Made by a program: the position numbers and the translations under genes. The notes under the pieces were generated by a model that saw only the letters and a program-made list of their open reading frames with translations, made no database searches and was not told the origin of the DNA. This document shows, piece after piece, positions 1-64,000 of a DNA stretch of 64,000 nucleotides (the stretch's first letter is position 1; every line of letters begins with the position of its first letter). The stretch lies in NCBI GenBank assembly GCA_025786725.1, contig JAHLTZ010000031.1, positions 186,001 to 250,000 on the forward strand, written 5' to 3'. This DNA is from Syncephalis fuscata S228. Taxonomy: Eukaryota > Fungi > Zoopagomycota.

Positions 1-814
1 CATTGCCATGGACAAATAGTATTGGAATACCGTTTAACTATTCATCTACGTATTAGTAGCGTCAGTGTTAAATAAAATAATTACTTACATCATCGAATGT
101 GTCGTAACCATCTTCTCGGTAGAGATAGAGGGCGTATTTACCCGATAGACGTGTATATTCACTATCAAATTGATCAAGTTGTTTAAAACTAGGCCGTAGA
201 TAGGACATATCACAAGTCTTTCGATCAAGCTGTCGCGTAAAGTAGGCATGACACGATACAAGAATAAATAGACAGGCCAGTAAAGTGACACTGAATAGAA
301 GTGGTGACATACGTAGATGTCGTGTGGCCACTTTAAATAGATCCGATGATAAGTGTCGTCGATATGTTGCATCTCGTTGTTCACTGATAGTTGTTTCATT
401 GTCAGAGTCACTATAGGAAGAACCGTTAGATTCACCTGATGGTGAACGGGATGCAGATTGAGAGGCACCTTGTTGAAGTCGATGACGACCACGAGGATAT
501 GAGTTAGATGCAGTGGGGGGTGAGGGTGATGCATCTAAATACTCTTTAGTATTAAATGGGGTTGTTTTAATTAATGGTTCATTCACATCTTGATGATGCA
601 TTGGTTCACTACACTGATTCGATAGTTCATTATTGATTTGATCTTTGGTAATAACTGGTGAGGCTAGTTGGTCGACTGCTACACCAATAAGGGCTGTATC
701 TTCATCGATTAAACCATCTGTATCCTTGGATTGACTGGTTCCATTAGACGTCGTAATAGAATTATTGTATTCATTGGATGATTTCAATGGCATGGTGGCA
801 TCATGTGTTGCCAT
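1..814 (-). CDS. BST1: GPI inositol-deacylase (PGAP1/Bst1 family), 5' part; runs off the window start
   Basis: Disordered N-terminus, TM helix, then CDMSYLRPSF...TRLSGKYALYLYRE; after a GT-AG intron (~38-86) the next exon reads LNGIPILFVHGN, typical of PGAP1/Bst1. Confidence 0.85.
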
Positions 815-1749
815 ATAGTGAATGACGATAATGGCCGTAACAATAAATACTTCAATTTACTTTCTTTACCAATGGCTATCCTTGAACGGGCCTTTTCTAC
901 AATCAATACCACACACACAAAAAAAGAGAGAAGAGATAGGTGTATAGTTGTGGACTAGACGTTTACGTTCAAGACGGTGAAAATGTCCGTGAAATAGGTC
1001 AGCAATTAGCAAGAAAGTAAAATAGTAAGTAGATTTGGAAGGCACAGAACGTGCTGGGAATAAATAAACGGAGTGCGATCTTTATAGAATCACCGAACCA
1101 ATAAATAGTTTGTATATGAGTATATAAGAGTAATGCGTATACACGCGTACGTGGGAAGTAAGGATCTGTCTGACTGTGACTAGCGTGTAGTCTACACTAC
1201 GGTGTGTTAAATAGAGCGAAATAAAAAGAAAAGAAGATTCAAGGAGTAGATGAGAAGAAGTAATCTGTGTTATGTCTTTTTTGCTTATTGAATCATTTCT
1301 TTATTGCATAAATCTGGATTACTAATAATAAAGATTAAATTAGAAGTTAAATGATGATTAAATAACATTGATCCCATTACACTGTTATACACTATTTATT
1401 GACGGTTATTTTAATTAGTATCTAATAGAATGGATATTAGTGGATACTATACTATATATATATATTGATAATAAAGGCTAATGATAGATGAATATTAACC
1501 ATATAGCTATGTCTTAAACATGTTCTATTACAATACATTTCGTAATCGTTATAATACAACTAAATATGCCGACGATGTTTAAAAGTAATACATGTATTTA
1601 TGCTGTTTCAGTAATAAAACATAGATGTATTATATAAATGAATAGAATAGTATAACAGAACATTATTTATTCATTATTCTTTATTCATTCACTCGCTCAC
1701 TATTATTTCACTGTATTATTTGAACCGTTAACCAATAACCAATAACAAC

Positions 1750-2118
1750 ATGGCAGAACGACGACGACAGAATGAAGAACAGCAACAATCGCTGCCTCAT
1801 TTGGATACACATCCCTATTGTATAGGCAATGTCTCTATTGCACCTATTGGTGCTGATTCTTCAATGACAAAGTATACGGAAACATCGAATGCTTGTATGA
1901 AAAAGCATGGACTTAAGCATAAAGTGCGTGCTTGTAGCACGGAATTTGAAGGCCCCTTCGATGAAGTTATGGCGACCCTACGTGAATGTCATCAAGATTT
2001 ACACGAATTAGGAGTGCCGCGTATTTGCTCCACCATTACGGTGGAAACAATTTCTGACACGCACAAGCACCACATGTCCCTCGATGAGCGTGATAAAGTA
2101 GTCTCTCAAATGAATTAA
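1750..2118 (+). CDS. Thiamine-binding protein (MTH1187/YkoF/Ecm15 family), intronless
   Basis: 122 aa: CIGNVSIAPIG...SMTKY...STEFEGPFDEVMATLRECHQDLHELGVPRI. Confidence 0.75.
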   Translation: MAERRRQNEEQQQSLPHLDTHPYCIGNVSIAPIGADSSMTKYTETSNACMKKHGLKHKVRACSTEFEGPFDEVMATLRECHQDLHELGVPRICSTITVETISDTHKHHMSLDERDKVVSQMN

Positions 2119-2263
2119 CTGCACTGTAGAAATATAGTGTAGCTACAAGTATTAGTGATATATCAACACTGTTGTAAATATATAACCTCGTTTGTCTGAT
2201 ACACTTTTACTATAAACTGTGATGCAATAAAGCACTTGGGTTTTATTTCATTGGTATTGTGTG

Positions 2264-2784
2264 TTAATCGTGAGTTAATCGAGTGACTGATGCCACTTTA
2301 TTGGCAAACGACGCTGCTTTATCTCGTCTTGAATCAATCTTGACAGATACAGAGACGCGGTCGGCACCCATATCGTGTACAACTCGGCGACACTCGCTTT
2401 ATAGATATATTAGTGCTATTAGCTTTATTGCTATACTATTGGCTTACTCGATAGCTTGCATTGTCACTTGCCAAGTACCAACTAGTATCGATGGTTTATT
2501 AGTGGATAAACACCAATGATTGCTACTTACTTAGATTGGTGCCCATGGCGTGCATCTCATGCTCAACTCTGCCATTTAGTTTGTATTAGAGAATGGCAAT
2601 GTAGTATTGAAATGACTTACTTGCGTGTCTTTAGTATATGTTGACAAGCTGCAACATACTAGTATCTAGTTGTATAAGCCGAATAGCCTAAAAGTAACTG
2701 ACCTACCTTTGATACAGAGACTCCCTCGCCAATAGGTAGAAGAGAGAACTCTACCATTACAATATCGTTGTTGTGGGTTTCCAT
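2264..2784 (-). CDS. Second thiamine-binding protein (Ecm15/MTH1187 family), 5 exons; missed by the ORF track
   Basis: Manual splicing over 4 GT-AG introns gives METHNNDIVMVEFSLLPIGEGVSVSKYVAACQHILKTRKVEHEMHAMGTNLIGTWQVTMQAIDECRRVVHDMGADRVSVSVKIDSRRDKAASFANKVASVTRLTHD*. Confidence 0.8.
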
Positions 2785-3091
2785 GTTGTTAAAGTAATGA
2801 CAAACAGAACACGTAATTCACCAGTGACTAATGTCCATATGTGCTGTTATATGGATTAAGACATGATTTGATTAGTATTCGATTTGCACATCTTTTTTAA
2901 AAATAAAAAATAAATTGATGCCATTCACAATTTATATTGTTTTTTTACAAATACATTTGTATTTTGCCCATTTACTATAAATACAACTGTGTATTGTTCC
3001 TTTGCATTCAATTCTGTAAGCTTAGTTACGTATTCTTTGGAATGGGTATAGTAACAATTTTCTATTTTATTATAGAAAAAGTACTGCAATA

Positions 3092-4557
<1,466 letters not shown>

Positions 4558-5416
4558 ACATCAAATGGATTTGATAGCTTATTAAGGGTAAAATGCGATA
4601 TTTTACCTGGCAAGTTGGCGAGAACGGGATGCTTAACAGAGATTAGTGTATTAATGTTTGTTAGAATACGATAGCAATGCCCATAAAAATAAATTTTATG
4701 TTAAAAAAAGGAATATTGTTTTTTGAGTTTAATAATAATAACAGTATTTGAATTTACATATTTTAGGTACTCAAATCATTTTCCATCTAGTTAGAGAAGC
4801 AGACCGTATAACAAATGGTTTTTTTTTACAAAATTAGTTATAATAATTTGAATCAATAACAAACCGATTAAATTGATTATGCTTAAATTAATATTTGTCA
4901 TCTGCACCTATTTTTTATTATGCTTTTGCATTGTTATTAAAAAGTGCTAAAAAGACTATTTAATTAGTGAAATTGATGATTGAAACTATAATTGTGCTAG
5001 TTCACCAATAGCTGCTATATTTAATAATGGCTAGAACTGCTCAAGCACTATATTCATTCAAGATCCGTAAAACAATATAGGCACATAAGATTTATGCTGT
5101 TCAATATCTGTTCTAGTTTTACCGGGTAGTCTTAACTATTTTTAAGCATTACACTACTATACATGCATTTTAAATTACCACGTTATATTTATCATTGGTT
5201 TCCATTACACATCAGTGCCATAGTTCATAGAACATATTTGCTAATTTCCCACATTAATGATAGACTTAAATAGTCTACACAAAACACACAATAGCTAGTT
5301 GTATCATCATCATCACTATCTACTTTCTGTTATACACTTACTACTGCTTACTCTATACTAAACACGCTCTGTTGCTCATTCTGTTGGTTTTTTTGTTTCA
5401 ACAAATCAATATTACC

Positions 5417-6100
5417 ATGAAGCTTTCTATTGCTGTCGTCTGCACCATCATCATGGTTTTTGTCGCCAGTACAGCCATGGCAGATGCTAATTCAGATTTA
5501 TTTCACCGTAGTATGTTTTAATTATAATAATCATCCAAGCTAAATATCTACTAATATATTTAATTGATACTAATAGAAGGTAAGCCACAATAAGAATTGT
5601 AAGTAGCATTATATGCTAATTAATTATACATTAAATACATGCTATTCATTGTGTGCATCAACAAATTGGTATTAATAGGCCGTAAGTGGTATTGTATATT
5701 GATTGACTATACACTAATTACATATTATTCATGTGTATGCCAACAATTTAACATCAGTAGTTCGTAAGTGGTATTGAACATTAATTAGCCATGTACTAAT
5801 CATATCATATGCATTGCATATAAATAATCGTAAGTGCAATTGCATACTAGCTAGTTATGCGCTAATCACATATTATGTATTATGTGCATAAATGATTTAA
5901 TAGGCTGTAGGTAGTATTGTATGTCAATTGGATATGCGACTAATTACTTGCTATTTAATATGTGTAACAACAATTTGATATTAATAGCCTGTAAGTAATG
6001 TTGTATATTAATTAGTTACGCACTAATTTCATGTTAATACTGTGTGTATCAATGAAACATTATATTAATAACAAATTTGAATTTAGTTAAATCTATTTAA
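5417..6100 (+). pseudogene. Degenerate/truncated member of the microexon secreted-peptide family
   Basis: Exon 1 (5417-5510) MKLSIAVVCTIIMVFVASTAMADANSDLFHR + phase-1 donor, homologous to the 21406 gene. Followed by AG|NNN|GTA units (AAG, GCC, TTC, GCT, CCT), two damaged units and no CTAATCCATAA terminal exon. Confidence 0.6.
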
Positions 6101-6254
6101 TTATGCAAACTGGTAGTAATAAACATATGATTCTATTTTAATGATAATAATGATAATGATATTGCACTGACATCTGGTTAATTTTACTGAATTGGTTAAT
6201 TTTCTAAATAATAACATTCGCATAACATCTGTGTACCTTTTATAATTAAAGGTT

Positions 6255-7720
6255 TTATGCTCTATTTCTTTCGGGTACCCAACGTTTAATTACCGTCTCT
6301 TCTATTCTATAACTTTGAATAAAAGCTGGCCCTTGCTCCTTAAGCCCTTTATTTGTTACTGGCACATAGACATAGCAAATACGTAACGCCTATATACATT
6401 CATTAGCCATTACCTATTGCTTTATTAATAAATGAATTACCTTACGCACTTGACTGCATACTCTTATTAATCCTAATAAATTCGACCAGTCAAGTGATAC
6501 TTGTCGTGTTTGTTTTGACGATAAGTCGCGCATATCACTATCATCATTCTTTGTATTGGGTATTAATAAAATCGGGCATATGAGTACGGCGGCTCTATTA
6601 AAATAATCATTTTAATTAATTACTGCAATAACAAACAACAGTATCTTACATTGAATGATCGAATATTGGTCCACGCTCATAAATAACTAAATTTAATCAA
6701 TATTATTGTCACAGCACTGGTAAAGGTTGCTTACCATAATCTGCACCGTATTTAATACCATCCCGCACCACCCATCCTTTATTACGTAAATACTGGTAAA
6801 CAGCATACCGATAAATAAATGGCCTATCCTCAGTGATATCTTGCAATTTAAGATCTACCATACTTTGTCCTAAAAACCTTGGCTTATAAACAGCGCAGCA
6901 TCTTTGCCATAATGTCCATAAATCCAATGGTTGCTACAAACAGTTAATAAGTTATACTTATTCTACTTTTACTTTATCTTACCTGCGTTACTTCATCAAT
7001 AATTTGAAGACAACCAACATGCCATGATAGGAAAAACACTTCTTCTGGTGATAGCCATAAGGGCTCATTTGCGGGTCTATTCAAGTCATAACTATAACTT
7101 TTTGAATCAAACAACAGCATTGTTTGTAATAAAATAATTTGTTGATCAACAGAAATTAACGATTGGGCTGGTACTTTTGTTTTACGTCGTCGCTTAGTAC
7201 GTTGAGTAGTAGTAGCAGCAGTAGTAGCAACGTTCGTTGTAGGTGTAGCTATATTATATTTAGCGTTTACCGTTTCTCCACTAGTTACTGCTCGTTTATC
7301 TGATACACTTGCGCCTTCTTTTTGAGTAATTGCTAGTGGTTCACCCCGCGATATAACTCCTTTACCGAAAAAGCCGCCCTGCCATAGTGCTTTTATGGCC
7401 TGTGCATCATAGACAAGTACGCCTCCACGATGCGGTAAAGTTGATACGGAAGGCCAGATAGCTGGCCAACGAGGCCGACATTGCAAACAGATAGTTGACG
7501 ACGCCGTCCAAGCAATGAACCAGCTTCTATTAAGCCATGAACGCGGCAGACAATAAACGATAAACGGTAAAACGCGGCACTTTATTCGACAATAACACCG
7601 GTGTATCCAATCAATAAATACAAAGCGTGTAGAAGAAGACAAAGAGGGCAGTCGAGGCAATTTCGTATAGTCATGACTATTGACACGAAGACGTCGTTTA
7701 TTTATCGCAGGGGAATTCAT
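6255..7720 (-). CDS. SEN2: tRNA-splicing endonuclease subunit Sen2, multi-exon
   Basis: LWQGGFFGKGVISRGEP, EPLWLSPEEVFFL, YAVYQYLRNKGWVVRDGIKYGADY, YERGP, C-terminal KRWVPERNRA*. Confidence 0.9.
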
Positions 7721-7813
7721 AAAAAAAAGATAGTCGGTGAGTGTTAAGGAGAAAGTAAATAAAATACAAAAGAAATAAAAGGATTCTTATCGCCAACTTG
7801 TTACTATAAGCTA

Positions 7814-10800
7814 TTAGTGTAGACCAGATACATCAACCATTCTATATTCATTCGATAATGGTGTATGGTCTGATTTAAGCGGTATATAGCCATAGTGCGT
7901 TGCCGATACTAGACCAAGCTCTGTATGGTCAACCTTATCCGATTCCGTAACAATGGAGGTGCTACCTTCACGTGTCTGCACCACCGGTGACAATAGATTA
8001 ATACGACGCAATCGACGACCTGTAGTCAAATCGCCAACATAATGACGTCCATCAGATCTTTCCACCATACATAATGATCCTATAATTGGTGATCCAATCT
8101 TTGTCCAACGATGTTTAATACGTCTAACGGTATTACCATTATTAAGCGACACTAGATCAATAAAGCCATGAGATGGCATATCATCTTCATCATCTTCATC
8201 GCTATTGTTATCGTCTATGTCTTCATTACCGCTGGCGTGTCTATTACTTTCATTATCGCTATTATCTAGATTAGATCCTTCCGAGTAGACTTCGTGTTCC
8301 TGGTCACTATCAACATCACGGGTAAGTACACTAAGCCTATCGCCATCATCTTCAACATCAGTTACATCGCCGGTAGATGCATTCAATAGCTTAGTTAGTT
8401 GTTCTTTTTCCCATTCTTGTTCCCCAATCGATAGATGCTGTTTAAACTTGCCAAGTCCTTTATCTGTAGCTTTCACTGATACATCTTCTTGAATAGTTCG
8501 ATAGCTAGACATTGAGACCTTTTTAACCGATGATTTACCCTTCGCTTTCTCTTCATCTTCATCATCCTCATCTTCATCATCGCCATCGTCGTCTTCATCT
8601 TCATACTCTTCTTCTGGTGGTGTCCAAGTAGTAACTAGGGCTAATAGTCCCACATCTGGCAAATGAATTGCTTGTTCCCAATCACCCTGACGCTCCCATA
8701 GTAAACAATTACGTCTTAAAGAATGTACAGCTGCCCAGGCTGGTGATGTATAGTAACCAGGAGCAGTAATAAGCATACGAGCATGTATATCAGCTGCTGT
8801 TTCCCAGTCTGTCTTATTTTCTGAGTTGGTTTGTGCGCTAGATGCAGCGCCTTCTTGTTCATTAGGTAGTGACAAATTTTGTGTTTGAACAATATCATCA
8901 TCTGCAGTATCATGTTCTATCTTAACAAAATCAGTATCACTATTTGTATTTGTTGTATCATCAATGACAACAGTAGGAATTGTATATGATGCCGCTGATG
9001 TTGTATTCGTTTTGGCCATGGATCTCCGTGTAATGGTGTCAATTTACGAGCACCTTGAGGATTCACATTTACTTTAAATCTACCACGGGCCAGTATTTGA
9101 GGTGTTAATGTATTTGTGCCTATATTGAACCAATCATTAATTGATCAATTAAAAACTATATAAAATTATATAAAATTACTTGCCATTAACACTTGAGCGT
9201 TTTGCTTTATTACCATTGCCCGGAAAGGCAATCACTTCCCATATCATTGTTTGCGGTTCATCGCGTACTTGTGTCAGTAAGCGATAAACAAGTGCCCGTC
9301 GTGGTGTTGTTGGTGGGCTTGTTTCTTTTGTTAATAAATCATCATTAATAGCTTCTGGGTGTTCATAGACGGTAGTGTTGGCCGGTAATAGAACACAATC
9401 ACCTACAGGGAAGCAGTGGTATTGACAAGCAGTCGATGTTGATAATGCCACGGCCGATTGCAGCCCAGTAGTATCGGCCGAGTATTTATGAGATACTGCT
9501 TCCAAATCATGAGCATTTAAAATAAATCCGCGCCTATTGTTTGGTCTCTTTTGCCAATGTAATAGCCATCCATCTCGCGTTTCTAGCAAATGACCATAAG
9601 TAGTTGGCTGTAATGTAAGATGCAATCGTGACTGATGGGCCTTCCAAATCCATATTTGTCGATATTTGTCGCCCGTCTGCCGTGGCTCCAAAACAAGAAA
9701 ATGGTCATCGACCAATACACTAACAATAACATCAAACTGAGATCGTTCTCTAGATGATGACGATAAAGAAGCCGTATCATGATGGACAGTAGTATCGTTG
9801 CTATCGTTTATAACACCAGCAGTCATACCAATATCTTCTGGATCAGCCATCAATTGTGATGTATCGGCTAACCAGCCAACACCACCACAACTACTATCCG
9901 GATCTATTGATGATCCATGAATGGCTGCAGTGTGACGGTCAGTACCCGGTGAATTGGGTATATCGCCACTACCATAACCAGTACTGTGGTTTAATTCACT
10001 GCCTTCCACACTAGATGACGACATCATTGATACAGACCGATGCCATGGACCTCTAACAGATAAACAAGCCCCCTGGTCGATTCTCCACAACAAATAGACG
10101 ACTCGCACCCACATGATGCAGTACTGTGCCCCAATTAGCGGCGACTAAGGGCGCAACCGGTTGACGAATGCGTCGTTGTATAGAAAGCGTTCTAGCAAAG
10201 CTACGTGACAATGATCCAAATACACCACCATGACAATTATTGGTTAGATAAGTTAGAATAGCATCTGCTTCTACTGATGATATATTAATTTGTCGTGCTC
10301 TAATGGCCGTAGCTTTTCAGTCAAAGCCGCTAAACATGCTTCTTCTTCTTCTTCCTCCTCCTCCTCCTCCTCTTCTTCTTGCTGTGCCTTTTCTATACCT
10401 TCTTCTTCTGACCGTTCTTTATTAAAATCACTGGCCAATGCAAATTCATTATCTTCAAATGGTTCTCCTAATATCACATCCATCACTTCATCTTCACTTA
10501 GTACTTCCTCGTCCTCTCTAACTGTTCTACTTGCTGATAGTGGTGGTGCAGCCTCAATATTCATCCCATCTACAATAGTACGTAGTTCGGCGTCATCGCT
10601 TTTTACTTGCTCACTTCTTATCATCAATCCTGGTGGTATGATGGCCGTGCCATAGTCGATTTCAATTCCCCATTCATCTTCTTCACTTTCATCCCCACCT
10701 CGTTACACATGGTCGATCGCCAATGCTGTTCGAGTAAATGGCGTCGTTGATAGATATATCGCCATTTTGGTTGACCTGGTGGTCCATGTAGCCATTTCAT

Positions 10801-11178
10801 TCTTTGACCTTTACCGCTATTAGCATCTATCATCGATGGGCTGGTAGATGGCGGCCATACCGCATTTTCACTCGCCCATATACACCAATCGACGAACCAG
10901 TCAGTAGAATAAGGCTTTATCGATTGTTGTCGCAATGGTGGTGGTGATGTAGCTTGTAAATGAGCTATAGTCTGCAGTCTAGGTGGGTCACCGGTTGGTA
11001 CCGCGCCAAACTCGCGCCAGTACGCTTGCTGCCACACTTCATTGGCGCCCGTTACAACTTGGTTAAGATGAGTACAGGTGCCAGATAGTGCAACTAGCGA
11101 TTGAACACACAGCGATGCATTATTTACAACTAAATGCCAGACGATAAGGAAAGTTTGTTCAGTTGACACGGAACTCAT
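7814..11178 (-). CDS. Large F-box-like protein with acidic tracts (several ORF pieces; exact model uncertain)
   Basis: N-terminal SLVALSGTCTHLNQVV...EVWQQAYWREF and WRYIYQRRHLLEQHWR resemble F-box proteins; consecutive same-strand ORFs 10624-11232, 10271-10627, 9176-10114, 7814-9019. Confidence 0.45.
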
Positions 11179-11438
11179 ATTACTATGAGTTACTAGCTTT
11201 AATGACAATAGAAAAATGAAATGTACTAACAATGATACAGCAAGTATTTGTAAACTTCAATGAAAATGGAAAAGATATCAAATAGTGGACGGGGATTGGT
11301 GCCGATAAAGGGCGGATATTATGCGTAGATAGTTTCGCCTATGCAATGTGTACTACAGCGGTATCAAGCTATTGCGTATTAGTTTACTTAGTTGCAGCAA
11401 TATGTTGTGTTGTTAGTTGCATTAATAAAATTGTTATT

Positions 11439-12757
11439 TTAAATGTAAACACTGAGGTAGATTTTATTAGATACAAGCGTTGATACGACCTTGCTGTTCT
11501 GGCTCTGGCCCCACTTGACGAGCAATTTGCCCTTATTACCACCGTTGAATAGCTTGAGTAGAGCTTCAGGTGCACAAGTAATGCCGCCCTCTTGGATGTC
11601 AAGAGCTACGCGCAATTTGCCAGCCGACATCCATTGGATGTATTCTTTGGCTGCTGCTCGAAACGATCGGCATAATCGAATACAATAAAGCCTTGCATCT
11701 TGGCGCGTTGTGCAATAAGTGACATATAGTTGCGTGGTCCCTGTACGTTGGTGGCGTTATACTGGCTAATAGCACCGCAAATTGAAATGCGTGCACCTTT
11801 AGCAAGTCGACCCAACACGGCATCCAACACATCACCGCCTACGTTATCAAAGAATACATTGATGTAGTCGGGTGTGGCAGCGGCCAGATCCTTTTTAAAT
11901 GTGCTTGAACGATAGTCAATGGCCTCATCAACACCGAGTTCGTCCTTTAGATATTGGCACTTTTCAGCACCGCCAGCAATACCAATAACTCGACATCCTT
12001 TAATCTTGGCAATTTGAACTAAAGTAATAGCACAATTAGTAAATAAATAGTATATGTTAAGCTATCCCATGGCTATTATCAGCACTAATAACTTACCGAC
12101 TAGACTGCCAGTAGCGCCAGCAGCACCGGATACAACAACTGTTTCACCAGGCTGTGGATCAGTAACATCTAAAATGTTGTTGTACAATAAGTGTCAGTGA
12201 TACATAAACATGTCTAATTTACCGCAAATCACTTACCGAGCAGTCCAAAATAGGCCGTCATACCGGTCATATTTAACACGGTGAATGCTTTAGGAAGCGA
12301 CACGTTCGGCACAAGTCTAGTTAGTGACGTAGCAAGGGTAATCAGTATGGGTGGAGCGAATCATCATAAACGACACATTGTCGCTTAAAGAAAAAACTTA
12401 CGGGAGACGAGTTGCATCCTTAGCATTAACAACTGCGTATTGTTGCCAGCCAAAACTGCCAGTAACAATATCGCCAGCTTTAAGCTTATCAGCCTTCGAC
12501 TTGACTACTTCGGCAACACATCCACCGCGCATAACTTCGTTAATGCCAACAGGTGGGACGTAACTGCGAGCATCGTTCATCCAGCCACGCATTGCTGGAT
12601 CCAACGATAGATAAATGATGCGTACGAGTACTTGTCCATCGGCTGGCTCAGGAACTGGCTCCTTCACGATCTTAAATGTATCGGCCGGGTCAAAGAGACC
12701 AACAGGACGCTTAACAAAGCGAACTTGCGTATTTTCAGTAGGGATAGTGGCAGACAT
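11439..12757 (-). CDS. NADP-dependent oxidoreductase (PTGR1/CurA-like MDR family)
   Basis: YLSLDPAMRGWMNDARSYVPPV, GMTAYFGLL, VVSGAAGATGS, FFDNVGG-like, ICGAISQYN, LFNGGNKGKLLVK; one apparent frameshift near 11660. Confidence 0.9.
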
Positions 12758-13316
12758 GTTAATAAATTCGTTGAAAATAAACGTGGATGTGTGTGCGTGG
12801 ATGTGTCAGCTTAGTTGATTGACTTTTATAAAACATCTACAGAATGCAATGCTTTTATAGCTGTTTGGCCTTGAGTAGCATTCGTGAAACTGCAACAGTT
12901 TCGATTAATCAGCAACTGGGACTCAAATCAAACATATCGGCAAATTAACGGTCCGCAACTGGTTTCACCATGATGCCCAAACCGTGCACTTTCATATTTA
13001 TTAGCGGACGTGTTGTTTACATTTAAAAAAAACCGGTAATTGTACTTTTTTGCAACTATCGGCAAATAAACGCCGACATCCAGGATTGACATTTAATTTA
13101 CAACAAATAGTAACATTAATGTGTAAAAATGTATTTAGCAGCCATATCGCTACCGGCTTGGTAACTTGCCGAAATCATTATGGCGCAATAAATAGTTTAT
13201 TGTTATCAGTAATTTAATGATATTTATTACTAATTTACTATTAAATTCACATTAATCATTACTAAGCTATAGTATTTTTTTATTAGGTTGCCAATGTGGG
13301 GCTATACTATTTACAA

Positions 13317-15590
13317 TTAGATCTTGGCCTTTTGACCATCGTTTCCATTGATAGAGACACAAAGGCCGTACATTTCACGTAACACTTGGATAAGTGTTTC
13401 TCGGAACTGGGCCGTATTTGTCTCAAGACACGATTTCTTCGATTCCATACCGAATTGCAAGGCTTTTGGACGTGCTTGATAATTAATACCATACCCATCT
13501 TCAACAACAGCACCAAATCCACAGGCTGTTATAATAATGAGTTAGCACGCTATCTATTCTATTATTCTACCAAACATCATCTTACCTAGCAATAGATCAC
13601 CAGTAGTTAGACCGCTTGTGCTAAGCCGCCAGGTCTGGCTTGCTCCAAATGCATCATCGGTAAAAACAGCATGCTGTTCCCCATTGCGTAATACCATGCG
13701 GAGTCCAAGCATATGACGATCACACCCATGACCTTTAGAAGCAATCTTAAGATAGTCTACATGTGCCTTGCATGCTGTTTGCAAAAGACGATACCGTACA
13801 TCGTTCTATTATTTTAATTAGACTATAGTTCATTAGTTAATTAGCGTATTGCTTACTGATGCATTCTTATTACGCATGGCTTCACACCAGGCACGGCTAT
13901 CGGTACTAAGTGTGCGTACTGTTTCTGTACGTCCTTTAAGATAAGCACGGGTACTGGCCGTTTCATAGGTTGGTGCAAACTTGTGGTGTAGCGTGTAGTA
14001 GGTAAGCTGGAGTGCCATTTGCATAAATGCATCTGGACTAACTTTGGCTATAATAATAATAATAATAATACAATAAGCTACAGTTTGTATAATCTATTAA
14101 TTACCACTTACCAACTCGCTTAACCGTATCAGTACCGTATTCACGGAAATGAAGTACATTAGGATCCGAGTTGTTTTCTACAGCTTCTACTCGTTGGCGT
14201 GTCTCATTTAACATCGTTTTTAATTCATTATCCAGTACAAAATGCAATGCTTCTGGTGCAGCCAACTTTGTAGCACTCGGTGTCGTTGGAGTGGGACCAA
14301 AGTAAGCTATTGGTCGTTTGACTGTAGCTTCACCTAAAATTGAGGCAATTAATGCATCACATGGTGAATGCTATTATTTTCTGTGTTAATAGTGCTATTC
14401 TATAGTAAGCTATACTGTAAACTTGCCTCGCCATTAAGGCCAGCACGAGCATTGCGTTCCACAACTATTGAAAGACTCTTATCCAGCCATCGATTATTTG
14501 GATTGCATAGACCATTTCGGAAACTAAGAAGAATTGTTTCATCTTTATTGTCTGGTATATCTGCACCAGAGGGCGCAAAATCATCCAATGATACAGCCAG
14601 AACACAGTCTTCAATAGCCTGAAGTGTCTTTACATTAACGTCGGATAGATCAATAAGTTTTTGGTGTGCCTATATGCAATTCATTAATAAAAAGCTAGTG
14701 TATATTAGCTCACTGCTTACATCTGCCCATAGATCACGATGATCACCTGTGAATAAGCACACCGGTTCATCTAATGATTGGCGTGTATTAACGTCATTAA
14801 TAGCACGCCAAATTTGGCTATTTCAAATATTAACGATTATTATTATAACAATTAATAACATTTACTTACTATTCAATATCAGCATCACTTAAACGCTTAT
14901 TGTCTTCGGTGTAGACAGGAACACGATAGGCTTGATTACGCAGCATCAATAGTATATCGTTGGCTGCCGAGTCGTGATAGTTTTCACCGCCACCTCGAAG
15001 TGTATCACATCCCGGTTTTGGTACACGAGTGACGCCAAATAGCTGATAATATTGGTGCATACATTGCGGACCATTACGCGTACTATCAATGGGAAATTGG
15101 CCTGCATTCAGCGCATCCCTTGTATCAAGCCAAGCTTGCAGTATACTGACAGCACGCTTTACCTGACCAGCTGAATAGTTATGCGTGGAAACACCTTTAA
15201 TATCACATTGGCCAGCTTGAATTGCCTTTAATAAGGTAGGATCGTCACGGAATAGCATATACCAATTGCTATTGACAAGGATGGGCTCACGCCATTGATG
15301 ATATGCCAAACGAAGCCACCATGCGTCAATCCAATTGCCATGGTTTGTTGTTTCACGCGCTGCTACTTCAACTAGACGGCGCTGTAGCTTTTCACCAAGG
15401 CCACCTTGCTTTAAAAAGTCAGCAACGTTAGCCTTTGTAATTGCTAGTTGCTTTGCTGATACAACCGGCCCAAAGACCGCAAATACACGTTAAATGTATC
15501 TGATAGCGAAGGTACTGGCAAGTGAGGCAGCGTATCCTGTAGCGCTAGCGTAGATAGTTGCTGTTTATTATCAGAAGATGGAGTAGCCAT
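13317..15590 (-). CDS. CAT2: Carnitine O-acetyltransferase (choline/carnitine acyltransferase family), PTS1-like C-terminal -AKI
   Basis: LPHLPVPSL, NRWLDKS, GLNGE/HSPCDA, TYETASTRAY..GRTETVR, GHGCDRHMLGL, GFGAVVEDGYGINY, ends ...GQKAKI*. Confidence 0.85.
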
Positions 15591-15610
15591 AACGAATGGA
15601 CAAACGCAGT

Positions 15611-15611
<1 letters not shown>

Positions 15612-15646
<35 letters not shown>
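15612..15646. repeat. (TAG)n microsatellite upstream of the carnitine acyltransferase start
   Basis: agtagtagtagt... ~11 units. Confidence 0.9.
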
Positions 15647-15903
15647 AGTTAAGCAATAGGGCTGTAGTGCAAAAGTACAAACGAATAATAAATAACAAGC
15701 TATTTGTAGCGCGGAAACGAGACTACCGATAATATTTACTGATCCGCTCGAATCACGTGCAAACCAAGAGCGCGGATTTAAAACTAAAAACTAGAAACTG
15801 AATTGCAGTTTCTAACTACAATGAATAACGACGATTCTATTAGTTGTACCAAGTGTAGAATAGACACAGATTGATTCGTTTTACAGCTTGTTGGTTTTTT
15901 ATT

Positions 15904-16362
15904 ATGCCGCTTCGTATTCGATTACAGCGCTTGGGCGCGCGCAATCTGCCGATCTTTCGCATGGTCGTGGCAAACGCCCGTGCACCACGCAACGGCAAGC
16001 ATATTGAACGTCTTGGTGTGTATAATCCAAGACCGGACAGCGAAGGGATTAAGCACATTACGTTAAATATTGAACGTGCAAATACTGGCTTAGTGTTGGC
16101 GCCCAACCAACCGAGCGTGTTGAGAAATTATTTGCTAATGTGAGTACATAAGTGCCAGGGAAAGTATGACGAATGGCATCAGTAGCAGTATAGTCGCGTT
16201 ATAGTAAAAAAACTAACAAAAATACGCGAATCTATTAATAATTAGGCTGGACTTGTGCCGCAACCTAGACGACATGTACCACCGCAATCTAAATCAGTTT
16301 TGCTTGAACAAAAAAAAGCTGCGGAAAAGAGTGCTAATAGCACTACAACTGCTACAGCATAA
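15904..16362 (+). CDS. MRPS16: Mitochondrial ribosomal protein S16 (2 exons; apparent 1-nt deletion near 16081)
   Basis: MPLRIRLQRLG..NLPIFRMVVANARAPRNGKHIERLGVYNP; after the shift, YWLSVGAQPTERVEKL. Confidence 0.9.
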
Positions 16363-16442
16363 TCATTTGCGAATCGTATTTAATCATTTGCTAAATATGC
16401 ACTCAAACTAATAACAATAAATGTATACGTAAAGCAAATTGA

Positions 16443-17052
16443 TTGAACTTTGACTCCCACATTTGGAGTTCTTAAAGTAAAATCCGTTTTAATTAGAGTC
16501 ATGCCGTTATGATGCACAACATAGTTATATTACTTTCTATTAAATATTATTAATGAATTGAATTGAATAAACAATGTAACATACTATTTGGCTATTTTGA
16601 AACATTTGATGTTGTTCATTGCTATTGTTGACCATGTGTAGAAAGATTGATCGAATATTAATAAAAGCCATATAATTGCAATTCCATGTCATTCTACATT
16701 TGCTGTTATTGCATCTAAATGGTTTCTTCTATTTTCTAATATTCTACTGTTGCATTTTGGGCATATTTGTGATGTAAGATCAAAATTAATATAACTATTA
16801 TAAATGTCGTTTATTAAACAACCGCTTTTGTTATAGCCAATCTGACTAAATAAATGGCATTTGAACAATTAATATTATAATGACAATATATATATATATA
16901 TTAAAGCAATAATAAAGATAACTAATTAATTACATTATTGTACTGATAACTGCATATGAATTAATTAATGTTGGATGTAATATTATACATGTTGTTGTAT
17001 TGCTATCAGAGGGGGGAACTGAGTAAATAAAAATGTGAGAGTCAAAGTACAA
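16443..17052 (-). mobile_element. Non-autonomous TIR element with Fanzor/TnpB-like 3' relic (copy A)
   Basis: Inverted termini ttgaactttgactcccacattt / aaatgtgagagtcaaagtacaa; minus strand reads LTSQICPKCNSR and a degenerate ...INIRSIFLHMVNNSNEQHQMFQ. Confidence 0.7.
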
Positions 17053-18712
17053 TAGCTTCAACAAATTAATTATAACACTGTATTGACATGAATAATATTA
17101 ACAAAAAACATTTATTTATTATTTAATTAATATATTTATTATTAAAAATTGGTACTACAACCAATGTGTTTTACAAATTGATAATAAAGACGAAAAGCTA
17201 TTATTATGATCACTATTATAAATGTCCCACAATTTGATATTTATGAGGGGTATTCGGCGTATCACGTCTCACTATCGCCGTTACAATTTTTCCCTTATGA
17301 ATCCATCCTGGTTTTATTACCATCCTGTGATGAATTGTTTTTATCTGACAACGTCGACCGAGGCGTAAATACTGCAAAGCGGTATTTATGTTCCAGCGAA
17401 TGTTCAGTCGCCTTGACCGGCGGCTGTCTTCCCGGTTGCGTGCAGCGGATGAGGGACGTCGTCGGCACCACACCTTGTTACAACCTAGACACGTCCAATA
17501 ACAAGTCTGAGGGCCCATTTTTATTTAGCCAATTATCAATTTTATTAGAAAAATAAACTGTTTTAAATTTCATTATAATAAATTCCGCTTTTTTAAATTT
17601 ATTTATTAATAAACTATTTTTATTTGCCCACACTTCATTTTTTGTAATAACGTTTACTACAGATTAAACACTCTTTAATAGCATGCTTTCTTTTATAGCT
17701 ATTTTATTAATAGTTGTATTTGTTCAATAAAGACGTTTATTTCAACATCAACTACTATTTCAATACTATTATTACTAATTTTACACAACATATTTTTGTA
17801 TTGTATTTTATGAGTTGCAGTTGGCACAAGTATATTGTTGCAAGTCTTTTAACAATAAAACACAGTTGGCATTGCTGTTAATATTGCTACAATTAAATAA
17901 ACTACATAAATAAGCAAATTTTAAATTAAAATTGCTGCATTTATTGTAATTAACTTTTTCCATCGATGCTTTTAGCCTTGTACCTTTATTATTCCACAAT
18001 ATTGTAAATACATAATACTATTACTCAAATAATAATAAATATGAATTTTATAATTTAATTCATTTAGTTTATATTTGAATTTAGACAATTGCAATTTTTA
18101 TTATAAAATGATTATTACACCATTTTATTACTGTTGTTACAACAATGTCATTATTTTTTATCGAATCAAAGGCAGATCAAGCTTTGTAATAAGAAATACT
18201 AGCATTTGTTGAGCCATTGCAATTGTTAATATATATTAAATAATCAAATATGTACTTAATGCTTTTACTTGTATGTTTTTTTATTTACATTTAAGAATGT
18301 AGTAATATCATTCGTAGTATATTTAGTAATAAATCTAATAGTATTATTACCAGAATCATATGGATAACCATTAAAATGCTTAATATTGCAATGAACAATT
18401 TTTACTAGCCTAGTCTTTTGCTTTCTGGTCATCAAAACAAACAGACATTTGTTATTGGAATTGTTTTTATGAAGACAGATAAACTGTAATCTTATTGAAT
18501 TACTATTTTTCCTTTAAAATTGCGATTGTTAACAAGCCTAAACTTATCAGCAGCAATATTCAATTCTTCAATACTGGTAAACATGGCTTTTTAAAATAGT
18601 TTGGTAGATATTTAAATATATCTTCTTAATAAAAGGAATTAATGACTTACTAATTTTATTTATGCTTATTTAAACCGTAATTTATTACGATAAATAACTT
18701 CAAAATTTCCCA

Positions 18713-19483
18713 TTTCATTTTGACTCCTACTTTTGAGTTTCCATAGCAAAATTTGTTTCAATTGAAATTGCACTGCTATACAAAATACAATTATATCACC
18801 TCTATCAAAATATTGTTAATAAATCGATTTAAATAAACAATATAACATACCATTTGACTATTTTGAAACATGTGATGTTGTTCATTGCTGTTGTTAACCA
18901 TATGTAGAAGAATTGATAAAATACTAATAAAAGCCATATGATTGCAATTCCATATTGTTTCGTAATTATTATTGTTGTTACTACGTACAGCATGGATTAT
19001 TGCGCCTGAATGGTCTCTTCTATTTTTCAATCTTCTACTGTTGTATTTGGGCATATTTGCCATGTAAGATACCCGTCTATGGTGACAAAAAGATAGGACA
19101 ACTAGCGTTCTGATGTTCACCATTCTCTTGAGCATTGTTGGTATCAACTTAATAGGTGCAGTTTATTTGCCAACCATTGATGAAGCAAATAACCTCCACC
19201 ATATGCAATAATGATAAGTTGAGTGTCTTCACCAGGAAGATCTTGTGGTGACAGTTGTAACCAGAAGATACAGCATGCCGTTGAGGTTACTTGAACAGGT
19301 GTTGATGTAAATAAGAGAAACAAAGACTAGGGATTGAATAATGTTTTTATTGATGTCCAAATACGCATGCTATTTATATTTTTATATTCAACATTATCAT
19401 GTAATATATTACTGAATAGAATAATAAAATGGTAATAAGAAATATGGTGAAATGAGTAAATAAAATGTAGGAGTCAAGGTAAA
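18713..19483 (-). mobile_element. Fanzor-relic TIR element (copy D), inside the left duplication arm
   Basis: Degenerate TIRs (ttttgactcctac / gtaggagtcaaggtaaa); inverted twin of 41360-42131. Confidence 0.65.
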
Positions 19484-21211
19484 ATGATTTGCTCATGTAA
19501 ATATTACGCGCTCAATTTGATGTTTTATTTTGTTTTAATATATAGCTATAAACTTTTATTAATGATCAATAAGCAAAAACAATATGTCTTTTTATTGTTG
19601 CAATAATGTATAATACTAGCTGCTTATTCTAATAAATAATTAGATTAAGTCTTGTAATAGTTGGCTTAATTGATGATCGTGTAAATGTGAGTATATAAGA
19701 AGTTACAATGTGATTGTAAATATTTATCGTACAAACAGCCAGTGTTATAAGCTATAGTGACAATAATAAGTTATTTAATTACTAAACTCGTTAATTCAAT
19801 TTTATTTACAACTCTTTGTTTTTATGCGTTATCTCGGTTTGACGTTGCTGCAGTTCTGGCCGCATCAGCAACAGCCAACTTTTGATAAATGCTGTCCAAC
19901 TTAGCATGCCCATAATGATTTGCTATAGGTCAAATTAGTAAGCCTTTGAGCTGCCAATTGTTTTACATTGGTTTTCGCTTTAATTTGTTCTTCTATGTTC
20001 CATCTTGCTTGACTTGTCAGGATTGGTTTCAAAAATGTAAGCAGCAGTTAGGCCTTGGATGATTACCAGTTGATATGCAACCTATTGAAATTATGCACTC
20101 GAAATTATTGATATTTGGCTAAAACTTTCTATTGTGTCCAATCTAGTGTCTGCATATTGCATTGTGTGTAATTTAGCCGATACAGCCTACTTTACAGACA
20201 AAAACGGACAACATCATTAGTTGGATGGAATGTTCTATTGTTAAAGATGTCGTGCTGAATTATGCCACAGACTGAGCAGCGTTTAAACCTTGAATAATTA
20301 GGGATTGGTGTGTAATCCATTACCACTATTCACTCAAAGTTGCTAATATTTGAATAGAATTGTTTGGTGTGCCTAGCCTCTCGTTTGTATATCGCATTGC
20401 ATAGAATCTAGACAATGCAATTTAGTTTACAGCTGAAACTGGTAAAAAATGACTTGTTGGAATGTTCCATTGCTCAAAATGCTGTGATGCATCATGCATA
20501 AACAGTACTTATTGTATAGTCGACTTCAAGTAACTTGGATTGGCCGCCATTTGAATGATGGTAGCTGCGCAACATGTAGCATGATATGCCTGGATGTGAT
20601 ACATTTGTGAATTCAAAGCAATGATTACTCCATAGCAATGGGCATAGTGTCGAATGAAATGCACGCATGTACCAATCAACACACTTTATAATTTAAAAAT
20701 TATGGCTGGCCTATGTATAGCAGTAAAAACCTGTATAAAAATACTAGTTTGATACATAAGCTTGTTTTTGCAACAATATTGTACATTGTTTGTATGTATG
20801 CAAATATTGGTGCCCGAGTCATTCAATGGAAGTGACAGCAAAGATATCATTATTGCTTTTACAAAATCAAACATTATATTTGTTTTTACCGAATAGTTAG
20901 ACCGTGTAACAAAAACCAGGTTAATATGTCTATTTTTATCCCATATGTACTGGATTGTGAACACCGTTACAGTACTCGTGCAAATAACTAACAGATTGGA
21001 GTAAAGACCAGGCAGGTTAAAATAAAGACCAATAGGTTAAAATCAATACTGAGTGAATTAAAATCAAGCCTAGAAAGCATCCTAGCACACATGAATCTAT
21101 TGTTACATGTGCACCTCAAACCACTATTTGGATTGCTTTATTGGTTCATATTACACATCAATGGTATATCTCGTATACTACAGTATACTAGCATCTTAGC
21201 ATAATCATAAG

Positions 21212-21366
21212 TATAAATAGCCCACAAAATATACACAACCAACTGCGATATCATCATCACACTCTACTTCTTATTAAACACACACTACTCTCCACTTTAT
21301 ACCGACCACACTCTACTTCTTGCTATACACGCACTACTCTCCATTCTATACCAACCACACTCTACT
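21212..21366 (+). promoter_or_regulatory. TATA box plus ~49-bp tandem duplication in the promoter/5'UTR of microexon gene A
   Basis: TATAAATA at 21212; cacactctact recurs at 21258, 21307 and 21356; mirrored at ~39520-39672. Confidence 0.5.
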
Positions 21367-21405
21367 ATTTCTTTTATTTGTTTGTCTTAACAAGTCAATA
21401 TCACC

Positions 21406-24400
21406 ATGAAGCTTTCCATTGCCGTCGTTTGCACCGTTGTTGTGGCTATTGTGGCTAGTACATCCATGGTTGATGCTAAACCGGCCTTAGTTCGCCGTGA
21501 TGGTATGTTACAATAACAATAAATATACCATAATATTTTGTTTACTAACAGTATTTCTAACTAATAATTATAATAGCCAGTAAGCTGTATTGTATACTAA
21601 ATGACTATACATTAACTATACTATTTATTGATTGTACCAATTATTTAATATTAATAGGGTGTAAGTTGTATGATATATTACTTGACTATACATTAACTAT
21701 ATGTCATATATTGTATCTATCAACAAATTAATATTAGATGACTGTAAGTTATATTGTATATTGGTTGATTACTCACTAATTGCATGCTATGCGCTATGTG
21801 TATCAACAACTTAATACCAATAGGCTGTAAGTGATATTGTATATTGATGACTTATAAATTAATCATATACCATGTATTATGTGTATCAACAATTTAATGC
21901 CATAGTGGGTAAGTTGTATTGTATATTAGCTGAGTATTAACTAATTATATATTATGTGTTGCATGTATCAATGACTTGATATTAGTGCAATGTAAGTTAT
22001 ATTATATATTAATTGCACACTAGCTAATTATATATTATGCGTTGTGTGTATCAATAACTTTATACTAATAGGCGGTAAGTCGTATTGTATGTTGCTTACT
22101 TATAAATTAATTATATATCATACACTATGTGCATTAATAACTTGATGGAATAGTTGGTAAGTAACATTGTATATTCACTGACTATGCACTAATTATATAT
22201 TTTGTACTGTGTGTGGGCAATTTAATACAATAGCGAGTGAGTTGTATCGTATATAAACCAATCACTCACTAATTACATATCATGCACTGTGTGTATCAAC
22301 GACTTAATATTAATAGAATGTAAGTGGTATTGTATATTAATTGGGCATTGGCTAATTATATGCTATTTAATGTGTAAATCAATAACTTAATATTAATAGG
22401 CAGTAAGTATTATTATGTACTAACTAATTGCTCGCTGATTATATTCATGTACTGTGTACATTAACAACTTAATATTAATAGATCGTAAGTGCTATTGTAT
22501 ATCATGTACTGTGTACATTAACAATTTAATATTAATAGAGCGTAAGTGATATTGTATATCCATGTACTGTGTGTATCAACGACTTAATATTAATAGAATG
22601 TAAGTGGTATTGTATATTAGTTGGCTGCATTAACTATGCTATTTACTAATTGTACTTATTTAATATTAATAGTCAGTAAGTGATATTGTATATTCTTTGA
22701 CTGTACATTAACTATGCTATTTACTAATGGTATTAATTATTTAATATTAATAGATCGTAAGTGATATTGTATATTCTTTGACTGTACATTAACTATGCTA
22801 TTCACTAATTGTACTTATTTAATATTGATAGCTGGTAAGTGATATTGTATATTCTTTGACTGTACATTAACTATGCTATTTACTAATGGTATTAATTATT
22901 TAATATTAATAGACCGTAAGTAATATTATGTATTAACTGGCTATACATTAACTATTTGTTTACTAATGGTATTAATTGTTTAATATTGATAGGGGGTAAG
23001 TAGTATTGTATATTCCTTAACTGTACATTAATTATTTAATATTAATAGCTGGTAAGTGATATTGTATATTCTTTGACTGTACGTTAAATATGCTATTTAC
23101 TAATGGTATTAATTATTTAATATTAATAGACCGTAAGTGATATTGTATATTCTTTGACTGTACATTAATTATGCTATTTGTTAATTGTACTTATTTAATA
23201 TTGATAGCTGGTAAGTGATATTGTATATTCCTTAACTGTACATTAATTATTTAATATTAATAGCTGGTAAGTGATATTGTATATTCTTTGACTGTACATT
23301 AAATATGCTATTTGTTAATTGTACTTATTTAATATTGATAGCTGGTAAGTGATATTGTATATTCTTTAACTGTACATTAACTATGCTATTTACTAATGTA
23401 TTATTATTTAATATTAATAGACCGTAAGTAATATTATGTATTAACTGGCTATACAATAACTATACTATTTATTGATTGTACAATTATTTAATATTAATAG
23501 AAAGTAAGTGGCATTGTATATTAACTGGCTATATATTAATTATGCTATTTACTGACTATACTAATTATTTAATATTAATAGGGTGTAAGTTATATTGTAT
23601 ATTGATTGCACACTGGCTAATTATATGTCATGCGCTGTGTATATCAATAACTTAATATTAATAGGGTGTAAGTTGTATTGTATATTAACCGATTATACAT
23701 TAACTATGCTATTTACTCATTTTACCTGTCATTTAACATTAATAGACCGTAAGTGGTATTGCATATTAACTGAATATATATATTAATTATGCTATTTACT
23801 GATTATACTAATTATTTAATATTAATAGCCTGTAAGTAGTATTGTATATCAATTGGCTATACATTAATTGCTATTTACTGATGGTACCAATTGTTTAATA
23901 TTAATAGGTGGTAAGTTGTATTGTATATTAACTATACATTAACTATAATATTTACTGATAATACCAATTATTTAATACAATAGTCCGTAAGTAGTATTTT
24001 ATATTAACTGACTATACATTAACTATGCTATTTACTGATTGTACTTATTATTTAATGTTAATAGGCCGTAAGTGATATTGTATATAGCTAACTATCTACT
24101 AATTATATATTATGTATTTTATGCATCAACAACTTAATATAATAGATTGTAAGTAGTATTGTATATTAATTGATTATATATTAATTACATTCTATTTACT
24201 ATATGTATCGACAAATTAATATTAATAGGTCGTAAGTTGTGTTGCGTATTAACCGACTATGCATTAATTATACACTATGTATTGTGTTCACCAACAAATT
24301 AATATTAATAGATTGTAAGTTGTTGTATACTAACTGGCTACTCACTAATCACATGCTATTTAATTTATTCATCAACAAATTAATATTAATAGATAGTAAG

Positions 24401-24724
24401 TTATTGTATACTAACTGGCTACTCACTAATCACATGCTATTTACTGTATCCATTAACAACTTAATATTAATAGAAGGTAAGTTGTATTGCATATCAATAG
24501 AACATGCGCTAATTTATACTATATACTGTATTCAACAACATCTTAATATCAATAGAATGTAAGTAGTATTGTGTATTAATTGATTACTTACTAATTACAT
24601 GTTATGCACCATGTGTACCAATAAATTAATACTAATAGGCCGTAAGTAGCATTTTATATTGATAACTTATACATTAACTATATGACATGTAATATATTTA
24701 TTTATAAATACAGCTAATCCATAA
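21406..24724 (+). CDS. Microexon gene A: secreted 6-Cys peptide, 42 exons (97-nt exon 1, 38 x 3-nt and 2 x 6-nt microexons, 11-nt terminal coding exon), 77 aa
   Basis: Spliced product MKLSIAVVCTVVVAIVASTSMVDAKPALVRRD-ARYDCLVQCVAKCNQQFNPDRADPAADQRWYPCVRHCHYKECPNP*. Every microexon is flanked by TAG and GTAAG/GTGAG; no internal stop. Confidence 0.85.
21503..24713 (+). repeat. Tandem array of ~55-85-nt intron units (consensus gtaagtNNtattgtatattaactgactatacattaactatgctatttactaat...aattatttaatattaatag + NNN)
   Basis: 41 related units with ~80-nt periodicity. Confidence 0.95.
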
Positions 24725-27076
24725 GCATAAGGACATCAGCATTGGTAGTGCAATCAACCACTATTCCAATACAATTTAGGTATATATTCGGTGAAAAGCA
24801 AGACCATTTGACAACTACGCCGTCCAGTCTATCTATATATCAAGTTTTGGCCAATGCTCCGGTTTATCCAGTCTTTAATCAATGGAATCATTATGTTACC
24901 AACATGTTTGCATCTAGTTGTTTCTATTCAACTGTGCAAGCTTATAGTAATAAACTTATGGTTCCATCTTAACTATATACGATCAAATTGCTAAATCTAT
25001 AATCATGTTCTATTTGCATTCAATAATTAACTATTAATTAAATAGTTAAAATAACAAAAGACATGTGCGATTATGTTGTATTAGCTATAAACATAGATTG
25101 GTATGGATAGTAGCAAAGCTATCAGCATCATATAGCCAAACAATATTATGCTGAAATTAAAATAAAAACGCTTTCTAATAAAACATGGCAATAAAGCATA
25201 CAATATTATAAACAAAATAAATAGACAAGTCAAATGTGTGAATAGTGATAGCAAAACTATACTGTATGCAATTAGCCAAGAGCAATAAACGAAATGGATC
25301 AAGATCTGCTAAAAGAATACAGTTAGCAATAAGCTTTTGGCTTTTATTAATATAGTTTCTACAATCTACAATATTAATGATATAGACAACATATAGTATA
25401 TGTATACAAGATAGATATGTGCAGTACAATAATAATGATAAATAAATAGCTTAATAACCAACGACACTCACCACCATTTCATCTTCAATAACACGAATAT
25501 TTAGTTTAAATGTGTGGCTATTATGGTTATTTAACTGCCAAATCACATTAAACAACCAATAGCGTGCTCAATATTGTGGAAAAAGTATCTTTATTTAGTT
25601 AATAAAAATATTATAAAATTTGATACAAATCAAGTGGTTTAAATGGCCCATCACAGCATCCTCTTAAGCTTTTTTCGCCATGTTCCACAACTCTTTTAAA
25701 TTAGAACATTGGAGCGACTACTGCGCCATTTAAAATGAACGTTACAAGTAGATTGTTCCAGTTTATCAATGACAAATGTCATGTTGACGGTTTTATTTTG
25801 CACATCTTCACTCTTGCTTGATACGCCAACTAATTAATTTAAGTTGATCAAAGCAATAACACTTTTATGTAATTCGGAAATATTTAATTGCTATATCTGA
25901 TATCTGGATGCTGTAAACCAATCTAATCTTATTTGTTGGTTAAATTCAAAATCTAAAAATATTTATTAATTCAATTATTTTTGTTTGCATTACACTTTAT
26001 TTATTTTAATAGTTGTTCCATTAGTAGTTTGTATTTATTCAATAAAAACGTTTGTTTCAGCATCAACTACTGTTTCAGCATTGTTACTGTTCTGATATTC
26101 CGGGCAGGGTCTTGTAAGGTGTGATCAAGAGATATACCATGTAATTGTATAGCCAGTTAAAGTCGCATGTGATTGATCGCAAGAATAATATACCTATCGG
26201 ATATTAGTACCGATTACTAGTAACAAATGCCTATTACGACAATATGACGTGTAGCTACTTGTTAGTTGTGAGCATATGAGCAGTCGCCTGAACTAATATG
26301 CTGCGCTAATGATCAAATACTACAAGGCATTCCAGTTTATTATTAGCTATGTTTACTATTAATGATAGCTTTATTCAATATCAATAAAAAAATAATCAAG
26401 CTTCTAGTCCAATGTTATTTCTACTTAGTGTTATACAAGCTATTCAGTTTATTATAGTTAAACTGTAGTAATTAATGACCAATAAGGAATAATTTATTAT
26501 AAAAGCAATACAACCAAACAACAAATTATATTCTGAGCGTTAAGGTAAGCGTTGATAAGCATTGGGAATTAACGTTATAGGATAGCGACAGGACAAGGTG
26601 TTGTTTGGTCATCTAAGTTGTGATTTCTAAAGCTAGAAGCGTAACACTGTTATTGCAACAATGTCATTAGTTTTAAATGAGTTTGGTACAGCTATATAAA
26701 TGTTAAGACGTTGATCATGGAAAATTAAACCGGATCAAATGCTATGTTGTGTGTTGTGTAGTAGATGTCATTACGTGACAAAAAGTTAATAACTAATGCA
26801 AATCACCATATTTGGTAATTGACATAAATAAATGCGTTATTGCTCTTAATAATTGAATATCTTAGTTTCTATTGTAATAGCTCAATGTTTATTTGAGCAT
26901 ATTATTAGCATTAATGTAATCGAATAAACCAAAATGAACTGTATTGCCATCCCGAATGTATTACTTTAGTGATTCAGGTGAATCAATGGAATACTACCCA
27001 CGATTAAAAACTGATGCAGTGATGCTACAACATCACCCACTTTTTTCTTTTTTAAAACATTGTAATTAAAGCTACA

Positions 27077-29717
27077 ATGGCCATTCCTTCATTAGCAACA
27101 CCTGAACAAGGGTCAGTAGCCGACGAAATGAGTGCATTTAACGCGTTCGTTGAGTTGCACCAGTATCAACTGGCAGGCTTACCGGAATCTCTATGGCCGG
27201 TAACTATAGCTATGGCCATTATGAATATAGCTAACGGTTGAATTAACTATAGTCCCTATTTAACAAACTATGCAACGATACCCTGGATGCTGGCAATTAT
27301 TTTTGTCTGGCTGAATTGGATGAAGAAGAAGCTGAGAAATTGGGCGCACCATACACACTACAGGTCGTTGAAGATAAACAACTGGCACGCGAAGGGTAAT
27401 GATACGCAATATTAAACATAATTACTTATTTGGTAAATAGCGATATTTTCTTGTTGGATCATGCTTGGACGACGGCAACTGAACGAGCTCGAGAAGAACT
27501 TGAGAAAAATCCACAGCTTTTGGATCGTATGGCCAATTTAATGGGCATTCCAGAGGAAGAGGAGGAGCAAAATGATGAAGATACGACCAGTGTCGACTCA
27601 TGGACAGCTCGTGAGGATGAAAATGAATCTAATATTGATACATCAATGGTTGAGTTGGCGGCTGAACAGGCTAATGTGTCCAAAGAAGCAGCACGTACAG
27701 CACTCATTAAAGAAAATTGGGATTTGATTAATGCCATTGCGGTGTGTATTTCAAAAAATACACTCTGTTTAACTAACGTACCATCGTTTAGTTACTTACG
27801 CTATCCAGTGAGGCACGTGAAGCAGCAGAGCAGCTGAATAAAAACGTAGTTGGTCGTATGGAGAAACAACCTGTTGCAGCCAACCAAGCATCACGAATCG
27901 GCGCAGTATTAAATGCAATGTGGCGATTTGCTGGCACTTATCAAATTACTATGTTAAATGAATCGGGCGAACATCGACAAGAACATTTGTGGTGTAAGTG
28001 ACAAAGTTTATTTTATAATTTACTGATTTGCAATTGTTAGATATTATGGATGAGGTATATGGTTATTGTTGTTTTAATATTAATACTTTATAGTACTATC
28101 GTTAACATAGTCATATAGGTGGGTTCAGCCATTCGACATTCAAACACACCCAATTGCAGTGTTATGCCATTTTTATTTGTACGTGGACCGAATACAAGTG
28201 ATACCATTTCCTATTGTGTCATGTATCCAATGCAAGACTTGAATAGTGGTGATCGTATTACGCGAGATATGACACCGGCCGATATTACCGAGCCATTGAC
28301 CCGTGAAGCATATCTATGTGCATTCGCGCCGCCCGGACCTGCTACTGCTGAACAGCTTATACGCAGCTATAAGGATTTAAATGCCAGCATTAAGCCATTA
28401 AGTGATCAGCAGTTGAATATATCTACAGAACCGGCTATTTTACCAATTGCGTCAACAGGCATTTTACATGTCTATACAGACGCTACATTTTTACAAGAAC
28501 ATTTGAGCTTAAATGGTGTAGAAATCACCAATGATCGTGATGCGCTGATTTATTATGGCTAACTGAAGATTTTGCCGAAAAATTTGATACTTTACGTCCA
28601 GGCCAATGCATTAATCAATTGCCGGGCGAGTCATGTATTGTTCATAAAAACAGATTAACTAAACTTATTTGGTAAGCTATTGATTTACTGCACAATACAA
28701 GTCTATTGAACATAATTAGGGAGACATTTGGACGAGTGGACTGGTATCCGGAGACGTATAATCTTGTCGATGAATTGCACCAGCCGTTGGCCGTTTTCTT
28801 GATGCAGCACTCGGCGATGATGCAGAACAACGCAAGGAGAACGTTTGGATTTTAAAACCATGGTACATGCATCATTATCATCTGCATCTAGTTGCAGTAG
28901 TATCTCTCTATACTAACGATGGTTAATTAGGAATGCTAGGCATAGCATTGGTGTTAGTATTACTGATACGCTATCTAGACTGATTCGGGCCCGTGATGCT
29001 ATACCTTCTATTGCACAGCGCTATCTATGTCGTCCGCTACTCTATGAAGGACGCAAGTTTGATCTGCGCTATATTGTTTTAGTACGAGCCACTAAGCCAA
29101 AGCTGCGTGCTGCAGTCTATAAAATGTTTTGGGCACGCCTAGCCAATAAGCCATACTCGCTCGACGATCTACACGAGTATGAGAAACATTTTACCATGAC
29201 GAACTACAACACCGATGTCATGACCCAATTAAATCATACCGATTTCATTGCTTACCTTGAAAAAGAACGGCCTGGATTGAATTGGTGGTCAACTGTGCAA
29301 CCAGCCATTAATAAAACATTGGCCGTAAGTTAAAATATTAATATAACACGATGCTAATTTATTTAAATGTACTAGACGTATTAAAGGCTGCAGCAGTTCA
29401 ATCGGCACCACTAGGCTTTAGCGATAAGTCTGCCGATAATGATGCATTTGCCGTATATGGCGTGGATATGATGTTAACGGATCAACTGCAGCCCGTTTTA
29501 TTAGAAGTGAATTTTTCACCTGATTGTCTACGCGCCTGCCAGGTAAGTTTATTTATAGATTTATTCTAGTTTTGTGCATTAATCACACAATAATCACTCA
29601 CTCGTTAATGCATTGTTTTATTAGTACGAGCCTGAGTTCGTTAATCATTTAATCTCCGCCGTTAGTGGCCGATCCGGTGTGGACAAAGCGCGCGACATGT
29701 TTCGCAATATAGTTTAA
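27077..29717 (+). CDS. TTLL12: Tubulin-tyrosine ligase-like protein 12 (SET-like + TTL domains), multi-exon
   Basis: FVELHQYQLAGLPESLW, DIFLLDHAWT, WYIMDEVGSAIRHS, WILKPW, RKFDLRYIVLV, YEKHFTMTNY, YGVDMML...LLEVNFSPDC. Confidence 0.85.
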
Positions 29718-31327
29718 ATAGTCATTATAGGTAGTGATGGTGGTAAGTAACTATTTATTTATTCAGTTGCTGTTAAAAAATGGGCCTCGGCCATCATTCT
29801 ACATACATCATACATACATACAGGTAAGCTGATTCATATTTATTTTCCTTTTTTTCTTTTCTTCATAGGCCATCGCATGCGATAGCAAGATCATGCAGCT
29901 TGATGTAAATCTCCGGCACGAGGCAGCATACAATGGTAGCTGTGTCGTACGGTGCAGCATTGCAACAACGTGGTATACGAAAGACGACATACACACACAC
30001 ACTAACATGCTACCACTATTTCATACTTATTGAATAAATGACACTTTTCTAATTACTAGCTTTTATTATATTAAAGTGGTACTAATTAGTATATCTATGC
30101 ATTATGCAGCGGTGTTTTATCATTGACTATTCTCTGTTTATCAATCTGTCTCTCTCTCGTTTCTTAACCAACCATCTCCGACTTTTCTTTCCTCCTTTAT
30201 CGCCTCATCTTCTGTTTGGGTGTCTGTGCCATAAAACCGGACTACACTTTGCCATAGCCATTATTATAATCATTATTAATTAGTATTGCTCTATTACTAT
30301 TTTCTTGTTTGAATATTTTCTCCGTTAACCGACGCACCGTGTTTTCTCTTCTCTCCAACACACAAGTTTGGCCTTGTCTTCGCTCGCTACTCTCTTGTGT
30401 CTCCTTCCTCTTTATTAAACTGTGCCATACTTGAAATGACTCGTCGCCAATAGTCTTGCCCCTTTTTACACAGCTGCGTTTGCCGTCGGTCTTTTCCGCT
30501 TTAACTTACCATATTTCTCCATTTACACGTTACACTTTTACCTACTTACTACCTACTGCCACTACTACCTTCCTACAACTTATACGCTCGTTTTCCATCT
30601 TTACTCTGTTCCACTCCTAAAGCAATTCTACCTGGCTATTTCGATTGCCAGCTGCATTGGTTATTTCGCATATTCCATTTTACATTCTCGCTGTGGTGAC
30701 TCATCACACTCTGCATTAAAGGCTTTTTATTATTTATCGTCATTGCTATTGGTATTGTAAGTGGAACGGCAAGTTTGGCTATTATTACTAATTATTTCTC
30801 CGATATGCTTGTGTTGATTATTATTGGTCATCTTGATGACTTGCTCTATGACTCGCCTATGGACAACTCTATTCCATGACTATTGTGCGTCTATTGCTAT
30901 GTGTGATGGCCGTACTTGTATATAGCCAGAGGCAGCCACGTGCTCAAACTATTGCGCAGGCAGGTTTCCTTTTTCGCTTAGCACCGCTGGTCTCTGCGCC
31001 ACAATAACAACAACAACAGAAATAATAGAGCCACACTACAGCGTTTAGGCCCCTAATACACGCGTGCTAGTGTATTTGTATGTGTATTGTGTGTGTGCGT
31101 GTAAAACACAATAACAGCACATTGAAGCACGCCATCATACACTAACCGGTTTTATTTAAGCCATACTATTGACGTCGTGCGTGTGTGTTTGTTGTCATCG
31201 TAGTCGTTGGTGTATGCCAATTATCAACGGTGTGATACAACATCGTGTATTTGTGGTTGTGTTATCACTCTATCAATTGGTTGATGTGCGTATACAATTA
31301 CTACTGTTAAATTAAATACTGGCTGCC

Positions 31328-34300
31328 ATGGCTACACCCCTGTCATACACCCCTTCGACCTCTATTACCGTCCAGAACAAGAATTACAACAACAAAAATA
31401 ACAGCAGAGTGATTAGATTGACTTCACATCTTAGTCCTCTACCATCACCGCCTGCTTCCGACACATCTATTGAAACTGAATCAACGTCTGGTACAGTGCA
31501 AACAACACATGGAGCTCCACCATCACCTGTCGTAGCTTCAATGCCATTGCCATTGCTTACTGAAGCAGATGACAACGGTGGACCGTTCGCAAAAGATGAT
31601 ACAACACCAGCTGTTGCCGGTATTAGCTTTGGAAGAAGTGCTGCACCTAGTGCTAGTGCAAATATATCGCCGCCAGTCTTTGTAGAAAAGATGGACAAAA
31701 TATCGTCGTTTGATATTGATTCATTTCCACAGCCACCTACTGATACCATATCGCTCGTGTCAAATCATTCGACTGAGGATATTACCACCTCATCAATGAT
31801 AGCGGCATCGGTGGTGACGCACGGTATTAGTGCATTTCGTCCCGCGAGTACAACCTTGGCTGCAACACTTGCGGTGGCCGAGGGCACGCATTTATCGGCC
31901 ACGCGAAGTGACACGCGGTCGCCAATCACGACGGAGCAGATAAAATCACGGCATCCATTGTCACTTTTACGTAAAATAGCCCAGCGTCAAGACGGTAATT
32001 CTGCATACACTCACCGTTCAAGTACCGATAATAGAAGTGACACTAGCGACCATAGCCCAAATCCGACTCACCACCACCGACAAATACAGCAACAACAACA
32101 ACAACAACAACAACAGTCATCGCACCATCAACACCGTCACAACAACAACAACAGCAACAGCGTCCATCGACACCAACAGTCAATCCAATGCAGCCTATTC
32201 GGTTAGGATTACGCCATTGGATGAATATGGTACCATCTATGGGCAAGATGGTAAAGACTGTAGGCGCCATATTTACTATGGCCCACCACAGCCATCATGG
32301 TCTATAACGAATCATCTTACTATAGTCAATCTGCAAGACATGATGGCTAAATTGCCATCAGAAATTGCCGCCGACCCAGTACAGCTACAACGTATGCGTT
32401 ATGCATGGGAACATTATGCAAAAGATGCTATGCCTGGCTATCGCCGAGGACGTCGTGTTATGAATTCAATTGAGCTGCCTAAACATCCTATTCATGAGTT
32501 AAATGGATTTGGATTTGAACATATTTATTTGCAGTCTTCGTTAATGACCGATACAACACGGCATGATACCAGTGGCGATAAAACATGGATGCCAAATCTG
32601 CTATCACGTTCAACAACACGTAAACATATGCCTAATGGTGTACCACAGTATTCACCGGCTGCTTATGCGGCTGGCGGTGGTGCATGTAAACCAGGCATTA
32701 AAGTGTTTAACAGCAGTCAGAGTAAAGGCCATATTCAGGTAAGATCGGCCATTATACCGGCTGATTATTGTGTGCGTGCCACACAACACGTTCAATCATT
32801 AGGACTTGTACCAAGTGAAAAGGATATTGCTGCCGCGGCTGCCTACTCACCAACAAGTACACTTGATAGCGGCTCTACATCGTCACCACCATCCATTCAC
32901 GGCCATGGGTATGCATCTAATTCTAGTACGTCTACGTTAACGGCCGAATGGATTACTTGGCATCCAACAGTCGATAAAAAAGACTTGGCTGCAGCAAAGT
33001 CACCATCAAACTCACCATCGGCAACGGCACCTAGAGAGCAGCAGCAACAACAGCAACAATTGTCAATGCAACAGCTACAGCAGATGTATGGCCAATCGCC
33101 AAGAGATTTGATGGGTAGATCATCTCGTCGTTCAAGCTATCAAAGATCAAGGCCCAATTCAGCATATAGCCTAGATAGCCAATTTCGCGTGCTGATCGTC
33201 CACAATCGCGCTACTCTACCACGCCACGAGTAAGATCACCACTATCAGGTGCAGCAAGTACTACGGCAAGCACCGCGCCTAGTATTCCAGCATCTTTGCT
33301 ATCACCGCACGAGCCTAAACCAGCGGTTATTTTGTATTTACATGGTGGCGGCTACTTTGCCGGTTCAGCACTGACCCATCGTGTGTTGACCAGTCGATTG
33401 GCACAGGATACCGGTGCCGCTGTATTTGGTAAGTAATTTATTATATTTCATTAATTTATTATTAGTAGTTAATGGCAATTAATAGCACTTAATTATCGAC
33501 TGGCGCCCGAACATCCTTTCCCAGCTGCATTGCAGGATGCACTCGCTGCCTATTTCTATCTTACACAAACGTTTCTGACCGAGACAATGGATCATGAAAA
33601 TGGCAATTCGGATGCAGGATCCATTTCAGCGCATCGTGATGATATGCAAGGTATTTCACCAGATCGTATTCTCATTGCTGGCGATAGTGCTGGCGGCGGT
33701 CTTACCGTTGCTTTATTATTGGCACTACGTGACTTGCGTCTTCCTTTACCGGCTGGTGCAATCACTTTATCGCCATGGCTTGATCAAACGAGTAGCTCAA
33801 CAAGTGCAACAGCCAATTCGACGACCGACTATCTTCCTAATCCCGATATTATTGGTAAGGTTGATAAGCCATGGTGGCAAACCGACGTCAATGTTGAACA
33901 TTTTTATGTTCGACAACGCTCACTGCTCACCTGTCCCTATGTATCACCTCTATGGGCCACTGATCTATCAGGATTACCGCCCATTTTGATGGTAAGTAAT
34001 TTATAATATTATTAATTATTAGTGTTTATTAATTATCAATGCCATTTTATAGCAAGTAGGTGGCGCTGAACGATTTAAAGATGAAGTCATGCAGTTTGCC
34101 CAGCATGCTGTATTATTGCCCCAAGCCAGACCCAATTCAAGCGGCAATAGTTTACGTCTAGGCCGTACAGCATCCATTGTACGTATGCCAACTAGCGTAC
34201 GTTTAGAAGTTTATGAAGAGATGCCACACGTATGGGCCTGTTTCCCTAACATGCCTGCCACACGTGTATCGCAGGCCCGTGCGGCCAAGTTTATCCACAG

Positions 34301-34412
34301 CTGTCTTACGGCATCGCCACAGCTCTATCCAGAATATTTACAAATCGCCCCCGATGGCGAACTACTACAACATAGCTTGCTACCTCTAGACACTATTCAC
34401 CAAACACGGTGA
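31328..34412 (+). CDS. Alpha/beta hydrolase (hormone-sensitive-lipase family) with a long low-complexity N-terminus
   Basis: LYLHGGGY, NYRLAPEHPFPAALQD, IAGDSAGGGL, LSPWLD, YEEMPHVW; frame changes near the (CAA)n tract and ~33200. Confidence 0.85.
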
Positions 34413-34614
34413 CCTACACTTTATTTTTATCTTAAAAAAAGTACACTTTTCTTTCTTATCTCTTGTTTGCTTCACTTTCCGATATCTTTCCTTTCCTCAA
34501 TAAACCGTGTAAAGATCTTCGATTTTCGTAAACGAACGAATACTATAGATAAAGAGATAGATAGTAGTTTATTTTTATAGTAAATAATAATAAGTGTAAG
34601 TGATAGATAATGTT

Positions 34615-35141
34615 AATAAAATTAGTAAGTCATTAATTTCTTTTATTAAGAAGATATATCTAAATATCTACCAAACTATTTTAAAAAGCCATGTTTACCA
34701 GTATTGAAGAATGAATATTGCTGCTGATAGTTTAGGCTTGTTAACAATCGCAATTTTAAAGGAAAAATAGTAATTCAATAAGATTACAGTTTATCTGTCT
34801 TCATAAAACAATTCCAATAACAAATGTCTGTTTGTTTTGATGACCAGAAAGCAAAAGACTAGGCTAGTAAAAATTGTTCAATGCAATATTAAGCATTTTA
34901 ATGGTTATCCATATGATTTTGGTAATAATACTATTAGATTTATTACTAAATATACTACAAATGATATTACTACATTCTTAAATGTAAACCAAAAACATAC
35001 AAGTAAAAACATTAAGTACATATTTGGTTATTTAATATATATTAACAATTGCAATGGCTCAACAAATGCTAGTATTTCTTATTACAAAGCTTGATCTGCC
35101 TTTGATTCGATAAAAAATAATGACATTGTTGCAACAACAGT
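34615..35141 (+). repeat. ~527-bp segment directly repeated at 42186-42714 (inverted copy at ~18130-18660)
   Basis: aataaaattagtaagtcattaatt...atgacattgttgcaacaacagt occurs at both positions. Confidence 0.9.
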
Positions 35142-37054
35142 GTTGCGCTTCTAGTTTTAGAAATCGCAACTTAAATGACCAAACAACACCTTGTCCTGTC
35201 GCTATCCTATAACGTTAATTCCCAATGCTTATCAACGCTTACCTTAACGCTCAGAATATAATTTGTTGTTTGGTTGTATTGCTTTTATAATAAATTATTC
35301 CTTATTGGTCATTAATTACTACAGTTTAACTATAATAAACTGAATAGCTTGTATAACACTAAGTAGAAATAACATTGGACTAGAAGCTTGATTATTTTTT
35401 TATTGATATTGAATAAAGCTATCATTACATAGTAAACATAACTAATAATAGAACTGGAATGCCTTGTAGTATTTGATCATTAGCGCAGCATATTAGTTCA
35501 GGCGACTGCTCATATGCTCACAACTAACAAGTAGCTACACGTCATATTGTCGTAATAGGCATTTGTTACTAGTAATCGGTACTAATATCCGATAGGTATA
35601 TTATTCTTGTGACCAATCACATGCGACTTTAACTGACTATACAATTACATGGTATATCTCTTGATCACACCTTTACAAGACCCTGCCCGGAATATCAGAA
35701 CAGTAACAATGCTGAAACAGTAGTTGATGCTGAAACAAACGTTTTTATTGAATAAATACAAACTACTAATGGAACAACTATTAAAATAAATAAAGTGTAA
35801 TGCAAACAAAAATAATTGAATTAATAAATATTTTTAGATTTTGAATTTAACCAACAAATAAGATTAGATTGGTTTACAGCATCCAGATATCAGATATAGC
35901 AATTAAATATTCCGAATTACATAAAAGTGTTATTGCTTTGATCAACTTAAATTAATTAGTTGGTATCAAGCAAGAGTGAAGATGTGCAAAATAAAACCGT
36001 CAACATGACATTTGTCATTGATAAACTGGAACAATCTACTTGTAACGTTCATTTTAAATGCGCCGTAGTCGCTCCAATGTTCTAATTTAAAAGAGTTGTG
36101 GAACATGGCGAAAAAAGCTTAAGAGGATGCTGTGATGGGCCATTTAAACCACTTGATTTGTATCAAATCTTATGATATTTTTATTAACTAAATAAAGATA
36201 CTTTTTCCACAATATTGAGCACGCTATTGGTTGTTTAATGTGATTTGCAGTTAAATAACCATAATAGCCACACATTTAAACTAAATATTCGTGTTATTGA
36301 AGATGAAATTGGTGGTGAGTGTCGTTGGTTATTAAGCTATTTATTTATCATTATTATTGTACTGCACACATCTATCTTGTATACACATACTATATGTCGT
36401 CTATATCATTAATATTGTAAATTATAGAAACTATATTAATAAAAGCCAAAAGCTTATTGCTAGCTGTATTCTTTTAGCAGATCTTGATCCATTTCGTTTA
36501 TTGCTCTTGGTCATTGCATACAGTATAGTTTTGCTATCACCATTCACGTATCTAATTGCTTATTTATTTATTTATAATATCTATGCTTTATTACCATGTT
36601 TATTAGAAAGCGTTTTTATTTTAATTTTAGCATAATATTGTTTGGCTATATGACTGATAGCTTTGCTACTATCCATACCAATCTATGTTTATAGCTAATA
36701 CAACATAATCGCACATGTCTTTTGTATTTTAACTATTTGATTAATAGTTTCATTATTGAATAAAATAGAACATGATTATAGATTTAGCAATTTGATTGTA
36801 TATAGTTAAGATGGAACCATAAGTTTATTACTATAAGCTTGCACAGTTGAATAGAAACAACTAGATGCAAACATGTTGGTAACATAATGATTCCATTGAT
36901 TAAAGACTGGATAAACCGGAGCATTGGCCAAGACTTGATATATAAATAGACTGGACGGCGTAGTTGTCAAATGGTCTTGCTTTTCATCGAATATATACCT
37001 AAATTGTATTGGAATAGTGGCTTGATTGCACTACCAATGCTGATGTCCTTATGC

Positions 37055-39479
37055 TTATGGATTAGCTGTATTTATAAATAAATATATTACATGTCATATA
37101 GTTAATGTATAGATTAGCAATATAAAATATAACTTACCTTCTATTAGTATTAAGTTATTGATACACAAAATAAATAACATGTAATTAGTAAGTAACCAAT
37201 TAATATGAAATGCTACTTACGGCCTATTAGTATTAAGTTGTTAGTACACATGATGTATAACATGTAATTAGTAAGTAATCAATTAATACACAATACTACT
37301 TACATTCTATTGATATTAAGATGTTGTTGAATACAGTATATAGTATAAATTAGCGCATGTTCTATTGATATGCAATACAACTTACCTTCTATTAATATTA
37401 AGTTGTTAATGGATACAGTAAATAGCATGTGGTTAGGGAGTATCCAGCTAGTATAAAATATAACCTACTGTCTATTAATATTAAATTATTGATGAGCACA
37501 ATACATGGTATATAATTAATATGTATTCAGTTAGTACATAACACAACTTACTGCCTATTAATATTAATTTGTCGATACATATAGTAAATAGAATGTAATT
37601 AATATATAATCAATTAATACACGATACTACTTACAATCTATTATATTAAGTTGTTGATGCATAAAATACATAATATATAATTAGTAGATAGTTAGCTAAT
37701 ATACAATATCACTTACTGTCTATTATATCAAGTTAATTCATACAATGAATAGCATAGTTAATGTATAGTCAGTTAATATACAAAACCACTTACATTCTAT
37801 TAATATTAAATAGTTGGCACATCATTGAATAACAGCTAATATATAGTCAGTTATTTACAATATTACTTACCACCTATTAATATTACATAATTAGTATAAG
37901 CAGTAAATAACAGTTGTATAATCAGTTAATATACAAAACCACTTACAAACTATTAATATTAAATAGCATAGTTAATATATAGTCAGTTAATATACAATAT
38001 TACTTACTGACTATTAATATTAAATAAGTACAATTAGTAAATAGCATATTTAATGTATAGCCAGTTAATATACAATACCACTTACACCCTATTAATATTA
38101 AATAGTTGGTATAGTTATTAAATAGCATAGTTAATATATAGCCAGTTAATATACAATACCACTTACTAACTATTAATGTTAAATAGTTGATATAGTTATT
38201 AAATAGCATAGTTAATATATAGTTAATTAATATGCAATACAACTTACAGGCTATTAATATTAAATAGTTGGTACAATCGTTAAATAGCATAGTCAATATA
38301 TAGTAATTAATATACAATACCACTTACGACCTATTAATATTAAATAGTTGGCACAATCAGTAAATAGCATAGTTAATGTGTAGTCAGTTAATATACAATA
38401 TAACTTACGACCTATTAATATTAAATAATCGACACAGTCAGTAAATAGCGGTTAATATATAGTCGATGGATATACAATATCACTTACCGCCTATTAATAT
38501 TAAGTTATTGGTACACACAATACACGATATATAATTAGCCAATGCCTAATTAATATACAATACCACTTACAATTTTCTAATATTAAGTTGTTGATATACA
38601 CAGTGCATGATATGTAATTAGTGAGTGATTGGTTCATATACGATACAACTTACTTCTTTCTGTATTAAATTGCCCACACAGTACAAAATATATAATTAGT
38701 GCATAGTCAGTGAATATACAATATTACTTACTAACTATTCCATCAAGTTATTGATGCACATAGTGTATGGTATATAATTAATTTATAAGTAAGCAACATA
38801 CAATACGACTTACCGCCTATTAGTATAAAGTTATTGATACACACAGCGCATAATATATAATTAGTCAGTGTGCAATTAGTATACAGTATAACTTACATTG
38901 TTCTAATATTAAGCCATTGGTACATACAACACATAATATATAATTAGTTATAGTCATTTAATATACAATACAACTTACCCACTATGGCATCAAATTGTTG
39001 ATGCACATAATACATGATATATGATTAATTTATAAGTTAGCACATACAATATCACTTACAGCCTATTGGTATTAAGTTGTTGATACACATAGTCCATAGC
39101 ATGCAATTAATGAATAATCAACTAATATACAATATAACTTACAGTCATCTAATATTAAGTTGTTGATAGATACAGTATATGACATATAGTTAATGTATAG
39201 TCAAGTAATATATCATACAACTTACACCCTATTAATATTAAATAATTGGTACAATCAATAAATAGTATAGTTAATGTATAGTCATTTAGTATACAATACA
39301 GCTTACTGGCTATTATAATTATTAGTTAGAAATACTGTTAGTAAACAAAATATTATGAATATTTATTGTTATTGTAACATACCATCACGGCGAACTAAGG
39401 CCGGTTTAGCATCAACCATGGATGTACTAGCCACAATAGCCACAACAATGGTGCAAACAACGGCAATGGAAAGCTTCAT
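37055..39479 (-). CDS. Microexon gene B: secreted 6-Cys peptide, 30 exons (24 x 3-nt and 4 x 6-nt microexons), 67 aa
   Basis: Spliced product MKLSIAVVCTIVVAIVASTSMVDAKPALVRRD-ARYDCLEQCVKRKNCGRPFRFICEYNCNKECQANP*; units appear as CTTAC-NNN-CTA on the + strand. Confidence 0.85.
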
Positions 39480-41359
39480 GGTAATATTGACTTGTTAAGA
39501 CAAACAAATAAAAGAATAGTAGAGTGTGGTTGGTATAGAATGGAGAGTAGTGCGTGTATAGCAAGAAGTAGAGTGTGGTCGGTATAAAGTGGAGAGTAGT
39601 GTGTGTTTAATAAGAAGTAGAGTGTGATGATAATATCGCAGTTGGTTGTGTATATTTTGTGGGCTATTTATACTTATGATTATGCTGAGATGCTAGTATA
39701 CTGTAGTATACGAGATATACCATTGATGTGTAATATGAACCAATAAAGCAATCCAAATAGTGGTTTGAGATGCATATGTACAATAGATTATAATGTGGTA
39801 GGATGCTTTCTAGGCTTGATTTTAACCTGTCCGGTCTTTATTTTAACCTGCCGGTCTTTACTCCAATCTGTTAGTTATTTGCGCGAGTACTGTAACGGTG
39901 TTCACAATCCAGTACATATGGGATAAAAATAGACATATTAACCTGGTTTTTGTTACATGGTCTAACTATTGGTAAAAACAATATAATGTTTGATTTTGTA
40001 AAAGCAATAATGATATCTTTGCTGTCACTTCCATTGAATGACTCGGGCCCAATATTGCATACATACAAAATGTACAAATTGCCAAAAACAAGCTTATGTA
40101 TCAAACTAGTATTTTTATACAGGTTTTTACTGCTATACATAGGCCAGCCATAATTTTTAAATTATAAAGTGTGTTGATTGGTACATGCGTGCATTTCATT
40201 CGACACTATGCCCATTGCTATGGAGTAATCATTGCTTTGAATTCACAAATGTATTACATCCAGGCATATCATGCTACATGTTGCGCAGCTACCATCATTC
40301 AAATGGCGGCCAATCCAAGTTACTTGAAGCGACTATACAATAAGTACTGTTTATGCATGATGCATCACAGCATTTTGAGCAATGGAACATTCCAACAAGT
40401 CATTTTTTACCAGTTTCAGCTGTAAACTAAATTGCATTGTTAGATTCTATGCAATGCGATATACAAACGAGAGGCTAGGCACACCAAACAATTCTATTCA
40501 AATATTAGCAACTTTGAGTGAATAGTGGTAATGGATTACACACCAATCCCTAATTATTCAAGGTTTAAACGCTGCTCAGTCTGTGGCATAATTCAGCACG
40601 ACATCTTTAACAATAGAACATTCCATCCAACTAATGATGTTGTCCGTTTTTGTCTGTAAAGTAGGCTGTATCGGCTAAATTACACACAATGCAATATGCA
40701 GACACTAGATTGGACACAATAGAAAGTTTTAGCCAAATATCAATAATTTCGAGTGCATAATTTCAATAGGTTGCATATCAACTGGTAATCATCCAAGGCC
40801 TAACTGCTGCTTACATTTTTGAAACCAATCCTGACAAGTCAAGCAAGATGGAATATAGAAGAACAAATTAAAGCGAAACCAATGGAAAACAATGGCAGCT
40901 CAAAGGCTTACTAATTTGACCTATAGCAAATCATTATGGGCATGCTAAGTTGGACAGCATTTATCAAAAGTTGGCTGTTGCTGATGCGGCCAGAACTGCA
41001 GCAACGTCAAACCGAGATAACGCATAAAAACAAGAGTGTAAATAAATTGAATTAACGAGTTTAGTAATTAAATAACTTATTATTGTCACTATAGCTTATA
41101 ACACTGGCTGTTTGTACGATAAATATTTACAATCACATTGTAACTTCTTATATACTCACATTTACACGATCATCAATTAAGCCAACTATTACAAGACTTA
41201 ATCTAATTATTTATTAGATAAGCAGCTAACATTATACATTATTGCAACAATAAAAAGACATATTGTTTTGTTTATTGGCCATTAATAAAAGTTGTATAAC
41301 TATATTAAAATAAAATAAAACATCAAATTGAGCGCGTAATATTTACATGATCAAGCCAT

Positions 41360-42131
41360 CTTTACCTTGACTCCTACATTTTTATTTACTCATTTCACCA
41401 TATTTCTTATTACCATTTTATTATTCTATTCAGTAATATATTACATGATAATGTTGAATATAAAAATATAAATAGCATGCGTATTTGGACATCAATAAAA
41501 ACATTATTCAATCCCTAGTCTTTGTTTCTCTTATTTTACATCAACACCTGTTCAAGTAACCTCAACGGCATGCTGTATCTTCTGGCTACAACTGTCACCA
41601 CAAGGTCTTCCTGGTGAAGACACTCAACCTATCATTATTGCATATGGTGGAGGTTATTTGCTTCATCAATGGTCGGCAAATAAACTGTACCTATTAAGTT
41701 GATACCAACAATGCTCAAGAGAATGGTGAACATCAGAACGCTAGCTGTCCTATCTTTTTGTCACCATAGACGGGTATCTTACATGGCAAATATGCCCAAA
41801 TACAACAGTAGAAGATTGGAAAATAGAAGAGACCATTCAGGCGCAATAATCCATGCTGTACGTAGTAACAACAATAATAATACGAAACAATATGGAATTG
41901 CAATATATGGCTTTTATTAGTATTTTATCAACCTTTCTACATATGGTCAACAACAGCAATGAACAACATCAGATGTTTCAAAATAGCCAAATAGTATGTT
42001 ACATTGTTTATTTGAATCGATTTATTAACAATATTTTGATAAAAGGTGATATAATTGTATTTTGTATAGCAGTGCAACTTCAATTGAAACAAATTTTGCT
42101 ATGGAAATCAAAAAGTAGGAGTCAAAATGAA
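41360..42131 (+). mobile_element. Fanzor-relic TIR element (copy E), longest ORF remnant
   Basis: With frameshifts reads QPIIIAYGGG../FASSMVGK*TVPIKLIPTMLKRM../TIDGYLTWQICP/KYNSRRLENRRDHSGAIIHAVR../TIWNCN, matching the RuvC-II/Zn-finger/RuvC-III layout. Confidence 0.7.
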
Positions 42132-44565
42132 ATGGGAAATTTTGATGTTATTTATCGTAATAAATTACGGTTTCAAATAAGCATAAATAAAATTAGTAAG
42201 TCATTAATTCCTTTTATTAAGAAGATATATCTAAATATCTACCAAACTATTTTAAAAAGCCATGTTTACCAGTATTAAAGAACTGAATATTGCCGCTGAT
42301 GAGTTTAGGCTTGTTAACGATTGCAATTTTAAAGGAAAAATAGCAATTCAATAAGATTACAGTTTATCTGTCTTCATAAAGACAATTCAAATAACAAATG
42401 TCTGTTTGTTTTGATGGCCAGAAAGCAAAAGACTAGGCTAGTAAAAATTGTTCAATGCAATATTAAGCATTTTAATGGTTATCCATATGATTTGGTAATA
42501 ATACTATTAGATTTATTACTAAATATACTACAAATGATATTACTACATTCTTAAATGTAAACCAAAAACATACAAGTAAAAACATTAAGTACATATTTGG
42601 TTATTTAATATATATTAACAATTGCAATAGCTCAACAAATGCTAGTATTTCTTATTACAAAGCTTGATCTGCCTTTGATTTGATAAAAAATAATGACATT
42701 GTTGCAACAACAGTAATAAAATGGTGTAGCTTTGACCAAGTAACAAAGGGGAAAAGAAGTAGTAGTAGCTTAATCAAATGTTTTAATATTAATTTAATAA
42801 ATTAGTAGTATCAAATAAATTAACTTGTAGCAATAGTTCAAATAATCATATTTATAACATAAATTGCAATTGTCTAGATTCTAATATAAACTAAATGAAT
42901 TAAATTATAAAATTTATATATATTATTATTTAAGTAATAGTATTATGTATTTACAATATTGTTGAATAATAAAGGTACAAGGCTAAAAATCTGATGAAAA
43001 AGTTAATTACAATAAATGCAGCAATTTTAATTTAAAAGTTGTTTATTTATGTAGTTTATTTAATTGTAGCAATATTAACAGCAATGCCAACTGTGTTTTA
43101 TTTGTTAAAAGACTTGCAACAATATACTTGTGCCAATGCGACTCATAAAATACAATACAAAAATATGTTGTGTAAAACTAGTAATAATAGTATTGAAACA
43201 GTAGTTGATGTTAAAATAAACGGCTTTATTGAACAAATACAACTATTAATAAAATAACTGTGAAAAGAAAGCATGTATTAAAGAGTGTTTAATCTGTAGT
43301 AAACGTCATTACAAAAAATGAAGTGTGGGCAAATAAAAAATAAATTTATTTTAAATTTATTAACAAAAATTAATATTTAACATTATTAACACAATAAATC
43401 TACTAACAAATATTACAGCTATAAAAAAGCTTAACAATACGCACATTTTAATAAAAACATCATTCGTTCATACTCATCTATTTTCTCTACTATCACTTAA
43501 TCTAAGTTTTTATTTGAATGTTATCACTAAATTTTTATGAATTCCAAATTTTATATTAAAACAATTTAAATTATTAATTTCTATTGAGCCAAGTAGCTGG
43601 TATAAAAGTTCATATTTATGTTGACACAGATTAAAGAATTATAGATGTTTAATAAATGGAAAATAAAATAATGAAGCGATATTGCATAAAATAGTTGTGT
43701 CATTTATTTTACTGAGTGATAAAAAATCAACGGCGAGATTTGGATCGGGAATTCATAAAGTGCTGCTTTTCGCTTGTACCACTTTGTTCCGTCGTATGCA
43801 TCACACGTCTATTGATAGTTAAGACGAGATGATGATGTGGCCATTTGCCTTATTAGGAAGCTGTTGTGGCTTCACACACGTGTCCACCTCAGCTTCAATA
43901 TACACCTTTATTTTACGAACTGCTATCAAACTATAGATATTTATTTATAAATACTCAGTTATTATTAGTTATAAACAGAATGATAAAGCGTGAAATCAAA
44001 ATAAAAAACTAAAACTTTAAACTAAAGTGCGCACAATAATTAACAAGTACAAACCTCAATACAGAAGCCAGCCAAAGAAGCAATGCAGTTGGCTTGTACA
44101 AGTCATTTCAAGCAGCGGTCAGTCGTGAGATTTTTGTAACCATTGTACGCGTGTATAGGGGAGTGGATAAAGCATTAGAAACATCTATGGCAGTAAATAC
44201 CAATAGGAAAGTCGAGACTGATGTTCAGGAGTGTGGTGTAAAGCACGTCATCAAAATTGCCCAATCAGTGTAATTTATGTTTGAAAGATTACCACGACTA
44301 CTGTATCTGTTGTCAGATCTAGTTTCATTGTTAGATGAGTACAGATAATTGGTCGGAACCATGAATATTTAGCACGTCATTTCCTAAAGTGCAGATAGGC
44401 AACATCAGTATTATCTATTGCTTGTAGTGGTTTGCCAGCACAAGCTAAGCTATTTAAGCGCGCTGATTTACCAGTATTCCTACTAATTCTTCAGACTTGC
44501 GCTTTTCTGCTACTTACTAGCTGATTACTCTGTAGCTTTCGCTCTATCCTATTTTATTGTTTCCT

Positions 44566-46907
44566 ATGGCTCTTGCGACAATCTTGGATTTCCGCGCATT
44601 GGCGCAAACCGCGAACTCAAGCGTTTAGTAGAAGGATATTGGTCCGGCAAGGTCGATGAAGCTACGCTACTTGGCAAAAGCCATGAAATACGCGAGACTC
44701 ATTGGGGGATTCAGAAAAGCAAAGGCCTGCATCACGTAACGGTTGGCGACTTTTCGCTATATGACCATGTTTTAGACACAAGCGTTACTTTAGGCGTAAT
44801 TCCAGAGCGGTATCAACATTTGGCACCAGGATTGCAAACTTACTTTGCTATGGCTCGTGGTCTACAAAAGCCAGCCAGCTCTGATGGCGCCGTGGCCGCC
44901 GTTGATGTCCCAGCCATGGAAATGAAGAAATGGTTTGATACCAACTACCATTATATCGTTCCTGAGCTATCCAGCCATCAAGCATTCAAGTTGGCCATTG
45001 AACCAAAGGTGGTCTCTGAATTCAAGGAGGCTAGCAAGTTGGGCATATCCGCTCGCCCAGTGATCATTGGACCGATCTCCTATTTATTATTGAGCAAGCC
45101 AGGCCGTGATGTAGCAAATGCAACCAACTTTAATCGATTTGCTTTATTGCCTGACCTTATTGCCGTATATATTCAGTTGCTGCAGCAACTTGCTGATGCT
45201 GGTGCCACATGGATTCAAGTAGATGAGCCGTTCCTTGCTTTGGATCTACCTACTGGTGCCCGTGAACACTTTGTTTCCGCGTACACGCAGTTTGCTGAAG
45301 CAATTCGCCGTACCTCGCTTAAATTGCTACTCACCACTTACTTTGCTCGCATTCCTGAGCAAAACATTAGCTTGATTGGTGAACTGCCTGTCCAAGGCAT
45401 TCACGTCGATTTGGTTAGAGCTCCAGAGCAGCTCGATGCTGTGCTATCGCACCTTCGTTCGGAGCAAGTAATTTCTCTGGGATTGGTTGATGGGCGTAAT
45501 GTCTGGCGAACAAATCTACGCAAGGCTCTTGCTTTGGCGCAACACGCCATTAATCATTTGGCAGGCGATAAAAGTCGCGTATTTATTGGACCATCCAGTT
45601 CTTTGTTGCATTCGCCACACACCTTTGCCAATGAGTCCGATATTGACAAGGAGATTATTGTCTGGCTGGCTGGCGCTACCGAGAAGTTAGATGAAATTGC
45701 AGTGCTGACCAAGGCAATTAACGATGGTGAAGAGTCTGTTCAGAGTGAATTAAAAGCCAACGATGAAATCTCTAATGCTCGTCGCACTTCTACTCGTATT
45801 CACAAGCCAGAAGTACGTAAGCGATTGGATGCCGTTTCCCCTGATCAGCTACGCCGCCGCTCTCCATTTGCAACTCGCCGCACAGAGCAGAACTCCAAGC
45901 TGCAGCTGCCACGTTTCCCTACTACCACTGTTGGATCCTTCCCCCAAACTAACGAGGTACGTCTGGCCCGTTCCCGTCTACGTAAACAAGAATGGACTCA
46001 AGATCAATACAATCAATTTATCCGCGAGGAGATTGAGCGCGCTGTACGTTTCCAAGAGCGTGTCGGCCTTGACATGTTGGTGCATGGCGAGAGTGAACGT
46101 AACGATATGGTTGAATATTTTGGTGAACAATTAGACGGCTATGTATTCACAAAGTTTGGCTGGGTCTCTTCCTATGGCACTCGCTGTGTCAAGCCTCCTA
46201 TTATTTACGGAGATATCCAACGATTGCGCCCAATGACCGTTGATATCATTCGCTATGCTCAATCACTTACAAGCCGTCCACTTAAAGGCATGCTTACAGG
46301 TCCTATCACATGTCTGCAATGGTCGTTTGTGCGAGACGACCAGCCACGTCGCGATACTGCCTTCCAATTGGCATTGGCCATCCGAGATGAGGTGACTGAT
46401 TTAGAAGCTGCCGGTGTACCCGCAGTGCAGATTGATGAGCCGGCCATTCGAGAAGGTTTGCCACTTCACCGTGCCGACTGGGAGGCATACCTTCAATGGT
46501 CCGTCGATGCCTTCCTTCTTTCCAGTACTGGTGTTGCCGACAACACTCAAATACACACGCACATGTGCTACTCTGACTTCAACGACATTTTCCCTGCTAT
46601 CCAGCGCCTGGATGCCGATGTAATTACTATTGAAAACAGTCGTTCGGACTTAAAGCTACTTGAAGCATTTGATCGTTACTCATACACAAACGAAATTGGT
46701 CCAGGTATCTACGATATTCACTCGCCACGAGTACCATCAGTAGATGAGATGCACGAACGAGCTGTAGCACTCCTCCGCTATCTACCGGCCGATCTACTCT
46801 GGATTAATCCAGACTGTGGTCTCAAAACGCGTGGTTGGGCTGAAGTAGAAGCAGCTTTGACCAATTTAGTGACTGTAGCACGTAAATTGCGCGCCGAATC
46901 ATCTTAA
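44566..46907 (+). CDS. MET6: Cobalamin-independent methionine synthase, intronless (apparent 1-nt deletion near 44580)
   Basis: LGFPRIGANRELK, DFSLYDHVLD, EMKKWFDTNYHY, PTTTVGSFPQT, HGESERNDMVEYFGE, HTHMCYS, NPDCGLKTR. Confidence 0.97.
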
Positions 46908-47361
46908 TATTCCGTTTACTTTGTTAAATAAACATACTGTTGTTTTTTAATATTAATTCATTGACCATTGGTTACAAACACATTCTATAATCCACTTGCT
47001 CTGTATAAATAAGATTTATTTGTTTATTATGGTAAAGTACCATCAGTTTCGACTACTGAAATAAAAACTATTTTGCTTTAGTTACAAACAATTGTTTTAT
47101 TATTATACAACTGAAACCAAAATACTTATCATTACCGCAATGTTTTATATTAATATATATTCGGTTATTTATTTAATACTCGCTTTATTGATTATAAACC
47201 ACGACTTGGTTCATTCATTCAACTCATTAAAACACAAGTCAGCATACGGCGTAATTGCTGTGACGTGCATAAGAAAGCAACACAATACAAAATAAAAATA
47301 CGACGAACTGTTTTTATTTGTTCAATCTCTGTTGGCCATCACCATTTGAATAGAATCCATA

Positions 47362-49689
<2,328 letters not shown>

Positions 49690-49812
49690 CAGCGTATCGA
49701 ATAGCTTGGCTCTTGTAGCCAATAAAACAACTAATAGCTTGTATAATAATTAAATTACGTGAAAATATCTGTCAAGTCGTTTTTCCCTTAATACATTTGT
49801 CATTGTTATATA

Positions 49813-51716
49813 ATGTGGTTTAATTTCCAACGACAATGCGTTCGTCAAGTAAAACTATTTGGCCAAACATCGATTATGCAGCGCTGTAAGAATAATGAAT
49901 AGATAGAATTGCTTGTTATTGGGCATACTAATGACGATAAATATAGCTCAGTCATCTATAGCGAGTAGCCAACCTCGTCCGCTAGACGGTATTCGCGTAC
50001 TGGAAGTTGGTCAGGTACCAGTTTATTTAGAGCTAGACTAGCTTATGTATATTAACCTGTGTATTAATAGCTTATTGCTGGGCCTTTTACTGGAACACTA
50101 CTTGGGTGAGTACAGTTAAAGTGCATTAGTATATACGCGTCATATCTTATAAATCGCCTTGTTTTCTACACTAGTTATTACGGTGCAGGTATAATTAAGA
50201 TAATGTCTGAATTACCAAATGTTTATTTAAATGTATTTGTAAATAATAAATTAATGGATACAATTTACAGAGGTGGTAAGTAACTAATATAGTACGAATA
50301 CATATATTCAAATAGCATTGCAATAGATTAAAGTAGAGCCCCCTATTACTGGAGATCCATTGCGAACATGGCGAGCTGTCGATACAGATGGCGTGTCGCC
50401 ATGGTATCGTTCTATTGGCCGTAATAAGAAATCGTGTGCCATTGATATGCGTCAACTGGAAGGACAACAGTAATAATTAACAAGCTAGTTATGTTATGTG
50501 AATTAACAGCACTTGTTATAGATTGGTACGAGAATTATCGGCCAAAAGCGATGTTATAGTTGAAAACTTTAGACCAGGCACTATGGAGAAATGGGGGCTA
50601 GGTCCTGGTAAGAACATAATGAACTAAAGGCCAACTGTAGTACAATTACTGATGCCCATTATAGACACGCTCTGTGCCGACAATCCATCGTTAATCTATA
50701 CGCGTGTATCAGGCTATGGTCAGACTGGACCTTATGCCTCACGGCCTGGTTAGCATCTGTTTGTGAGGTAATTGTTAATAATGACATTGGTGACCATTTG
50801 CTGATGGTAGCCATCATATACTATTAGGCGATGGGCGGTCTTCGGTATGTAACTGGATTTCCTGGAGAGACGCCTGTTCGATCCAATGTCAGTTTAGGAG
50901 ACTCATTGGCTGGGTTACATGCAGCATTTGGTGTATTACTTGGATTATTGGCTCGTAACAAACTACTGCAACTGGCAAAGAACAAGGCCAGATTGTCGAC
51001 GTGTCCATTTACGAGAGTATATTTAATATGATGGAAGGCATGGTGCCTGAATACGATCGAATGGGCATTGTTCGTGAACCTTCCGGCACATCCTTGACGG
51101 GTATTGTGCCCACCAATGCATATCGATGCAAGGGCGGCAAGTATATCATTATCGGGGCTAATGGCGATTCTATCTATAAGCGATTAATGAACGCTATTGG
51201 TCGTTCCGATTTGGTATGTATATACACTTGAATTGCTGATTAAAGATGGTTAATCGCAGTGAATAGGCCACTGAAAAGCATGGTACCAACCAGGACCGTG
51301 TCAAGCATGCTAAAGAAATCGACGATGCTATTAATGCATGGACGGAACAGCATAGCACAGAAGAGGCACTTGATCATCTATTCAAGTCGAATGTGCCAGC
51401 TAGTGCCATTTATGATACACGAGATATTATGTCTGATCCGCACTATCAAGCTCGTGGTATGATTGAAGAGGTCGATGTACATGGGCGACCACTTAAGGTA
51501 GAATTAAATAGCAATTGTATTGGCAATATGGTTTAATTATTTTGTTTACTAATATAGATACCTGCTGTTAGTCCCAAACTAACGGCAACACCTGGTCGAT
51601 CAGAATGGGCTGGCTCAAACCTTGGTGCCCATACGCATCAAGTATTGACAGGATTGCTAAATAAATCTGAGGAAACCATTAAGCAATTGACCACGAAAGG
51701 AATTATTGGCTGCTGA
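49813..51716 (+). CDS. CoA-transferase family III (CaiB/BaiF, SUGCT-like)
   Basis: [58 protein letters not shown]. Confidence 0.92.
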
Positions 51717-52162
51717 TATACATCACCACAATAAATATTTTTACTTGGATATTTTATTAAACACAGCTTATGATAATTGATAAATAACTTGGTACGATTT
51801 TCATCTTTATTTGCTATCATCAAATGTCACGTGACTTATAGCTGGCCTGCTTCTTTTTTTCAACTTAACGACAGCCACAAACGGCCCTTTTTCTCCACGC
51901 CCTTCCCAGTTCTTTCTACTGTGCATATCCACACATTCACCTATACTGAACGGTGTGTGCATGTCTGGTATTTCGCCAAAGTATTGTGGTTGCGGACACT
52001 ATCACTCACTTACTTGCTAACTTGCTCGTTTGTTCGCTCGTTCGTTCGTTCGTTCGTTCATTTGCTTGCTTGCTGTTACACCGAGCCGACCTGTCGTTTG
52101 GTAGTTAGTCATTTGTACGCTGTTTTATAGCACCGCCGCGTCGCTGCACTTACCTATTCGCT

Positions 52163-53688
52163 ATGCGACGCACCAAGATTTTCGCCGGCTCTTCGCATCC
52201 CGAGCTAGCTAGACAGATTTCGCAACGCATTGGCCATCCGTTGTCTAATTCTGATCTTCGCTCGTTTGCCAATCATGAAACAAGTGTGCAGCTGGGTGTA
52301 TCGGTCCGTAACGAGGATGTTTTTATTATTCAAAGCGGTAGTGATAGCGTAAACGACCATTTAATGGAGCTACTTATCATGGTTAACGCTTGTAAAGGCA
52401 AGTCCTAACGACCATGTTTAGTCCTAGCCATAGCCAATACTTATCCATATATAGGTGCTAGTGCATCGCGTATTACTGCGGTCATCCCTTATTTCCCCTA
52501 TTCGAAACAGTGTAAACGAAAGAAGCGACGTGGTGCCATTGCTGCCAAATGTAAGTATATGCTAGCATAGCTGCTAGTAAATCTAACTTTACTATGGCTA
52601 GTGGTGGCCAATATGCTATCCGTTGCTGGTGTCAATCATATTATTACCATGGATTTACACGCCTCACAAATGCAGGGATTTTTCAACGGTCCCATCGATA
52701 ATTTGTTTGCCGAACCAAGTATGGTATGTTGGGTCCGTGATAATATCCCTGATTGGAAAGATGCAGTTGTTGTTAGTAAGAATGCTGGTGGTGTTAAACG
52801 GTACGTATATTGAGTAATGCCACAGCTATATGCACTATCTAAATCATTATGCTGTACAGTGTTACATCTCTGGCCGATAAACTTCATATCAACTTTGCTC
52901 TAATCCATACGGATCGCAATCCGCACCGACAAGGGGCATGGAGTGCCATGTCTTCTCGTGCACCATCGCGTGTTCCTTCAGATAATGAAGAAGACGAGGA
53001 AGAAGAAGCGGATTCGGATGATGAAGATGAAAAGATTTTAGAGGAAGAAGAGGATGACGATGACGATGAAGATAAAGAAAAGGACGTAGTAACTGCAGAG
53101 ATTACATTGGTCGAGACGTCAAACGAGACTAAATACGAGCAGCGGCAGAAGCAAGTGCATATTGCTGCACTTCAACGGGCAGTAGGTGAACGTGTACGTC
53201 CTAATGGCCTGCTTGGACGTCGCCGTGTGCCAAAAACACCAAGTACACCCGAGCCATACTCGTATACGACTCGTGGCGAACGTCTTTCATTGGTGGGCAG
53301 TGTACGCGGTCGTGTTGCATTACTGTGGTAAGCTAAATCGGATAGGCTATTGATTATACAATCGATACTAAATGAATTACAGGATGATATGATTGACGGT
53401 ACACGCTCTTTCGTACAAGCAGCCGATCATTTGGTCAATCAATGTGGCGCCAAGGCTGTCTACATCATTGCCACCCATGGTATTTTATCGGGTGATGCAT
53501 TACACGATATTGAGATGAGTCAAACGGTTGACCGAATTGTCGTCACCAACACAATTCCTATTGCGCCGGCCAAGCGCGAATTAACAAAAAAATTAGAAGT
53601 CATTGATGTGAGTTCGGTATTGGCTGAGGCCATTCGTCGAACACACAACGGCGAATCCGTGTCTTTTCTTTTCGACCATGCTTTGTAA
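52163..53688 (+). CDS. PRS: Ribose-phosphate pyrophosphokinase with acidic non-homologous insertion (Prs5/Prs1-like)
   Basis: [81 protein letters not shown]. Confidence 0.93.
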
Positions 53689-53816
53689 AGCGCGCACAAC
53701 GCTCTCTTTACTATTAAGCCAAATTGACTCTCAATATCTAAAATTCTATTAAAATTTTCATTCTCAATCAATTGCTTATTATGTTGGTTATTGAATACAT
53801 TAAATTAGTGGAGCTA

Positions 53817-54457
53817 CTGTACTTTGACTTACATTTTTATTTATTTATTTCACCCCTTAACACTTTTAAATACAATTAAACACTCACTCATCACTATAAC
53901 ATGTATAATATTGCATCGAGCATTAATCAATTTATGTGTAATTATTAATATAACAATGTAATTAAATATGCACATTACGATATTAGTTGAAGTTAAGATA
54001 ACATTTAATAAAATAAAAGGCTTTTTACACTGAATTGTTAATATCTTTGTTGAAATGATCTACAAGTATAAAAAGAATAAATAATTGCGATTATTAAATA
54101 TAATTATTATAATATACAAGTGTGGTTCAAGTAAATAGAAACAAGATAGAAAAGAAATAGATCATATAACAGTTTGATGTACAGTATGACAGACAGGCAA
54201 CAGAAGTAATGAGGAACGACATGGAATTGCGATCATATGGCTTCTATTAATATTCGATCAATCTTTCTACGCATGGCCAACAACAATAATAATCAGCCTC
54301 AAATGTTTCAAAGAAATTAAATAGTATGTTACATTATTTATTAAATCAATTTATTGACAATATTTAATAGAAAGTAATACAATTATGTTGCGTATAATGG
54401 CATAACTCTGATTGGAACAAATTGTGCTTTGGGACAGAGGTGGGAGTCAAAGTACAG
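53817..54457 (+). mobile_element. Fanzor-relic TIR element (copy B), best-preserved termini
   Basis: Perfect 12-bp TIR ctgtactttgac ... gtcaaagtacag; internal TTWNCDHMASINIRSIFLRMANNNNNQPQMFQRN* (stop 54318-54320). Confidence 0.75.
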
Positions 54458-55016
54458 TTTGACCAAACAGTGTAATACAAATGATAGCGTTTTATTTAAT
54501 ATTAAATATGTGACATTACAGAATTAAATAGTGCTGATAGCAATTTAGCTAAAAGGCAGTAGTGTCATTATCATATAGCGCCATTAGTTGTAGCTTCATT
54601 GATAATCCAAAAGTAGCGACCAAAAACGGAACAAGCTAGTGACATCAATTATAACTTATATAATTTTATTTAATTGCTTTCGTTATTATAATTGTTTTTT
54701 GACAGATACAAAATAGATTACGTTGCTTTTTTAATACTAAGCCTATAAGTAAAAGCTATTGTATTTTTAATGCACTTTTATAATAGGCCAATATTAATTG
54801 TTAGTAAGACTGCTCAAATTATTACTACATTTTAATAGATAAACCCATTGTTTAATAGAAAATATCATAAATGAGTTGTAGATACACATAATTATCAGAT
54901 CAAGAAAAAAGTAATCCACACTATTAACTCTGTCTATGTATTTAATCATTTGGTCACTAATAATCGCATTGTACATGTTTAAATAACATTCATATTTATT
55001 GCACACTTGTATGTAC

Positions 55017-55604
55017 TCAATTGGCCTCACTGTCGCGTGATCTCTGTTAATAAAAAGTTAGATATCAAACAATAGAATAGCACAGTCACTTACCACCAAG
55101 GCCATTATTTCATCGGCGTCAACAAGTCCGTCGCCATTGGTGTCCAGTATTTGGACGATTTGAGCTGCGTCATCCACACTGAATGGCTGTTTGGTCACCT
55201 CAGTCATGATCATCTGCAGCTCCTCGGCCGTGACCTTGCCATCGTGATCACGGTCAAATAGCGTAAAGACATGGCGTAGCTGCTTTTCCTTTTCATCCTG
55301 TCGCTTTCGTGTTAGTTCATACAGCTTAGCGTAGACGGACAGCACAGTATCAATGTCAAACTGGGTGGATCGTTGAGCATTAGCACCAAGCAACTGTTGA
55401 AGCTCGTCCTCGTCGATCAAAAGATTCATATCGCCGTACAGATTCATCAAGTCATTGAAAGAAATCTTGCCGTTACCACTGGTATCCCGAAATGCAAATT
55501 GATTTTGCACATTGTGGATTTGCTTGTTACTAAGATTTGTTACAGACTAATAAACAATAAAGTGTATTAGTAAAGTTTGGAGACAAGAAAACAGTACATA
55601 CCAT
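55017..55604 (-). CDS. Calmodulin-like EF-hand protein (ATG-only first coding exon)
   Basis: EF loops DTSGNGKIS, DRDHDGKVT, DTNGDGLVD; ATG|gtatgt at 55604-55602; last exon RSRDSEAN*. Confidence 0.85.
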
Positions 55605-56098
55605 GATATTTACACGGATACAGATGGAATAATCGTGCACAGAAAAAGATACTGAACGAGCAAGAGTAGCGATATCAGGAAACAACAATAAGCATACGTA
55701 AACGTCAGCACCGTTGGGGAAGCTATTTATGTCGAAGGTTCTGTAGGTTGGTAAATGCCACTTCAGGCAGAAGGAGCACCCGATGGTCGCAATTCTTGGA
55801 TGTTTCACGAACAGAAAGGGAACTCGAATGATATACTGCATAGCTCGCTGGTATCACCAACAAACACCCCAATAAACTAGTGTGATTATTGGCCTTGTCT
55901 ACAAAATGCTACCAATGGCACTCTATCCTTAAAGGAAACGTCAGATCAACGCAACAAAACAAGCTGTTTCAATTACTCCGTTACTAGTAAGAGTGGATGT
56001 CGTAGCGTAGTTTATCCGATGGCTATCTCAGGCCTTATTGTAAATAGAACTATGCACAACATTGGGCGAAAATAGCTTTCTATTAAAACACGAAACTA

Positions 56099-56587
56099 CT
56101 GTACTTTGACTTTTAAATTTTTCTTTATTCATTTCATCCTCAACACTTTTAAATACAATTAAACACCCATTCATTGCTATAACATGTATAATACTACATC
56201 CAACATTGATTAATTTATGTGTAATTATCAATACAATAATGTAATTAAATATGCCCAAAATACAATACTAGAAAATTGGAAAATGAAACAGACCATTCAA
56301 ACGCAAGAATCCATGTTGTACGTAGATGCAACAACTGCGGAATGACATGGAATTGCAATCATATGGTCTCTATTAATATTCGATCAATCTTTCTACGCAT
56401 GGCCAGCAACAACAATAATCAGCCTCAAATGTTTCAAAGAAATCAAATAGTATGTTACATTGTTTATTAAATCAATTTATTAACAATATTATAATAGAAA
56501 GTAATATAACTATGTTGTGCATCATAACGCATGAGTCTAATTGGAACAATTGTGCTTTGAGGCTCAAATAAAGGAGTAAAAGTAAAG
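56099..56587 (+). mobile_element. Fanzor-relic TIR element (copy C)
   Basis: ctgtactttgac ... ggagtaaaagtaaag; internal ENETDHSNARIHVVRRCNNCGMTWNCNHMVSINIRSIFLRM. Confidence 0.7.
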
Positions 56588-56972
56588 TTTATTTAAAGAT
56601 TACTAACACATGGGTGCTATTGCCAAAATCAGGCAAGTGTGACCTAACATGACCTTTTCGAGTATTAATCTGAAGATTGAGTATAGAAACGAGCCATCTA
56701 CTCTACACGCACTTGAAATGCTAAGTCATTCATCGCTGATCTATCTATATACACATCCAATATATTCGCGTTACAGTTCACTCAGTTTTTTGCCAAGAAA
56801 AAAAACACTACTTGCATTGCAATTTACAATTTTTATTTTTCAATAAAAGTAGCCAAGCCTTAAATAAAGTTGATATTTCTACAAATGATGCATTGTATTT
56901 AAAGATGGGTTTCTGCTGATCTACAGCAATAAATCATTTGCTTCTCTCCTTTTACTTTAGGCAAACTTAAAC

Positions 56973-59095
56973 ATGGCTACAAACAGTTTATTTCCACTAT
57001 ATGATAGTTTGTATTATATTATATTTGACTGGAAGCTTGTTGTTGTTACGTGCGTCGCGTATTTGTTTAGTCGGGTATGGCACAGCAATCAGCATAGTTA
57101 TGACTAATATTTGTTTATTAATATCATTAGATAATCTACAATGAGTTATTTTCGCCTATTGCTAAAATACCGGGAATTAGACCGGCTATAATTGCCCAAA
57201 TAATCTCACTCTACCATATGGCAACAGGAAATTTTACTTCATACACCATAGCAATGACTCGACGATATGGAAAAATCTACAGATTAGGTTGGTCTAGACA
57301 TAATCCGCTGTATAAAGCGCATATTGATTTCATTTACAGGCCCAAAATCTGTGGGCACAACAGACTTGGATGCACTTAGGCAAATCTACAGCTCTACACG
57401 ATTTAGAAAACCAGAAAGCTATAAGAATTTTGCATTTCATCGGGATAGTATATTTTCAACTCGGTTAGCTGATTGACAATAAATACTAACATCAGGGCAC
57501 TCATTAAATATTTAACAGGGATACGACATTTCATCGTAAATTGGTACATAGGCTGCTTTTTTATTATTCATAGCTAACTATTTGAATTTATAGAAACAAT
57601 TGATTGGACCTGTATTTTCAAATACATCTATTAATGAACTGGAGCCGCTTATTTACTCAGCCGGAGCTACTGCGTTGGCTAATCGTGTTGCAGAATATGC
57701 TAAAACTAACAAAATATTTGATATCATGGAGTTAATTCACTTTGCTACATTTGCAAGTATTAGCAGCCATCTTGGATGTTGTTTAATTACTAACACATTT
57801 TAATGATTCAGGATATTATTGGAGAGGTAGCATTTGGCGGTTCATTCAAAACACTGCAAGCTATTCCTGGCAAAAAAGCACATCCCATTTTTCATTGGAT
57901 AAACGATATGACATATTTGGGACTACTGGTAAAATGACATGTATAAAATGATATGTCGACTTATGTGAAATTATAGAAAAATGTATTGGGCCGACTATGC
58001 CATCCATGGATCATGCCCAGATACTTTGAATCGGAACGTTTGCTTATAGAAGTAAATATTTTAATGCAATCATTAGCCTTGGGCTCATATCAATAGTTTA
58101 CACGATCCGTGGTATGCAATCGAATAGCAGAAACTGACCGTTACTCGGCATCGAAAGACGATCGTGTCAAAGATGTATTGCAAAGGTTGCTTGAATCGGT
58201 AGATCCTAAGACTGGAGAAACACTTGACGTGGACCAGATTATTGCTGAATCCATCATTCAACTGTAAGCTTTTACAATTTAGCAACAATAGATGCAATAC
58301 TAATAAATGGCTGTTTAGTCTTGGTGGCACTGACACCACATCGCTGACTATTACATGGTAGGTTAGCTTGCCATATATTACTACAGACTAATGAATATAC
58401 TGGCCTAGGACACTGTATCTTGTTATAATAATCCAAAGATTTATCATCAGCTAGATCGGGAGCTTGTAGCGGCAATTCCTAATACTAACCAAGACATCAC
58501 ACATGCATCTATTAAAAATCTGCCTTATTTAAATGCTGTTTTGCTCGAATCAATGAGACTGCGATCGGTTGGTGGTGCCAGCCAGCGAGCGATACCACCA
58601 GGTGGCGCTGTTATTTGCGGTATTCATCTACCTGAAGGAGTAAGTATTGTATTTGTGGCAGTATTAGTATATTGCATCATTAAAATCAATTGCGCTACAG
58701 TTTATCGTTCATCCAATCTCGTCTGCCATTCATCTTACACCAGAGATATTTGGTGCTAATCCAGGCCAGTTTTGCCCAGATCGTTGGCTTGATGCAACAC
58801 CTGAACAACTAAAAGTAATGCGGCAAAATATACTAACATTTTCACTGGGTACACGAGCCTGTATTGGGCAAAGGTAAGCATGGAATGCGACACACTACAG
58901 TTTCTAGTACATCAATTAACCAAATTGGCCAGTCTTGCTTGGATGGAATTACGACTTATTGTAGCCATTCTAATGCGTCGATTTGTTATGACTATTCCTC
59001 CAGAAGCCCGAACAGACATGAAGCCAGTGCGTCTTTTTAGTCTAAAGCCACGTGGTGGTTGTCTGAAGATACAAGCTGCTCATCGTTCAGAATAA
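56973..59095 (+). CDS. Cytochrome P450, multi-exon
   Basis: I-helix GGTDTTS, ExxR (LESMRL), PDRW, heme motif FSLGTRACIGQ. Confidence 0.92.
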
Positions 59096-59312
59096 ATACA
59101 TGAATGGCTGAATTATTAATTGGACTGCAATAAACTAAACATTGTTTATTTTAATGACTGTGCATCAGCTATGGCATTACTACAATAGTATAATATATTT
59201 TAACTGCCTATTATTATATAATAGCTTTACTAACTAGTTTATTCTATATATGTGTGTGTGTCCATTCTGTGTTTTTACAATATGTTTTGCTTATACAACA
59301 ACACATTATAAT

Positions 59313-60654
59313 CTAATCAATATCTAATGCCTCAAGTGCCAATGAGGATAAAGTACGTGACAAAGAGCGGCTATCTGGCCGACGTGGTCTAAACTCCTGC
59401 CCATTAACTGTGTTATCTGCTGCTACACCTGGACCTGAGATAGTTGAAGATGAAACGTTAACGCCAGACGATGGATTCAGAGAGCCTGCTGTTGTCGAGT
59501 TAGCTGCGTTCATAGCCGCCATACTTGAATTGGCGTTACTAGATCCAGCTACTGCTAAAGAAGCGCTATCGCCAACACTGTTAGCACCACTTCCAGGTGA
59601 ACTGGATGAAATAAGCGTTGCTGGCGTTATCATATTGCCACCAACACTATTGCTATTGTTGGTAGAGCCAACCGTGCTAGATATTACTCCAGAAGATATT
59701 ATACCTAGATCGTCGCCTCGCACAATAGATCCGCTACTTAGATACTCGTGGGAGTGAGAAACGTTAGGATCTCGCAGTAGTTCAGCTATTTTGAAAAATA
59801 AGTTAATAAACGATCATTTATAGTTGTCCATTCAAAGCTACCATTAATTCTTCGTCGCATGGCCTCTTTCGCTGCTTCCTTTGCTTCTTTAGCCGCCTGG
59901 GCACGTGTTTCCCGCTCTCGCTCCACTCTTTCAAATCGTAATTTTGGCAACGATGGATGACGTTCTAGTGCAAGTTGGCCACCATTCCAAAGCCAAGCAG
60001 GAAGTATTCGATCCTGTATCAACATATCGCCATGAAAACGTTCTACAAATGCTTTCTCATCGCTTTCAGGCGAAACAAATCTACACATATCAATTCATTA
60101 TTGGCTGATGTACCAAATGCTATTTTTACTTATTATTTACCGACAATACTCGGCCATAGCACACCGAAGGTCCCATAGCTGTAGACGTCGTAGGCACGCA
60201 ATTACAAGTCCGGTTACGCTGGTGCCATCCAGACAGTGTATGTAAGCAGGCAGATTATCGACGTCAACCAGTAGCTGTATCACACAACACTTGTAAGTAT
60301 ATAAGCAGGAATGATTGTCAGTCACTTACTTGAAGTACACGCGTAGCTCGAGAAAAAGAAAGTGTTACTCCTTCTTTTGGCTTGGCCACTTTGAAATGAA
60401 CAAGATTAATATTCTCCTGTTCGCAGAATGTTGTTAAATGCTCGGCAGGAGGATCTGGTATCAGTGATATCCAAGTTTTTAGTTGCAATCTAGACAACCA
60501 TTAGTTACCGGGCCTTAGCCTCGTATGAAATTCAATCCTACCGCTTCATAAAGCGTAGATTGCGTTCCTTGGGATAGCCGCCACGAAACACATTGGACTC
60601 TACTACATTGAAACGAAATGGCGGGATAAGCGGCGGTGTATGATAGTCGGCCAT
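59313..60654 (-). CDS. OCA6: Siw14/Oca-family tyrosine phosphatase-like protein (Oca6-like)
   Basis: PLIPPFRFNVVESNVFRGGYPKERNLRF, YIHCLDG..VTGLVIACLRRLQLW. Confidence 0.7.
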
Positions 60655-61234
60655 GGAGTAAAAGCGACAAACAATGGTAGCAGTAACAGCAGCAATAATA
60701 GTGCAGTATGGTGGTGGTGGTGATGATGGTGGCGGATTGTCATGAATGGTGGCCGAATGAGTGACGGGAATCGGCCATACAAATTTGTGCCATCCCGTAA
60801 TTTTCATTTTTTACATGCAAAAAGGGACAACTTTGCCATGTCGCGTAGGCTGTTGCTTCGTTACAACCATTCCAGTAGGAACTTTACCTATTGAAAATAA
60901 CCAGAGTGACGCGACATGGGAATGTATTCTGAGCGGGTAGCCGTGGTGATTAGAGGCGTCCCGCTCATCGGCGTTGTTTCGCGACTCGTCGTTGGGCATC
61001 GCTGACTGGTTTCTTTTATAATAATAATAAAAATAAAATAACGAGTCTTTTACAATAAATAGTGGCTGTAAGTTGGTATTTGGCCACTTATGTTTAAATC
61101 TTATTTACTATGTTACGAATATGGTGAATTTTAAAAAATACACCGTTTTGAATTTATTTAAATTTTAAATTATTAATAAATCCTGATAACAAACTAAAAT
61201 AATTGGATTATAAAAAAGCATATCTATTATTATT

Positions 61235-61610
61235 TGAATAACAGTATTATGTATTTACGATATTGTTGAATAATAAAAGTTACAAAGCTAAAGATCTTTG
61301 ATGGAAAAAAATTAATCACAATAAATGCAGCAATTTTAATTTGACTTTGCTTATTTACGTAGTTTAGTTAATTGCAATAATATTAACAGCAATGCCAATC
61401 GTATTTTATTTGTTAAAAACTTCAACAATACACTTGTGGTAAATGCAACTCAAAAAACATAATACAAAATATGCTATGTAAAATTAGCATTAATAATGTT
61501 AAAACAAATGTTTTTATTGATAAACAAATAAAAACTACTCATGAAATAACTATAAAAAAGGTGTCATTAAAGAGTGTTCAGCCTGTAATAAACATCATTA
61601 CAAGAAAACG
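61235..61610 (+). repeat. Dispersed AT-rich repeat, diverged copy of 42930-43320 and (inverted) 17640-18030
   Basis: Shared blocks gtattatgtatttac.atattgttgaataataaa, acaataaatgcagcaattttaattt, aatattaacagcaatgccaa, attaaagagtgtt. Confidence 0.8.
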
Positions 61611-62112
61611 GACTACAGTAACAAAAAATGATTTAATTAATAAACTAATTATATAACTACGCATTTATAAAGCCAACCAATAAAAATAAATTTAGCAATA
61701 ATCCAAAATAAGCTATTATTGAATGAAAGAACATGAATCATGTGCTCGGTTCTATGATCCACGTGCTGATATACGATCTCGCGGAGGCCATATGTCAGTC
61801 GAATGCCTGCACTTGGCTTTTAAATACCACACACAACAATGATAATAAAGAATATAGATTAGCTGTTGGCAACAGCATATGCGATTGTCACAAACTAAAT
61901 AATAATAATGTACTAATTAATTAACGGGAGAATAAAGCAATGCCATTAATAGTAGTATAATCATATCAATGTACTAGCCGGTTTAGAAAATGATTTGCAT
62001 ATACAATTTATTTATAAAACTAAAAGAAAATACTATTGTCAGATTAATTTAAACGCCATGTTTAATAAAACACTCTGCCTATTATTGCAAATATTTTCGC
62101 TCCCGTGCATCT

Positions 62113-62592
62113 TCAAATCGTTGGCTGGTTTGCCAAATTGCGCTTTATCAATAAGCGACTGAAGTAGTGATATAATTGAGCACGGTTTTCCAGCGAAAAT
62201 CCCTTTCGCCACTTTTCATTTTGAACCACGATAAGAACGTCATCATTTTGGCGTACACCCAAGGTGCTACGACGCCAGTCATTAGTCCAATGGATATGAG
62301 CACTGATGGCCAATCCACCAGAATTACGATCCTCCCAGCGAAGTCCCAAGTCGTCGGTCGGCACAACGGCCATAATTTTCTCAATAGGGAATGTACGCGA
62401 CCAACCAGCCATGTAATAATCATATAGCTTGAGGCTTTTATTTGTTAAGCAAGCAAATCGGTCCTTGTAAAGCACTAGTTCACCCTTGCGGTTGACATAG
62501 GCAGCAGCTTCGTTAGCATGTGTACTCGTATTCTTACTGCTGCTATCAGTGCTGAAAGAGGGGTTTTTTGCTCGGATACTGAGACGGTTCAT
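62113..62592 (-). CDS. Uncharacterised 159-aa protein, possible PH-like fold
   Basis: Clean single-exon ORF; LYKDRFACLTNKSLKLYDYY...RTFPIEKI...HWTNDWRR...KGFSLEN pattern. Confidence 0.6.
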   Translation of the reverse strand: MNRLSIRAKNPSFSTDSSSKNTSTHANEAAAYVNRKGELVLYKDRFACLTNKSLKLYDYYMAGWSRTFPIEKIMAVVPTDDLGLRWEDRNSGGLAISAHIHWTNDWRRSTLGVRQNDDVLIVVQNEKWRKGFSLENRAQLYHYFSRLLIKRNLANQPTI

Positions 62593-64000
62593 GGTGAGGT
62601 GGATATTGTTGCGAAAGATAACGGCCTACAAGAAAAGCAAAAAAGAAGCGGTTTTAAAAGCGGCATAAAATGATGCTTGAATGGAAGGGGAAATATGCAG
62701 CACTGCATAACCAAATTGGCCTTTGCTGTAATGATGGCATGATTGCTGAAACAGCACGAAAGATAATCAATTTGCAAAGTGGCCACTATTTAGGAAACAC
62801 GTCAAGTAATTCTTTATTAAGGCTTTATACCAGCATTTTTCACGCTTCCAAACTAACAACATTGTCAAGATAACACTATTTAATTAAAGTCTGAATAAAT
62901 TAAAAATAATTAAAATGCCAATAAACAATTAGATACACATGAAACCAATTGATTTTTGTTTTCGAAACAAATGTATACAATTCATTCAAAACTACTTATA
63001 AACATATACTCGCAATAAGGACTTATTATACTCCGTCCCAAAACGCTAATCCCTAATCCAGCGAAGCGCCGATGCCAAATAATGCGCCACTGCCTTAATG
63101 GCATTATGAAATACAACTGCGTAACGCTCAATCCTTGGCAAACTCTTGGCCAGCTGTAATCTACAAGAGTACAAAACTCTTGGCCAAATACTTTGGTTAA
63201 AAGAATAAGCAATGTCATTACCATCTTTGGTAATTGTAATTATCTGGTTTTTCTCACACAAAAGAATTATAGACCAATAATATACGTCCAAATACAGCAT
63301 TTATTTTTAACAGCCATCACATCGCAATTCCACGCTGCATTGTAAATCTTGTACTTGACTATATCACGTATTTTACATTTTAATATGACAGATTCCATGT
63401 TATCCAATTTTTTATGTTAACCTTGTTAAAAAAATTGACTTATCCAGAATTAATTGACAAGCAAATATAATAGAGACATTAAAATGCTGTTGATCTTTAT
63501 CTATATCACTAATGATACAATGGTAATACTATTTATGCGTTATTGAAAATGTCTAATAGCTGTTGGTATAATAACATTACTGTCATATAACAACTTGATG
63601 GTTTTTTAGTTAATAACGGTTGGTTTATTGACAGTCTTTGTGTGCGATACTCTATTTGTTTTTCAATTTATTATCCAATATACATATATCATTCCCATAC
63701 TATCCCTACTGCCATGTATCATTCTATGCTGTACTAGACACAATTTATTCAATATATACTTTAGCACACGCTACTCATTCTACTTACTGAGCTATATACA
63801 TTACAACCTCAACACCGCTACTTACACTCTTCCCGTCGTATATTCATTCCGTTTTATATAGTTGTGGAGTCTATTGATTACAGCCTATTAGTAAAAGCTA
63901 TTCTTTTATCGCAAACTGTATCTATTATAGATTTTAATTTATTTCACCTACTGAGTTTTACGTATACTGTAATTTTAATTATATCATTTATTTTATATTT

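Follow-up and report, generated by a model that had tools for sequence, protein, structure and literature searches.

Gene B, on the minus strand of the 64,000-nucleotide stretch of Syncephalis fuscata DNA analysed here (the window), is very likely an intact protein-coding member of an S. fuscata family of secreted prepro-peptides that has at least 300 members. Microexons make up 28 of its 30 exons (24 of 3 nt and 4 of 6 nt, every one a multiple of 3); they spell out the mature peptide one residue at a time, no codon of the array lying within a single exon. Gene B lies in one arm of an inverted segmental duplication, the other arm of which carries its paralog, gene A. The features of both, in positions of the window, are:

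18116..26674, plus strand: arm of the inverted segmental duplication with gene A (blastn against 42728-35113)
21406..24724, plus strand: paralog A, with exon 1 and terminal exon as in B and 40 microexons
35113..42728, minus strand: arm of the inverted segmental duplication with gene B (blastn against the gene A arm)
39480..39734, minus strand: upstream region and 5'UTR of gene B, including a 49-bp tandem repeat
39518-39626, minus strand: the 49-bp tandem repeat (TRF)
39383..39479, minus strand: exon 1, 97 nt, with start codon, hydrophobic leader, pro-region ending in RR and first mature residue
39310..39382, minus strand: intron 1, 73 nt, GTATGT...AATAG
37138..39309, minus strand: microexon array, 28 exons, each preceding a GT-AG intron (58-80 nt) from a single repeat family
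37957..38515, minus strand: youngest unit block of the array, encoding the Cys3-Cys4 loop (TRF period 81, 7 copies, 84% matches)
37066..37137, minus strand: last intron, 72 nt, GTAAGT...TACAG
37055..37065, minus strand: coding part of the terminal exon, 11 nt, which completes one codon and adds two more and a TAA stop
36561..37047, minus strand: 3'UTR and 3' flank common to the family, matching intronless paralogs in their 3' flanks at 82-90% identity

We searched for microexons with an unbiased pattern scan (AG, then 3, 6 or 9 nt, then GTRRG). Between 39309 and 37138 of the minus strand, the scan returned the same 28 triplets and hexamers that had been listed in the initial annotation, in the same order and base for base. 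Exon 1 ends in phase 1, with GTATGT as the donor next to it. Every one of the 29 introns is of the GT-AG type; their donors comprise 26 GTAAGT and one each of GTATGT, GTAAGC and GTAGGT, and their acceptors 23 AATAG, 3 ATTAG, 2 TACAG and 1 CATAG. The array introns have a mean identity of 74% within gene B and are similarly close to introns of four other family loci (L007, L024, L030 and L031), while the neighbouring units 11-16 are 82-91% identical, as against about 70-77% elsewhere in the array. Joining the coding sequence in silico gives 204 nt, whose translation is a 67-residue precursor with a leader, an RR site and then C-x3-C-x5-C-x7-C-x3-C-x3-C, reproducing the peptide and the six-Cys framework originally proposed. 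When the order of the exons is shuffled, only 0.27% of the orders for gene B, and 0.015% for gene A, give no premature stop together with at least six Cys.

The same features are found in the further family members that we collected, in which the six-Cys framework recurs, Cys is enriched and stops are avoided. A 158-nt query made of the gene B 5'UTR and exon 1 yielded 40 scored places at 88-100% identity, among 224 candidates in the genome, and a protein search with P0123, an NCBI-annotated protein, gave 319 candidates; we put the family at 300 genes at least. At the 40 loci, 585 of the 587 array exons have a length of 3 or 6 nt, although anything from 1 to 12 nt had been allowed. Read in the frame of exon 1, 21 non-redundant arrays contain 2 stops in 511 codons, compared with 27.8±4.0 (minimum 15, 2000 shuffles) when the exon order is shuffled and 49 in frame +2. 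These arrays contain 84 Cys codons, against 36.9±4.4 after shuffling, a 2.3-fold enrichment. Six Cys in the layout of gene B occur also in 8 other microexon genes and in 12 distinct intronless ORFs. The layout of the family consists of three close Cys (mostly C-x2/3-C-x3-C), a loop, and then C-x3..5-C-x3..5-C, which gene B fits. The claim that these arrays are translated is thus well supported by exon lengths, stop avoidance, Cys enrichment and the existence of intronless paralogs.

These intronless paralogs, of which P0123 is one (other examples are among loci L039-L058), resemble gene B over about 560 nt in front of the ATG, through the leader and along 240-490 nt of the 3' flank. They also have its promoter region, 5'UTR, RR site and six-Cys framework but, unlike gene B, encode their mature peptide, C-x2/3-C-x3-C...C-x3-C-x3-C, in a single ORF without interruption. 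The 5' region yields a tree in which a single, well-supported clade takes in 28 of the 31 sampled microexon genes, the intronless genes showing greater diversity. That the intronless paralogs are simple retrocopies is unlikely, because the similarity reaches those ~560 nt upstream of the ATG. They may have arisen by cDNA-mediated intron loss at the locus; it is also possible that the whole microexon clade derives from an intronless six-Cys gene through intron gain at nearly every codon. Since their flanks are the same, the intronless paralogs provide a way to study whether introns were lost or were gained en masse. A Pfam search with five paralogs matched no family, and the ESM Atlas search gave no usable match. 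When a profile of the intronless paralogs was run against 1.84 billion representatives it retrieved 15 proteins, all 15 with the leader of this fungus.

Gene A also encodes six Cys, in the framework C-x3-C-x3-C-x19-C-x3-C-x4-C. It had been described as having a nearly identical exon 1 with one V/I change, an identical terminal exon, near-identical flanks and an array of different length, and we find this description to be accurate: exon 1 differs at 2 of 97 nt (one synonymous, one V/I), the terminal exon is the same in A and B and also in a third copy, B', the flanks differ at 102 of 5176 positions (2.0%), and the arrays have 40 and 28 microexons. As had been claimed, none of the six Cys codons is lost between A and B; each lies across an exon junction, and that of Cys5 shows the reported synonymous change (TGT in A, TGC in B, the junction following the T). 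We then aligned the orthologous units and compared their exon and intron rates. Exon bases diverge more than introns or flanks: in intron-orthologous units, 11 of 70 exon bases differ (15.7%), against 65 of 1393 intron bases (4.7%, p=6e-4) and against the flanks (p=2e-7). From a reading of the exon lists, all of the exon changes in orthologous units alter the residue except that at Cys5, and an acceptor shifted by exactly 3 nt accounts for each of the two 6-nt exons in which A and B differ. A pair of sequences gives no formal dN/dS; the comparison of gene B with A and B', its two closest copies, shows that the microexon bases do not evolve neutrally. With introns interleaved codon by codon as a local neutral reference, selection on single residues becomes unusually measurable in A, B and B'. 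The retention of the six Cys between A and B, and the recurrence of their framework in the family and in the intronless ORFs, support the proposed purifying selection on the Cys scaffold.

The excess of exon changes might instead reflect recombination-linked mutation, or ectopic conversion from family members, and not diversifying selection. Intron divergence between A and B also climbs across the array, being 0-3% at its ends and 6-17% around the rebuilt centre. Intron 1 of gene B is 1.4% diverged from its counterpart in A, and the last intron 8.3%. The array introns as a whole are more diverged than the flanks (4.7% versus 2.0%), and the centre of A has been replaced or expanded through unit turnover. 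However, when only the units with the greatest local divergence are taken, the 3 bases of each exon differ about 5 times more often than the ~78 intron bases adjoining them in the same unit (11/30 versus 47/699, p=5e-6), a non-orthologous unit acting as donor would have brought 15-30% intron divergence with it, and six of six Cys codons escaped change. We therefore regard mutation or conversion as an unlikely source of the excess, though one to be kept in mind, and favour selection on the encoded residues.

The third copy allows the change to be placed. B' encodes a protein identical to that of B. Their coding sequences differ at 2 of 204 positions, both synonymous, with 1 of 97 nt in exon 1 and, at Cys3, only a synonymous difference. 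The intron interiors differ at 60 of 1960 positions (3.1%) and the splice signals at 1 of 261, all 58 splice sites being retained save for one position. Coding positions and splice signals taken together are more conserved than intron interiors (p=0.0017); for coding positions alone the difference is not significant (p=0.12). By their downstream flanks A pairs with B (2.0%), and B' stands outside the pair (about 8-9%); in the region 39480..39734 the three copies show 3 differences each in ~255 nt. ARAGORN found no tRNA in the insert of B'. Since A and B are sisters by their flank, yet B and B' have identical proteins, the peptide change is most simply placed, from these sequences, on the A lineage and not on both. 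B thus looks like the conserved form and A like the fast-changing one, and B and B' probably retain the older peptide. The diversifying change in the loops that had been proposed for the pair is borne out by the exon excess over introns and flanks, but not as a change spread over both copies.

It could be argued that the gene type is real and that B itself is a silent or redundant duplicate, intact merely through its youth. A and B do lie within a recent inverted duplication of 2% divergence, and decayed members with in-frame stops exist in the family (L009, L015 and L036). Moreover, the RNA data, which consist of one small run (X1) of uncertain type available as contigs, contain the B-private base at 36987 in none of the contigs that cover it. 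As contigs lose rare variants, however, the absence of this allele is weak evidence. Against silence, the proteins of B and B' have stayed identical although their intron interiors have diverged by 3.1% and their downstream flanks by about 9%, their splice sites have been kept at all but that one position, and the coding changes are synonymous only. We consider a silent B improbable, and an intact coding gene the better account of these data.

At the family level RNA-contig depth is high, with a sum of about 1e5 for 36897-37090 (terminal exon and proximal 3'UTR), but it may stem largely from the intronless paralogs, since they share these UTRs with gene B. For the same reason a contrast of depth between UTR and array is not clean as evidence for gene B, the other marker bases of which are common to paralogs. 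In RNA contigs from paralogs, stretches of 12 to 21 nt made up of joined triplets lie between array-type introns, and in one of these contigs the first four triplets are the first four microexons of L011 and of no other among the 40 loci. These contigs bear on the idea that the array is removed whole or mostly skipped, with the microexons acting as decoys or recursive splice sites and the product reduced to leader, pro-region and three residues. Such skipping would be feasible, in that the microexons are all symmetric, so that any subset can be skipped in frame, and exon 1 joined to the terminal exon reaches the identical stop; nor did the contigs of run X1 include a B-specific spliced piece. 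But in sequence kept out of the mRNA, stop avoidance, Cys enrichment and the six-Cys framework would lapse, and the joined triplets of the paralogs are present in RNA, which together make skipping of the array very improbable. That the array is a non-coding, intron-derived minisatellite with an open frame by chance, or an assembly artefact, is close to refuted: TRF does read it as an 81-83-bp tandem repeat, and NCBI annotation does mis-model such genes (five of the six models that we found with the family leader are without a six-Cys mature part), but the exon-length, stop, Cys and order-shuffle statistics, the three diverged copies in differing contexts and orientations, and the intronless paralogs with the same framework all stand against it, while the duplication arms, differing by 2% and many indels, are neither a collapsed nor a duplicated assembly.

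In the layout of gene B an ordinary first exon supplies the constant leader and the pro-region ending in RR, and the variable mature peptide is assembled from the 28 exons of 3 or 6 nt. The splice signals lie wholly in the introns, with GTAAGT at the 5' end and AATAG at the 3' end, and the exon bases are therefore free to code. Since it is implausible that two spliceosomes would fit 3 nt from one another, the introns are presumably removed singly, by intron definition. Uninterrupted runs of 28-40 exons of 3 nt, in which an exon-borne signal is impossible, probe the limits of the spliceosome and raise the question of the order in which adjacent introns are removed. In evolution the array behaves as a minisatellite in which one unit gained or lost is one residue added or removed, and a 3-nt shift of an acceptor adds one residue as well. 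Following the recent inverted duplication, A has remodelled its central loop, with about 10 residues altered and all six Cys kept.

We put forward, only tentatively, that the layout of one codon per exon is a device for evolvability, by which the locus explores, and perhaps expresses by variable splicing, loop variants on a six-Cys scaffold. With each residue in a repeat unit of its own, unequal crossing-over would insert or delete single residues, and any subset of units could be skipped without breaking the frame. If so, A, B and B' would show such a change underway, with A having gained 12 net units and about 10 residue changes, within the time represented by a flank divergence of 2%, and B unchanged. 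The trio is in any case a compact natural experiment, with one copy conserved and another rapidly rebuilt.

The gene B precursor has a hydrophobic leader and a pro-region closed by a dibasic site immediately ahead of the mature part, as in Kex2-type prepro-peptides. Exon 1 closes with VRR in B, A, B' and most of the aligned family members. The leader is predicted to be removed and the pro-region to be cut after RR by a Kex2-type protease, and the resulting product of 35-36 residues would fold as a helical hairpin stapled by three disulfides. In an AlphaFold2 model of the intronless paralog L048 (mean pLDDT 71), helices at 37-49 and 53-64 span the mature part. Its best match in the PDB, a weak one (Z 3.1, rmsd 2.8 Å over 32 residues), is the scorpion Wasabi receptor toxin 6OFA, residues 1-32 of which correspond to model residues 32-65, covering the whole mature part. 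Foldseek of the paralog model against the PDB gave nothing at E up to 0.001, thionins appearing at E about 8. This model, itself of moderate confidence, is the basis on which the helical-hairpin fold is predicted for the peptide of gene B. Paired C-x3-C motifs, on two helices that are predicted to run antiparallel, recall the disulfide-stapled helical hairpins (CS-alpha/alpha), which include 6OFA, the kappa-KTx type, the plant thionin helical hairpin and the alpha-hairpinins. Gene B has C-x3-C at the start of its mature part and C-x3-C-x3-C at its end, and the family has six Cys where the hairpins have four; the likeness is a weak one, taken from the model of a paralog and not of B, and no function follows from it. 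The peptide is predicted to act outside the cell, plausibly on a host fungus or on competitors.

[quoted passage not shown] 2012, Fungal Biol 116:261; PMC4986451, PMC3689799, PMC10197012), with alternative splicing of the microexons also reported. They resemble gene B in being a fungal family with runs of 3-bp exons between short introns, presented as a diversification device, and differ in coding for large, intracellular, NLR-like receptors in an ascomycete. Gene B, in a zoopagomycete, has instead the whole mature part of a secreted peptide written codon-wise, and its product, of 67 residues with a secretion leader, is not a NACHT-ANK protein. The gene B family differs further in the constant 1-1 phase of its microexons, in its size of at least 300 places and in having intronless paralogs.

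The microexon genes (MEGs) of Schistosoma have exons of 6-36 nt, not 3-6 nt, and introns that do not form a tandem repeat family. They are animal genes, and gene B is fungal. In other respects they are alike, as MEGs encode secreted small proteins, with a signal peptide in a normal first exon, symmetric central microexons and a normal last exon, and constitute a lineage-specific, fast-evolving family (PMC5825161). We found no sequence relation of gene B to the platyhelminth MEGs, the profile of intronless paralogs having matched only proteins with the leader of this family. Venom-peptide superfamilies of the conotoxin type combine a conserved signal and pro-region with a hypervariable mature peptide on a fixed Cys framework. 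They evolve by gene duplication followed by accelerated change, and the mature toxin is encoded in an ordinary exon. In gene B the mature part is split codon by codon, and the resemblance is an analogy that implies no homology.

Standard annotation misses the genes of this microexon family. Syncephalis fuscata, to whose MetE protein the MetE encoded in the window is 95% identical, is a fungus that parasitises fungi. The family is likely the largest class of secreted peptides of this mycoparasite, and at the family level a very highly represented one, and it is almost absent from its proteome because the NCBI models miss the six-Cys mature parts. At least two of the five models without such a part appear to run into intron sequence.

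Gene B is organised on the minus strand as a first exon, an array of microexons and a short terminal coding segment:

39479-39383, minus strand: exon 1, 97 nt, with the ATG start at 39479 and a GTATGT donor after it
39309-37138, minus strand: microexon array, 28 matches to a scan for AG, 3, 6 or 9 nt, and GTRRG
37137-37066, minus strand: last intron; the remaining 11 coding bases (37065-37055) close with the TAA stop

The scan returned the same triplets and hexamers, in the same order, as the initial annotation, whose description was correct at every point checked. The microexons comprise 24 of 3 nt and 4 of 6 nt, all 29 introns are GT-AG (58-80 nt long, with 26 GTAAGT donors and 23 AATAG acceptors), and Tandem Repeats Finder reads the array DNA as an 81-83-bp repeat. 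Exon 1 ends one base into a codon, so that each array codon is divided by an exon junction. The 204-nt coding sequence assembled in silico predicts a 67-residue precursor: a hydrophobic leader, a pro-region that closes with a dibasic site (RR) right at the 3' end of exon 1, and a mature part whose cysteines follow the framework C-x3-C-x5-C-x7-C-x3-C-x3-C. This type of microexon gene is real, and remarkable. Immediately 5' of gene B (39518-39626) and of its inverted paralog, gene A (21258-21366), the conserved promoter-proximal region contains a 49-bp tandem repeat (2.2 copies, 88% matches).

In the S. fuscata genome the leader exon has between 224 and 319 candidate sites, and the family sample retrieved comprises 38 array loci plus another 20 loci. 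With array exons of 1-12 nt permitted, an intron walker returned 538 3-nt exons and 47 6-nt exons; only 2 exons fell outside these two lengths. For stop and Cys statistics we used 21 non-redundant arrays and shuffled their exon order 2000 times. The frame set by exon 1 contains 2 stops in 511 codons, both in decayed-looking copies, against 27.8±4.0 (minimum 15) in the shuffled arrays, while frame +2 contains 49. Cys codons are in excess in these arrays, with 84 observed against 36.9±4.4 after shuffling. For gene B alone, an open frame with six Cys arises in 0.27% of shuffled exon orders. In two instances a 6-nt exon in one of A and B corresponds to a 3-nt exon in the other, the acceptor being shifted by exactly 3 nt. 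Among variant donors, GCAAGT follows the first microexon at the same position in two genes (L008 and L010), which indicates a GC-AG intron, and GTAAAG occurs in one unit of a third (L011). A third member of the family in the window, on the plus strand at 5417-5990, is more divergent and probably decayed: its exon 1 is leader-like, its pro-region is altered and lacks RR, and among its roughly six microexon-like units is one (TAGTTC) that would place a stop in frame.

The strongest independent support for coding, and an unexpected one, comes from intronless paralogs: P0123, an S. fuscata protein annotated at NCBI, and some 25 further sites encode the family leader and a six-Cys peptide in one uninterrupted ORF. 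Those in our sample are as follows:

L039-L058 (e.g. G000:C240:2569-2775, C308:180381-180587, C345:42395-42601): intronless paralogs with the microexon-gene promoter region, leader, RR and 3' flank

The similarity of these genes to gene B extends over ~560 nt upstream and over 240-490 nt of the 3' flank, and their Cys frameworks are those obtained by joining microexons; C-x2-C-x3-C-x10-C-x4-C-x3-C, for example, is found both in the microexon gene L030 and in the intronless L058. Their mature ORF sometimes has eight Cys rather than six. Together with the scarcity of in-frame stops and the Cys excess, the matching ORFs argue, at the level of sequence, that the arrays are translated, as had been proposed. 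A tree of the 5' region groups 28 of 31 sampled microexon genes in a single supported clade; A, B and a third close copy, B', lie together inside it, and the intronless genes are more diverse. The intronless paralogs could be either ancestors or products of cDNA-mediated intron loss.

A profile of the intronless paralogs, searched against 1.84 billion representatives, matched only 15 proteins, all with the family leader and with varied mature parts, so the leader cassette is lineage-specific and reused. It is joined, with the pro-region, to histidine/lysine-rich helical repeats, proline-rich tails and other Cys patterns in P0129-P0136, and seems to serve a wider superfamily of secreted peptides. 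Five NCBI models (P0121, P0122, P0124, P0125 and P0126) have the leader without the six-Cys mature part, and at least P0124 and P0125 run on into an apparent translated intron; microexon genes appear to be systematically mis-annotated.

Gene A (21406-24724, plus strand) has the first and last exons of gene B, 40 microexons and the framework C-x3-C-x3-C-x19-C-x3-C-x4-C. The two lie in an inverted segmental duplication with arms at 18116-26674 (A) and 42728-35113 (B). Divergence between the arms beyond the genes themselves is 2.0%, with numerous small indels in addition, and an assembly artefact is thereby rejected. Orthologous units, recognised by their introns, comprise units 0-10 on the 5' side and a further seven on the 3' side, the array middle having turned over. 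Within them 11 of 70 exon bases differ, against 65 of 1393 intron bases (p=6e-4) and 102 of 5176 flanking bases (p=2e-7), and in the locally most diverged units the contrast is 11/30 against 47/699 (p=5e-6). On reading the exon lists, every one of these exon changes alters the residue save that at Cys5, T|GT in A and T|GC in B, which is synonymous.

B' (L001), on the same contig outside the window, repeats the 28 microexons of gene B except for a single synonymous change, in Cys3. B and B' show 60 differences over 1960 positions of intron interior, 2 over 204 coding positions (each of them synonymous) and 1 over 261 splice-signal positions (p=0.0017 for coding and signals against interiors, 0.12 for coding alone). 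The downstream flank pairs A with B as sisters (2.0%) and places B' farther away (~8-9%), yet B and B' share their protein. On the simplest reading of these comparisons, the older peptide persists in B, and A changed fast after duplication. The selection inferred in the initial annotation is supported, with an added polarity, B being the conserved copy and A the fast-changing one. Conversion between B and B' may instead account for their common protein. Recombination-linked mutation may have altered gene A. The central loop of gene A contains very recent unit duplicates; the youngest units of gene B (37957-38515) encode the Cys3-Cys4 loop. One intron of B' carries a 416-bp insertion (reverse-complement orientation ~2033-2449, immediately after the unit's GTAAGTGATATT.TATATTAT), in which ARAGORN found no tRNA. 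Inserts in L001, L002 and L021, three different genes, begin at one common intron-unit position, suggesting a small mobile element with its target in the repeat.

Expression was approached with the contigs of a single small run of matching species label, presumed to be RNA. Summed contig depth on 36800-39700 is ~2.6e5 at the 5'UTR and leader start, 0-70 across most of the array and 1-1.6e5 over the terminal exon and 3'UTR, a profile that looks like RNA. Most of these contigs are paralogs, and since the UTRs are common to intronless paralogs this contrast is no proof of array splicing. In two contigs, 12-21 nt of triplets that are not intron sequence adjoin array-type introns, and the first four triplets of one of these contigs match microexons 1-4 of L011, which have a genomic spacing of ~80 nt; the two contigs are suggestive at family level, short of proof. 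Because the base private to gene B at 36987 is absent from all contigs of the run and its other marker bases are common to paralogs, the expression evidence is the family's rather than gene B's own.

No Pfam family was found in the paralogs. AlphaFold2 models the mature part of the paralog L048 as two helices (mean pLDDT 71); its best structural match, to a helical-hairpin toxin from scorpion, is weak (Z 3.1; 32 residues superposed at rmsd 2.8 Å), and the resemblance to thionins is also weak (Foldseek E ~8). We infer that the product is secreted and folds as a helical hairpin with three stapling disulfides. S. fuscata is a zoopagomycete that parasitises other fungi, and the peptide could plausibly act as an effector or antimicrobial peptide.

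The literature searched showed no link between Syncephalis and microexons. The micro-exon genes of Schistosoma likewise encode secreted products with symmetric microexons; their exons are larger, and the search with the intronless-paralog profile gave no sequence relation to them. The nearest precedent is the nank family of Tuber melanosporum, described as having tens of codon-sized (3-bp) microexons and alternative splicing (PMC4986451, PMC3689799, PMC10197012). Gene B differs in that its whole mature peptide lies in 3-nt exons, its introns are one tandem-repeat family, and intronless paralogs exist beside the microexon genes. Elsewhere in the window, a cobalamin-independent methionine synthase gene (44187-46907, plus strand; 95% identity to a Syncephalis fuscata protein) has an apparent ~300-nt intron after codon 16.
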